A stretch of 64,000 bases of DNA, from contig CALKXT010000018.1 of NCBI GenBank assembly GCA_938003685.1, positions 4,921 through 68,920 of the forward strand. The letters run 5' to 3'. The notes below the pieces were generated by a model that did not search any database, was not told the DNA's origin, and saw nothing but the letters and a program-made list of their open reading frames with translations. Made by a program: the position numbers and the translations under genes. Source of the DNA: an uncultured Sulfitobacter sp. GTDB lineage: Bacteria > Pseudomonadota > Alphaproteobacteria > Rhodobacterales > Rhodobacteraceae. This document shows, in pieces, positions 1 through 64,000 of the stretch (position 1 is its first letter; every line of letters starts with the position of its first letter).

Positions 1-241
1 CATCTACTGCTGCATCGTAACAGGCTTCTGGCACGGTCAAGTTTTGAACGCGGGGTGCCATTGTGTCATTGGCTTTTAATTCGGCAAAATTGAGCTTTTG
101 ATTGGGGTTGTGGTCAAGGTTCAGCAAAATAGGCTCAAATTCGGCCATCTCTGCCAGCGCGTTCATACGATGGTAAACGGCTTTGACTTTACCGCCGCCA
201 CCAAGGCCAATCCGCTCAAATATACTAAAAACCCGCGTCAA
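1..241 (-). CDS. N-terminal part of a probable glycosyltransferase (GT4/TagE-like), runs off window edge
   Basis: Not in ORF track. Manual translation from TTG at 241 is open to base 1 (LTRVFSIFERIGLGGGGKVKAVYHRMNALAEM...), starts 8 nt after the stop of the upstream transferase gene; Gly-rich N-terminal loop resembles GT-B enzymes. Confidence 0.45.
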   Translation of the reverse strand, partial: MTRVFSIFERIGLGGGGKVKAVYHRMNALAEMAEFEPILLNLDHNPNQKLNFAELKANDTMAPRVQNLTVPEACYDAAVD

Positions 242-248
242 ATCTGGA

Positions 249-1160
249 TCATGTGGTCAAAGCAACGGGGCTGTTATCTGCAAGCGATGCTGCTTGGGAT
301 ATCTTGTGTACCAATGCGTCATAGCGCGCACCAACCGTATCGCTTAAGAATGGGAACCACTTTGACAGGATAATTTCAGTCTCATCCGGGCCGACGGGTG
401 TGTGGCTGTCTCGGATGTGGGGCATCGCCATGCTGATGGGTTCTGAATCGTGTCCGTCGATTTTAATTGAAATATACCCCATCCCAGAATTGTCCACGAT
501 TGCAGGAAAGCGCTTGTGCAGGGCATTGTGGCCAAAAGAAAAGATCGTGCGCTCCCCGTGGACACGGATCGCGGTGCCCATGCTGTTGAACGGTAAATTG
601 GCCTGATAAATAAACATCTTATTGTCGGTCTGATAATTGGTGATCACAAGGCCGTTGGCACGTGAATAGCCGATAGGCATTCGATCCCCCAAACGCACCA
701 TATACCCACGAAGTTCTTGGATATAATCACGTGACAGACAATCATCGTCATCGATCCTAAATTGAACCAATGGCCGCCCAGCAAGCGTATTGAGCGTGGA
801 AATTCTGGGCCACAACGCCTCATGAACGGTCAATTCAGAAGACACCAGAAGTTCGAGGTTAGGGTTATTGGCACAGATATCGCGCAAACGATCTTTGTAG
901 ATGGCAGGCATGATGTCGGACGTCAGTATCAGGCAAATAAAGTTTTTGTCCGATTGTGACTTAAGCGACGGGACCAAAAAGTTTTCAAACAGAAAGAACC
1001 TCAGCTCCATTCGGTCTGCCGCATACAAATCTGCGGCGGATCGAATGCGCATATTTTCGATCTCTGCTGGTGTTTTTGCCGCGCGTGATGCCCGCCAATC
1101 GCCCTTTCCACAAAATGAGAACCGACAAATCCCGATCGCCGGTTCAAGCAAAAATGTCAT
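249..1160 (-). CDS. putative rhamnosyltransferase / glycosyltransferase
   Basis: IGICRFSF, RFFLFENFLVPSLKSQSDKNF and QFRIDDDD motifs typical of the putative rhamnosyl transferase family; ATG at 1160 chosen. Confidence 0.7.
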   Translation of the reverse strand: MTFLLEPAIGICRFSFCGKGDWRASRAAKTPAEIENMRIRSAADLYAADRMELRFFLFENFLVPSLKSQSDKNFICLILTSDIMPAIYKDRLRDICANNPNLELLVSSELTVHEALWPRISTLNTLAGRPLVQFRIDDDDCLSRDYIQELRGYMVRLGDRMPIGYSRANGLVITNYQTDNKMFIYQANLPFNSMGTAIRVHGERTIFSFGHNALHKRFPAIVDNSGMGYISIKIDGHDSEPISMAMPHIRDSHTPVGPDETEIILSKWFPFLSDTVGARYDALVHKISQAASLADNSPVALTT

Positions 1161-1439
1161 ACCACTGTCCTTTGTGCAAAACACCAAACCTATTCGACCA
1201 GCACAGGCCCTTGGGATTTTGCATGTTTCTTATTCCTTGCGTACATAAAACCGTCTTGCAGCAAAAGTCCAATGAACGCGCGCATGCATTGTTCGGGACG
1301 GCATCAAGTGTGCAACAGCGATAAACTGCCCACTTTCGCGTTATCTGGCCCAAAACGCATGACAACGGGCGAAAATTTGCTTAATGTTCACTTTAAGTCG
1401 GGCAAACCGGCATCAGGCAACTATTACAGGCAGTTTCAG

Positions 1440-2006
1440 ATGAAAAATCCGATCTATTCGCGGCGTGCGTTTACCTTTGGCGCGCTGGCAAGTGTGGGCG
1501 TCACCGCCGCATGTGGCAATGGTGTGGGCAGCCGTGGCTCTGCAACCATCGACGCGCGCGTTGATGCGACCTTGGCAGAGATGTATCGCAGCTTTCCAAA
1601 CACCCGGAACCTCGCGGCCAAAGCCAACGGCATGTTGGTCATGCCACTGGTGACTGAGGCGGGCCTCGGTTTTGGCGGTGCTTATGGGCGTGGTGCTTTG
1701 CGGGTCAATAACACCACTGTTGATTATTATTCCGTGACCAAAGCATCGGGTGGTTTGCAAATTGGCGCACAGCAATATGCGCATGTTTTGTTCTTTATGA
1801 CTGAAACCGCGCTGACCGATTTCCGCCGTTCACCCGGTTGGGCGGCAGGTGCCGATCTGGAATATGTGATTTCCGACAAAGGCGACAGCGTTGCGGCAGA
1901 CACCACAACCGTATTGGCCCCCGTTTTAGCAGCCGTATTTGGCCGCGCGGGCCTGCGCATTGGTGCGACGCTTGAGGGCACAAAATATTCGCGGATCATT
2001 CCGTAA
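1440..2006 (+). CDS. Tat-exported YSC84/SYLF-like lipoprotein
   Basis: SRRAFTF twin-arginine motif, lipobox-like VTAAC, GGAYGRGAL and SGGLQIGAQQY motifs. Confidence 0.75.
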   Translation: MKNPIYSRRAFTFGALASVGVTAACGNGVGSRGSATIDARVDATLAEMYRSFPNTRNLAAKANGMLVMPLVTEAGLGFGGAYGRGALRVNNTTVDYYSVTKASGGLQIGAQQYAHVLFFMTETALTDFRRSPGWAAGADLEYVISDKGDSVAADTTTVLAPVLAAVFGRAGLRIGATLEGTKYSRIIP

Positions 2007-2091
2007 ACATTTAGTCTACGGGCGGAAATGCCACATGGTTGCGGTCTAAGGATCGCCCCATTTTATCAACGCTTGATATAAGGTTTCAGCA

Positions 2092-2487
2092 ATGAAGTCG
2101 GTTTTTCGCCCGTGGCAAAGTTATCATGATCTGAGCATCACGGCATCCATCATTACAGGTGCATTGTTTCTATGTCTCCTGTTGGTGCCTGGCCTGATAC
2201 ATTGGCTTTTTTCCATTCCATCAGAGCCAGCAACAGATTTCATGTCTCGCCGTGCAGGTGTTTTGTTTCTGGGGCTGAGCATCATCACTTTTCAAGCACG
2301 CCATGCGCCGCAAACCCAACTGCGTCGTGGCATTTCGCTAGGCATCGCAGTGATGATGGCGTCCCTTGCATTGCTGGGCACCGCTGAATATTTCCGCGGA
2401 CATACTGGAATCGGTATCTGGTTGGCGATTGTCACTGAGACACTCTTTGCCCTGCTGTATGCACGGTTTCTGTTTGGTAAAAATTGA
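2092..2487 (+). CDS. hypothetical membrane protein (about 4 TM)
   Basis: 131-aa ORF with four hydrophobic segments. Confidence 0.65.
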   Translation: MKSVFRPWQSYHDLSITASIITGALFLCLLLVPGLIHWLFSIPSEPATDFMSRRAGVLFLGLSIITFQARHAPQTQLRRGISLGIAVMMASLALLGTAEYFRGHTGIGIWLAIVTETLFALLYARFLFGKN

Positions 2488-2647
2488 CCATACACTCTAG
2501 CCAATACAGGCCTGAAAACGGTGATTTGGTGACTTTATCACATTTCTATCAACGCTATCTGTTGTGCTAGCGTGGTTTTAAAAGGATTTGACACCATAAA
2601 TTCAATGCTCTTAAGTTAATATAACCCAAATAACGAAAGTTAGTATT

Positions 2648-2890
2648 ATGAAAAAATTAGCATTTGCAGCTGGCCTCATCATCGCCCTCGGGACAACAGC
2701 TATTGCCGGTGACGCAAGCTGGAAATACTCGGATGGTACCAAAATAAAAATTAAATGCCGTGACAGTGGCTGTACCGTCAAAGCCAAAAAACCGGGTGGT
2801 AAGTGGGTAGTTGTTGAAAAAGGTGAAGGCGGCGTTGAAAACTTCGACGTTTTGGAAGCCAAATACAAAAAACAAAAACCGCAGGTTTGA
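2648..2890 (+). CDS. small secreted Lys-rich hypothetical protein
   Basis: Sec signal MKKLAFAAGLIIALGTTAIA, CxxxxC pair, AT-rich upstream region. Confidence 0.65.
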   Translation: MKKLAFAAGLIIALGTTAIAGDASWKYSDGTKIKIKCRDSGCTVKAKKPGGKWVVVEKGEGGVENFDVLEAKYKKQKPQV

Positions 2891-2933
2891 TTCCTGCCTT
2901 CGTTGCTGTTCTTTTGCGCAACGATCAAGATTT

Positions 2934-2970
2934 GGGAGGGCCGGACCGATTCAGATCTGGTCCTTTTTTA
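2934..2970 (+). terminator. probable intrinsic terminator between convergent genes
   Basis: ggaccgat-tcag-atctggtcc stem followed by T run. Confidence 0.45.
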
Positions 2971-2975
2971 TCTGC

Positions 2976-3848
2976 CTAGCCCATCGCCCGCAACCGCTTG
3001 ATCAAGCTTGATGTATCCCAACGCGCGCCACCAAGTTTCTGCACATCCTTGTAAAACTGATCAACAAGGGCTGTGACAGGCAGACTGGCCCCTGTTTCAT
3101 CTGCCGTATCCAGACAAATCCCCAAATCTTTACGCATCCAGTCCACGGCAAAGCCATGATTGAATTCATCATCCAACATGGTCTCATAGCGATTGGCCAT
3201 CTGCCATGATCCGGCAGCACCTTGGCTGATCACCTCAACCACTGCATGTCCGTCAAGGCCAGCTTTCTCAGCAAAATGCAGTGCTTCTGACAATCCCTGC
3301 ACCAGACCCGCAATCGCGATCTGGTTGCACATCTTGGTCATTTGCCCTGCACCGCTGTCGCCAATACGGCGGCAAATCTTTGAATAGACTTCCATGATTG
3401 GCAGGGCACGGTCAAACGCGCCTGCATCTCCACCGCACATAATCGACAATTGGCCGTTTTCGGCCCCCGCCTGCCCGCCTGAGATAGGTGCATCAACAAA
3501 ACTGATTTGCATGGCATCCGCCGCTGCGTATAGCTCACGCGTCACTGCCGCCGAAACGGTTGTGTGATCGACAAAAACGGCACCAGAACTCATCCCGGAA
3601 AACGCACCATTATCACCCAAACATACACCGCGCAGATCATCGTCATTGCCCACGCAAGCCATGACAAAATCTGCACCCTTGGCCGCCTCATTCGGCGTAG
3701 CCGCAGATGCGCCGCCGTATTGATCGACCCAAGCCTGCGCTTTTGCAGCCGTGCGGTTATATACTGTGACGCTGTGACCCGCCTTTTGCAGATGTCCCGC
3801 CATCGGTGCGCCCATCACCCCAAGTCCTAAAAATGCGAGCTTTGCCAT
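2976..3848 (-). CDS. 3-hydroxyisobutyrate dehydrogenase-family NAD(P)-dependent oxidoreductase
   Basis: FLGLGVMGAPMA Rossmann motif, FVDAPISGG, KMCNQ, KDL motifs. Confidence 0.9.
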   Translation of the reverse strand: MAKLAFLGLGVMGAPMAGHLQKAGHSVTVYNRTAAKAQAWVDQYGGASAATPNEAAKGADFVMACVGNDDDLRGVCLGDNGAFSGMSSGAVFVDHTTVSAAVTRELYAAADAMQISFVDAPISGGQAGAENGQLSIMCGGDAGAFDRALPIMEVYSKICRRIGDSGAGQMTKMCNQIAIAGLVQGLSEALHFAEKAGLDGHAVVEVISQGAAGSWQMANRYETMLDDEFNHGFAVDWMRKDLGICLDTADETGASLPVTALVDQFYKDVQKLGGARWDTSSLIKRLRAMG

Positions 3849-3961
3849 CCCATGTTCCCATCTGCTTTTACATGTCATTCAGTTGCGCTATTGCGTGGTG
3901 CAACACCTAACATCTCGTGCGCCTTGGTCAATTGGCGCGCGCCAAATAGCCGGAGCATTCC

Positions 3962-6430
3962 ATGGCCCTGATCTTTCGCTGGCTTATGCGCCTTGCTGCA
4001 TTACTGATCGTGCTAAGCGTAGTGGTTACGGTGTTGGTCTATTGGCTCGCCTCACGGTCGCTGCCCGATTACACGGACGATGTTTCGGTCTATGGGTTGA
4101 ATGGCCCCGTCGAGATCGTGCGCGACAATGCCAATGTGCCGCATATCTTTGGTGAAACAGATGCAGATGTGTTTTTTGCCCTTGGCTTTGCCCATGCCCA
4201 AGACCGCATGTGGCAGATGATCATGCTGCGCCGTACGGCCCAAGGACGGCTGAGTGAAGTGTTTGGTGGGGCAACGCTTAACATTGACCGTCTGCTGCGA
4301 CGCTTTGATATTTATGGACTTTCTGTGCAATCTGTTGAGGCACAAGATACTAAAACCCGCACCGCATTGGAAGCATATGCCGCAGGCGTGAATGCGCGCT
4401 TGGATCAGATTAACTCTGAGGCACTGGGGCGTGGTGCGCCTGAGATGCTGATGTTTAACGCGCCGATGGCCCCTTGGCGTCCCGCCGATTCCATTGCCAT
4501 TGTGAAATTGATGGGTTTGCAATTGTCAGGGCATCTTGAGGCAGAGGTGATCCGCGCACGCGTGTCGTTGGCTTTGCCCGATCAGAAACGGCTTGCCGAT
4601 ATCCTGCCGGATGCACCGGGAACCGGCGTTGCGGCACTGCCTGAGTATGCCGCTCTTGCACCGGGGGTGAAACGCTATGCCAACAACATCCCACTTGACC
4701 CACATCCATTGTCCCCGTTCAAGCATTTGGCGTTTTCAGGTGCTTCAAATGTTTGGGCTGCAGCACCTTCACGATCAGCCTCAGGCGGCACATTGCTGGC
4801 CAATGATCCGCATCTTGGATTTACCGCGCCTGCCGTTTGGTATCTTGCGCGTCTAGAATTGGCGTCAGGCGGTGTGATTGGCGGCACGATCCCGGGAATG
4901 CCAGTTGTTCTGACGGGGCGCAGTGCTGACCTTGGCTGGGGCATCACCTCTGCCAAAGTGGATGATCAAGACGTGCATATCGAAGAGATTAACCCTGATA
5001 ATGGTGAAGAATACCGCACACCAGATGGGTTCAAGAAATTCATCACCCGGTCCTCTATCATTACGGTCAAAGATGCTGATCCGGTGACTGTCACCTTACG
5101 CTGGACGCAGAACGGGCCTGTCCTGCCGGGCAGTCATTATAATTTGGCCAGCATCACGCCACCTGGTCATGTCACATCGGTGAATTGGACGGTGTTGAGC
5201 AACAAGGACACCTCGCTATCCGCCGCAATGGCTTTGATGGAGGCTAAGACCGTGCAGCAAGGGATTGCTGCGGCGCAGACTTATATCGCACCCGCACAAA
5301 ACCTGACGCTGGTGGACAAAAGCCAGATCGCAATGAAAACCATCGGGGCGTTGCCACGCCGTGACGCCGCCCACCAAAGCATGGGCCGCCTGCCCTCACC
5401 GGGATGGATACCTGCAAACCGGTGGGACGGTATGATGCCCTATACGGCGAACCCTGAATTTATTGAGCCAACGGGTGGCATTTTGGGCAACACAAACAAC
5501 AAGACTGTGGATCGCCCCTTTCCCAACCATGTATCCTTCCTATGGGGCGATACGCAGCGCGTACAGCGCTGGCAGCGCTTGATGCAAAACCGTCAGGTCC
5601 ACACGCGCGACAGCTTTATCGAAGCGCAACTTGATACGGTCAGTGTAACGGCACGCGCACTATTGCCCCTCATTGGCGCTGAATTGTGGTTCACAGGAGA
5701 AGCCGCCCAAGATGGCACCGCAGAGCGCCAACGCCAACGCGCGTTGACGCTTTTGGCGGGCTGGTCCGGTGAAATGAATGAACATTTGCCTGAACCCTTG
5801 ATCTATGCCGCGTGGCTGCGCGCATTGCAGGCACGTTTGATCCAAGATGAACTTGGCCCCTTGGCGGATGAATTTGATCATGTTGAACCGCTGTTCATTG
5901 AACGGGTGTTTCGTAACGTCGATGGTGCCTCTGTTTGGTGTGACGTGTTGCAATCGGCCCCAGTCGAAAGCTGCCCAGAAATGGCGCGGCTGGCGTTAGA
6001 TGATGCGTTATTGTGGATTAACGAAACATGGGGCCTACAGTTGGAATCGCTGCGCTGGGGCGATGCGCACCAAGCGACCCATGACCACCCAGTGCTGGGG
6101 GCTGTGCCAGTGTTGCGGTATTTCGTAAACATCCGTCAATCGACCTCTGGCGGGGATCACACGCTGCAACGCGGGCTGACCAAGGGCACGGACCCTGATC
6201 CTTTCAATAATGTGCACGGTGCCGCTTATCGTGGAGTCTACGATTTTGCGGATCCAGATTCATCGGTATTTGTGACGTCTACGGGACAATCTGGGCACTT
6301 TCTGTCGCGTCACTATGATGACATGGCTCAACTGTGGCGGCGCGGTGAATATATACCAATGTCGCTGGATGAGGCATTGGCGCGCGCGGCCTCTGTGGGT
6401 GTGACAACCTTAAGACCTGCGCAACAATGA
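3962..6430 (+). CDS. penicillin acylase family (Ntn hydrolase) protein
   Basis: [26 protein letters not shown] nucleophile site, [13 protein letters not shown]-terminal motif; N-terminal anchor. Confidence 0.9.
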
Positions 6431-6990
6431 ACCGCGTTATCCTCTTTAACAAACCCTTTGGTGTGCTGTCACAATTCACTGACAAAGGCACCGAGGGAAC
6501 AGTTCGGCCGACATTGTCTGGATTTATCGATGAGCCGGGATTTTATCCGGCGGGACGGCTCGATAAAGACAGCGAGGGCTTGTTGGTGCTAACGGACAAT
6601 GGTGCCTTGCAAGCCCGTATCGCGCATCCAAAGTACAAACGTCCCAAGACCTATCTGGTGCAGGTTGAAGGTACGCCAGATGCCAAAGCATTGGATGCCT
6701 TGTGCAAAGGTGTGGTTTTGAAAGACGGTAGAACCGCCCCTGCTGAGATTACCCAGATTGATCCACCCCTGATGCTATGGGACCGCGATCCACCTGTCCG
6801 TTTTCGCAAATCTGTCCCAGATGCGTGGTTGCAAATCACCATTCGTGAGGGGCGCAACCGTCAGGTGCGCCGCATGACAGCCCATGTTGGGTTGCCCACG
6901 TTGCGATTGATCCGCAGTCAAATTGGCGACTGGCAGTTAAACGATCTGCGCCCCGGTGCATGGCGCTGGTCCAGTGAAACAGGTGCTTAA
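6427..6990 (+). CDS. rluE: 23S rRNA pseudouridine synthase (RluE-like)
   Basis: [32 protein letters not shown]; no S4 domain. Confidence 0.8.
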
Positions 6991-7388
6991 GCAACCATCC
7001 GCGTTATCCAGACACCGCCGGTTGCAGCCGTAGCCGTTAAAACCGTTCCCCACGTCAGATCTGTCACAACCATGCTCCACGTCCAATCTTTCAACGTGGC
7101 CAGATTTGTGAATTCATAAGTGCCATAGGCAAAGGCCCCGATCAGAGCAGCGTTTGCAAAGACCCAAAGCAGGCTCTTGTCCTGCGCCATGGCGGGTAAG
7201 GACACGAACCAAAGCACCACAGCAATATAAAAGGAATAGAACAAGAATGCAGGGAAAATACGGAACTGCTCTAACAACAAATCTCCGATAGACCTCTCAA
7301 ATATTGGCTTGATCAGATAACTTAGGCCGAAATAATCCAACCCCAAAAACAAGACAAAGGTCACAAGATATAAAACTAAAAGTGTCAT
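6987..7388 (-). CDS. DUF2177 family membrane protein
   Basis: [16 protein letters not shown]...DLTWG motif. Confidence 0.75.
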
Positions 7389-7483
7389 TGGCGGCCCTCA
7401 TTCCTTGGTCTGCACACAACATATGTAGCGCCGATCAGAGAATTCTAACTCTTTTGGTAAAATTTTGAAAAAATGAATCCGCG

Positions 7484-8782
7484 CTACAGACGTTGATACT
7501 GCGCTTCTTGTGCTGCGGACCAACGCACAGTCATCTCAAACCCATCATCAGTCTGACGTTCAGTTTCAACAATCTCTTGTTCAAACAGCCAAGCGCGCTT
7601 TTTGCCCTCTGCAAATGTGAGCGACAGATCAGCTTCACGGATCGCCCCTTGCAAGGCTTCGGCAACGATTGTTTGAAGCGCGTCTAGCCCCTCACCGCTG
7701 ATCGCAGAAATCGCCAGTACATCGTCATCACGTTCTGCCCGCAGACGTACAGCCTCTGCTGCGTCTTCTGGCAACAGGTCGAGCTTGTTCCAAACCTCAA
7801 AGGTCCGGGTGTCTTTGGCGACACCCAAAGACGTCAGAATATCGCGCACGTCCTGCGCTTGTTCTTCACTCTCGGCATGGGAAATATCGCGCACGTGGCA
7901 GATGATGTCAGCGGCCAACACTTCTTCGAGGGTGGCGCGGAACGCAGCAACCAATTCAGTTGGCAGATCACTGATGAAACCCACAGTGTCACTTAGGATG
8001 ATCTCTGGTCCATCGGGCAGAACAAGCGAACGCATGGTGGGATCCAACGTGGCAAAGAGCATGTCTTTTGCCATGACGTCAGCACCCGTAAGGCGATTGA
8101 ACAGTGTCGATTTTCCGGCGTTGGTATAACCTACAAGCGCGACAATCGGATATGGCACCTTGGCACGTGCCGCGCGGTGCAATGCGCGGGTTTTAACAAC
8201 CTTATCAAGCTGACGGCGCAGACGTACCAATTGTTCATCAATCGCACGGCGATCTGATTCAATCTGGGTTTCACCCGGACCACCCACAAACCCCAATCCA
8301 CCACGTTGGCGTTCAAGGTGGGTCCAGGCGCGCACCAAACGTGTGCGTTGATAGTTCAATGCGGCCATTTCGACCTGTAATACCCCTTCGCGGGTGGCGG
8401 CGCGGTCGCTGAAAATCTCTAGGATCAGGCCGGTGCGGTCGAGCAGTTTAACACCCCATGCCTTTTCCAAATTACGTTGCTGAACCGGGCTGACGTGACC
8501 GTCAACCAAGACAAGTTCAATTTCTGCATCTTCAAAGATGTCGTGGAGTTCTTTTACCTTACCAGATCCCAGCAACATGCCGGCATTCACCGTGCGCAAC
8601 GGGACAATGTCTGATCCAACAACTTCGATTTGCGGCAGTGCGTGGGCCAATGCAACAGCCTCTGCCAAGGCAGGTCCGGCAGCGCGGCGGTCATTGTCTG
8701 ATTTAATCTCTGGATGCAGTACCCACGCACGTGTGACGCGTGGGCCTTGTGTATCGTCGATCTGAAACGGAGCGCGACTCAA
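7484..8782 (-). CDS. hflX: GTPase HflX
   Basis: [39 protein letters not shown]; downstream of hfq. Confidence 0.97.
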
Positions 8783-9018
8783 TTCTGGTCTTCGCCCTCA
8801 TACAACGAGATAGGTTGGCTTGGCATGATTGTCGAAATGGCATGCTTATAGACCAATTGCGATTGACCATCGCGGCGCAGCAATACGCAAAAATTGTCAA
8901 ACCAAGTGATGACACCTTGCAGTTTAACACCGTTAATAAGGAAAATTGTGACCGGAACCTTGGTCTTGCGCACATGGTTCAGGAAGGCGTCCTGAAGGTT
9001 CTGTCTGTCGTTGGCCAT
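8779..9018 (-). CDS. hfq: RNA chaperone Hfq
   Basis: NLQDAFLN...[13 protein letters not shown]...[13 protein letters not shown]; true ATG at 9018. Confidence 0.98.
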
Positions 9019-9148
9019 CGTTACTCTCGCTTTTTTTCTTTCTGGCTTCCGCGGACCGGAGACCCCAATTGAATTGAGTATGTCGTGCCGTGCCACGAGT
9101 TTCCAGCCCAAATATCAAACCAAGGGTGCGGATTGACGCCAATACGTG

Positions 9149-10687
9149 TCAGGCGCGCCACAAGTCGGGGGTCAAAAGCGCGATGATCGCTAATGTTTCA
9201 AGCCGCCCAAGAACCATAGCACCACACAAGATCACCTTTGCCGTCAGGCTAAGTTCAATCAATTTAATCGGCGCATCAGCGGCATATTCCGTCAGCGGGC
9301 CGGTGGTTGATAAAGTTGCGACAGACAGCACCAATGCTTGTTCAAAATCAGTGCCGGCAAAGGTTAACAGCAAAGTAACGCCTGCAAGGGACAAGGCGAA
9401 CAGCATGAAGAATATCCATGCAATAAAGGCCCCGTTGCTTTGAAGGCGCCGCCCAGCAGTTCCAGCAGAGCTAACAGAATTGGGATGCACCAGCCGCTCC
9501 ATTTCGCGCACACCGTTTTGATACAGCGCAAAAACCCGCAGCAATTTCACGCCGCCAGCCGTCGTCGCCACCCCGCCGCCCATCAAAGCCAATCCCATCA
9601 AAATCAGCCCCGGTGTTGCCAGACCCGACCAACTTTGCGCTTCGCTCCAATGTTCAGAAACAAATCCGGTTGTGGTCAAAAATGACATAACAGTGAATAT
9701 AGCGCCCCAAAACGCATATCCAGCCTGACCAAGGTTTTCCATGGATTCGACATCATAGGCCCCCAAGAAATGGCGCCCGAACAGCACCAATGGCACGCCC
9801 AGCACGATAACGGCCCCGATGCGGAATTCTGGGTCGGTCCACAGACCACCTTGGGTCGCCGTTACTGTGTCCTTTGAAAAGGTAAGCCGTGACAGGGCAA
9901 ACAGCATAAACAGCAACATCACCGCCTCTCCGGACACGCCAATATCTGAGGTCTGCACGCCGCCGATGGGTGAAATTCCAGATGTCGCCAACACAGACAT
10001 CGCATGGCACAGCGCAATCAGCGGGGCTTCGCCGTTTGCGAGCAACAGCACCCATAACAGCAGTGTCAGCGCGGTATAGATCGGGGCCAAGGTGCGCACC
10101 ACACGCACCAACCGTTGACGCGGATTGATCGCTGCCATTCTGTTGCTGTCTGGCATGTTACGCCGTCCCGGTTCAGCCTGCGAGGTGACCTCAAAGCCAC
10201 CCAAATGCAATGGCGCAAGAATGGCAGAGGCTGCCACCCACATCAGCAATCCGCCCATCCAGCCCACCTGTGCCCGCCACAGATCCAAAGTATCGCTCAA
10301 CCGATCTGGATCGCGAAACATGGTGGCCCCGGTCGTGGTGATCGCGCTGACCATTTCGAAATAGGCATGCATAAACCGCGTGTTTGGCATGGCTTCAACA
10401 AAGGGAACCGCCATTAAGATCGGCAAAAACACAAACGCTGACAACAGCGACATTAAGGGCCCCAAAGCGCCATGGCGCGGCGTACGCCCAGCATGGGCAA
10501 TTCCGATCATAGTAAATACGATCATGCCCAAAAGGCCGCTGTAAAAAAACGCCCGCGATGCATCATGATCACGCACAACCAGTGCATAGACAGATGGAAT
10601 AAACATCGACGCTGAGACCACACCAACCAACAATAAGAACAGCGGCAATTGCAGTACCCCGCTGCGGAATGGGCTTTGTTGGCTCAC
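9149..10687 (-). CDS. trkH: Trk potassium uptake membrane subunit
   Basis: SAITTTGAT, TTTGF, GGVATTAGGVK pore motifs; adjacent to trkA. Confidence 0.9.
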   Translation of the reverse strand: MSQQSPFRSGVLQLPLFLLLVGVVSASMFIPSVYALVVRDHDASRAFFYSGLLGMIVFTMIGIAHAGRTPRHGALGPLMSLLSAFVFLPILMAVPFVEAMPNTRFMHAYFEMVSAITTTGATMFRDPDRLSDTLDLWRAQVGWMGGLLMWVAASAILAPLHLGGFEVTSQAEPGRRNMPDSNRMAAINPRQRLVRVVRTLAPIYTALTLLLWVLLLANGEAPLIALCHAMSVLATSGISPIGGVQTSDIGVSGEAVMLLFMLFALSRLTFSKDTVTATQGGLWTDPEFRIGAVIVLGVPLVLFGRHFLGAYDVESMENLGQAGYAFWGAIFTVMSFLTTTGFVSEHWSEAQSWSGLATPGLILMGLALMGGGVATTAGGVKLLRVFALYQNGVREMERLVHPNSVSSAGTAGRRLQSNGAFIAWIFFMLFALSLAGVTLLLTFAGTDFEQALVLSVATLSTTGPLTEYAADAPIKLIELSLTAKVILCGAMVLGRLETLAIIALLTPDLWRA

Positions 10688-10739
10688 GGCGGTTCAGTTT
10701 CCTTTGGCAGTTGGGCGCGTGATTGCGGACCTATTGAGG

Positions 10740-12116
10740 TTAGAAAAAGTCGATGGAAACCTGCAACAATTGTTCCATCTTTGGCACATCTTCGGCCAAT
10801 ACGAACAGGGCAATAACATCCCCCTCATCAATCCGTGTGCTGCCCATGGGGCGTATGACCTTGTCACCCTTGCGGACCATTCCAACCAACACGCCTTCGG
10901 GGAAATCAATCTCAGAGACGATTTTACCTGCGATTGGTGAAGTCGAAAGTACCTCTGCTTCGATGACCTCGGCCTCTGCATCACCAATGGAATACACCGC
11001 ACGCACCCGGCCATGACGGATATGTCGCAGGATCGAACTGACGGTTGTGGCGCGCGGATTGATATAGGCGTCAATGCCCAAGGGCGTCATCAAAGGCACC
11101 AGTGTCGGGTCGTTGATCAGCGCGATTACATAGTCACACCCCTCAGCCTTGGCGCGTACACAGGCCAGCATGTTGGTTTTATCATCATCCGTCACCGCCA
11201 ACATCGCGTCGGCCCGTGAAATTCCTGCCTCAGCCAATAGTGCGGCATCCAGGCCATCGCCGTTTAAAACAATTGTGCGTTCCAACGCCTCAGCAGCATG
11301 TTCGGCGCACACCCGGCTTTTTTCGATGACTTTGGTGCGAATGCGATTTGGCGCGGCCTCAAGGTGCTGGGCAACTGTTAGACCTACATTGCCCCCCCCC
11401 ACCAGAACAACACGTTCTTGCTTTGAGGTTTTCTTGCCGAAAATCTCCATCGTGCGGGGAATGTCATCCTTGTGGGAAAACACATAGCAATCGTCACCCG
11501 CAAACAATTGATCCTTGGGTTCAGGCGCAAAAAGGCTCCCGTCGCGCCGGATGCCAACCACCACGGCGCGCAATGTTGAAAACAGATCAGTCAATTGGCG
11601 TAGAGGCGTGTTGATGACGGGGCACTCTGCATCAATAGTGATGCCCAGCAGATGCGCCTGCCCGTCCATGAACACTTCGGTATCAAAAGCAGCTGGTGCA
11701 GCAAGGCGTTGCAATGCGGCGGCGGCAACTTCTTTTTCGGGGCTGATCACCACGTCAATGGGCATGTGGTCACGCCGATACAGATCAGAATAAATCGCAT
11801 CGAGATAAGATTGGCTGCGCAAGCGCGCAATTTTGCGATTGATCCCAAAAACCGAATGGGCCACCTGACAGGTCACCATGTTGACCTCATCGGAATGGGT
11901 AGCAGCAATGATCATGTCCGCATCACGCGCCCCTGCCCGGTCCAACACATCGGGGTAGCTCGCAAAACCTGCAATGCCTTGAACATCCAACGTATCCGTC
12001 GCACGGCGTACCAATTCAGCGTTGCTGTCGACCACGGTGACGTCGTTGCGTTCTCCGCTTAAATGGCGCGCGATCTGCCAACCGACTTGTCCCGCACCAC
12101 ATATAATCACTTTCAT
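10740..12116 (-). CDS. trkA: Trk potassium uptake NAD-binding subunit
   Basis: MKVIICGAGQVG and second VLVGGGNVG RCK domains. Confidence 0.96.
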   Translation of the reverse strand: MKVIICGAGQVGWQIARHLSGERNDVTVVDSNAELVRRATDTLDVQGIAGFASYPDVLDRAGARDADMIIAATHSDEVNMVTCQVAHSVFGINRKIARLRSQSYLDAIYSDLYRRDHMPIDVVISPEKEVAAAALQRLAAPAAFDTEVFMDGQAHLLGITIDAECPVINTPLRQLTDLFSTLRAVVVGIRRDGSLFAPEPKDQLFAGDDCYVFSHKDDIPRTMEIFGKKTSKQERVVLVGGGNVGLTVAQHLEAAPNRIRTKVIEKSRVCAEHAAEALERTIVLNGDGLDAALLAEAGISRADAMLAVTDDDKTNMLACVRAKAEGCDYVIALINDPTLVPLMTPLGIDAYINPRATTVSSILRHIRHGRVRAVYSIGDAEAEVIEAEVLSTSPIAGKIVSEIDFPEGVLVGMVRKGDKVIRPMGSTRIDEGDVIALFVLAEDVPKMEQLLQVSIDFF

Positions 12117-12339
12117 GACGACACCTTTGGTCCTGTATCGCTGGTCCATTGCCGCAGTGCGGCCCCAGCATATTCTGCTTTGGTTAGAAGCGATGGCGCA
12201 CAACATGGCAAGGGTTATGGGCCATAATATATAGGTTTATTTGATATGGAATTCAAAGGAGCTTTGATCACTTTCAGTCTGCGAGTCCCATGTTTACCTG
12301 TTTCAGAAAACTCTAAAACAATGTGCTATTTTATACTGG

Positions 12340-12353
12340 TGCACACGTGTGCA
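12340..12353. promoter_or_regulatory. perfect 14-bp palindrome, candidate LacI-family operator
   Basis: TGCACACGTGTGCA, 45 nt upstream of the ester cyclase start. Confidence 0.5.
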
Positions 12354-12397
12354 AGCCTCTAGGCTTGCGGTGTAAAACAACTCAAAAAGCACAGAAA

Positions 12398-13402
12398 ATG
12401 ACCAAAATCCAAACCGCCAAGGCCCTTGTCCAAGATCATTACAGGGCGCTTTCAACTGCAACGCCAGAAACGGTGGTCGACACCTTGGCCCAACGCACAT
12501 CTGACGATTATCAATGGCGTGGCGTGCATCCGTTTAACATTCAATCAGGGGTAAGTGGTGCTGCGTCCGCCTTCTGGCAGCCCTTATTAACCAGCATGAC
12601 GGCTGTGCAACGGCGCGAAGATATCTTTTTTGCGAGTCTTAATGAAATTGATGGATTTGCATCAGTTTGGACCGTGTCGATGGGGCACCTTATGGGGCTG
12701 TTTGATGCGCCCTTCCTGAATATCCCCCCCACAGGCAAAATTGCGATGCTGCGGTATGCAGAATTTAATAGAGTTGAAAATGGGCAGATTGTAGAAACTG
12801 CGCTGTTTTGTGATCTGTTGCATCTGATGACACAGGCGGGCGTGAACAAGTTTCCAAATCAAACTGCGATGCATTTGGTCCAGCCCGGTCCACGCACCCA
12901 TGATGGTGTGTTGTTAGGTGAAAGTGATCCGGCAGAAGGTGAAAAAACGCTGCACATCATCGACCGTATGATTGGTGCCATAGATGCCGCCAATGAAAGA
13001 CCCAAGGAACGAACCCCTCGCGAAGAAATGGCCGAAAACTGGACCCAAGATATGCTGTGGTGGGGACCAGAAGGGATCGGCGCTACCTATACAATTGATC
13101 GCTATATTGAGCAGCATCAGGGGCCATTTCGCCGACTCCTCAGCGACAGGGCGTTCAATGGTCATATTTGCCGAATGGCCGAAGACCACTATGGCGGGTT
13201 CTTTGGCTGGCCAAATCTGACCTTAACCAATGCCGGTGGATTTATGGGCATCCCTGTCAGCGACATCCGTGCAGACATGCGCGTGGTCGATATTTACCGG
13301 CGCGAAGGTGACAAGCTGGCTGAGAACTGGATATTCATCGACATGCTGCACTTTCTCAAGATGCAAGGTGTCGATATCTTGGCTGAGCTGAGCGCAGGTT
13401 GA
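12398..13402 (+). CDS. tandem SnoaL-like / ester cyclase family protein
   Basis: Two NTF2-like repeats (FLNIPPTGKIAMLRYAEF; RVVDIYRREGDKLAENW). Confidence 0.75.
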   Translation: MTKIQTAKALVQDHYRALSTATPETVVDTLAQRTSDDYQWRGVHPFNIQSGVSGAASAFWQPLLTSMTAVQRREDIFFASLNEIDGFASVWTVSMGHLMGLFDAPFLNIPPTGKIAMLRYAEFNRVENGQIVETALFCDLLHLMTQAGVNKFPNQTAMHLVQPGPRTHDGVLLGESDPAEGEKTLHIIDRMIGAIDAANERPKERTPREEMAENWTQDMLWWGPEGIGATYTIDRYIEQHQGPFRRLLSDRAFNGHICRMAEDHYGGFFGWPNLTLTNAGGFMGIPVSDIRADMRVVDIYRREGDKLAENWIFIDMLHFLKMQGVDILAELSAG

Positions 13403-13462
13403 GGGGACGGGAGCGCGGCGTTGCCTCTACGCGCTCCCCGAGATTTTGTGCTAGATGAAGGG
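13403..13462. repeat. short palindromic intergenic element / bidirectional terminator
   Basis: GGGAGCGCG...CGCGCTCCC stem plus tail resembling the element at 60385-60433. Confidence 0.4.
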
Positions 13463-14869
13463 TTAATCGTCCTCTGCATCATCAACATGGGCCACACGCA
13501 CGCCAGATTTGGCTGAGGTCACCACACCCAGTGATTTGAGTTTGCGGTGCAATGCGCTGCGTTCCATGCCAACGAAATTCGCAGTGCGGCTAATGTTACC
13601 ACCAAAGCGATTGATCTGCGTCAACAGGTATTCACGTTCAAACGCCTCTCGGGCTTCGCGCAGTGGCAAAGTGGCGAGGGCACCCGATAGCACAACACGG
13701 CCATCTTCTTCGCCGTGATCTTCTTCTCCCGGCAGTTCACGCGCCTCAATCGGTCCAGTCCCATCCCCAAGGATCAACACCCTTTCAACAAGGTTTTTCA
13801 ACTGACGCACGTTGCCCGGCCAAATCATCGTTTGCATCAGGGCAATAGCATCTTCGCTGAGTTCGCGTTGCGGCAGCCCTTGGGATTTGTGCATTTCAGC
13901 GACAAAATGATCCGCCAGCAGTGGAATATCCTCACGACGCTCTTCCAAAGAAGGCACGGCAATGGGCACTACATTTAAGCGGTGGAACAATTCCTGACGG
14001 AAGGTTTCATCCTTGATCGCCGCGTCCAAATCTTTGTTTGTGCTGGATACAACGCGCAGATCAACGCGCACTTTGTCGCTGCCTCCAACGCGGGTGAATT
14101 GTTGATCAACCAACACGCGCAGGATTTTTGATTGTGTTCCGAGTGGCATGACCGCGACTTCATCAAAGTACACGACACCGCCGTGTGCTTGTTCCAGCAA
14201 ACCCGGCTCAACACCGCGCTCTGCGTTTTCACGGCCAAATAGCATTTCTTCCATGCGATCCGGTTCGATGCCCGCGCAGTTAACCGTGACAAAAGGCGCA
14301 GACGCGCGCGCAGATTCCGCATGAATGTAACGCGCAGCAACTTCCTTGCCTGATCCTGCAGGTCCGGTCAGCATCACTCGGCCATTTGATTTTGTGACCT
14401 TATCCAACTGCGATATCAACGCTCGGAATGCAGCCGACGTACCGATCATTTCTGAACTGGTGACATCCTGGCGTTTGAGGCTTTGGTTTTCACGACGCAG
14501 ACGTGAGGTTTCCATCGCACGACGGATCACCACCAGTAACTGATCAATGTTAAACGGTTTTTCGATGAAATCATATGCGCCTTGCTTGATCGCAGCGACC
14601 GCAATTTCAACATTCCCATGACCTGAAATGATCACCACAGGCACATCCGGGTTATCACGTTTGACCGCCTTTAGAATGTCGATCCCGTCCATGCGGCTGT
14701 CTTTGAGCCAGATATCAAGGATCATCAGTGACGGGGGTTCAGCGTTGACCGCTGCCATCGCATCATCAGAGTTGCCCGCCAATCGGGTCACAAACCCTTC
14801 GTCTTGCAGGATATCCGAAATCAGCTCTCGGATATCGCGTTCGTCATCAACAATCAGGATGTCACTCAT
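13463..14869 (-). CDS. ntrX: response regulator NtrX
   Basis: REC (ILDIWL), AAA+ (GPAGSGKE), HTH FVGMERSALHRKLKSLG; downstream of ntrY. Confidence 0.95.
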   Translation of the reverse strand: MSDILIVDDERDIRELISDILQDEGFVTRLAGNSDDAMAAVNAEPPSLMILDIWLKDSRMDGIDILKAVKRDNPDVPVVIISGHGNVEIAVAAIKQGAYDFIEKPFNIDQLLVVIRRAMETSRLRRENQSLKRQDVTSSEMIGTSAAFRALISQLDKVTKSNGRVMLTGPAGSGKEVAARYIHAESARASAPFVTVNCAGIEPDRMEEMLFGRENAERGVEPGLLEQAHGGVVYFDEVAVMPLGTQSKILRVLVDQQFTRVGGSDKVRVDLRVVSSTNKDLDAAIKDETFRQELFHRLNVVPIAVPSLEERREDIPLLADHFVAEMHKSQGLPQRELSEDAIALMQTMIWPGNVRQLKNLVERVLILGDGTGPIEARELPGEEDHGEEDGRVVLSGALATLPLREAREAFEREYLLTQINRFGGNISRTANFVGMERSALHRKLKSLGVVTSAKSGVRVAHVDDAEDD

Positions 14870-14884
14870 CGGGTCTCTCCACTC

Positions 14885-17113
14885 TTAATCAGTCACTATG
14901 TGCGCGGCCATGGGCAGCGTGATTACCGCCATGGCCCCAAAATGGTGTTGCCCATCAAAGACAGGCGCGTTGTCGAGGATCAGGGTGCCGCCATGTTCCT
15001 CGATGATCTTTTTCACAATCGGCAAGCCGAGCCCGGTGCCTTCACTGCGGGTGGTAACGTAGGGTTCAAACAGTGCCGCGCGGTCTTCTGGCAGGCCAAT
15101 GCCGTTGTCTGCGATCGTTAGTCTCGCTGTGGTATCGTCGTGGCTCAGGGTTACTTTAATTTCTGGAACAAGGTCGTCGGGCGCGCCTTTTTCCTTCAAT
15201 GTATCAATCGCTTCGCCTGCGTTCTTAATCAAGTTCGTCAGCGCTTGCGAGATCATTGTGCTATCGATTTGGGTCATCACGGTGTCTTCTGGTAGGTCCG
15301 CGCGTATTTTGACGCCCGGTTGCCCGGTTTGCTGCAATAGAACAGCGTCACGGACCAATTGGCGCAGGTCTTGAACGGATGTTTCCGGCTCGGGCATTCG
15401 GGCGAATTTCGAAAATTCATCGACAATGCGACGCAGATCGCCTGTTTGGCGAATGATCACCCCGGTCATCTGGTCCAGCGCATCTGCATCCTCACCTTCC
15501 ATTTTACGGCCAAACTTGCGTTTAATACGTTCCGCGCTGAGTTGAATGGGCGTGAGCGGGTTCTTGATCTCATGGGCAATACGGCGCGCCACATCGCCCC
15601 AAGCGGCCATGCGTTGAGCGCTGACCAAATCGGTCACATCATCAAAGGCCACAACATAGCCTTCAAGGCGCCCGTCCTCTGCACGCCGCGTTGCCATGCG
15701 CACAAGCAGATTTTCCATCGCACCCAACCGGGACACTTTGACCTCGGCTTGTGCGACCTCGCCGGGGCCATGGGTCACGGTATCAAACAGTGGGCCAAAT
15801 TCAGGAACGGCAACAGCAATTGCCAATGATTGTTGATCCTCAAACCAATCCAACAATCGCATCGCGGATCGGTTCACAAAGGTCACACGCCCCTCTGGAT
15901 CTAGCCCTACGACACCTGATGTGACCGAACTTAACACAGAATCAAACAAGCGCCGACGGCGTTCAATCTGTCGGGTGTTATCCAGCAGCGTTTCGCGCTG
16001 ACCGCTAAGTTGCTTGGTCATCTGGTTGAAATAGCGACCCAGCATGGCGATTTCATCATCGCCGTCTTCTTCACGCACCTGCACCGTCAAGTCGCCAGCA
16101 CCCACCTGTTGTGCCGCCCCTGTCAGACGCCCAACCGGACCAGACAGGCGTTCCGCAAACCACAGGCCCAACCATACAGCGGCCAAAATCAGGATCACGG
16201 CAAATGCCAAATAGACCAGCGCAAACTCAAACAAAAGCCGCCCACGTTCAGATTCAAGCTGTTGATACAGCCGCACGGTTTCTTTGGTTTCATCGAGCAA
16301 TGACAGGATTTCTCCATCCACATCACGGCTGATATAAAGGTAACGGTCCACAAACGACGTCATCTGTACAAGCGCGCGGAATTCGTTGTTGGGCCAATCC
16401 TCAATCACCAAAACGTCTTGCTCAAGCGTTGTGTTGATCTGTTCGATTGTTGGCGCTTCGTAGTCAAAAAGGTACGACCGATCACCACGCGCCCTGATTT
16501 GTGCCGTGCCATCAATCAGATAGGCCTCGCGCAGGCCGCGTTGGATTTGCCGCTGCCCTTCGCCCAAAAGATCACTGTCACTTAATGCGATCCCTTGGCG
16601 ACGCGCGTTATCAATGCTGCGCGACAATGTGCGTGCGTCCGAGATTAAATCTTCGCGCTGTTCTGCCTCATAGGCTTGGGCGGCAGCCAGTGAATTGCTG
16701 ACCACGCCGCTCACGCGGTCCGAAAACCACCCCTCAAGACCAACATTCACTGTCAGCCCCGCAAAGACAGCCACGGTTACTGTCGGGATCAACGCCATCA
16801 GCGCAAAGACGCCTGTGAGGCGCAAGTGCAGGCGTGATCCCGCAGATTTTGCCCGCCGTGCGGCGATCAATCGGGCGACTTGGGATAAAACGAGTGCTGC
16901 GATCAACAGCACATAAACCAGATCGGTCAGCAGAATCAGGCGCAGGCCCGGCGTGTTTGCGCTTTGACCCAGAGGGCCCAGAATCAGGTAGGTTGCCATC
17001 GCAAGGATTGGGCCAAGAACAACCAAACCCAGCGTGAACATATTGCGCACACGTTTGACTCGGCGCAAACGGCCGATGTTTTCTAGAGTAATACTGCGTG
17101 ACCGCGTTGCCAC
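14885..17113 (-). CDS. ntrY: sensor histidine kinase NtrY
   Basis: [36 protein letters not shown]-box, GTGLGL; GTG at 17113 with GAGG RBS. Confidence 0.95.
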   Translation of the reverse strand: MATRSRSITLENIGRLRRVKRVRNMFTLGLVVLGPILAMATYLILGPLGQSANTPGLRLILLTDLVYVLLIAALVLSQVARLIAARRAKSAGSRLHLRLTGVFALMALIPTVTVAVFAGLTVNVGLEGWFSDRVSGVVSNSLAAAQAYEAEQREDLISDARTLSRSIDNARRQGIALSDSDLLGEGQRQIQRGLREAYLIDGTAQIRARGDRSYLFDYEAPTIEQINTTLEQDVLVIEDWPNNEFRALVQMTSFVDRYLYISRDVDGEILSLLDETKETVRLYQQLESERGRLLFEFALVYLAFAVILILAAVWLGLWFAERLSGPVGRLTGAAQQVGAGDLTVQVREEDGDDEIAMLGRYFNQMTKQLSGQRETLLDNTRQIERRRRLFDSVLSSVTSGVVGLDPEGRVTFVNRSAMRLLDWFEDQQSLAIAVAVPEFGPLFDTVTHGPGEVAQAEVKVSRLGAMENLLVRMATRRAEDGRLEGYVVAFDDVTDLVSAQRMAAWGDVARRIAHEIKNPLTPIQLSAERIKRKFGRKMEGEDADALDQMTGVIIRQTGDLRRIVDEFSKFARMPEPETSVQDLRQLVRDAVLLQQTGQPGVKIRADLPEDTVMTQIDSTMISQALTNLIKNAGEAIDTLKEKGAPDDLVPEIKVTLSHDDTTARLTIADNGIGLPEDRAALFEPYVTTRSEGTGLGLPIVKKIIEEHGGTLILDNAPVFDGQHHFGAMAVITLPMAAHIVTD

Positions 17114-17212
17114 CGCTGTCCTCACCGATGATGTGGTGCGCACCCGCACCTACCGCCATATTTTGTGGTCCTGATCGGGTTGATACCCAATGGCCACGGT
17201 TATGTGGCTCTT

Positions 17213-18583
17213 TTACATCATTTTGCGACCGCGTGTCACCTCTATATCGAGCTCTGTTATCTTCTTACGCAAAGTATTGCGGTTGATGCCGAGTAAATCA
17301 GCACATTTAGCCTGATTTCCCGATGTGGCGGCCAGTGCGATTTCGATCAATGGAGCCTCAATTTCACGTAAGATTCGCGTATAAAGGCCGGGTGGCGGCA
17401 ATAATGTGCCATGTTGATCAAAGTATCTGCGCAAATGCCGTTCAACCGATGCGCCCAAACGATCAGTGCTTGCTTGCGCGTGCAATGGTTCGGGATCTGG
17501 CTGTGCGCCAAGTACAATTTCAGCCTCAGTCTGGGTGATCAAGGGCGCACGGCTGGTCAGGGCCAATTGGCGCATGGCATTTTCGAGTTGGCGCACGTTT
17601 CCGGGCCAAGGGTAGTTTGAAAACACCTTTGCGGCACCGTCAGATAGACGTCGCGCCCCTGCACTACCGCTTTCGGCTCGGTCCAGAAAATGCAGGGCGA
17701 GCAGATCAATGTCTTCAACGCGGTCACGCAGGCTGGGCACATGCAAAGTGGCTCCTGACAGACGATAATACAGATCACGCCGCAGGCTGCCGTCTTTCAT
17801 TGCTGCGGCCATGTCTGATTGGCTGGTGGCCAGAAAACGCGGGGCATATTCACCGGGCGCGTCTATCATGCGGGCAATGCGGGCCTGAATTTCGGCTGGG
17901 ATGTCACCGATTTCATCAATCAACAGCGTACCACCGCGAACCCGCGCAAGAACCCGCGCAGGGCCCTCGATGTCTTGCAACTCTGCCGCAGTAACGGTGA
18001 CAAATGGCAAACTTCGACGGTCAGAAAAATCATGGATCGCCTTACCGATCAATGATTTCCCGGTGCCGTTTTCACCCCAAATGATCACAGGTAGATCGGT
18101 ATTCATCACCCGCGCCACAACACGATACAACGCTTGCATCACAGGTGTGCGGCCCACCAGCGGCAGATCATCACGATCTTCCCCCGCGCTTTGGGCAGAT
18201 GCAGCCTTGCGTGGTGCGCCGCCGCGTTCCAGCGCGCGGGCAGTGCGTTTCATTAAATCAGGCAGATCAAAAGGTTTGGGTAAATAATCAAACGCATCCG
18301 CCTCTGCCGCTTTGATCGCGGTCATGATTGTGTTTTGTGCAGAGATCACAATCACTGGTAAATCTGGGCGATCTGCCGAGATTTTTGGCAACATTTCCAG
18401 ACCATTGCCATCTGGCATCGAGACATCTGTGATCACGGCGTCGCCTTTGCCCTCTGCCACCCACCGCATCAATGTCGTGAGGCTTGAGGTGGCATGCACC
18501 TTGCACCCCGCGCGCGTCAGGGCTTGGGTCAAAACGGTGCGGATCGTGCGGTCATCGTCCGCGACCAATACGGTGCCATCCAT
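17213..18583 (-). CDS. ntrC: nitrogen regulation response regulator NtrC (GAFTGA-less)
   Basis: [37 protein letters not shown]. Confidence 0.95.
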
Positions 18584-19656
18584 TATTTTTTCTCCTGTTG
18601 TTCAGGGGCACGGGGCAATGAAATGCGAAACACGGTTTTTCCCGGTGCGGAGGTGACCGAAACCCAGCCGCCGTGTTCAGAGATGATTTTACTGACCAGT
18701 GCGAGGCCAAGCCCGGTGCCATTTTCACGGCCAGATACAAAAGGATCGAACACATCACCCTTTATGTTTTCAGGTAATCCTGGCCCATCGTCGATCACTT
18801 CGATCTGTAAGGGTAACGATTGCCCCGCCCCGTCTGAGCGTCGTAAACGAAAGGAATGTTCAAAATAACTATGTAACCGAATGGTGCCCCCGCCCTCACC
18901 CGCCGCTTCTGAGGCGTTCTTGAGTAGGTTCAAAATCACTTGCAGCAGTTGATCTTTGTCCCCCAGCGCCATCGGCAAGGATGGGTCATAATCCTCAACA
19001 ATTGTCATCTGCGCGCCAAATCCGAGCAAGGCTGATCGGCGTGCGCGGTCCAGTACGTCATGCAAGTTAACCGCTTGTCGCACAGGTTCACTAAGGTTGC
19101 CAAATTGCTCAACCTGTTCCAGCAGTTTCACAATCCTGCGGCTTTCAGCAACAATCAGATCAGTTAATTCCAGTTCTTCTGCGGGTAAATTCATCGACAG
19201 GAGTTGTGCCGCCCCGGTGATGCCGGCCAGCGGGTTCTTAATCTCATGGGCCAGCATTTCAGCCATGCCAATCGCAGATTTTGCCGCAGATTTCGCAGTC
19301 TGGTTCTGCGTCATGCGCCCCGCCAATTCGCGCGGTGTGATCATCATGATCATATGTCTTGACGCATCAGCCAAAGGCGCAATTTGTAAGCCACATTGCA
19401 ACGGCGCGCGCTGACCAGAGCCAACATCCACGTCATTCACAAACAACGGTGTGCTGTTTTCGCGTGCACGGGCAAAAGCGCGTTCAAGCGGGTCATCCAC
19501 CGCGATCACATCCCAGACCGGGACACCAACAACGGATTTGGCGGATGTGTTCAGGAAACCTTCGGCGGCGGGATTCACGTCGATGACACAATCATCGGGC
19601 GCAATAATCACTGCTGGTACAGGTAAAGATGCCCAGATGGTTTGATCCGACTTCAT
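18583..19656 (-). CDS. ntrB: nitrogen regulation histidine kinase NtrB
   Basis: [29 protein letters not shown]; translationally coupled to ntrC. Confidence 0.95.
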
Positions 19657-20639
19657 GCTGCGGCCTGTTCTAAGGCGTTTGCCATCGCTTGGCGGATCAA
19701 ATTGCGTGTTTCACAAATTGTTTTGGCCGTAAGAACCGCGCGGCGCAGTTCGGGTGGGGTGCCACAGGTGTCCATGTACCACCCCAGATGTTTGCGCGCA
19801 TTGCGATGGCCCAATGACTCGCCGTAAAACTGCAAAATAGCATCATAATGGCCTTCAACCATATCTGCAAAATCGCGGCCTTTTGGAATATCGGGGGCCG
19901 ATGTGCCAAACAGGTCATGGCCGATCTGCGCCAGTTGCCAGGGTTTGCCCTGCGCACCACGTCCGACCATCACACCATCTGCACCTGAATGATCAAGTGC
20001 GGTCTGCGCTGTTGTGCTGTCGATGATATCACCATTCGCGATAAGGGGAATGTTTACCGCTTCTTTGATGGCCCGGATTGCACGCCAATCTGCATGGCCT
20101 TTATAGAACTGACAACGGGTGCGCCCATGGATCGTGATCATCTGAATACCGGCCGCCTCGGCGCGGACCGCAATTGGGGCTGCATTCAACATCTCATCAT
20201 CCCACCCCAGCCGTGTCTTGAGAGTCACTGGGACGTTGACGGCACCCACAACCGCCTCGATCAAGTCCAGCGCATGATCAGGTGTTTTCATTAAGGCTGA
20301 CCCAGAGGCCCCTTGAGTGACCTTTTTTGCGGGACATCCCATGTTGATATCAATGATCCGAGCGCCTTGCGCTTCCATCATCCGAGCGACTTCGGCCATG
20401 GGTGCGGCTTCACGTCCCGCAATTTGAACAGCGGTGCCTTCAACGCCCAAACCCAGTTCAGCCTTTTCGCGCGTGCCGGGACGGCGGCACAGCAATTCGT
20501 GGCTTGCCACCATTTCGGACACCACCAACCCTGCCCCGAATGACGCAACAAGGTTGCGATACGGCAAGTCAGTGATTCCAGCCATGGGGGCCAGAAAAAC
20601 TGGAAAAATGGGATCAAATGGGAAGGGCTGCGCGCTCAA
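19653..20639 (-). CDS. dusB: tRNA-dihydrouridine synthase DusB (NifR3)
   Basis: LAPMAGITD, DINMGCPAKKV, HGRTR; start uncertain (TTG at 20639 chosen). Confidence 0.92.
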   Translation of the reverse strand: MSAQPFPFDPIFPVFLAPMAGITDLPYRNLVASFGAGLVVSEMVASHELLCRRPGTREKAELGLGVEGTAVQIAGREAAPMAEVARMMEAQGARIIDINMGCPAKKVTQGASGSALMKTPDHALDLIEAVVGAVNVPVTLKTRLGWDDEMLNAAPIAVRAEAAGIQMITIHGRTRCQFYKGHADWRAIRAIKEAVNIPLIANGDIIDSTTAQTALDHSGADGVMVGRGAQGKPWQLAQIGHDLFGTSAPDIPKGRDFADMVEGHYDAILQFYGESLGHRNARKHLGWYMDTCGTPPELRRAVLTAKTICETRNLIRQAMANALEQAAA

Positions 20640-20738
20640 GTGCTTAAACCTTAATCTTTTAGTGTTCAGGCGTTGTGTACTAACAAGGAGCTGGAACCTC
20701 AATAAAATTGGTGAATGGGCGGGCAGCCGCGACACTGA

Positions 20739-20755
20739 TGCCTAAATTTTAAGCG
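20739..20755. promoter_or_regulatory. candidate NtrC-binding site
   Basis: TGC-N11(AT-rich)-GCG upstream of the dusB-ntrBC operon. Confidence 0.4.
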
Positions 20756-20824
20756 CTACCTCGCAACGATTGCACGCGCACGCTGCATTGCCTAGACAGA
20801 CAGTATGCAAATATTGATCTCTCT

Positions 20825-21955
20825 ATGACCATTACTGCCCTGATCGTTGCCGCCGGGCGTGGCACCCGTGCGGGTGGTGACGTGCCAAAGCAATGGCAGA
20901 TGTTGGGTGCAGGCCGCGTCATTGACCATACTTTGTCAGCCTTCCAAACTCACCCTGATGTGGATCAGATTGTCGTGGTGCTGCATCCTGAGGATGTGAC
21001 ACGTGCGGATATGTTTCGTACTCAAGGCATAAAGGTTGCTATGGGTGGTGCTGATCGTGCCGGATCTGTGCGCAATGGTCTTGATGCCTGTGGGGATGTT
21101 GAACACGTGCTCATTCATGATGCGGCGCGGCCTTGTGTTTCATCTATGGTCATTTCAGGCGTGATCATGGCCTTGAAAAAAGCACATGCTGCGGCACCGG
21201 GTTTGGCCGTCACTGACGCGCTGTGGCAGGGGGATGGGTCTAAGGTTACAGGCACTCAGTCACGCGATGGATTGTTTGCAGCCCAAACACCACAGGGTTT
21301 TGCGTTGGCCACTATTCGTGCCGCACATGACGCATATAATGGCCCCGCTGCGGATGACGTTGAAGTAGCACGCGCCGCTGGCATCACGGTCGTCATGACG
21401 CAAGGCGACCCAGATAACCTAAAGATCACAACGGCTGATGATTTCGCCCGCGCGACCCGAATTTTGGAGAGACAGATGGATATTCGCACAGGCAATGGGT
21501 TTGACGTACATGCCTTTGGGCCCGGTGATCACGTGACATTGTGCGGCGTGAATATTCCACATGATCAGGGGCTTGTCGGTCATTCAGATGCGGACGTGGG
21601 CATGCACACAGTGACGGACGCCATCTATGGCGCGTTGGCGATGGGTGATATCGGCCAACATTTCCCGCCCAGTGACCCGCAATGGAAAGGGGCCGAAAGC
21701 CATATCTTTTTACGCCACGCAGTTGGTCTAGCCACCAAAATGGGGTTCACGCTGACCCATGTGGATTGCACGTTGATTTGTGAACATCCAAAGGTTGGAC
21801 CACACGCCGTTGAAATGCGCCAAGTGATGGCGGGAATTCTAGGCATCGATATGGCCCGCGTGTCGGTGAAAGCCACGACATCAGAACGCCTTGGCTTTAC
21901 TGGGCGCGGGGAAGGTATCGCGTGTATGGCAACAGCAACATTGGTGAAAACATGA
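20825..21955 (+). CDS. ispDF: bifunctional IspD/IspF
   Basis: [19 protein letters not shown]; [27 protein letters not shown]. Confidence 0.96.
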
Positions 21956-22440
21956 AATTAGCCCAGATGATCGCGACCCTTTTAGGCGTTGGGTATATCC
22001 GCCCGGCCCCCGGCACATGGGGGTCACTGGTTGCCCTGCCCTATGCCTGGCTGGTGCATGTGATTGGCGGCTTTCCCTTACTGTTAATCGGGGTGTTTGC
22101 CGCGTTTTTCAAGGGCTGGTGGGCCACGGCCAAAATGACCGAAGGGTCAGAGGACCATGACCCCTCTGAAATTGTCGTTGATGAACTGGTCGGCCAGTGG
22201 ATCGCACTGTTACCGCTGTCGTATGCGGCGTGGTCGATGCAGATCAGCATCCTAGCCATGTGGCCCGGTTGGATTGCCGCATTCGCATTGTTCCGGTTGT
22301 TTGACATCTGGAAGCCATGGATCGTCGGCTGGGCAGATCGGCGGGGTGACGCCTTGGGTGTTATGCTGGATGATGTATTTGCGGGCGTGTTTGCCGCAAT
22401 TGGCGTGCTGGCGCTTGCCGCGCTATATCACGGCGTGTGA
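21952..22440 (+). CDS. pgpA: phosphatidylglycerophosphatase A
   Basis: [37 protein letters not shown]. Confidence 0.93.
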
Positions 22441-22444
22441 TCGC

Positions 22445-22933
22445 ATGTCGTTTATTAAGCAACTCCTTGAAGAAACAATAAAAAGAGGTGTGATGCTGAC
22501 CTGCGCAGAAAGCTGTACAGGCGGCATGTTGGCTGCGACATTGACTGATTTACCCGGATCATCTGCCATGTTTGAACGTGGATTTGTCACCTATACCAAT
22601 GACGCAAAGATGGACATGTTGGGCGTACAGGCCGCTACGCTAGACGCATATGGCGCGGTGTCAGAACAAACCGCACATGAGATGGCGACGGGGGCGCTGG
22701 CCCATTCAAACGCGCAGATTGCAGTGTCAATCACCGGTATCGCGGGTCCGGGAGGATCAGATCATAAACCCGAAGGCCGCGTGTGTTTTGGGCTCGCCAT
22801 CGCAGGAAATGTCACAAGCCAGACCCAAGAGTTTGGCGCATTGGGTCGTGATCTCGTTCGTATCAAAGCACGCGATCATGCGCTGGCCCTCTTGCTGAGC
22901 GCCGTTCAAAAACTGCCCAATAAACAAGCATAG
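22445..22933 (+). CDS. cinA: CinA/PncC-family NMN deamidase
   Basis: AESCTGG, GAVSE, SITGIAGPGG. Confidence 0.88.
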   Translation: MSFIKQLLEETIKRGVMLTCAESCTGGMLAATLTDLPGSSAMFERGFVTYTNDAKMDMLGVQAATLDAYGAVSEQTAHEMATGALAHSNAQIAVSITGIAGPGGSDHKPEGRVCFGLAIAGNVTSQTQEFGALGRDLVRIKARDHALALLLSAVQKLPNKQA

Positions 22934-23009
22934 CGATTGAAACAGCGCAATTTTTTTACACATTTGTAGATTTGCCCAGATTTTAACCGCCTTGATCCTT
23001 TCATAAGCA
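22914..23009 (+). promoter_or_regulatory. candidate NtrC boxes upstream of amt
   Basis: TGC-N11-GCA at 22914-22930 and TGA-N11-GCA at 22993-23009. Confidence 0.4.
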
Positions 23010-23059
23010 GCACCCACAGGATTTGACCTTTCGGACCTTTAACGCCGGAGAAAGACCTG

Positions 23060-24241
23060 ATGAACGCTGCTGATACTGCTTGGATCATGACCGCCACCGC
23101 CCTCGTCTTGTTTATGACATTGCCCGGGTTGGCCCTATTTTATGGCGGCCTTGTCCGTTCTCGCAACGTGCTGAGCGTATTCATGCATTGCTATGCCATC
23201 GCCTGTCTGATGTCCGTGCTGTGGTTTTTAGTGGGCTATTCCATCGCTTTTGGCCCCAGTGATAGCGGGCTGTGGGGGGGATTATCAAAGGCTGGCCTGA
23301 ACGGTATCACAGCAGATAGCCTGTCAGGCACGCTGCCCGAAATCCTGTTCTTTGCCTTTCAAATGACATTCGCCATCATCACCCCCGCGTTGATCGTCGG
23401 TGCCTATGTAGAGCGGATCAACTTTGGCTTTATGCTGTTGTTTTCCGGTCTCTGGATGCTGCTGTGTTATGCACCCGTTGTGCATTGGGTCTGGGGTGGC
23501 GGTATATTGGCGGATGGCGGTATCTTTGGTGAGGTTGGCGTTAAGGATTTCGCGGGCGGCATCGTCGTACATGAAACCGCAGGTTTGGCGGCACTCATCC
23601 TTGCTGTTTTCCTTGGGCCACGCAAAAACAATCACACACCACCACACAACCCCGGTTTTGTGATGATCGGTGCCGCGATGCTGTGGGTTGGGTGGTTTGG
23701 CTTTAACGGTGGTTCGCAACTTGCCGCGGATGGTGGTGCGGCCATGGCGATCACGGTCACACATATCTCTGCGGCAACTGCATCGCTGACATGGGCGCTG
23801 TGGGAGCGGATTAAATTTGGCAAAGCGTCCCTTGTGGGTATCGTGACAGGCACCATTGCAGGTCTGGCATCCATCACGCCTGCATCTGGGTTCGTCGGTC
23901 CATGGGCGGCGCTCTTGATTGGTGCTGTGGCTGGCATCCTATGTCAGGAGGCCGTTTTGGTGATCCGCAACCGGTTCAAGATTGACGACACGTTGGACGT
24001 CTTTGCCGTACACGGTGTGGGCGGAATATTTGGCACGATCATGATCGCTGCTTTGGGGGCTGGCACGTGGACGGCGCAATTGGGATCGCTGGTGATTGTC
24101 GGTGTGTTCACGTCGGTCGTTACATTGGTGCTGATTGTGGTCTGCCGTGCGATCCTGCCAATCCGTGTGGACCTTGAGACAGAAACCAACGGCCTCGACC
24201 TAAGTGTGCATGGCGAACGCGCCTATGATATGAGCAGTTGA
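23060..24241 (+). CDS. amtB: ammonium transporter
   Basis: PGLALFYGGLVR, DFAGGIVVH, WFGFNGGS, DDTLDVFAVHG, GLD..HGE. Confidence 0.93.
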   Translation: MNAADTAWIMTATALVLFMTLPGLALFYGGLVRSRNVLSVFMHCYAIACLMSVLWFLVGYSIAFGPSDSGLWGGLSKAGLNGITADSLSGTLPEILFFAFQMTFAIITPALIVGAYVERINFGFMLLFSGLWMLLCYAPVVHWVWGGGILADGGIFGEVGVKDFAGGIVVHETAGLAALILAVFLGPRKNNHTPPHNPGFVMIGAAMLWVGWFGFNGGSQLAADGGAAMAITVTHISAATASLTWALWERIKFGKASLVGIVTGTIAGLASITPASGFVGPWAALLIGAVAGILCQEAVLVIRNRFKIDDTLDVFAVHGVGGIFGTIMIAALGAGTWTAQLGSLVIVGVFTSVVTLVLIVVCRAILPIRVDLETETNGLDLSVHGERAYDMSS

Positions 24242-25497
24242 TCCGTCAGGTCGCGCAGGGTGTCCCCTTGTGCGACCTGCCAAAGCGTATCAGCGCGGGT
24301 GTCACCCAGCACTGCAGCCCCTTTAGATTTTAGTTTCTCAGACCGTTGCTCCAGTGACATCGGCTCCAGCAGATCATGGCGAAACCGTCGCAAACCGCCA
24401 TTGTCCATTTTGACTGATATCTCAACTTGGGTTTCAGTCAGGCGCTCGTCTTCTGAGATTTTGATCTTTTCACGCATCGCCAGTACATCCACGTCAACGC
24501 AAATTGCATCGATAAAGCTGGCGATTGCACCTGTGTCGTGGCCCAGCAATGTCATCGCAGCCGTTTGAGCATAACTAAATTTTGCGGCCAACCCTGTTGT
24601 AGGTTCAGCGATATTGCACACCGACATCCATCGCGGATGGGTGCGGATATGAATAGATGCAACGTCATCAGGGCAAAAGCGTGCCTCACCGAACGCCTCA
24701 AGCATTGCGTGTAATCCGTGGCAACAGGCATGGAATTTATGGCTGATCGACGTGATGTGCCAATCCCCCTTGCCCGGCTTAACCTCTTCTTCTTGCCCAT
24801 GATGGGTTGGGCCAAAACCAAGTGGCCCCGCCAGACCATCATGCGCAGCCGTCATGCCCGATTGCGCCCACAACGTCGCCTCAACCCCGGTACGCGCGGC
24901 AAGTCCGGCGTTTAACGGTTTGCCCATGGTGCCAAACTGCGCCTTCAGCCCCGACGCCATTGAGGCGCACAGCCCAAGGGCATTGCGGATTTCATCAGGT
25001 TCAAGGCCCAACAACCGCGCAGATCCCAATGCCGCCCCAAACGCGCCCGCCGTGGCAGTTTGGTGATAGCCCACCTGATAATGCGCACGGCCCAGCCAAA
25101 TGCCCGTCAGGATTGATGCTTCAACACCAATGGTTGCCGCCTCAATCACCTCTTCAAGTGGCGCGTCAACTTCTTCAGCCAACGCCAAAACCGCTGGGAT
25201 CACCGCAACCGAAGGGTGTCCTATATGGGCAAAATGCGTATCGTCATAGTCAAGCGCGTGAGACAGAGTGCCATTAATCAACGCCGCTGTTGTTGCGGGT
25301 GCTGAGGTGCCCCCGATAACCGTCGCTGGCCCCTGCCCGCGTGCCAATTGTCCTGCGACAAAATCCGCAAAATCTGGTTCACGTGCGCCTGCAATACCGC
25401 AGGCTGCCCAATCAAACAGAGACAGCCGCATCATGGTGAGCGCATCTTTGGGAGGCGTCACACCTGCAAACTTAATCAACTGGTCCGTGATCGTCAT
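24223..25497 (-). CDS. MmgE/PrpD family protein
   Basis: NGTLSHALDYDDTH, HPS, GTMGKPLNAG, KFHACC. Confidence 0.88.
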   Translation of the reverse strand: MTITDQLIKFAGVTPPKDALTMMRLSLFDWAACGIAGAREPDFADFVAGQLARGQGPATVIGGTSAPATTAALINGTLSHALDYDDTHFAHIGHPSVAVIPAVLALAEEVDAPLEEVIEAATIGVEASILTGIWLGRAHYQVGYHQTATAGAFGAALGSARLLGLEPDEIRNALGLCASMASGLKAQFGTMGKPLNAGLAARTGVEATLWAQSGMTAAHDGLAGPLGFGPTHHGQEEEVKPGKGDWHITSISHKFHACCHGLHAMLEAFGEARFCPDDVASIHIRTHPRWMSVCNIAEPTTGLAAKFSYAQTAAMTLLGHDTGAIASFIDAICVDVDVLAMREKIKISEDERLTETQVEISVKMDNGGLRRFRHDLLEPMSLEQRSEKLKSKGAAVLGDTRADTLWQVAQGDTLRDLTDQLLIS

Positions 25498-25952
25498 GAC
25501 GCGGGGTGTGTTCCATATAGATCGGCTGCACGCACCTCAAAGGCGCGCACTACGCGGGTCATCGCCTCGTTAAAGACAACGCCGATGATCTTTTGCAGAA
25601 TTGCGTTCTTGAATTCAAAATCGACATCAAAATGCACATTGCATCCGGTGTCGGTGTCCTCAAACTTCCAATTGGACAGCATGTGTTTGAACGGGCCATC
25701 CAGATATTCGGTGTTGATTTTTTTCGTGTCGGGCCACAGCACAACGCGGCTGGTAAAGCGTTCGCGAAACACTTTGAAACTGATCACCAGATCGGCGTCC
25801 ATCACCCAATGATCGCCACGTTCCTCGTTAGAGCGGATGCGCGCAGCGGCGGTCCACGGCAGGAATTCGGGATATTTGCCCACGTCCGCCACCAGATCAT
25901 ACATCTGTTGTGCGGTGTAGGGCAGCGGCTTGATCTCAGAATGGGTAGGCAT
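25494..25952 (-). CDS. START-domain protein (Coq10/RatA family)
   Basis: MYDLVADV..YPEFLPW, GPFKHM..W, AFE.RA. Confidence 0.88.
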   Translation of the reverse strand: MPTHSEIKPLPYTAQQMYDLVADVGKYPEFLPWTAAARIRSNEERGDHWVMDADLVISFKVFRERFTSRVVLWPDTKKINTEYLDGPFKHMLSNWKFEDTDTGCNVHFDVDFEFKNAILQKIIGVVFNEAMTRVVRAFEVRAADLYGTHPAS

Positions 25953-26019
25953 TGATTTCCGTCGCAGTCAGCGTTAGCCCTATGTCACTGTTTCACCGTA
26001 CAAATTCAAGGGCAAAGCC

Positions 26020-26556
26020 ATGCCAGATCGCGCTTACGTTATTGACAACATGATCTCGGCCAAATCGATTGCCGCCCGGATTGAAGAATTGTGTCATGAA
26101 ATTCATGATGAATTCGAAGACACAAATAAACTGGTGGTTGTAGGGCTGTTGCGTGGGTCGTTTGTATTTATCGCTGATCTGGTACGCGAATTGGATCTGC
26201 CGATCGAGGTCGATTTCCTTGAGGCCTCTAGTTATGGGGACGGCATGGAAAGCAGTCGAGAAGTACGTATTCTCAAAGACTTACGTGGCGCAATTGAAGG
26301 GCGTGACGTGCTGCTGGTTGAGGACATTGTTGATACAGGACACACCCTGCATCATGTCACCAACCTGCTTAAATCACGTGGCCCTGCACGGCTGAAAACC
26401 ATTGCATTGCTCGATAAACCAACCCGTCGTGAGGTGGATATGAAAGCCGACTGGACCGGCTTTGAAATTCCTGATGAATTTGTTGTTGGCTACGGCATTG
26501 ATTTCGCCCAACGCAACCGAAACTTGCCATATATTGGCAAAGTGCGTTTCACATGA
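26020..26556 (+). CDS. hpt: hypoxanthine phosphoribosyltransferase
   Basis: [28 protein letters not shown]. Confidence 0.96.
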
Positions 26557-26726
26557 ACCCCAATTGGCTGTTTCGCATGTCGCGTTGGGCGCGCAACCCG
26601 CCTTCACCAACGCGGGTCAAGCTGGTGTTTGGTGTTATCGTTTTGGCGGCGTTGATCTGGGGCATCGAATGGATGGAATGGTGGCCGGATTGGGCCACAA
26701 TAGAACCGAGGCGGGGCAGGTTTTAA
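26553..26726 (+). CDS. small Trp-rich single-TM protein (57 aa), not in ORF track
   Basis: ATGA overlap with hpt stop; [57 protein letters not shown]. Confidence 0.7.
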
Positions 26727-26793
26727 GATCACGTGATTGTTACACCATAGGTCCAACATCCTGTTACTTTCACCTCAAATCAGGGAGAAAAAG

Positions 26794-27270
26794 ATGAACA
26801 ACTTTTTGAAAATTCCATTTGGCTTAGGGCTTGGTATTGCAGTTGTTGCGACAGCCACATTTGCAGCAAGCCATTCAGGTAAGATCAGCAATAAAACCGT
26901 TGCCGCCCGTCATGCGCAGATGCAGATGATAAGTTATAACACGGGCCTACTGGGGGCTGTGGCCAAAGGCGAAGTTGAATTTAGTGCTGAAATGGTAAAT
27001 TCAGCGGCCACAAACCTAAATATTCTTGCAAAAATGGACGGTGCGACACTGTGGACATCAGGTACTGAGCAAGGTGCCGTGGATGGATCACGTGCCAAGG
27101 CCGAAATTTGGTCCGATGCGGCAGGCTTTGCTGATAAATTTGCCGCATTGGAAAAAGCCAGCGCCGCGATGATAGGTGCTGCTGATCAGGATGCGGTCAA
27201 GGCTGGGATGGGTGCAATTGGTGGATCGTGCAAGGCATGCCACGAAAGCTATCGCGGCCCCAAGAACTGA
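26794..27270 (+). CDS. class II cytochrome c (c'/c556-like)
   Basis: Signal peptide, C-terminal CKACH, AKAEIW; GGAG RBS. Confidence 0.9.
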   Translation: MNNFLKIPFGLGLGIAVVATATFAASHSGKISNKTVAARHAQMQMISYNTGLLGAVAKGEVEFSAEMVNSAATNLNILAKMDGATLWTSGTEQGAVDGSRAKAEIWSDAAGFADKFAALEKASAAMIGAADQDAVKAGMGAIGGSCKACHESYRGPKN

Positions 27271-27273
27271 TCC

Positions 27274-28164
27274 TTGCGTAGGGTTCTTACATCATTGGCG
27301 GTGTGTGCCGCCCTCGGCGCAGGTGGGTTTTACATCTTCACCGCGCCCGCCGCCCTAGAAGCGGACTATGCAAGTGACTTGAATGCTGATGTCAACGCGG
27401 GGCAATTGGTGTTTGCCGCAGGTGGTTGTGTATCGTGTCATGCGACACCAGGTGCCGAAGGCTCAGACAAGTTGGTGCTTGCAGGTGGCCTGCCTTTTGC
27501 CAGTGATTTCGGCACGTTCTACGCACCCAATATTTCCGCAGATACAACCCATGGCATCGGCGCTTGGAGTTTAGACAGTTTTGCGCTGGCTTTGACCAAA
27601 GGCGTATCACCACAGGGCAGTCATTATTATCCGGCCTTTCCCTATACCGCATACACGCATCTTGACCCACAAGATGTCTCAAACCTCTATGCCTATATGC
27701 AGAGCCTACCTGCCTCTGGCACACCCAGCAAGGCGCATGACGTGGGTTTTCCGTTTAACATTCGACGCGGATTGGGGCTTTGGAAATTGATGTTTCAATC
27801 TGATGAGTATGTGTTGCAGGGCAATCTGTCTGACACTGTCGCGCGCGGTCGGTATCTTGCCGAAGGGATGGCGCATTGCGGTGAATGCCACACACCACGC
27901 AACGGGCTTGGTGGGTTAAAGCACGACCAATGGCTGGCGGGCGCACCAAACCCGTCTGGCAAAGGGCGTATTCCAAACATCACACCGGCAAAGTTGGATT
28001 GGTCAGAAGCGGATTTGATCGAATATTTCACTTCTGGTTTCACACCCGATTACGACAGTGCAGGTGGTGAAATGGCCGAAGTGGTCAGCAACCTCTCGCA
28101 ATTGCCACAAAGTGACCGCGCCGCGATTGCTGCCTATCTCAAGGCGATCCCGCCTGTTGATTAA
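27274..28164 (+). CDS. membrane-anchored diheme cytochrome c (CycG-like)
   Basis: CVSCH and CGECH heme motifs, YYPAFPYT. Confidence 0.88.
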   Translation: MRRVLTSLAVCAALGAGGFYIFTAPAALEADYASDLNADVNAGQLVFAAGGCVSCHATPGAEGSDKLVLAGGLPFASDFGTFYAPNISADTTHGIGAWSLDSFALALTKGVSPQGSHYYPAFPYTAYTHLDPQDVSNLYAYMQSLPASGTPSKAHDVGFPFNIRRGLGLWKLMFQSDEYVLQGNLSDTVARGRYLAEGMAHCGECHTPRNGLGGLKHDQWLAGAPNPSGKGRIPNITPAKLDWSEADLIEYFTSGFTPDYDSAGGEMAEVVSNLSQLPQSDRAAIAAYLKAIPPVD

Positions 28165-28188
28165 CCCTGTTTGGCTATTGGCTAAAAC

Positions 28189-29142
28189 TTAAGACATTCC
28201 CAGCTTCTTATTTCGCGCCACGCGCAGTTGTGCGAAATCATCCCCTGCGTGATAGCTTGAGCGCGTCAATGGCGTTGCGGACACCATCAAGAACCCTTTG
28301 CCATATGCCGCCTTTTCATAGGCCGCAAATTCATCTGGATGCACAAAGCGATCCACACCGTGATGCTTTGGTGTGGGTTGCAAATATTGACCTATCGTCA
28401 GGAAATCGATGTCAGCCGCGCGCATGTCTTCCATGACCTGAATAACGGACTGACGGTCCTCGCCCAAGCCCACCATGATGCCAGATTTTGTGAACATCGA
28501 CGGGTCGAGTTCTTTTACCCTCTGCAAGAGGCGTAGCGAATGGAAATAGCGCGCACCGGGGCGCACTTCGGGGTAGAGTCCCGGCACAGTTTCAAGGTTG
28601 TGGTTGAACACATCTGGACGTGCTTCAACAACCACTTCCAAGACCGACGAATCACAGCGGATAAAATCGGGCGTCAGAATTTCGATGGTTGTGTCAGGTG
28701 ACCGCTTGCGAATGGCGCGGATGGTCTGCGCAAAATGCTCTGCTCCGCCGTCTTTAATATCGTCGCGATCAACAGACGTAATCACCACATGGTTCAAGCC
28801 CAGCTTGGCCACAGCGTCAGCCACGCGGCCCGGTTCAAACACATCAAGGTCTTCGGGCGGCTTACCCGTTGCGATGTTGCAAAACGTGCAGGCGCGGGTG
28901 CAGACTTCGCCCATGATCATCATCGTTGCATGGCCCTGCGACCAACATTCACCGACGTTGGGACATCCGGCCTCTTCGCACACCGTTACCAGCTTATTGT
29001 CACGCATGATCTTGGCCGTCTCAGCATACCCCTGACCGCCCGGTGCCTTCACCCTAATCCAGCTTGGTTTTTTGGGCTGGGCATTGTCAGGTTTACGCGC
29101 TTTTTCGGGATGGCGCTGTTCGGGGATTTTGAGATCACGCAT
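28189..29142 (-). CDS. lipA: lipoyl synthase
   Basis: [26 protein letters not shown]. Confidence 0.98.
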
Positions 29143-29231
29143 GGCAAAAACCTTTGGCTGCTTTTCCTTTAAGTAACACATTTTACAGCTAACAAAAGAC
29201 CAGCCCCCGCATCTCAGCTATGCAGAGGCAA

Positions 29232-29687
29232 TTATTGCCACCAGCGCGCACCAATTTTGCGACGCAAGGTACCACCCACGCTCCAATGATCACGGGCGAT
29301 CATCAGTAAAAGTGCAATGAATGCCGCCATAACGGCCAAATCAATGACTTGATTCCGGTTGATGGGGAAACCCTTACCGTTGATCGCAAAGGGGTCAAAG
29401 AACCCCTCCCAACGTCTTGTCAGTGTATAAAAGTGCATCACAGCAAGCGCGCCGTAGCTGCCAAACCGAAATATTCCCAGCACCACCATTAGACACAGAA
29501 CAATCTGGACCCCACCCGCCAGATAAATTTGGCTCATGGACAGATCGACACCATCAAAGTTCTTAGCCAGAAATTGATATTGCTTGGGCGTAATCACCTT
29601 ATGCGCGGCCCACAAGAACATGAACCACGCCAAGCCCAAACGCAAAATCAATAGGGCAGCAGCATCGCGGCGATCTTGGGCAGACAT
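29232..29687 (-). CDS. DoxX-like membrane protein
   Basis: LILRLGLAWFMFLWAAHK pattern, hydrophobic helices; GGAGG RBS before ATG 29687. Confidence 0.55.
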   Translation of the reverse strand: MSAQDRRDAAALLILRLGLAWFMFLWAAHKVITPKQYQFLAKNFDGVDLSMSQIYLAGGVQIVLCLMVVLGIFRFGSYGALAVMHFYTLTRRWEGFFDPFAINGKGFPINRNQVIDLAVMAAFIALLLMIARDHWSVGGTLRRKIGARWWQ

Positions 29688-29876
29688 GAGGCAACCTCCT
29701 TGTTTTTGTGTGTTGATACTGCGCCGACCTTTACCTGCACAGAAGCAAAACCACAGCACACGCAAAGGTGAGCCAACCTCATCCCAATTCACCCTTTCTT
29801 AAATACCTTCCAACGTCACAAACATGCTCTGAACAGATGTGGGCATTACCTGTTCACGCACCTTGGTAAACGACAT

Positions 29877-31007
29877 TTACCCAATCATCGCGCCACCCGG
29901 CCCAATGGTTTCGTCATAATGCCGCTTGAGCCGCATAAGGGCGATGCGCAGTACAATTTTGCCAGACCGGGCCGACCACCCCAGCCGTTTCTCAGTTGTT
30001 TCCAACCCTTCAAGGTAACAACAACACCGTAAAACCACGTCCGACAATCCCGGCCCCAAATCAGCCAACGCTGATGCCACGCGCGCGCGCGCATCTACAG
30101 GTGCATCATTCTGTCGGCCCGATCTTGGCCCACTGCCTGTACCCGGTGTCAGAAAACGATCCCAGTTTTGAGTGACTTTCGCACCCATTTGTGCAAGTTC
30201 AAAGTCTTCGCGCAACCGCTCACCAGCATGGACTAATTCTTCACGTAGGAACGGTTTGCCGTTCTTGTCACGGCGCCGTGCCAAAGAAGCCAGCGGGCTC
30301 TCGGCCAGATTATATCGCACGCGCCGCGACGGTTCTGCCTCAGGATCATCGATTTCAGCGTCATCCGCACACCCGGTATGCGTGACACCAAACGGTGCCT
30401 GCACCTCTGCAAAACCACTAGCCTTTGCAGGTTTGCTTTCTTGTTCGCATAACATTTTATCCAGCGCTGCGCGCCCTGCGGTCGTGATATGGTATCGAAT
30501 GATCTGTCCGGCGTTTGACGGTGCAATCCATTCCTTGAGCGCCATCGCCTGTGCAATCGTGGAGGACACCACCGCTGTGCGGGTGCTGCCGCCACTGGCT
30601 GTGTCGCGCACAACCACTGCATTATCCATTTCTTGAGCAACCGCCAAAACGGCGCCCGTTTCACATAGCCGGCGTAGGATGCGCAGGGCTTCGCGCGCCA
30701 ATGTGGTTTCGTCAGGTAGAGCATTGAGTGTTGTATGGGCCATAGGCGCAGGTTCCTTGATTTCTACCGGAGCAGATCCGGATTGAGAGATATGCTGTGC
30801 CTGCCCAAGCTTTCGCAGTGCTGCATCGACAAGCGGATCATCACGCCGCGTTTCAATCCGGCGAATTTGACGCAGGATTGTAGAAGCATGGCAGCCAGCG
30901 GCGCGGGCAAGCGCACGAATCGGCTGCCCTTTTTCTGTATGAGCCAGATAATGGAGTGCGCCGACTGGGACCCAGCTGGGCATATTAGATATAACATCGG
31001 CCTTCAT
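29877..31007 (-). CDS. gafA: DUF6456 protein, GafA-like gene transfer agent activator
   Basis: N-terminal HTH (IRALARAAGCHASTILRQIRRIE), AESPL..LARR, C-terminal EGLE..E..LGWSARSGKIVLRIAL; located between lipA and guaA like R. capsulatus gafA; AGGAG RBS. Confidence 0.8.
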   Translation of the reverse strand: MKADVISNMPSWVPVGALHYLAHTEKGQPIRALARAAGCHASTILRQIRRIETRRDDPLVDAALRKLGQAQHISQSGSAPVEIKEPAPMAHTTLNALPDETTLAREALRILRRLCETGAVLAVAQEMDNAVVVRDTASGGSTRTAVVSSTIAQAMALKEWIAPSNAGQIIRYHITTAGRAALDKMLCEQESKPAKASGFAEVQAPFGVTHTGCADDAEIDDPEAEPSRRVRYNLAESPLASLARRRDKNGKPFLREELVHAGERLREDFELAQMGAKVTQNWDRFLTPGTGSGPRSGRQNDAPVDARARVASALADLGPGLSDVVLRCCCYLEGLETTEKRLGWSARSGKIVLRIALMRLKRHYDETIGPGGAMIG

Positions 31008-31036
31008 TCTCGGTTTTTTCTCCTTTTTGAGCGATC

Positions 31037-31057
31037 TTATCCGCAGAGTTATCCACA
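31037..31057 (+). promoter_or_regulatory. tandem DnaA-box-like sites
   Basis: TTATCCGCA (31037-31045) and perfect TTATCCACA (31049-31057). Confidence 0.5.
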
Positions 31058-31104
31058 CAACCTAGGGCAGATCAAATTGATCACCGCTCAAAATACATGC
31101 TTTG

Positions 31105-31119
31105 GTAAGCATTGTTTAT
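31105..31119. promoter_or_regulatory. degenerate CtrA box
   Basis: GTAA-N7-TTAT in the gafA divergent promoter region. Confidence 0.35.
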
Positions 31120-31246
31120 AAAAGATAAACAGTTGTGACAGCGGAGTTCGGAGGTCTACAATGCCACGCAACACCCGCCTTGGTTGTGCGATTGTGAGGG
31201 CAATAGGCGATTCTACGCCTTGATCTGCTTGTACAAAGGACCAGCC

Positions 31247-31558
31247 ATGCAAGACATCATTTCAATGCTTCACACGTTACACCGTCCCGCTCTGTTGATG
31301 CGTGCCGCACGTATCGGTGCCGAGGATTATCGCCGCAGCACGCATTTGCCACGGCTGTTGGGTTACGGGGTCTTGCCGCGCCATGGTGAAGCGTTGTTGA
31401 AATTGATGGAAATCGAGGCGGACTTGAACACACAACGTAAAACATCGGACGCAGGATATAGTCTGGTCCGACATGTCGACACTCTGATTGCGATGGTGGG
31501 CGAAGCGCGCGTATTAAGGGCTTCGCATTTGGCAGAGGTGCCAAAACAAGTTGAGTGA
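31247..31558 (+). CDS. DUF6477 protein (rcc01866-like partner of gafA)
   Basis: LHRPALLMRAARIG, GYSLVRHVDTLIAMVGE; divergent from gafA. Confidence 0.7.
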   Translation: MQDIISMLHTLHRPALLMRAARIGAEDYRRSTHLPRLLGYGVLPRHGEALLKLMEIEADLNTQRKTSDAGYSLVRHVDTLIAMVGEARVLRASHLAEVPKQVE

Positions 31559-31607
31559 CCCCGCATTTCCGCGAGATCACTCTGATCATTTAAATAAATA
31601 GCGACAT

Positions 31608-33146
31608 TTACATAAAGCTGTCAGGCTCGGCAGCTTTTTTCTGCGCGACATAAGCATCCAACGCCTCGCGGATTGCAGGATCAATCGGAGGTTGCTGATA
31701 GTCGCTCAACATTTTCTCGACCCGCACGGTCGCCAAGGTTTGGGTGTCGCGCGCGCCTTCATCCTCCCATGTCTCAAAAGGTTTGTAATCCAGCAAGTCT
31801 GATTTCCAGAATGCCGACTTAAAATTCGCCTGCGTGTGCGCGCAGCCAAGATAGTGACCACCCGGCCCGACCTCGCGAATGGCGTCCATCGCCTGCGCGT
31901 TCTCGTCAATCTCAACGCCGCGCGCAATATGGTGCAAAGCGCCCAACTGGTCCGCATCCATTACGAACTTTTCAAACGAGCTGACCAAGCCGCCTTCGAG
32001 CCAACCGCAAGAATGCAGCATAAAGTTCACACCTGCCAGCAATCCCATATTCAGGCTGTTTGCGGTTTCATAGGCGGCCTGTGCATCAGGCAATTTTGAC
32101 CCACAAAACGATCCAGCAGAGCGGAATGGCAAGTTCATGCGGCGGGCCAACTGCCCTGCCCCATAGGTAATATGTGCAGCTTCCGGTGTCCCAAAGGTCG
32201 GCGCGCCTGAGTTCATATCAATCGAGGTCACAAATGCCCCCATCACAACCGGCGCACCGGGTTTGATAAGTTGGCTATAGGCAATACCCGCAAGCGCCTC
32301 GGCCATGACCTGCGTCAGCGTGCCCATGATCGACACAGGTGCCATCGCACCCCCGACAATAAACGGCGAAACAATACAGGCTTGGTTATTCTCCGCGTAA
32401 ACCTTGAGCGCGCCCATCATAACATCATCAAATGTCATCGGTGAGTTGATGTTGATCAGCGAGGTCATCACGGTGTTTTGCTGTACAAAGTCCTCACCAA
32501 AGAGGATGCTGCACATATCAACACTGTCCTGCGCACGACTTGGTTCTGTTACCGAGCCCATGAACGGTTTATCGCTCAGCGTCATATGTGCGTACAACAT
32601 ATCCAGATGGCGCTTGTTGACAGGCACATCAGTCGGTTCGCATACCGTGCCGCCCGAATGGTGCAGCCACTTGGACATATAGCCCAATTTCACAAACTTG
32701 TTGAAATCTGCCATCGTGGCGTAACGCCGACCACCCGCCACATCACGCACAAAAGGAGGGCCATACACGGGGGCCAACACAAGGTTTTTGCCCCCGACAA
32801 CAACATTGCGCGCCGGATTGCGGGCGTGCTGGGTATATTCCGACGGCGCTGTTTTGCACAATTCGCGCGCCAAGCCTTTGGGAATACGCACGCGGTCACC
32901 ATCAATGGATGCGCCTGCTGCGCGCCAAAGTTCAAGCGCCTCGGGATTGTCCGGGAAATTCACACCAATCTCTTCAAGGATGATGTCCGCGTTGCGCTCG
33001 ATGATATCAAGGGCTTCGTCGTTCAGCACTTCGTAGTTTGGGATATTGCGTTCAATGTACTTTGCCGTCTCAAACGACACTGCGCTACGCTCTGCGCGCC
33101 GTGCGGCACCTCCGCCGCCCCGTGCCCGTCGTGCTGATTCCGCCAT
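31608..33146 (-). CDS. trimethylamine methyltransferase family (MttB, non-pyrrolysine) protein
   Basis: APVYGPPFV, GGTVCEPTD, GAPTFGTPE, GWLEGGL, VGPGGHYLG; no in-frame amber codon. Confidence 0.88.
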   Translation of the reverse strand: MAESARRARGGGGAARRAERSAVSFETAKYIERNIPNYEVLNDEALDIIERNADIILEEIGVNFPDNPEALELWRAAGASIDGDRVRIPKGLARELCKTAPSEYTQHARNPARNVVVGGKNLVLAPVYGPPFVRDVAGGRRYATMADFNKFVKLGYMSKWLHHSGGTVCEPTDVPVNKRHLDMLYAHMTLSDKPFMGSVTEPSRAQDSVDMCSILFGEDFVQQNTVMTSLININSPMTFDDVMMGALKVYAENNQACIVSPFIVGGAMAPVSIMGTLTQVMAEALAGIAYSQLIKPGAPVVMGAFVTSIDMNSGAPTFGTPEAAHITYGAGQLARRMNLPFRSAGSFCGSKLPDAQAAYETANSLNMGLLAGVNFMLHSCGWLEGGLVSSFEKFVMDADQLGALHHIARGVEIDENAQAMDAIREVGPGGHYLGCAHTQANFKSAFWKSDLLDYKPFETWEDEGARDTQTLATVRVEKMLSDYQQPPIDPAIREALDAYVAQKKAAEPDSFM

Positions 33147-33361
33147 TTTTTGTCCCTCTTGTGTCAGATGTTGCCCCGTAGGTATCCCATTCATGTCCAC
33201 CCCTTCGCGCAGATAACGGCTAGACTGAGAAAAAAGCGACATCATCAGCGCATTGCAGGTCGTTTGCAGATCAAATGCACCATGCTGTTATCGCGTAAAG
33301 CCGCATCAGCTTTGCCACAGACCACTTGCCACTTTGGCCGCCCGCGCATAATCAGGCAGAC

Positions 33362-34936
33362 ATGACAGATATCACATCCCCCACCGACCATGACCGCCTG
33401 CTGATCATCGATTTTGGCAGCCAAGTAACGCAATTGATCGCCCGCCGTTTACGCGAGCTGAATGTGTTTTGCGAAATCCACCCTTTTAATGCGGTGACAG
33501 ACGCCTTTTTGGCCGACTTCGCACCCAAAGCGGTGATCTTTTCTGGAGGGCCATCTTCGGTCTTTGCGGATGGCGCACCAATGCCGCCAAAATCTGTGTT
33601 CGATCTTGGCGTGCCGATCCTAGGGATTTGTTACGGTCAACAGGTGATGATGCATTGCCTTGGTGGCAAGGTTGAACGTGGACACGGCACAGCCGAATTT
33701 GGTCGGGCCTATGTCACCCCAGAGGATCGCAAACTGGCGTTGCTTGAAGGGTGGTTTGAGGCAGAGCGCGAACAAGTCTGGATGAGCCACGGGGATCACG
33801 TCAGCGAAATTGCACCGGGTTTTGAGGTTTATGGCACCTCGCCTAACGCGCCTTTTGCGATAACTGGTGATACAAAGCGTGATTTTTACGCCGTGCAATT
33901 CCACCCTGAAGTCCATCACACGCCAAACGGCGCGAAACTGTATGAGAACTTTGTAAAGCTCGCCGGGTTCAAGGGTGATTGGACCATGAGCGCCTATCGC
34001 GAAGAAGCGATCGCTGCGATCCGCGAACAGGTTGGCGATCAAAAGGTGATCTGTGGGCTATCTGGCGGCGTGGATTCGTCCGTTGCCGCGGTTCTGATCC
34101 ATGAGGCGATTGGCGATCAACTGACCTGCGTCTTTGTCGATCACGGCTTGCTGCGTAAAGGTGAAGCCGAAGAAGTCGTGAAAATGTTTCGCGACAATTA
34201 CAACATGCCGTTGATCCATGCGGATGAGCAGGAATTGTTCTTGGGCGAACTTGACGGTCAAAGTGACCCCGAAACCAAACGAAAGATCATCGGCAAACTG
34301 TTCATCGACGTGTTCCAAAAACACGCCAAGGAAGTTGGTGATGCTAAATTCTTGGCCCAAGGGACATTGTACCCGGACGTTATCGAATCTGTTTCGTTCT
34401 CAGGTGGTCCAAGTGTCACCATCAAAAGCCACCACAATGTCGGTGGCCTGCCCGAAAAGATGGGCTTGAAACTGGTCGAACCCCTGCGCGAACTGTTCAA
34501 AGATGAAGTGCGCGCGCTGGGTCGTGAACTTGGCCTGCCCGCCAGTTTCATTGGGCGCCACCCCTTCCCCGGTCCCGGCCTTGCGATCCGCTGTCCCGGC
34601 GAAATCACCCGTCCGAAACTCGACATCCTGCGTGAGGCAGATGCGGTCTATATCGACCAGATCCGCAAACACGGTCTCTATGATGAAATCTGGCAAGCTT
34701 TTGTCGCGATCCTACCTGTGCGCACCGTTGGCGTCATGGGTGATGGCCGCACTTATGATTTTGCCTGTGCCTTGCGCGCGGTCACATCCGTCGATGGCAT
34801 GACGGCAGATTATTACCCGTTCAGCCATGAATTCTTGGGTGAAACCGCAACGCGCATCATCAACGAAGTCCCGGGCATCAACCGCGTGACCTATGATATC
34901 ACATCCAAGCCTCCGGGCACGATTGAATGGGAATAA
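33362..34936 (+). CDS. guaA: GMP synthase (glutamine-hydrolysing)
   Basis: [38 protein letters not shown]. Confidence 0.98.
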
Positions 34937-35577
34937 TTAAGCGCGTCATTCTATGGTGCACTTGTCTTGGTGTTGTGACACTCATTGGCATCACTATCGC
35001 TGCAATTTCTCTCACGATACGCCCCGCTGCTGAGTATAAAAGCGCCGATGTGATTGTTGTCTTTGGTGCGGGCATGTCGCCTGATGGCAGCTTACACGCC
35101 CCTAGCATTCGGCGTGTCAAACGAGGTGTTGAACTGTTCAATGCTGGCAAGGCGTCTAAAATGCATTTTACCGGCGGACGTGCTGTCCCAAATGGTCCGT
35201 CTGCGGGTGATCAAATGGCTGCTCTCGCGATTAAATTGGGCGTGCCTGACACTGCGATCACCCGCGAAACGGAATCACTATCGACACTTCAGAACGCACT
35301 GTATTCAGCGCCAGCTTTGACAAACACCACGTCAGCAATACTGGTCACCGAAGGGTTCCACCTGCCCCGTGCCGCCGTTGCATTGCTGTGGGCGGGCGGG
35401 CCATCTGACTTGCAACTTGCGACATCGACCCAATTTCGCGGCGGGATAAAATCTAGCGCTCGCATGATATTGCGCGAGGCCGCAGCATGGTGGTTCAACA
35501 CCGCGCGTGCATTTGGATATACAATAGGTGGCTGGATTGGTGTCTCAGAGGATATCCGCAAAGGATGGCTGGATTGA
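34927..35577 (+). CDS. YdcF/DUF218 family protein
   Basis: [32 protein letters not shown]. Confidence 0.82.
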
Positions 35578-36464
35578 CCTCACAACCTATCAACACCACC
35601 CTACGCGCTGCCCTATGGATGATTGGTGCAATAGCCTCGTTTTCAGCCATGGCCATTGCAGGCCGAGAGTTGGGCACTCGTTACGATACCTTTGAGATCA
35701 TGATGTACCGCAGTGCTTTTGGTGCGGTCGTTGTTATCATTCTTGCCTTTGCTACAGGCGCATGGCGCCAAATCAACACCCGTAACTTTGGCCAGCAAGT
35801 GGTGCGTAATCTGGCGCATTTTACTGGGCAAAATCTGTGGTTCTATGCCGTGACGGTGATCCCTTTGGCGCAGGTCTTTGCGCTTGAGTTCACATCACCA
35901 CTTTGGGTGATTGTCCTGTCGCCCCTGATCTTGGGCGAACGCCTCACCATGGTGCGCGGTATTGCGGCCATTATGGGGTTCATCGGCATTCTAATTGTCG
36001 CCCGCCCCAGCATTGAGGGGATCAACGCGGGCGTTATTTCAGCCGCGACATCCGCGATCTTTTTTGCCCTCACCATTATGTTCACCAAACGCCTGACCCG
36101 TACCCAAACCATCACTTGCATTTTGTTCTATCTAACCACCCTACAATTAATCTTTGGATTGATCGCTGCGGGCTTTGACGGCGATATTGCGTTGCCAGAC
36201 AGAGAAAGCTTGCCCTTGCTGGCGTTGATCGGTGCCTGCGGGTTGCTGGCGCATTATTGTTTGACCAATGCCCTGTCGATCGCACCCGCAACAGTTGTGG
36301 TGCCTATTGATTTTGTCCGCCTGCCGGTTATCGCTGTGCTAGGTATGTTGCTGTATAACGAGGCACTGGATATCTGGGTATTTGTGGGTGCTTTGGTGAT
36401 TTTCGCTGGTAATTACTTCAATATCTGGGTCGAAACGCGAAAAACTGTTGCGCAAAAGCCGTAA
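35574..36464 (+). CDS. DMT/EamA family transporter
   Basis: About 10 TM, duplicated EamA pattern (ILGER; LLYNE); start uncertain. Confidence 0.85.
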   Translation: MTSQPINTTLRAALWMIGAIASFSAMAIAGRELGTRYDTFEIMMYRSAFGAVVVIILAFATGAWRQINTRNFGQQVVRNLAHFTGQNLWFYAVTVIPLAQVFALEFTSPLWVIVLSPLILGERLTMVRGIAAIMGFIGILIVARPSIEGINAGVISAATSAIFFALTIMFTKRLTRTQTITCILFYLTTLQLIFGLIAAGFDGDIALPDRESLPLLALIGACGLLAHYCLTNALSIAPATVVVPIDFVRLPVIAVLGMLLYNEALDIWVFVGALVIFAGNYFNIWVETRKTVAQKP

Positions 36465-36595
36465 CGTAGGGTCACAACCTATACTTCCCTAGCGTAACTA
36501 ATTGACCGACAGGGGTTGAATTTCGTTATAACAGAACATCCCGCGCAAAATAGGTGTTTTGCACTGCGGCGACTGACTTCTGGGGAGGAGTAAAA

Positions 36596-37717
36596 ATGAA
36601 GAGATTTATTCTGGCTACAACAGCCCTTACCGCGTCCGCATTCGCCGCACAGGCTGGTGGTCTTGATCGCTCGAACCAAGATATCGGTATTATCTTTGAA
36701 AGTGGCAACCGCTTTGAGTTGAGCTTTGGGTCGGCCAACCCAAGTGTTGACGGCGGCGACGCGCGTACATTGGGCGGTGCAACTGGTAACGTCACTGGTG
36801 GTTTTAACGTCATCAGTGGCGCGCTACGGTATGAATTAAATGACCAGTGGTCTTTTGCCTTGATCGTGGATGAGCCATTTGGATCTGACATCAACTATCC
36901 GGCCATCCCCACGTCCACATCGTTTGGCGGCACAAAGGCTTCTGTGGACAGCATCGCACTGACCGCATTGGCCCGTTATAAATTCAACGACAGTTTCAGC
37001 GTTCATGGTGGTATCCGCTATCAAGAGATTGAAGCAGATGTGACATTGTCCGGTCTCGGTTACGGCCCGCTGAGCGGGTATCGTGGTCAATTTGAAGCAG
37101 ATGGTGGCGTTGGCTATGTCATTGGTGCCGCATTCGAAAAACCAGAGATCGCATTACGTGTCGCGCTGACATATCAGTCAAAGATCAACCATGATCTAAG
37201 CACAACAGAAACTGTTAGTGGTGCACCAGTCACAGCAGGGCCAAGCGATACGCGCGTGCAGACACCAGAAAGCCTGAACTTGGAATTCCAAAGCGGCATT
37301 GCAAAAGACACCTTGGTGTTCGGCTCGATCCGCTATGCACGTTACAGCGATACAATCGTGTCGCCAGCGTTTTTTGGCAGCCGTACAGGTGGCGCAAGCC
37401 TAACCGATATCGAAGATTCCACAGACTACGAAATTGGTATCGGTCGTCGCTTCAATGATCAGTGGTCCGGTTCGATCGCATTTGGTTACCAGCGGGAAAA
37501 TGGTGACAAACTTGTATCGCCACTCTCGCCTACAGATGGCGCAAAGTACGTGTCTCTTGGTGCCAAATTTCAGGCCTCCGAGCGCATGGATATCTCTGCG
37601 GGCATTCGCTACACCAAACTGGGTGATGCACAGGCTGCTACACGCGGCGTAGGTCAAGCGTCTTTCGCGAATAATGACGCCATTTCTGTAGGCTTCAAGA
37701 TTGGCTACAACTTCTAA
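36596..37717 (+). CDS. FadL/OmpP1-like outer membrane beta-barrel protein
   Basis: Signal peptide, AGGLDRSNQ N-terminus, DEPFG, C-terminal GYNF; GGAGGAG RBS. Confidence 0.8.
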   Translation: MKRFILATTALTASAFAAQAGGLDRSNQDIGIIFESGNRFELSFGSANPSVDGGDARTLGGATGNVTGGFNVISGALRYELNDQWSFALIVDEPFGSDINYPAIPTSTSFGGTKASVDSIALTALARYKFNDSFSVHGGIRYQEIEADVTLSGLGYGPLSGYRGQFEADGGVGYVIGAAFEKPEIALRVALTYQSKINHDLSTTETVSGAPVTAGPSDTRVQTPESLNLEFQSGIAKDTLVFGSIRYARYSDTIVSPAFFGSRTGGASLTDIEDSTDYEIGIGRRFNDQWSGSIAFGYQRENGDKLVSPLSPTDGAKYVSLGAKFQASERMDISAGIRYTKLGDAQAATRGVGQASFANNDAISVGFKIGYNF

Positions 37718-37737
37718 TCATAGCCAGACCAAACCAA

Positions 37738-37773
37738 AAGAAACCCGGCACAGCGATGTGTCGGGTTTTTTTG
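37738..37773 (+). terminator. intrinsic terminator
   Basis: aaacccggcaca-gcga-tgtgtcgggtttttt. Confidence 0.8.
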
Positions 37774-37828
37774 TGCCTTGCGCATGAACCGGGTCGCAAC
37801 ACCCGTAAGCTTTGGCTAAAGCTGCCTT

Positions 37829-38755
37829 ATGACAGATCAAAAAACCATCTCATCGCGCGCATGGGCAGAAATGCTGCTGCTGGCCCTGTTGTGGGGTGCG
37901 TCATTCTTAAGTGTACGTGTGGCCTTAGATGAAATCGGACCGCTGACATCTGTGGCACACCGCGTGGGATGGGCGATGATCGCGCTTTGGATTGCAGTCT
38001 TGGTGATGCGCTTGCCCCTACCCCGTGATCCACGCGTCTGGGGGGCTTTTTTGGTGATGGGCCTGATGAACAATGTGATCCCCTTTGGTCTTATGGCGTG
38101 GGGGCAATTGCATATCGAAAGCGGTTTGACCTCGATCCTCAATGCGGCAACGGCAATATTCGGGGTTTTGGCCGCCGCCATCTTTTTTGCAGATGAACGC
38201 CTGTCGATGCGCAAGGCCGTTGGTGTTGCGCTGGGGTTTGCCGGCGTTGCCACCGCAATTGGCCTCGAGAATCTACGTGACTTTGACATCCGTTCGCTTG
38301 CGCAATTGGCGGTGATCGCGGGCACTATTTCTTATGCCCTTGCTGGCGTTTGGGCGCGCAAAATGCTGGCCGGCCAACCACCGCAACTCGCAGCGGCTGG
38401 CATGGTAACAGGGGCGGCAGTGATCATGTTGCCCACCGCGTGGATCGTTGAAGGGCCGCTGACACTTAACCTTCAAACGCCGACATTGCTCGCGATTGGG
38501 TATTATTCACTGGCGGCAACTGCATTCGCCTATCTGCTCTATTACCGTGTGCTTGGCATGGCGGGCAGCGGCAATCTGATGCTGGTCACCCTCTTGGTTG
38601 CCCCAGTTGCTATCATTCTAGGGGCCTTGTTCCTGAACGAAACACTGCGCCCTGCCGCCTATGGCGGATTTGCATTGCTTGCACTTGGATTACTTGTGCT
38701 TGATGGCCGCATCTGGCGTCTGCTGCGTGGCTGGGGTAATCAGGGCAAAACCTGA
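37829..38755 (+). CDS. DMT/EamA family transporter
   Basis: LLWGASF, SGLTSILNA, FADER, FLNE. Confidence 0.87.
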   Translation: MTDQKTISSRAWAEMLLLALLWGASFLSVRVALDEIGPLTSVAHRVGWAMIALWIAVLVMRLPLPRDPRVWGAFLVMGLMNNVIPFGLMAWGQLHIESGLTSILNAATAIFGVLAAAIFFADERLSMRKAVGVALGFAGVATAIGLENLRDFDIRSLAQLAVIAGTISYALAGVWARKMLAGQPPQLAAAGMVTGAAVIMLPTAWIVEGPLTLNLQTPTLLAIGYYSLAATAFAYLLYYRVLGMAGSGNLMLVTLLVAPVAIILGALFLNETLRPAAYGGFALLALGLLVLDGRIWRLLRGWGNQGKT

Positions 38756-38772
38756 ACAACGGACCTGACGAT

Positions 38773-39621
38773 ATGCTGTATTCCTCTGCTCAAGAATGGC
38801 GCGATGCGCGGCACCGCAAAGTTTTGGTCTTTGCGATGTCCGGACTGGGTAAAACCCATCTTTCTGGGTTGCTGCGTGGGTCGTGCGATTGGTTTCACTA
38901 TTCCATCGATTACCGCATCGGTACGCGATATCTGGGTGAGACCATCACCGACAATGCCAAAGCCGAAGCCATGAAGGTGCCGTTTCTGCGCGATCTGTTA
39001 CTGAGCGATAGTATCTATATTGGCTCAAACATCACCTTTGAAAACCTGAGCCCCGTTGCCACATGGCTCGGCAAACCCGGTGATCCCGCAAAAGGTGGAC
39101 TGGCGATGGCTGAATACAGCAAACGCCAAGAGGCGTTTCGCGAGGCCGAGATCGCTGCGCTGATGGATACAGGGCACTTTGCGACACGCGCGCAATCCCT
39201 ATACGGATATGACCATTTCATATGTGATACCGGTGGTTCGATCTGTGAATGGGTTGATCCCTCAGACCCGGATGACCCTTTGCTCAACGCGCTATCCGAA
39301 GAATGTCTGCTGATCTGGATCAAAGGCGACGAGGCCCATACCCAAGAGTTGATCCGTCGATTTGACAAAGCGCCAAAACCAATGGCCTACCAGCCTGAGT
39401 TTCTACTGCGTGTATGGCAGGAATATCTTAAAGAAAACAACTGCTCAGAGGGTGATGTTGATCCAGATGCATTCATCCGTTGGACCTATGCCCAAGCCCT
39501 GTCGCATCGCCAGCCGCGCTATGAGGCGATGTCGACATGGGGCATCACAGTAACGGCGGATCAAATCAGCGCACTGCACGGTGAGGCCGACTTTGTCGAT
39601 TTGGTTGCAGACTGCCTTTGA
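38773..39621 (+). CDS. uncharacterised P-loop NTPase/kinase-fold protein
   Basis: Walker A-like AMSGLGKT, SIDYRIGTRY, FICDTGGS. Confidence 0.75.
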   Translation: MLYSSAQEWRDARHRKVLVFAMSGLGKTHLSGLLRGSCDWFHYSIDYRIGTRYLGETITDNAKAEAMKVPFLRDLLLSDSIYIGSNITFENLSPVATWLGKPGDPAKGGLAMAEYSKRQEAFREAEIAALMDTGHFATRAQSLYGYDHFICDTGGSICEWVDPSDPDDPLLNALSEECLLIWIKGDEAHTQELIRRFDKAPKPMAYQPEFLLRVWQEYLKENNCSEGDVDPDAFIRWTYAQALSHRQPRYEAMSTWGITVTADQISALHGEADFVDLVADCL

Positions 39622-39740
39622 CATCCCCACATAAACGGATCGAAAGATCACCACCTGTCTCAAGCACGTGATTGAGCCGGACTGGAAAACAGTTAACGAT
39701 CAAACTACCTATACGAGAACACCTACAAGGATACGTCCTC

Positions 39741-40658
39741 ATGCCTATCAAAATTCCAGCTGCCCTGCCCGCCTTTGACGTATTGTCGCAAGAAGGTGTG
39801 ATGGTTGTGGATGAAGATCTGGCGGCACGACAGGACATCCGGCCGTTGCGGATTGCGTTACTCAATTTGATGCCAAAAAAGATCCAAACCGAAAACCAGT
39901 TTGCCCGCTTGATTGGTGCCACGCCGTTGCAAATCGAACTGACACTGCTGCGCATGTCGGACCATCAGACACGCAATACCACAGCAGAGCATATGGAAAG
40001 CTTTTATCGGCCCTTTGACGAGGTAACCAATGAGAAATTTGATGGTTTGATCATCACAGGCGCACCCATTGAACATATTCCGTTCGATGATGTGACTTAT
40101 TGGGACGAACTGACCCGCGTGATGAACTGGACGCAGACCAATGTACATTCCACCTTTGGCGTCTGTTGGGGGGCGATGGCGATGATCCATCATTTCCATG
40201 GCGTGAAAAAGCACTTGTTGGACCACAAGGCATTTGGCTGTTTCCGCCATCAAAACCTTGTACCTGCATCACCATATCTGCGCGGCTTTTCTGACGATTG
40301 CGTCGTGCCTGTGTCGCGTTGGACAGAGATGAAACAGGACGAGGTTGATGCAAAACCTGCGTTAGTCACCTTACTGGGCAGTGATGAGGTTGGCCCCTGT
40401 TTGATCCAAGACCCGGATCATCGCGCCCTCTATGTCTTTAATCATTTTGAGTATGACCGCGATACGCTGAAACAAGAATATGATCGTGATGTGGCTGAAG
40501 GCGTACCAATCAATGTGCCGTGTAATTATTACCCCTCTGATGATCCAAGCGTGACACCGACCAATCGCTGGCGCAGTCACGCGCATCTGCTTTATGGCAA
40601 TTGGATCAATGAGATATATCAATCCACACCTTTCGAGATGAGTGATATTGGGCGTTAA
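39741..40658 (+). CDS. metA: homoserine O-acyltransferase MetA (probably O-acetyl)
   Basis: [31 protein letters not shown]. Confidence 0.95.
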
Positions 40659-40659
40659 A

Positions 40660-41619
40660 ATGTTGACCTTTTTGGGCCTGATTGCCGCACTCGTTGCGGC
40701 GACACAGTGGCGTGCGTTCACACGTGAAGCTGCCGCTGAACGGGCATATCCGGTGACCGGGCAAATTATCACTGTCGACGGTGTCGCTGTGCATGCCCAA
40801 GTGATGGGATCAGGCCCTGATCTGGTGTTGATCCACGGTGCGAGCGGTAATTTACGTGACTTCACGTATCAGTTCACAGACCGCTTAACTGACAGCTACC
40901 GGGTTATTGCGTTTGATCGTCCCGGTTTGGGCTGGACCGATCGTTTGCCGGGGAACAAGGGCGCTTGGAATGCCAGTGCCGAGACACCCCAAGACCAAGC
41001 TGCAGTGTTGCAAAAAGCCGCTGACAAAATTGGCGTTAAGAACCCCATTGTGCTGGGGCATTCTTATGGCGGTGCTGTGGCTTTGGCTTGGGGGTTGGTG
41101 CGGACGGATGAAACAGCAGCGCTTGTTCTGGTGTCGGCTGCTGCTGAACCGTGGCCGGGTGACTTGGGCTGGCTCTATCAGGTGACCAGTTCGGGCCCGG
41201 GTGGCGCGTTACTGGTGCCGCTGGCGACTGCGTTCCTCCCCGAGAAAGCCGCAGATAGTAGTATTGTTGCCATCTTTGCACCACAAGACGTGCCGAAGGG
41301 CTACGCTGAATTTGTCGGCCCTGGCCTTACGCTGCGTCGGGAAAGCACACGTGCAAATGCGCAGCAAGTCAATGGGTTATTTCCTCATATCGTTGATATG
41401 AAAGCGCAATATCAGACACTGACCATGCCAATTGAAATGCTACACGGCGATGCCGACACCATTGTGCCAGCTGATATTCACGCCAAAGTGCTGATCAACG
41501 ATGTACCAAATGGGGCCCTCACCATGTTGCCGGGGATGGGTCACATGCCACATCATACTGACCCACAGGCCGTAGTCGATGCAATTGATCGTGCGGCATC
41601 ACGTGCGGGTTTGCGTTAA
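40660..41619 (+). CDS. alpha/beta hydrolase
   Basis: LIHGASG, DRPGLG, GHSYG nucleophile elbow, GH. Confidence 0.9.
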   Translation: MLTFLGLIAALVAATQWRAFTREAAAERAYPVTGQIITVDGVAVHAQVMGSGPDLVLIHGASGNLRDFTYQFTDRLTDSYRVIAFDRPGLGWTDRLPGNKGAWNASAETPQDQAAVLQKAADKIGVKNPIVLGHSYGGAVALAWGLVRTDETAALVLVSAAAEPWPGDLGWLYQVTSSGPGGALLVPLATAFLPEKAADSSIVAIFAPQDVPKGYAEFVGPGLTLRRESTRANAQQVNGLFPHIVDMKAQYQTLTMPIEMLHGDADTIVPADIHAKVLINDVPNGALTMLPGMGHMPHHTDPQAVVDAIDRAASRAGLR

Positions 41620-41669
41620 TCGCATTAACATCCCATATAGAGTTCAGACCTAAGTTTTCAGGAGGCCAC

Positions 41670-42539
41670 ATGGACCTGCCCTTTGATGGCGCGATCAGCG
41701 CGTTTTTTGAGAATGACGCGCCCAAGGATATCCGCGATGGCTTGCGCCGTGCGGACAAAGACGATGTATTAACATCCTCATATCCGCATTCTGAAAAGCT
41801 ATCTAGAAAGCGGTATGAAAAAGATTACGATAAATTGCAGATCGAATTGGTTAAGCTGCAATCATGGGTTCGCGACAGTGGCACACGCATCGCAATGGTG
41901 TTTGAAGGTCGTGATGCTGCTGGCAAAGGCGGCACCATCAGCCGTATCCGCGAAAACCTTAACCCACGTGCAGCCCGCGTTGTGGCCCTGTCTAAACCAA
42001 CTGAAACCGAACAAAGTGAATGGTATTTTCAGCGCTATATCAAGCACCTGCCCTCTGCCGGTGAAATCGTGTTCTTTGATCGTAGTTGGTACAACCGCGG
42101 TGTTGTGGAACCTGTGTTTGGCTTTTGCACCGATGCGCAGCGCGAACATTTCTTTACCCAAGTGAACCCGTTTGAAGCAATGCTGGCCGAAGATGGCACG
42201 TATATCTTCAAATTCTGGTTGAATGTCTGTCGCGGCGAACAATTGCGCCGCATGTTGGCACGAGAACGTGATCCCTTAAAGCAATGGAAACTGAGCAGCA
42301 TTGACGTCAAAGGCTTGGCGAAATGGGACGCTTATACAACAGCGATCCGTGACACGTTACAACGCACCCACACCGACGCTGCGCCTTGGACGATCATCCG
42401 ATCGGATGACAAACGCCGTGCGCGCCTAAATGCCATGCGTGTGGTGTTACATGCATTCGAGTACCCACAAAAAAACGCCAAAGCGATTGGTAAAATAGAC
42501 ACCACGATCTGTGGTGGACCGGACATCTGGGATGCCTAA
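41670..42539 (+). CDS. ppk2: polyphosphate kinase 2
   Basis: FEGRDAAGKGGTI, WYFQRY, FDRSWYNR. Confidence 0.95.
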   Translation: MDLPFDGAISAFFENDAPKDIRDGLRRADKDDVLTSSYPHSEKLSRKRYEKDYDKLQIELVKLQSWVRDSGTRIAMVFEGRDAAGKGGTISRIRENLNPRAARVVALSKPTETEQSEWYFQRYIKHLPSAGEIVFFDRSWYNRGVVEPVFGFCTDAQREHFFTQVNPFEAMLAEDGTYIFKFWLNVCRGEQLRRMLARERDPLKQWKLSSIDVKGLAKWDAYTTAIRDTLQRTHTDAAPWTIIRSDDKRRARLNAMRVVLHAFEYPQKNAKAIGKIDTTICGGPDIWDA

Positions 42540-43149
42540 ACGTGGCTATCATCACGGCAATCTCAAACAGGCACTGATTGATGCAGCGCTTGAACTGATT
42601 GAGTTGCGCGGACCAACCGGGTTTACCCTATCTGAGGCTGCCAAACAGGCGGGTGTAACCCCTGCTGCGGTGTATCGTCATTTTGAGGGTCGCGAAGATC
42701 TTATCGCTGAAGGTGCGATGCAGGGCTATGAGATTTTTGCAGATCTGATGGAGTTTGCCTATAAGTCCGGCCAACCCTCTGCCCTTAAGGCATTTGAGGC
42801 GACCGGGCGTGCCTATCTTGCGTTTGCGCGCAAATATCCCGGCCATTACATCGCGATGTTCGAAAGCGGCATTTCGGTGAACCGCACACCTGAATTGGCG
42901 TCTGTTGCTCATCGCGCCAACGGGGTGCTTGAACAAGCCGCCGATGATCTAAGCCAACACATTCCCGCCGACAAACGCCCACCAGCATCAATGTTTTCGG
43001 CCCATATCTGGGCACTGAGCCACGGCGTTGTGGAACTGTTTGCCCGTAATTCGCCGGGCCGCGCATCCCCTTTTCCACCCGAAGAACTGCTCGAAAGCGG
43101 GATTGGGATTTATCTGCGCGGATTGGGGCTTGTCGATCCAGATGGCTAG
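42532..43149 (+). CDS. TetR-family regulator
   Basis: YHHGNLK, AKQAGVTPAAVYRHF, WALSHG. Confidence 0.9.
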   Translation: MPKRGYHHGNLKQALIDAALELIELRGPTGFTLSEAAKQAGVTPAAVYRHFEGREDLIAEGAMQGYEIFADLMEFAYKSGQPSALKAFEATGRAYLAFARKYPGHYIAMFESGISVNRTPELASVAHRANGVLEQAADDLSQHIPADKRPPASMFSAHIWALSHGVVELFARNSPGRASPFPPEELLESGIGIYLRGLGLVDPDG

Positions 43150-43236
43150 GTGCATTGCACCGCATCCGAGGGTGTGGATGCTTTTGACCACCTCAGATCG
43201 GCGTGCTAAATAAATGGCAACAATAAGGGACGGAAA

Positions 43237-44043
43237 ATGTCAGATACTGCAAAGCAATTTCGTCGCAACCTTAAGGCAAAGATTCGCTATTATCTGCAAT
43301 TGGGTATGTCGCGCAGCCGCATCAAATCATATCTGTTTGACCTCATGCCCTACGCCACCGACCGGCCGCTGATCCGTGTCGGCGGTTCGGGTGATGGCGG
43401 TTATCTCCTGCCTGACGCTATGGATGGGCTGGTCGCGTGTTTTTCGCCCGGTGTGGACGACACGATGACCTTTGATTTGGAAATTATGAACCGTGGCGTT
43501 CCCTGTTTTCTGGCGGATGCATCCGTTGATGGACTGGCGCAGGATCACGCCCTTGCCACCTTCGACAAAGTCTTCCTTGGCCCTAAAACCGAGGGGATAT
43601 TTATCTCTCTTGATGATTGGGTGGCGCGTTATGCACCAACGCAGGGCGATTTGATCCTGCAAATGGACATTGAGGGTGCCGAATATACCACCCTGCCCGC
43701 GACCAGTGATGAAACCCTAAAGAGGTTCCGCATTATCGTGTTGGAACTACACAATCTTGAAAAGGTATTCAGCAACGCGAGTTTGACCAAGTATCAGACC
43801 TTTATCGATGCGATTTTGAAGCATTTTACCGTTGTTCATACCCACGGAAACAACAACACGTCCAAGATATCGGCGGGCGGTATTACTGTCCCAAGTGCAT
43901 TGGAAATTACCTTGCTGCGGAATGACTTTGTGAAAAACCCGACATTGCAAACACAATTGCCGCATCCACTGGATGAACCAAACGTACAAACCCAACCTGA
44001 TAATGTGATACCGTCAAACTGGGCTACTTACGGCACACACTAG
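43237..44043 (+). CDS. FkbM-like methyltransferase
   Basis: RVGGSGDGGY, LQMDIEGAEY, VLELH, H.HGNN. Confidence 0.75.
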   Translation: MSDTAKQFRRNLKAKIRYYLQLGMSRSRIKSYLFDLMPYATDRPLIRVGGSGDGGYLLPDAMDGLVACFSPGVDDTMTFDLEIMNRGVPCFLADASVDGLAQDHALATFDKVFLGPKTEGIFISLDDWVARYAPTQGDLILQMDIEGAEYTTLPATSDETLKRFRIIVLELHNLEKVFSNASLTKYQTFIDAILKHFTVVHTHGNNNTSKISAGGITVPSALEITLLRNDFVKNPTLQTQLPHPLDEPNVQTQPDNVIPSNWATYGTH

Positions 44044-44068
44044 GAAAACCGCAAACACCTGCCCAACG

Positions 44069-44102
44069 AAAAAGGCCGCTCCAATCTGGGGCGGCCTTTT
44101 CC
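44069..44102. terminator. bidirectional intrinsic terminator
   Basis: aaaaggccgc...gcggcctttt between convergent genes. Confidence 0.8.
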
Positions 44103-44121
44103 AATGTCGTATGTGTAAAAC

Positions 44122-44610
44122 TTAACGCTTTGAGAACTGGAAGCTCTTACGCGCTTTGGCCTTACCGTATTTCTTACGTTCCACAACGCGGCTGTCGCGT
44201 GTGAGGAAACCGGCTGCTTTCAATGCGCCGCGCAAGGAGGGTTCATAAAGCTGCAATGCTTTGGAAACACCGTGCTTAACCGCACCCGCTTGACCGGACA
44301 GACCACCGCCTTTGACCGTTGCAACAACGTCAAACTGATCAACGCGATCGGTGATTGAGAAAGGCTGTGCAAGGATCATCTGCAAAACCGGGCGCGCAAA
44401 ATATTCGTTCTGCGGCTTGCCGTTTACAGTTACTTTACCAGAACCTGGCTTGATCCAAACGCGGGCAACCGCATCTTTACGCTTGCCTGTGGCATAAGCA
44501 CGGCCAAGCGCGTCACGAACGGGTTCGCGTGGGGTCAATTCGACTTCTGGAGTTGCGGCAACGCCTGCAACTTCGGCCAAATCTTCGAGTGTGTTGATTT
44601 CGTCAGCCAT
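44122..44610 (-). CDS. rpsI: 30S ribosomal protein S9
   Basis: [28 protein letters not shown]. Confidence 0.98.
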
Positions 44611-44612
44611 GC

Positions 44613-45074
44613 TCATGCACTCCGCGTGTTTTTAGAGTTCATTGATTTCACATCAAGAACGACAGGGCTTTGCGCCTCGTGACCATGCTCTGTGCCTGCA
44701 TAAACGCGCAGGTTGGTCATGATCTGACGTGACAAACGGTTGCCAGGCAACATGCGTTTAACCGCTTGGGTCACGATACGCTCTGGGTGCTTGCCATCGA
44801 GGATCATCTGCTTGGTACGCTCTTTGATACCGCCCGGATGGCCTGTGTGCCAATAGAACATTTCTTCGCGCTTCTTACCGGTCATCTGGACCTTCTCAGC
44901 ATTGATAACGATGACGTTGTCGCCGCAATCCATGTGAGGTGTGAAAGAAGGCTTGTGCTTACCGCGCAAGCGCGTGGCAATAATCGATGCAAGACGGCCC
45001 AAAACAACGCCTTCAGCGTCGATAATGATCCATGTCTTGTCGATGTCTGCCGGTGTTGCAGAAAAGGTTTTCAT
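44613..45074 (-). CDS. rplM: 50S ribosomal protein L13
   Basis: [26 protein letters not shown]. Confidence 0.98.
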
Positions 45075-45247
45075 CGGAATTTCCCGTTTGGTGGTGAAAG
45101 CAATGCCAAACGGGCGATGCCTTCGTGTGATGGGCGGGTTATAAACGTACTATATGCCACGTCAAGCATGAGTAACTTGAATTTATTATTCAAAATCAGC
45201 GACTTACAAATTAGGTATCATATTACCCCACAAGGCAGTGCAAAAGA

Positions 45248-46654
45248 TCACACAGATATCTGCTCTGGCGGGTTATCCAACAAATCACGCAACCGCACCA
45301 GTGCGGCTTGAAAATTCTCCATTCTCACACCTGCATTGATCGCAAGACGTACTTTGTGACGAACGCGTGCGTCCCTGCCCGCAAATTCCTCGGCGGGGCG
45401 CACGGGCACATCTGCGGCCTCTGCTGCTTGGCAGAACGCACTGGCCCGCCAACCATAGGGCAGCGTGAGCCACAAAAACGGCACGTCCGGCCGGGCGTTC
45501 ACCTCATAACCAGCCAGTGCGGCAACCGCTGCTTCGATATATGTGCCATATATTTCGCGTGCCCGCGCAGTCAGGATGTTCACCCGTGGATCAGCCAGCA
45601 ACAACGCGGCTAAATCCAGCATCGGCGTGGGCAATCCAAAAAACCCATGTTCTTTCGCGCGCCGCAATACAGTTGTCTTACCCTCCGGGGCCACAGCAAA
45701 GCCCAACCGAACAGCTGGTGTAAGCGTCTTTGCAACTGAGGACACATACCACCCTCGCTCAGGGGCCAGCATGCGATAACTGGCATCGCGGTCTTCACCC
45801 ATGCGATAACAATCGTCTTCCAGTATTTGCAAATCATGGGCCCGCGAAACGGCAACCAATTCTTTGCGACGTTCGATTGGAGTACTCAGCACAGTTGGGT
45901 TGTGCACCTCTGGCGAAGTGCACAGCACTTGCGCTTCACATCCCCGCGCAGCAGCATCCAAAGCATCAGGGATGATACCGTGTTCATCCATCGCCACAGG
46001 CACCACATCGGCGCGCAGCAATTCAGCTGCACGCCGAAAGCCAGGGTATGCCAGTTCTTCGACCAAAACCGTGGGGCGACGGCCACTTAATATGGCTTGC
46101 AATACTAGAAAAATACCATGCTGCCCGCCCAGTGTCATGACGATATCCTCGGCCTCAAGGGGGCCCAGCGGCGTCCCGGACAGCCATTGCAACGCCGCTT
46201 TTCGTGCCGGAATGGCAGTTTTTCGGGTGGGATAATGCATCACGCCTGATGCGGGATCAGAGGCGACTTTGGCCAGCAACTCTCTAATCAATTCAGCCTG
46301 ACCAATGCTTGGCAAAACCGGCGAAAACATGTTGACGCGGTACATTTCATGCGGGCTGTTGTGAGCCAAAGCATCAATTTCAATTGGAATATAAGGAACG
46401 TCTGTTTGGGGTGCCGCCACATATGTGCCGCGCCCCACTTCGGCCTTCAACACCATCTCATCTGTTAAGATTGTGTAAGCGCGTGCAACCGTGCCAGGCG
46501 TAATGCCCAACTTCCATGCCAAATCGCGCACTGGCGGCAACTTGTCCCCGACAGATAAGTCACCATTCGCAATGGCCGTGCGAATGGTTGTGACAACCGC
46601 CTTGTATTTCGGTCCTGCCTGAACAGGCATCTCTGGTTGCCAAATTGTACCCAT
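45248..46654 (-). CDS. MocR/GabR-type GntR regulator with PLP aminotransferase domain
   Basis: GDKLPPVRDLA..LG..PGTV.RAY, HNPT, EDDCY, SSVAKTL. Confidence 0.9.
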   Translation of the reverse strand: MGTIWQPEMPVQAGPKYKAVVTTIRTAIANGDLSVGDKLPPVRDLAWKLGITPGTVARAYTILTDEMVLKAEVGRGTYVAAPQTDVPYIPIEIDALAHNSPHEMYRVNMFSPVLPSIGQAELIRELLAKVASDPASGVMHYPTRKTAIPARKAALQWLSGTPLGPLEAEDIVMTLGGQHGIFLVLQAILSGRRPTVLVEELAYPGFRRAAELLRADVVPVAMDEHGIIPDALDAAARGCEAQVLCTSPEVHNPTVLSTPIERRKELVAVSRAHDLQILEDDCYRMGEDRDASYRMLAPERGWYVSSVAKTLTPAVRLGFAVAPEGKTTVLRRAKEHGFFGLPTPMLDLAALLLADPRVNILTARAREIYGTYIEAAVAALAGYEVNARPDVPFLWLTLPYGWRASAFCQAAEAADVPVRPAEEFAGRDARVRHKVRLAINAGVRMENFQAALVRLRDLLDNPPEQISV

Positions 46655-46733
46655 TACAATGTTTACCTAGCCATTCTGAGTTTATCTTTGTACCAATAAT
46701 ATGTAGCGCATTGCTGCATTGTGTCAATACAAT
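46644..46733. promoter_or_regulatory. ATTGT-N6/7-ACAAT palindromes, candidate MocR operators
   Basis: 46644-46660, 46718-46733 and a half site at about 46687. Confidence 0.55.
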
Positions 46734-46752
46734 TTAAACAAAGGAGTTCCCC

Positions 46753-46983
46753 ATGACACACGCATTGACCCTCTCTTCTGAGATGATGACCACCCTTAAC
46801 ACCCGCGGCCTGCCCGTTGCGGCACTTTTGGCGGTGAAATTTGCGGTCTGCGTGACGAAATGGGCCACACGCCGCAACACACGCCGGGCACTTAAGCAAT
46901 TGCAGCCATGGCAGTTACGCGATGTGGGACTAACACGGGATGAGGCTTTGACGGAGGCGTCGCGCGTGTTCTGGAAAGCATAA
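46753..46983 (+). CDS. DUF1127 small protein
   Basis: RR.TRRALKQL..WQLRDVGLTR motif; AAGGAG RBS. Confidence 0.88.
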   Translation: MTHALTLSSEMMTTLNTRGLPVAALLAVKFAVCVTKWATRRNTRRALKQLQPWQLRDVGLTRDEALTEASRVFWKA

Positions 46984-47017
46984 CATCCCTGTGGTGACTT
47001 CCAGACCTCTTCGACTT

Positions 47018-47049
47018 GGGCCGGGCTAACCCCCGGCCCTTTTTTATTT
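47018..47049 (+). terminator. intrinsic terminator
   Basis: gggccggg-ctaac-ccccggccc-tttttt. Confidence 0.8.
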
Positions 47050-47477
47050 CAACTCAACGGTTTGGGCGGGATTGCATAGGTTAGGCTGGCCCGCGCCACT
47101 GGTTTGTCTAACCCTTCTGAATAAATCAGCACGTCTGTGACAGACAGTAACTTGCCCAGCTTCAAAAGCTGCGCCTTGGCAATCAAATGCGCCCCAGCCG
47201 CAGGTTTGCGCATAAAATCAATCGAACAATTCGTCGTCACCGCCAAGGCTTGCGGCCCGATCTGTGACAGCGTGACCAAATAGGCCGCAACATCTGCCAA
47301 TGCGAACATTGACGGGCCAGAAATTGTACCCCCCGGTCGCAGATGCTTATTTGCGGTTAACAAACGCATGGTAATCTCGCCCTCACCCACATGATCAACG
47401 GCAAAGTCATCGGCCACTTGGTCAAACACTTCGCGCATAAACACGGTTAACGCCTCTGCATCCATCATTACGGCCAT
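47049..47477 (-). CDS. PaaI family thioesterase
   Basis: HLRPGGTISGPSMFALAD, AVTTNCSIDFMRKP. Confidence 0.88.
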   Translation of the reverse strand: MAVMMDAEALTVFMREVFDQVADDFAVDHVGEGEITMRLLTANKHLRPGGTISGPSMFALADVAAYLVTLSQIGPQALAVTTNCSIDFMRKPAAGAHLIAKAQLLKLGKLLSVTDVLIYSEGLDKPVARASLTYAIPPKPLS

Positions 47478-47536
47478 GCTTGTTCTCTCCTACTCTATCG
47501 CCCTAGACTTGGCCTAAATCACGGACGGAGGGCAAG

Positions 47537-48322
47537 ATGACAATTTTACAAGTTGAGGTACGCGGTGCAGTGGCGCACCTCACGATGAACGCGCCAGAGC
47601 GCTTAAATGCTCTGTCAGATGAAATGTTGGTAGCTTTGCAAACGACCTTGAATACGATCGCTGCGGACACGCAGGTTCGAGTCGTGGTTATTGCAGGTGC
47701 GGGCAAAGCGTTCTGCGCAGGCCATGATCTGCGGCAAATGACAGCAATGCGCGAAAATGCCGATGGTGGGGTTGCGGCGTTCAAAGACTTGTTTGACCGT
47801 TGCGCAGCTGTGATGGCGCGTATCCAGTCGATGCCTCAGCCCGTCATCGCGCAGGTTCATGGGATCGCGACAGCCGCGGGGTGCCAGTTGGTTGCTACTT
47901 GTGATCTGGCTGTGGCGGCAACAGGCACACGGTTCGGCGTGAACGGCGTCAACATAGGGTTGTTTTGTTCAACCCCTATGGTCGCCCTATCGCGCAATAT
48001 CCAGCGTAAGAAGGCCTTTGAGATGCTGGTAACGGGCGATTTCATCGACGCCAACCGCGCCGAAGAACTGGGGTTGATCAATCGCGTGGTTGATCCCGAT
48101 GATCTGGAGTCCGAAACCATCGCCCTCGCCGATCAAATTGCGTCTAAACTCGGCTCCGCAGTGAAATTAGGCAAAACTGCCTTTTATCAGCAAATTCAAA
48201 TGCCAATTGATCAAGCCTATGCCTACACTGGTGACGTTATGGTTGAAAATATGCAGAACAAAGACACCGTTGAGGGCATCAATGCCTTCCTTGAGAAACG
48301 AGACCCCGAGTGGTCCCAGTGA
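47537..48322 (+). CDS. enoyl-CoA hydratase family protein
   Basis: AFCAGHDL, GIATAAGCQL, GLFCSTP. Confidence 0.9.
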   Translation: MTILQVEVRGAVAHLTMNAPERLNALSDEMLVALQTTLNTIAADTQVRVVVIAGAGKAFCAGHDLRQMTAMRENADGGVAAFKDLFDRCAAVMARIQSMPQPVIAQVHGIATAAGCQLVATCDLAVAATGTRFGVNGVNIGLFCSTPMVALSRNIQRKKAFEMLVTGDFIDANRAEELGLINRVVDPDDLESETIALADQIASKLGSAVKLGKTAFYQQIQMPIDQAYAYTGDVMVENMQNKDTVEGINAFLEKRDPEWSQ

Positions 48323-48397
48323 TTGTTTCCAAATTCGTGGTTAATTGTTCGCAATTTTGTTCTAGCAAATTGGGCAGAAATGGGGCATCAATAGGGC

Positions 48398-48516
48398 AAG
48401 GCCGAAACGCCTTATAGATTTTGGGTCGCCGACGGCGGAAGGTCCCTCCAGGTCAGCCTCTCACTGATCGACCGTTACCGCAGCGGCGACCCCAAAAATC
48501 TCTCTCCCCCCACTTC
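48398..48516 (+). ncRNA. candidate structured small RNA
   Basis: Long closing stem 48416-48431/48484-48501 with internal hairpins; no credible ORF; strand uncertain. Confidence 0.45.
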
Positions 48517-48577
48517 AGGCGAATAAGAACATCACTTCCTGTTGCCTATATGCGCACCCTGCCCTACATCGCGGGTC

Positions 48578-49915
48578 ATGACAGATACACTCCACATCAT
48601 CGGCGGCGGCATGGCCGGATCAGAGGCCGCTTGGCAGGCTGCAAATGCAGGAATTTCCGTGGTAATCCACGAAATGCGCCCCAAGGTCGGCACATTTGCC
48701 CATCAGACCGGGCTTTTGGGCGAAATGGTGTGTTCCAATTCGTTCCGCTCGGATGACAGCGAACAAAACGCGGTTGGCTTGCTGCATTGGGAAATGCGCG
48801 CGGCTAATGGGTTGATCATGGCAACCGCCGACAAACACAAGATCCCTGCCGGCGGTGCCTTGGCGGTGGATCGCGACCCATTTGCGCAATCGGTGACAGA
48901 TGCGTTGATGGCGCACCCGAATATCACAATTGAATATGGTGAAATCACCGAATTGCCCAAGGATGGTCATTGGATCATCGCCACCGGGCCCCTGACATCT
49001 GGTTCTTTGGCCGAGGCGATTGCCGCCCAAACCGGTGCGGAAGCCTTGGCGTTTTTCGACGCCATCGCCCCAATCGTTTATTTCGACAGCATCAACATGG
49101 AAAAAGCATGGATGCAGTCGCGTTATGACAAGGGCGAGACCGAAGAAGAACGGACCGCCTATCTGAACTGCCCAATGGATAAAGAAACATATGAAGCGTT
49201 CATTGACGCGCTGTTGGCCGCAGACAAGACTGAATTCCGCGAAGGCGAAACCGCTGGGTATTTTGACGGCTGCCTGCCCATAGAAGTGATGGCAGAACGG
49301 GGTCGTGAAACCCTGCGCTTTGGCCCAATGAAGCCCGTTGGCCTGACCAATGAACATCAACCAGACGTCAAAGCCTATGCTGTTGTGCAGCTACGCCGCG
49401 ACAACAAATTGGGCACGCTGTACAATATCGTCGGCTTTCAAACCAAGATGAAGTACGGCGCGCAAGCTGATGTTTTAAAAATGATTCCCGGCCTTGAGGA
49501 TGCAAAATTTGCACGCCTTGGCGGTATCCATCGCAATTCATTTATCAACTCGCCCACCTTGCTGGATGATCAGATGCGTCTGCGTTCACAGCCCAATATT
49601 CGTTTTGCCGGGCAGATCACTGGCGTCGAAGGCTACGTTGAAAGCGCCGCCATGGGCCTACTTGCCGGTCGTATGGCCGTGGCTGAAATCAACGGCGAAG
49701 AAATCAGCGCGCCGCCAAATACAACGGCGATGGGTGCCTTAATCACCCATATCACAGGCGGTGCCGAGGCAAAGACATTCCAGCCGATGAACGTGAATTT
49801 TGGCCTGTTTCCCCCTGTTGAAGGTCTAAAGTCAGGCCGTCGCGGTCGCAAAGATCGCTACAAGGCCTACACCGACCGTGCCAAAGTCGACTGGCAAAGC
49901 TGGCTGGAAAGATAA
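48578..49915 (+). CDS. trmFO: FAD-dependent tRNA (uracil-5-)-methyltransferase
   Basis: [38 protein letters not shown]. Confidence 0.96.
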
Positions 49916-49953
49916 CACTGGACGCTTTGCCTGTTCCTTCGTAGTTTTTTCGG

Positions 49954-50568
49954 ATGAGTGAAAATTTTCTCGACAAAGCATATGGCGCACGCGACGCGGC
50001 ATCGACACGCAAATTATATGATGACTGGGCAGCCAGCTATGAAGCTGAAATAGCCGAAAATGGCTATGCTACACCGCGCCGTTGCGCTGAGGCACTGGCG
50101 AAGTTTAGCGATGATCCAACCCTGCCGATCCTCGATTTTGGTTGTGGTACTGGATTGTCGGGATTGGCCCTTAAACTTGCCGGATTCACAACGATTGATG
50201 GTGTTGATCTGTCCAAAGATATGTTGGCGCAGGCAACGGACAAGGATGTTTACCGATCCCTTAATCAGATCGAAGCGGGTGCCGCCTTGTCCCACAAACC
50301 GGGAGACTACGCCGCAATCGCAGCCATTGGCGTGATCGGCGCGGGTGCTGCTCCAATTTCAACCTTTGACACGTTGATGAAGGGGTTGACCAAAGGCGGA
50401 TTTCTGGTGTTTTCCTTCAATGATCATGCCCTTGAGGACAAAGCAAATGAGGGGCGTATCAATGAATGGACTGATTGCGGTGCCGCGCGGTTATTGTTTC
50501 GCGAACATGGAGATCACCTGCCCGGAATTGACTTGAAGTCCAACGTATATGTGATTGAAAAAAATTGA
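49954..50568 (+). CDS. class I SAM-dependent methyltransferase
   Basis: YDDWAASY, ILDFGCGTGL, GVDLS. Confidence 0.85.
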   Translation: MSENFLDKAYGARDAASTRKLYDDWAASYEAEIAENGYATPRRCAEALAKFSDDPTLPILDFGCGTGLSGLALKLAGFTTIDGVDLSKDMLAQATDKDVYRSLNQIEAGAALSHKPGDYAAIAAIGVIGAGAAPISTFDTLMKGLTKGGFLVFSFNDHALEDKANEGRINEWTDCGAARLLFREHGDHLPGIDLKSNVYVIEKN

Positions 50569-51425
50569 CCTTTCGCACACGTTTTGCGCCATCGCCCACA
50601 GGGCCATTGCATCTGGGTCATGCGTATTCTGCGCTGTTGGCCTATGATATGGCAAGGGCTGAGGGCGGCGAGATTCTGCTGCGTATTGAGGACATCGACC
50701 AATCCCGCGCCCGCCCGGAATGGGAGGCGCAGATTTACGATGATCTGGGGTGGTTGGGCGTGTCATGGTCTCAACCTGTCATGCGACAATCAGAACAACA
50801 GGCGCGTTACGATGCGGCACTTGATCAGCTTTGGGAACAGGGTTTTCTTTATGCCTGCACCTGTACGCGGGCAGACATAAAAGCAGCTTTGAACGCACCT
50901 CAAGAAGGGTCACCTTTGCTGGGGCCGGATGGTGTTATCTATCCTGGTACATGCCGACCACATAAGCCTTCAAACATCGGTCCAAGGCCAGATGCCGTAC
51001 TGCGTTTAAATATGCTAATGGTACTGCAAGCCCTTGATATAGATCATATTTCCTTTCAGGAGACAGGGGCTGGCCCCAATGGTGAAATGGGCAACATGGC
51101 CTACGGTGATATGATCCAAACTGTGGGTGACATCGTTCTGGCCCGACGTGATATGGGCACCTCTTATCATCTATCGGTGGTTTTGGATGATGCAGCCCAA
51201 GACATCACACATGTAGTGCGTGGGGAGGATTTGTTTGAAGCAACAAAAATCCATGTGGTTCTGCAAAGACTGCTTAAATTGCCCACGCCGATCTATCACC
51301 ACCACAAGTTAATCCGTGACGATCAGGGAAAACGCCTTGCCAAACGTGATGATGCGCGCGCGATTTCCCTCTACCGAAAGGAAGGCGCAACACCGGAAGA
51401 TATTCGTTCTATCATAGGGCCTTAG
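50565..51425 (+). CDS. gluQ: glutamyl-Q tRNA(Asp) synthetase
   Basis: RFAPSPTGPLHLGH, RIEDID, RGEDL, RLAKR; no anticodon-binding domain. Confidence 0.92.
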   Translation: MTFRTRFAPSPTGPLHLGHAYSALLAYDMARAEGGEILLRIEDIDQSRARPEWEAQIYDDLGWLGVSWSQPVMRQSEQQARYDAALDQLWEQGFLYACTCTRADIKAALNAPQEGSPLLGPDGVIYPGTCRPHKPSNIGPRPDAVLRLNMLMVLQALDIDHISFQETGAGPNGEMGNMAYGDMIQTVGDIVLARRDMGTSYHLSVVLDDAAQDITHVVRGEDLFEATKIHVVLQRLLKLPTPIYHHHKLIRDDQGKRLAKRDDARAISLYRKEGATPEDIRSIIGP

Positions 51426-51434
51426 AGCGCGACC

Positions 51435-52208
51435 TTAACCCGGCAAGCTGCGCCAAGGTTTGGGCATGATCACCCAGCGACCGTTCAGATACATCAACCC
51501 ATCAAACGCCAAGCCCAAGGTTTCGCCGGCTTCAATAAACTTAAAACGTACAATCGGTACATCGATCTTAAAGTATTGCAGCACGTCTTTGTAACCACCC
51601 GGGAACTCATCCAATACGGGTTGTTTTTCAAGCAACGCGCGGGTGGTTGTGTAGACCACCAGAATGTCATTGTGGTCTGCTTTGGGGCCAAAGGCGGTTC
51701 CCGGTCCCATCTGTTCTTGATAACTTGCCCACATCGCTGTTGCCAAAGGTTCGGCATAGACCGCTTTCACCTCCGCTTCGGTTGGCAGGATCGCTTGGGT
51801 CAAGGCGCGTAAATCAGCGCCGGGTTGTAGGAATTCCATCAGCAAGGCGCGTACTTCTGCCTCACTGCCCGGTGCAGCGGCTTGGGACGCTGGTGCGGTA
51901 TCCTTAGGACGGCTGCTCGCCTCAACCAAGGCCAAGATACTCGCGTTTGGGTTGGCCTGACAGACCCGGGCAAGGTTACCGATCAACACCGCATTATTGT
52001 TGCTATCAACTGGGCGCACAGTGTCAGCGCGCGCGGCAATAAATCCAAATGTCCACGCTGCGATCATCGCCTGATCTGCATCGCTCGCGTTCCCCAAAAT
52101 GGTTGTACAATTACCATTTGGATCAAAGCCAACAGTCTGCGCATGTGCCATCTGGCCAAAACCAGCCGCACACAAAAGCGCGCCAAGTGTCGCCGTTACC
52201 TTGTTCAT
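51435..52208 (-). CDS. exported two-domain hypothetical protein
   Basis: Signal peptide, Cys pair in N-domain, Pro/Ala linker, C-domain with FPGGY and RWVIMPKPWR. Confidence 0.75.
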   Translation of the reverse strand: MNKVTATLGALLCAAGFGQMAHAQTVGFDPNGNCTTILGNASDADQAMIAAWTFGFIAARADTVRPVDSNNNAVLIGNLARVCQANPNASILALVEASSRPKDTAPASQAAAPGSEAEVRALLMEFLQPGADLRALTQAILPTEAEVKAVYAEPLATAMWASYQEQMGPGTAFGPKADHNDILVVYTTTRALLEKQPVLDEFPGGYKDVLQYFKIDVPIVRFKFIEAGETLGLAFDGLMYLNGRWVIMPKPWRSLPG

Positions 52209-52277
52209 AGCGTCATCCCTCGTCCCCAGACCTTATCTATTCAAAGGCTAGCGCAAGGATCACTGTTTGGCAAAACA

Positions 52278-52634
52278 TCACATCGGTTTAGACAATTCGA
52301 CCTCACTGCCACCGTCGACACTGGTGTAAAAACAACTACGTCGTCCAGTGTGACAGGCGGGCCCGGTTTGGCGCACCATGATCAGCAGACAATCGCGGTC
52401 ACAATCAAAGCGTAGATCAACCAATTCCTGAACGTGTCCACTGGTTGCACCTTTGATCCAGAATTCTTGGCGTGAGCGGCTCCAATAGGTCACGCGACGG
52501 GTTTCAAGGGTTTGTGCAATGCTCTGTGCGTTCATCCACGCCAGCATCAGCACCTCCTTGGTTTCTTCATCCTGCGCAATTGCAGGGATCAGCCCGGCTT
52601 CGTTAAAGGTCAAACTTGATGGATCAAATGCCAT
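52278..52634 (-). CDS. hisI: phosphoribosyl-AMP cyclohydrolase
   Basis: [32 protein letters not shown]. Confidence 0.96.
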
Positions 52635-52714
52635 GGTCCGGCACCTCGCTGAAAAGTTTTTTGCATCTTTGGTCTGGGGGCTTATGTAGGCATTGAAAGA
52701 CAAAAGGAACAGCC

Positions 52715-53176
52715 ATGTCGGGCGACACTGATCTGATCAAACTATATTCAGCGCGCATTTTGGCGCTGGCCGCGGATATTCCGCATCTGGGTCGCCTTGA
52801 GGCGCCAGATGCAACCGTTAAACGCCGCTCTCCCTTGTGTGGGTCGACCGTTACTGTGGATGTTGTGGTTCAAGACGGCCATTTGGCGCAATTGGGCCAG
52901 GATGTGAAAGCCTGTGCTTTGGGCCAAGCCGCCGCTGCCGTGACAGGTGCAGCAGCTTTAAACGCAACAATACAACAGATCGAAACAGCGCGGGATCAAT
53001 TGCGCGCGATGTTGAAGGACAAGGGCCCAGTCCCAGATGCGCCATTTGACGGGTTTGAAGTTTTAACCCCTGCTGTTGAATATAAAAACCGGCACGCATC
53101 TATCATGTTGAGTATCGAGGCAATTGCCGAAGCGATGCAGAAATCACAGGTCATTGATAATATTGACAAAATGTAA
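52715..53176 (+). CDS. NifU/IscU N-terminal-like Fe-S scaffold family protein
   Basis: [22 protein letters not shown]. Confidence 0.8.
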
Positions 53177-53324
53177 GCCAACTACTCACCCATCTTACAT
53201 CCGTGGCTTGGCTCTGCATCTCGAGATGTAGGACATAGATCGTTTGAAGGTTGGAGGTTTAAGGTTAAACGAAGCACCGTGTCGTTTCTTTTACAGGCCT
53301 AACGCCATGGCTGGCTTACAGCAC

Positions 53325-53362
53325 AAAAAAAACGCCGCACATCCCGGCTTGGGATGGCGGCG
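53325..53362 (-). terminator. intrinsic terminator of the small peptide transcript
   Basis: cgccgc/gcggcg stem with inner atccc/gggat and 8 T on the minus strand. Confidence 0.75.
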
Positions 53363-53500
53363 CAGGAAAAGCGTTCCTCATGTGGGACCCGGAAGTATCT
53401 GGGGGAAAACCCCGAACCGACATAAGACAGGCAGTGTCAGTCGGTTGCATCAATTTGGGACGGATGCATCAGATAAGCGGCATGAGAGCGCAGGCAGAAA

Positions 53501-53629
53501 TCAAACAAAAGCAGGCAGATGTAGTCCGACAAAAAGCATCACAATCAAAGCCGCTGCACCAATGGCATCTTGCAAGATTGTATCTTGCGACCGGGTTGCG
53601 ATGGTCTTGAGTGTCTTGAGCGTTGTCAT
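53501..53629 (-). CDS. 42-aa hydrophobic peptide under a LexA box
   Basis: MTTLKTLKTIATRSQDTILQDAIGAAALIVMLFVGLHLPAFV; GGAGAG RBS. Confidence 0.75.
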   Translation of the reverse strand: MTTLKTLKTIATRSQDTILQDAIGAAALIVMLFVGLHLPAFV

Positions 53630-53684
53630 TCTATCTCTCCGTCTTTGTTGCACCTTTGTTCTCATTTTATTAACCCCATGTAAA

Positions 53685-53699
53685 GAACTAAATGAGAAC
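53685..53699 (-). promoter_or_regulatory. alphaproteobacterial LexA (SOS) box
   Basis: GAAC-TAAATGA-GAAC (GTTC-N7-GTTC on the minus strand). Confidence 0.75.
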
Positions 53700-53726
53700 A
53701 TTTGCGAACAAAGTGGCTTTCCCAGA

Positions 53727-57967
<4,241 letters not shown>

Positions 57968-58034
57968 TTAGATAGGCGGCGAAGCAGGGCAGGTCTAGCG
58001 TGTTTTGGAGGGTCGTCTTTGAAAGAAACCTGTC

Positions 58035-58742
58035 CTAAGCGGTTGCAGCCAAACCCATCGCTGCGGGCTCAGGATCACGCAAGACATATCCTCGGCCCCA
58101 AACAGTTTCGATGTAATTTTCGCCACCTGTTGCGACGCTCAATTTTTTGCGCAACTTACAAATGAATACATCAATGATTTTAAGCTCAGGTTCGTCCATG
58201 CCGCCGTAAAGATGGTTTAGGAACATTTCCTTGGTCAAGGTGGTCCCTTTGCGCAGGGAAAGCAATTCCAACATCTGGTATTCTTTACCGGTCAAATGCA
58301 CCGTTGAATTATCTACGCTGACTGTTTTGGCATCTAGATTAACCGCGATATGTCCGGTCTCAATCACAGACTGAGAGTGACCCTTGGAACGCCGAATAAT
58401 CGCATGAATACGGGCGACCAATTCCTCACGATGGAATGGTTTGGTCAAATAATCATCCGCTCCAAACCCGAATCCCTTAATCTTATTCTCTGTATCATCA
58501 GAACCAGACAAGATCAGAATCGGCGTTTCAATTCGTGCCAGACGCAACTGGCGCAAAACCTCATGTCCATTCATATCCGGCAGATCCAGATCAAGTAGAA
58601 TAAGATCGTAATCATATAGCTTCGCCAGATCGATGCCTTCTTCGCCCAAATCGGTAGCATAAACATTTAGGTTGGCATGGGTGAGCATCAATTCGATGCT
58701 ACGGGATGTGGTAGGATCGTCTTCGACTAGCAGTACGCGCAT
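58035..58742 (-). CDS. ctrA: cell-cycle/GTA master regulator CtrA
   Basis: MRVLLVEDD..., [47 protein letters not shown]. Confidence 0.97.
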
Positions 58743-58796
58743 TCATTTTTCTCCGGGCAGCTTCATTGCTTTGGAATAGATCGTGAACAAAAAAGG

Positions 58797-58812
58797 TTAA
58801 CCACTCGCTAAC
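58797..58812. promoter_or_regulatory. CtrA-binding site upstream of ctrA
   Basis: TTAA-CCACTCG-CTAAC plus a further TTAAC half site at about 58823. Confidence 0.6.
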
Positions 58813-58838
58813 GGAGATCACATTAACACATCGACAAC

Positions 58839-59117
58839 CTAAAGTTGTCTATATTTTTTCAATGCAGTCGCTTTTAATGCCGCTTCGCCGTGTTCTGTGA
58901 CCGCGCGGACCCACTCCAGAAACTCATCCTCACTAATTTGATACCGATCTAATGCTTCACCTTGGGTAATGAGCCCGTAAACGACACCGCGCACCACCGC
59001 CGCTTTGCGCGATGCAACCCAGCGTCGGGTATTGGCACTGGGTAAATCGCTGCGCGACATCACAGTCCCATCAGCAAGTGTCACAGAGCGTGGTCCATCA
59101 ACTTTTTTCAGATACAT
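58839..59117 (-). CDS. sciP: CtrA inhibitor SciP (DUF1153)
   Basis: DLPSANTRRWVASRKAAVV; located between mnmA and ctrA. Confidence 0.9.
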   Translation of the reverse strand: MYLKKVDGPRSVTLADGTVMSRSDLPSANTRRWVASRKAAVVRGVVYGLITQGEALDRYQISEDEFLEWVRAVTEHGEAALKATALKKYRQL

Positions 59118-59159
59118 GAGCTTTTCCGGCGTTGTTTCGCCCAACCTGCACCCACAGCC

Positions 59160-59174
59160 TTAACGCTAAGTGAA
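59160..59174. promoter_or_regulatory. degenerate CtrA box upstream of sciP
   Basis: TTAA-CGCTAAG-TGAA. Confidence 0.35.
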
Positions 59175-59237
59175 GCGCGCCCTTGTGAGTAGTTCGCATT
59201 TTCCTATATTCCACCATAAACCCACCGGAGACTCCTC

Positions 59238-60380
59238 ATGCCCCTCGATCAAACCCCACCGCTCAATTCATTGGGCTTTGCAAAATCTCCTGCCGATACG
59301 CGGGTGGTCGTTGCGATGTCTGGTGGCGTTGACAGTTCAGTTGTTGCCGCGATGCTGGCTGAGGAAGGCTATGATGTGGTTGGCGTCACCCTGCAACTGT
59401 ATGATCACGGTGCCGCATTGGCCAAAAAAGGTGCATGTTGCGCTGGGATCGATATACATGACGCCCGCAAAGTGGCCGAAGATATGGGGTTCCCTCACTA
59501 CGTACTGGACTATGAAAACGTCTTTAAGGACGCGGTGATTGACGAATTCGCTGACAGCTATCTTGGCGGTGCAACACCAGTCCCCTGCATCCGTTGCAAC
59601 GAACGGGTGAAATTCAAAGACCTACTAGAAACCGCCAAAGACCTTGAGGCCGATTGCATGGCCACAGGCCACTATATCCAACGCAAAATGGGCAGTGACG
59701 GCCCAGAATTACACGCAGCCGCTGACGGTAGCCGTGATCAAAGCTATTTCTTGTTCTCCACCACCGCAGAACAACTTGATTACCTGCGCTTTCCACTGGG
59801 TCACCTACCGTCCAAAGACGACACGCGCGCATTGGCCGAAAAATACGGACTCAGCGTGGCGATGAAGCCGGATAGCCAAGATATTTGCTTTGTCCCCAAC
59901 GGTGATTACGCCTCTGTGATCCGAAAACTACGCCCCGAAGCTGCTGATCCCGGTAACATCGTGGACGTTGAAGGCAAGGTATTGGCCAAACATGACGGCG
60001 TGATCAACTATACCATAGGCCAACGCCGTGGCCTTGGCATAGGCGGCCTTGCCGACCCGCTATACGTGGTAAAACTCGACGCTGATCGTAAAGAAGTTGT
60101 GGTCGGCCCCAAAGAAATGCTCGCCACGCGGACCGTTCCGATCCGAGAAATCAATTGGCTGGGGGATGCCCCCCTCACGTCGCAGAAAGAATGGCCGATT
60201 ATGGTGCGCGTCCGTTCAACCCGCGCGCCACGCGATGCCATTTTACGTCCGATCACCGCCACCACGGCCGAGGTTGAACTGCTGACCCCTGAACAAGGTG
60301 TCTCTCCCGGTCAGGCCTGCGTTTTCTATGATCCCAGCAGCACGCGCATTTTTGGTGGTGGCTGGATCCACAAAGGTTAA
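59238..60380 (+). CDS. mnmA: tRNA 2-thiouridylase MnmA
   Basis: [43 protein letters not shown]. Confidence 0.97.
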
Positions 60381-60384
60381 GACA

Positions 60385-60433
60385 TTCTCTTTTTGGCCTT
60401 AAATATTCCCGGGGTCTGGGGCAGAGCCCCAGA
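60385..60433. repeat. short palindromic intergenic (REP-like) element
   Basis: ctctttttggccttaaatattcccgggg followed by TCTGGGGC-aga-GCCCCAGA hairpin. Confidence 0.45.
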
Positions 60434-60445
60434 TGCGCTGACCGA

Positions 60446-61597
60446 TCACAACCGCGCCATAACCGCGCGCGCAGCGCGCATGCCAGGGGCCTCACCGCCC
60501 TGCCCCAACCGCTTCATGCTCAGCGTCATTGCAGACTTTTGCGCATCTGGATGAGCCAGTACATTGGCCAACCCTTCCGCAATCTGATCCGCCGTACAAT
60601 CCGGGCCTAGAAATTCTGGCACCACGCGGGTCTCAGATACCAGATTGACCAGTGTGACCGTGTCAACCAACGCCATGGCCTTGATGATCCGAAAGCTAAG
60701 CCAATGCATCCGGTAGGCAATGACCATCGGCGTGGCAGAGGCGGCAAGTTCCAGCGATACAGTGCCAGAGGCCGCAAGCGCCACATCTGCGGCGCGAAAT
60801 GCCGCCCGCTTGTGAGCCACAAACACTTCTGGCAAATAATCGTTTGGGTCCAGAATGGTTGGAGCAAACGGCCAGTCTTTTGTAATTTCCCTCACATCAT
60901 GCGCCACTGCGACAGCAGCAGGGATCACAACCTTCAGGCTTGGGTTCTTATATTTCAGCTTGGTAACAGCCTCTCCAAAAACGTGCCCCAAACGAGCGAC
61001 TTCGCTTCGCCGCGATCCCGGCAAGACCATTAATAGCGGCGCATCACCAATCCCAAATTGTTTTCGAAATGCGAGCGCGTCAGCATCATCCGCCACAGAT
61101 TCCGCAACCACCGGATGGCCGACAAAGTCGCAGTCCATGCCAGCGGCCTGCATCAACGGGGGTTCAAACGGGAACAGCGCCAGCACATGATCAATATAAC
61201 GGGCCATCTTTTTAGCGCGACCCGGGCGCCATGCCCACACCGTTGGGGCCACGTAATGTATTGTTCTAATGTTGCTTTTCGCCTTAACTAGTTTGGCCAC
61301 ACGCAGCGAAAAATCAGGGCTGTCGATGGTGATCATCATATCTGGCTGCATGGCAATCACGGCATCTGCCGTTTGCTTGATCCGTGCTTTGAGCGCGCGA
61401 TATTTTGGCAGTATTTCTGCCAGCCCCATCACCGACAATTCGGACATATCAAAGCGACTGGTCAGGCCTTGTGCAGCCATATCTGGGCCACCAATACCTT
61501 CAAACGCCACATCTGACTGTAGCGATTTCAACCCAGCCATCAAGGCACCACCCAACCGATCACCCGAGGGTTCTCCGGCAAGGATGAATACTTTCAC
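60446..61597 (-). CDS. lpxB: lipid-A-disaccharide synthase
   Basis: AGEPSGD, IDSPDF, YVAPTVWAWR, LPGSRRSE, ASGTVSLE. Confidence 0.96.
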   Translation of the reverse strand: MKVFILAGEPSGDRLGGALMAGLKSLQSDVAFEGIGGPDMAAQGLTSRFDMSELSVMGLAEILPKYRALKARIKQTADAVIAMQPDMMITIDSPDFSLRVAKLVKAKSNIRTIHYVAPTVWAWRPGRAKKMARYIDHVLALFPFEPPLMQAAGMDCDFVGHPVVAESVADDADALAFRKQFGIGDAPLLMVLPGSRRSEVARLGHVFGEAVTKLKYKNPSLKVVIPAAVAVAHDVREITKDWPFAPTILDPNDYLPEVFVAHKRAAFRAADVALAASGTVSLELAASATPMVIAYRMHWLSFRIIKAMALVDTVTLVNLVSETRVVPEFLGPDCTADQIAEGLANVLAHPDAQKSAMTLSMKRLGQGGEAPGMRAARAVMARL

Positions 61598-62394
61598 CCC
61601 TCGCCCCCGCGACGCGACCACAAAACCATGCCAAATTCGTCTGCCAATGCAGCACAGCGATCGGCATCCAGCACAATCACGTCACCTGCATCCACCACGA
61701 CACCAACCAACCCGGCCTTATGTGCCTGCTCAATAGTTGCTGGACCTATGGTCGGCAGGTCGATTTCTCTGATCTGGCCGTCTTTGGGCCCTTTGCATAG
61801 GATCGACGCAACTTTGCGCGCTTGTACAGGTAGCGTTTCCAGCAAATGTTCAGTGCCGCCAATGGTTTCAATACCCAGAACTTGCTCTGCGCCAATCACA
61901 CAGGCCTGCCCGATATCAAGCGGGGCTAAGCCCGCCAAAACCGCTTCGCCGCGCGCCGCATCCCGGCGCATCTGTGCATCTGGCCATTTGTCTGACATCA
62001 CCCCGGGCGGTGCCACCAGATCAGGCACCAATTGGTCCGCGCCTATGACGCTAAATCCAGTCTGTTCAAAGATATCTTTAACCACCTGCAACGCGCCGTT
62101 GTCACCCGCGCTCAGCGCTTTTTGTAACATCGGGACCAAGGCAGCAGTTTCTGCATCCAGTGCTGCTGGATCAAAGGTCGGGCGGTCAATACCACCACAA
62201 AAACACACCTGAGTGATGCCCCGTGTACCAAGATCAAGCAGCAACCCACCCAGGGTTTCCAAACGAAACGTCACATCCGCCGTCAGGTTATCTGGTGATG
62301 CATCGCCAAATACACATATCAAAGGCCGCTCTGACTGAGCAGCAACCACTTGCGCTGGCAATGCGCCGTTCCCTGCGATCAGCGCGAGTGTCAT
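61594..62394 (-). CDS. lpxI: UDP-2,3-diacylglucosamine diphosphatase
   Basis: IAGNGALP, DIGQACV, DLPTIGP; located between lpxA and lpxB. Confidence 0.9.
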   Translation of the reverse strand: MTLALIAGNGALPAQVVAAQSERPLICVFGDASPDNLTADVTFRLETLGGLLLDLGTRGITQVCFCGGIDRPTFDPAALDAETAALVPMLQKALSAGDNGALQVVKDIFEQTGFSVIGADQLVPDLVAPPGVMSDKWPDAQMRRDAARGEAVLAGLAPLDIGQACVIGAEQVLGIETIGGTEHLLETLPVQARKVASILCKGPKDGQIREIDLPTIGPATIEQAHKAGLVGVVVDAGDVIVLDADRCAALADEFGMVLWSRRGGEG

Positions 62395-63173
62395 TTTGGC
62401 GTCAGAAAATGACGGCCTGTGTCAGCCATGATAAAATCAACGATTTCATGCACATAATCGCTGCTGGTTTCTTCACCTAGGCGCTGTGCGCGGTCGTGAA
62501 ACGTGCCCTCGCCCTGTGCCAACATTTGAAATGCTGCACGCAATGCTGTGATGTCAGAACGCGCGACACCGCGCCGTTTTAGGCCAACAAGGTTCAGCCC
62601 ATCCAAATCACCACGTGGTGCCTGAACCAACCCGTAGGGAATCACATCATTGGTCACCATGGTCACCGCGCCAATGATCGCGCCGTGGCCCACACGCACC
62701 CACTGATGGATTCCCGAGAGACCACCGATGATCACATCATCCTCAATCACACAATGTCCCGCTACGGCGGCAGAATTGACCACGATTACGCGATTTCCGA
62801 CAATCGCATCATGAGCAATATGACAGCCCGCCATGAACAACCCGTCATCACCGATTGATGTCAGACCACCACCACCTTCGGTACCGCAATTCATCGTCAC
62901 ATGTTCACGGATACGGTTGCGCTGGCCAATCACCAAACGGCTGGCCTCGCCCTTGAACTTAAGATCCTGTGGGATTTCACCGATAACGGCGAAGGGAAAG
63001 ATCACCGTTTCCATGCCAATTTCGGTTTGGCCTGTGACAACCACATGGCTTTTTAAGACCACATCAGCGTGGATCACCACCTGCGGCCCGATCAGACAAA
63101 ACGGCCCAACCTTCGCTGAGGGATCTACCTGCGCGCCGTCTTCAATCACCGCAGAGGGGTGAATGTTGCTCAT
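62391..63173 (-). CDS. lpxA: UDP-N-acetylglucosamine O-acyltransferase
   Basis: Hexapeptide repeats, [22 protein letters not shown]. Confidence 0.97.
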
Positions 63174-63640
63174 GCGGGGGCTTTCGGAATGTCGAGCATC
63201 GCCATGAATTCGGCCTCTGCCGCCATTTCACCATCGACAGTTGCAACGCCTGAAAATCGCCAAACTTTACCACCTGCTTTGCCGCGTACGGTCTTCAAAT
63301 CCATACGCAAAACATCACCCGGTATGACCTTGCGACGGAACTTGCAGTTATCAATCGACATGAAATAGATCAGCATGTCCCGGTCCATTTGGTCCAATGC
63401 AACGCCAATCATCACACCCGCAGTCTGTGCCATTGCCTCAACAATTGTGACACCCGGCATAATCGGTGCGCCTGGAAAATGACCCTGAAAATGCGGTTCA
63501 TTCATCGTGACGTTCTTGTAGCCAACAGCAGATTCAGTACCGTTAATCTTTTCGACCTTGTCGACCAAGAGAAAAGGATAGCGGTGCGGCAGAATCCGCT
63601 GGATCATCTGGATGTCGGCGCTCTTTGTCTCTTGGGTCAT
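63170..63640 (-). CDS. fabZ: 3-hydroxyacyl-ACP dehydratase
   Basis: [28 protein letters not shown]. Confidence 0.97.
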
Positions 63641-63715
63641 GGGATGTCCGTTATGTGCATGGAATTGCAATTGAATACCAAGTCCATTGGATGGGATCAA
63701 GCGCCGGGACGTGTA

Positions 63716-64000
63716 TCAGGGCTGCTTGGTGTCGGTCCCACTGCCAATTGTTTCATTCAGCAATGCAATCGCATCATCCGTGATCTCAACAGCAGAGGCA
63801 CTTACAAACACGGTACGGCGGTCCAAAATAACGGCGGCACCTGCCTCACGCATCAGTTGTTCCAGCACCGGCGCTGCTGCTGTTAGGAATACGTCGCGTT
63901 CTTTATCAAGCAATTCGTTCAGGGCACGCCCCTTGGCAGATTGTGCCTGACGGGTTTCTTGAACTTTTTTGTCAAAAGCATCTGCCAAAACCCGAAAGTC
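63716..64000 (-). CDS. OmpH/Skp family chaperone, C-terminal part (truncated by window)
   Basis: Coiled-coil then AVILDRR...EITDDAI; position upstream of fabZ. Confidence 0.75.
   Translation of the reverse strand, partial: DFRVLADAFDKKVQETRQAQSAKGRALNELLDKERDVFLTAAAPVLEQLMREAGAAVILDRRTVFVSASAVEITDDAIALLNETIGSGTDTKQP

Follow-up and report, generated by a model that had tools for sequence, protein, structure and literature searches.

Organization of the Locus

The window analyzed in this work is a stretch of 64,000 nucleotides from an uncultured Sulfitobacter sp. of the family Rhodobacteraceae, and the unit described here lies between recG (53727..55817, minus strand; 696 aa, NCBIfam RecG equivalog, 1105 bits) and a convergent gene of 153 aa. 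The peptide gene starts just after recG, the end of which is 26 nt upstream, and recG is preceded by ligA and ctrA, with ctrA just upstream on the same strand. A previous interpretation, made from the letters alone (the sequence-only reading), had located the gene behind ctrA-ligA-recG, and this location holds beyond the window: in all 30 related loci that were read, recG adjoins the unit directly upstream in the same orientation, which makes it the conserved left border. The stop codon of ligA and the start codon of recG overlap by 4 nt (55814-55817), and the two genes are probably one operon. No terminator is found between recG and the unit.

When the coding (minus) strand is followed from the stop codon of recG, the first element is a GTTC (53706..53709), separated by six bases from a perfect LexA-type GTTC-N7-GTTC (box 1, 53685..53699), so that the two start 10 nt apart (GTTC-N6-GTTC). 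Box 1 abuts a -35-like TTTACA (53679..53684), after which come approximately 11 plain bases, an A-rich stretch ending in TGA and a second LexA-type box with one mismatch (box 2, 53647..53661), which is inverted with respect to box 1 and reads GTTG-N7-GTTC on the plus strand, that is, GAAC-N7-CAAC on the coding strand. A Shine-Dalgarno sequence, GGAGAG (53635..53640, minus), stands five bases ahead of the ATG (53629) of a 42-codon ORF (P0001; 53501..53629, minus; codons 53504-53629, stop 53501-53503). The remaining 175 nt or so are structured sequence on the same strand, divided into an RNA tail (53364..53500, minus), defined by folds, covariation and the covariance model R1, and an intrinsic terminator (53325..53363, minus), a GC-rich stem of 12 pairs followed by eight T, in which 94% of cells are paired. 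A simple promoter and terminator scan called nothing at the locus, and missed even the obvious terminator at 53325..53363.

The sequence-only reading had recognized the repeats in their plus-strand form, as GAAC-N7-GAAC (53685-53699), a further GAAC (53706-53709) and GTTG-N7-GTTC (53647-53661), and all of them are present where it placed them, as is the short ORF just downstream, with its ribosome-binding site 5 nt before the ATG. What has been clarified is the strand: the gene is on the minus strand, and hence box 1 is a GTTC-N7-GTTC on the coding strand and box 2 is the inverted element.

Reality and Conservation of the Peptide Gene

The first search returned 31 homologues of 40–43 aa, all of them unnamed. 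When whole genomes were searched with a profile, 246 of the 300 genera examined in this GTDB family had the peptide, in one copy. A wider profile collected 1626 clusters (among the names are Sulfitobacter, Falsiruegeria, Rhodovulum, Sedimentitalea and Pukyongiella), all of which are named "hypothetical protein" and lack any Pfam domain. Four genera with no profile match still carry, after recG, an ORF of 38–45 aa with a single predicted helix, and these diverged ORFs keep a D-x2-G...L..P pattern, the boxes and a TTGACA-like -35. The presence of such copies indicates that the profile figure of 82% is too low and that the unit comes closer to being universal in the family.

The start codon, 18–20 codons ahead of an invariant Asp, is conserved in all 26 genera read, as is the linkage to recG, and a GGAG-like site precedes it in related loci. 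Across 26 genera, entropy is 0.89, 0.52 and 1.43 at codon positions 1, 2 and 3, respectively, and 47% of the codon differences are synonymous; as a matter of sequence variation, this is the pattern of a translated sequence under purifying selection. The 42-codon ORF is, on these grounds, almost certainly a real translated gene. Two other frames over the region were discarded. A 66-aa frame from an ATG at 53701 corresponds to an in-frame extension that is not conserved and overlaps the operators, and a 164-aa ORF on the plus strand is antisense noise, given that the coding signal is in the minus frame.

Searches of Pfam (E up to 10) and NCBIfam with the 42-aa and 66-aa products yielded no meaningful match; a hit to Vir_act_alpha_C (E 0.13) falls on the non-conserved extension of the 66-aa frame and was dismissed. 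In the ESM Atlas the peptide retrieved its own "hypothetical" clusters and no other relative, and an SCO1431-like lead from the same source was weak (0.75) and was rejected. No description of this gene was found in the literature, and the annotation of Dinoroseobacter shibae used in a study of the LexA/CtrA network shows a 400-nt unannotated gap after recG (PMC6473078). The proposal that this is an uncharacterized gene for a small membrane protein is thus borne out in silico, by conservation, coding-type variation and the lack of a named family. Conservation in relatives, which the sequence-only reading had singled out as the first thing to look for, extends to both the ORF (the 246 of 300 genera mentioned above) and the boxes (26 of 26 genera).

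The SOS Boxes and the Promoter

It is established that GTTC-N7-GTTC is an SOS marker in Alphaproteobacteria (PMC3323433). The motif alone, however, is not significant in a sequence of this length: one perfect copy is seen in the window and 1.43 are expected by chance. In the whole genome there are 77 matches on both strands, versus 181 for the same pattern read backwards, a difference that may stem from base composition or from selection against stray LexA sites. A perfect box precedes, at a distance of 27–75 nt, each of seven genes of this genome: recA, lexA, uvrA, uvrD and the genes for an IMS-family (imuB/dinB-like) polymerase, an MmcB-like repair protein and a radical-SAM protein. A weight matrix was built from these seven canonical boxes (recA/lexA/uvrA/uvrD/IMS/mmcB/radical-SAM), leaving the peptide site out, and it ranks box 1 15th and box 2 85th among approximately 6.8 million genome positions. 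High-scoring SOS-type boxes were also seen in intergenic positions (C30:15645, C192:1506, C111:1790, C22:376 and C35:6707), adjoining non-classical genes (e.g., aldose 1-epimerase) or unidentified short ORFs, and these genes may be further members of the regulon.

Neither box varies in its tetramers in any of the 26 genera compared (100% identity), and every one of these genera keeps a spacing of exactly 38 nt between box 1 and box 2. The third GTTC is at the same spacing in 23 of the 26 (columns -10 to -7 conserved 88–100%), and the TTTACA (columns 15–20) is conserved 81–100%. Columns outside the motifs, namely the 11 bases after the -35 and everything after box 2, fall to 35–65% identity, and 5' UTRs range in length between 12 and 62 nt. 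Invariant boxes between drifting flanks constitute a phylogenetic footprint, and not inertia. In more distant genera the -35 takes the forms TTGACA, TTGACT and TTGCAA, and of 12 more distant loci 11 carry a perfect box (inverted in locus L064) and the twelfth a box with one mismatch.

The promoter can be described as having three parts: box 1 abutting the -35-like TTTACA, the inverted box 2 and the third GTTC. It shares with recA the layout of a direct box followed by an inverted one, and the flanks of box 2 match those of the inverted box of recA; in the recA promoter (C84:66387-66428), 6 nt separate a direct GTTC-N7-GATC from the inverted perfect box that comes after it. In the lexA promoter (C27:44549-44569), the likely -10, TAGAAC, is 17 nt after TTGACA and overlaps the gene's own box. 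In the peptide promoter no -10 hexamer of good quality is recognizable; we infer its anatomy, in which TTTACA would serve as the -35 and box 2, by analogy, probably covers the -10 and the transcription start.

These repeats could also be something other than LexA operators, i.e., sites for another factor or part of the promoter architecture, in which case the peptide would be a constitutive membrane protein co-expressed with recG. The chance expectation of about 1.4 lone GTTC-N7-GTTC per 64 kb is compatible with this, and so is the possibility of read-through from recG, as no terminator separates the two. Against it are the invariance and fixed spacing of five GTTC/GAAC tetramers across the 26 genera (23 of 26 for the spacing of the third GTTC), the occurrence of the same extended motif at recA, lexA, uvrA and uvrD in this genome, and the result of a recG-anchored search, in which a perfect box within 300 nt after recG appeared in none of 28 other alphaproteobacterial families (28 loci, all taken from genomes other than one flagged as unpublished). 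Such an origin of the repeats is very improbable. The gene is, in all likelihood, LexA-controlled, as rank and invariance suggest, and the promoter of its own with LexA-type operators that had been proposed for it is upheld in silico by the matrix rank of 15 and the conservation in 26 of 26 genera.

The Encoded Peptide

The peptide consists of two halves, a basic amphipathic N-terminal half and a transmembrane C-terminal half that ends three residues before the stop. This agrees with the basic N-terminus and hydrophobic C-terminal helix that had been noticed in the translation: there is a hydrophobic segment of 21 residues, and AlphaFold2 predicts one continuous helix from residue 3 to residue 41 (pLDDT 90), which includes the conserved polar N-terminal half of 20 residues. 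The transmembrane helix has no charged face, and the only residues of this kind in it, D21 and H37, are near its two ends. The combination of a basic N-terminal half and a late hydrophobic segment suggests, according to the positive-inside rule, a tail-anchored peptide with a cytoplasmic N-terminus.

Three residues, T17, D21 and G24, never change in an alignment of 130 unique sequences, and conservation is at least 90% at K8, R13, S14, L18, Q20, A22, A25, L28, V30, M31, L32, L36, H37, L38 and P39; among the latter, K8, R13, L28, L32, L36, H37 and P39 are nearly invariant. Conservation of at least 90% extends to 15 of the 21 transmembrane positions, and the few variable ones recur every three to four residues. 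The near-complete conservation of the helix, together with that of the putatively cytoplasmic half, argues for a specific protein partner, and the balance tips slightly toward binding of a membrane protein rather than formation of pores. That this membrane protein is a component of the divisome is conceivable, although we consider it a minority expectation. When FtsW (389 aa, 94 alignment rows) and the peptide (26 rows) were modeled as a complex, the score was 0.02 against a mark of 0.32, which speaks neither for nor against binding. The ftsW gene itself appears on two contigs of the assembly (C10:4810-5646 and C110:331-1446), and 295 of 296 residues agree between the copies (99%). On C10 the gene is truncated where the contig ends, and murG follows it; the duplication looks like an assembly overlap and not a paralogue.

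The Structured RNA Tail

The tail (approximately 175 nt including the terminator) follows the peptide ORF on the same strand and is present in a single copy. Its folds are consistent in 24 genera: a single-stranded C/U-rich leader comes first, then a long-range closing stem formed by CUCAUG and CAUGAG. Within this stem lie two or three hairpins with CUGUCCC, CUGCCUG or CUGCCUC in their loops, and a conserved bulge and the terminator come after it. In individual folds, 66% of the bases of the C/U-rich motifs are unpaired.

RNAalifold on the raw MAFFT alignment recovered the terminator only, and the long-range stem comes from single-sequence folds projected onto the alignment. The stem shows compensatory changes (e.g., CUCAUG/CAUGAG, CUCGUG/CACGAG, CUUAUG/CGUAAG and GUCCUG/CAGGAC), and in the alignment 5 of its 10 base pairs have both partners substituted; in the whole model of 24 pairs 90% of cells pair. 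Covariation is 0.217, compared with 0.129 ± 0.011 in shuffles (0 of 500 reach the observed value) and 0.055–0.111 in slid controls. The covariance model R1 finds exactly one copy in this genome (53325-53507, E 1e-31) and one copy in 104 of 149 genera. In approximately 60 genomes with both coordinates available, the RNA starts 0–140 nt (mostly less than 10) after the stop of the peptide, on the same strand, and the tail is kept in genera whose peptide is too diverged for the profile to recognize (G017 and G029). An Rfam scan of 52500-54500, with E up to 1, gave no match, and the tail thus represents a structured RNA family that is absent from Rfam.

No promoter or general terminator lies between the ORF and the tail, so both are presumably carried on a single transcript. 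At four loci (L025, L013, L006 and L016, of genera G046, G253, G284 and G190, respectively) an extra hairpin or T-run occurs 0–60 nt after the peptide stop; at L025 this is a GC hairpin followed by a T-rich run, between ORF and tail. The extra hairpin may be a partial terminator that uncouples the peptide message from the tail.

The unit joins a conserved ORF and a conserved structured non-coding domain, as in a dual-function RNA. A structured 3' region had previously been listed as an item separate from the peptide gene, a division that does not stand, since the RNA is linked to the ORF across genera and is an obligate part of the unit. The obligate tail widens the range of possible mechanisms and, being foreign to known SOS division inhibitors, raises the idea that the RNA, and not the peptide, could be the main effector: an SOS-induced riboregulator, either dual-function or derived from a 3' UTR, whose C/U-rich loops (CUGCCUG, CUGUCCC) would base-pair with target messages at their G-rich ribosome-binding regions or would titrate a protein that binds RNA. 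A separate, accessory or unrelated role in the membrane would then fall to the peptide, e.g., the tuning of a sensor kinase (CckA, for instance) or of a transporter. The covariation, the exposure of the motifs, the single copy always directly 3' of the ORF and the retention of the tail where the peptide has diverged are all in keeping with this idea. On the other hand, the ORF is under clear purifying selection, so the peptide is not a by-product, and the structured 3' end may merely shield a short message from exonucleases. We regard an RNA-centered function of this kind as unlikely.

Distribution Outside the Family

A profile of 26 orthologs, which matched 3 of 3 genomes of the peptide's own family, produced a single marginal match (E 0.009) in approximately 397 alphaproteobacterial genomes outside it. 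Likewise, tblastn of the peptide found nothing in 72,556 plasmids or 50,697 phages. Within the genomes surveyed, the unit is specific to the family Rhodobacteraceae and nearly family-wide. The single copy, the fixed position after recG and the absence of matches in those plasmids and phages point to a core chromosomal gene rather than a mobile toxin.

Predicted Occlusion of the Ribosome-Binding Site

Within 53501-53650 of this ortholog, the final codons of the ORF can base-pair with the Shine-Dalgarno region and with the transcript's 5' end (AACAAAG, which belongs to box 2). Opening of the ribosome-binding region is predicted to cost 13.1 kcal/mol, compared with 5.8 kcal/mol in synonymous-codon controls (1 of 40 reached the native value). 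The effect exceeds the control mean in only 16 of 26 orthologs, and is in the top 5% of controls in 7 of 26, including this one; occlusion of the ribosome site is not general among the orthologs. It was considered whether the Leu-Pro codons near the stop hold an RNA motif under selection, and the notion was rejected, given that these codons vary among genera and the occlusion test is mixed.

Occlusion as predicted for this ortholog is a trait more typical of the messages of type I toxins. It has to be considered, consequently, that the unit encodes an SOS toxin similar to TisB or DinQ, which would oligomerize in the inner membrane and dissipate the proton-motive force, leading to dormancy, while the structured message, tail included, would keep translation low until processing. 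The costly opening of the ribosome-binding region agrees with such a toxin, as does the combination of LexA-type boxes with a very small hydrophobic peptide, known from tisB and dinQ (PMC12648545). Several observations oppose it: Pfam returned no toxin family at E up to 10; the gene is single-copy and strictly syntenic, with no plasmid or phage match; and a divergent or antisense partner gene would seem to lack room, as recG ends 26 nt upstream and the only conserved RNA, the tail, is 3' of the ORF in the same orientation. In addition, the transmembrane helix has no charged face, the conserved polar N-terminal half of 20 residues is unlike known type I toxins, and the occlusion is shared by only part of the orthologs. 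A toxin of this type is, in our estimation, a rather unlikely outcome.

A Proposed Mechanism

The family Rhodobacteraceae comprises the marine roseobacters and the model organisms of Rhodobacter, Cereibacter and Paracoccus, and has a textbook LexA system. To our knowledge, no factor that couples DNA damage to cell division is known in these bacteria, and we know of no occurrence of SidA or DidA outside Caulobacter. No damage-to-division checkpoint factor for Rhodobacteraceae was found in the literature, and a search for SulA gave nothing above the cut-off in 61 genomes of the family, with the E. coli control detected.

With SulA not found in the genomes searched and no described checkpoint factor for the family in the literature, a brake on division similar to SidA is the most economical guess. 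The best explanation we can offer, a tentative one held with somewhat less than even confidence, is that the locus is a self-contained SOS unit of the Rhodobacteraceae that includes such a brake, on division or on the envelope. The division role is assigned by analogy, as homology to SidA, DidA or any named family was undetected. From LexA binding and induction by damage to membrane topology, target and division block, we infer the following course of events. In undamaged cells, LexA dimers would occupy the two operators, one abutting the -35 and the second, which begins 38 nt further downstream, covering the -10 and the start, and both together would shut the promoter, occluding RNA polymerase on both sides. 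DNA damage would lead to RecA-stimulated self-cleavage of LexA and leave the promoter free. The resulting transcript, of approximately 325 nt, would encode the 42-residue tail-anchored inner-membrane peptide and carry the folded RNA domain of approximately 175 nt. The transmembrane helix would bind a membrane protein of division or cell-wall synthesis, and septation would be delayed until repair is done; meanwhile, the RNA tail would stabilize or tune the message, or serve as a linked riboregulator.

A bolder version, which we consider improbable, is that of an SOS effector with two arms, in which the peptide stalls the divisome (or modulates the nearby CckA-CtrA relay) and a riboregulator with several C/U-rich loops, delivered by the same LexA-controlled transcript, reprograms the translation of cell-cycle or envelope messages. 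If true, the Rhodobacteraceae would have in this unit their long-missing damage checkpoint, which would also be the first dual-function RNA under LexA control.

On sequence criteria, the unit is the best candidate for a damage-induced membrane effector in the family. It is unannotated or "hypothetical" and yet nearly universal in Rhodobacteraceae, with operators conserved as well as those of recA. It is also relevant to the biology of gene transfer agents, since LexA and CtrA jointly control their release in this family (PMC6473078).

Comparison with Known Systems

The closest parallel is SidA of Caulobacter crescentus, which, in the work of Modell et al. from 2011, is reportedly an SOS-induced inner-membrane division inhibitor of 29 aa that acts on FtsW/FtsI. 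Both are alphaproteobacterial, with a GTTC-N7-GTTC operator, a tiny inner-membrane peptide with a single helix (here predicted) and a single chromosomal copy, and the peptide would fill the same gap, considering that SulA was not found in the Rhodobacteraceae genomes searched. No relationship between the two was detected, as judged from the peptide profile and family databases. Moreover, the peptide described here is longer (42 aa), with a conserved cytoplasmic half of 20 residues, a fixed position next to recG and an obligate structured RNA tail. SidA is discussed in PMC4211646.

DidA, YneA of Bacillus subtilis and SosA of Staphylococcus aureus are small membrane division inhibitors induced by damage (PMC4211646, PMC13396833, PMC6851548). 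They share with the unit a common logic, which for our peptide is a proposal: damage induces a protein that crosses the membrane once and targets late components of the divisome. They are, however, unrelated to it in sequence, larger (71–105 aa) and endowed with extracytoplasmic domains, and DidA is SOS-independent.

The TisB/IstR-1 and DinQ/AgrB pairs of Escherichia coli are SOS-induced type I toxin systems (PMC3567139, PMC12648545). The resemblance lies in the small hydrophobic peptide, the putative LexA control, the extensive structure of the message and, in this ortholog, the predicted occlusion of the ribosome-binding site. In contrast to those systems, the unit has no family match, no evident antisense or divergent RNA gene and no charged helix face, and it is a core gene throughout its family instead of a patchy one, not found on plasmids or phages.

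Dual-function RNAs, such as SgrS/SgrT, RNAIII/delta-haemolysin and SR1/SR1P, have been reviewed (PMC12310071), and they resemble the unit in combining a conserved small ORF under purifying selection with a conserved structured non-coding domain with exposed repeated motifs, on one short transcript (as deduced here). The difference is that the non-coding domain is 3' of the ORF in our case and may act only in cis; LexA control, moreover, would be unusual for the class. Compared with the systems in the literature, this SOS-type small membrane protein, as it appears from its genomic record, is set apart by its family-wide conservation, its linkage to recG and its obligate structured RNA tail.
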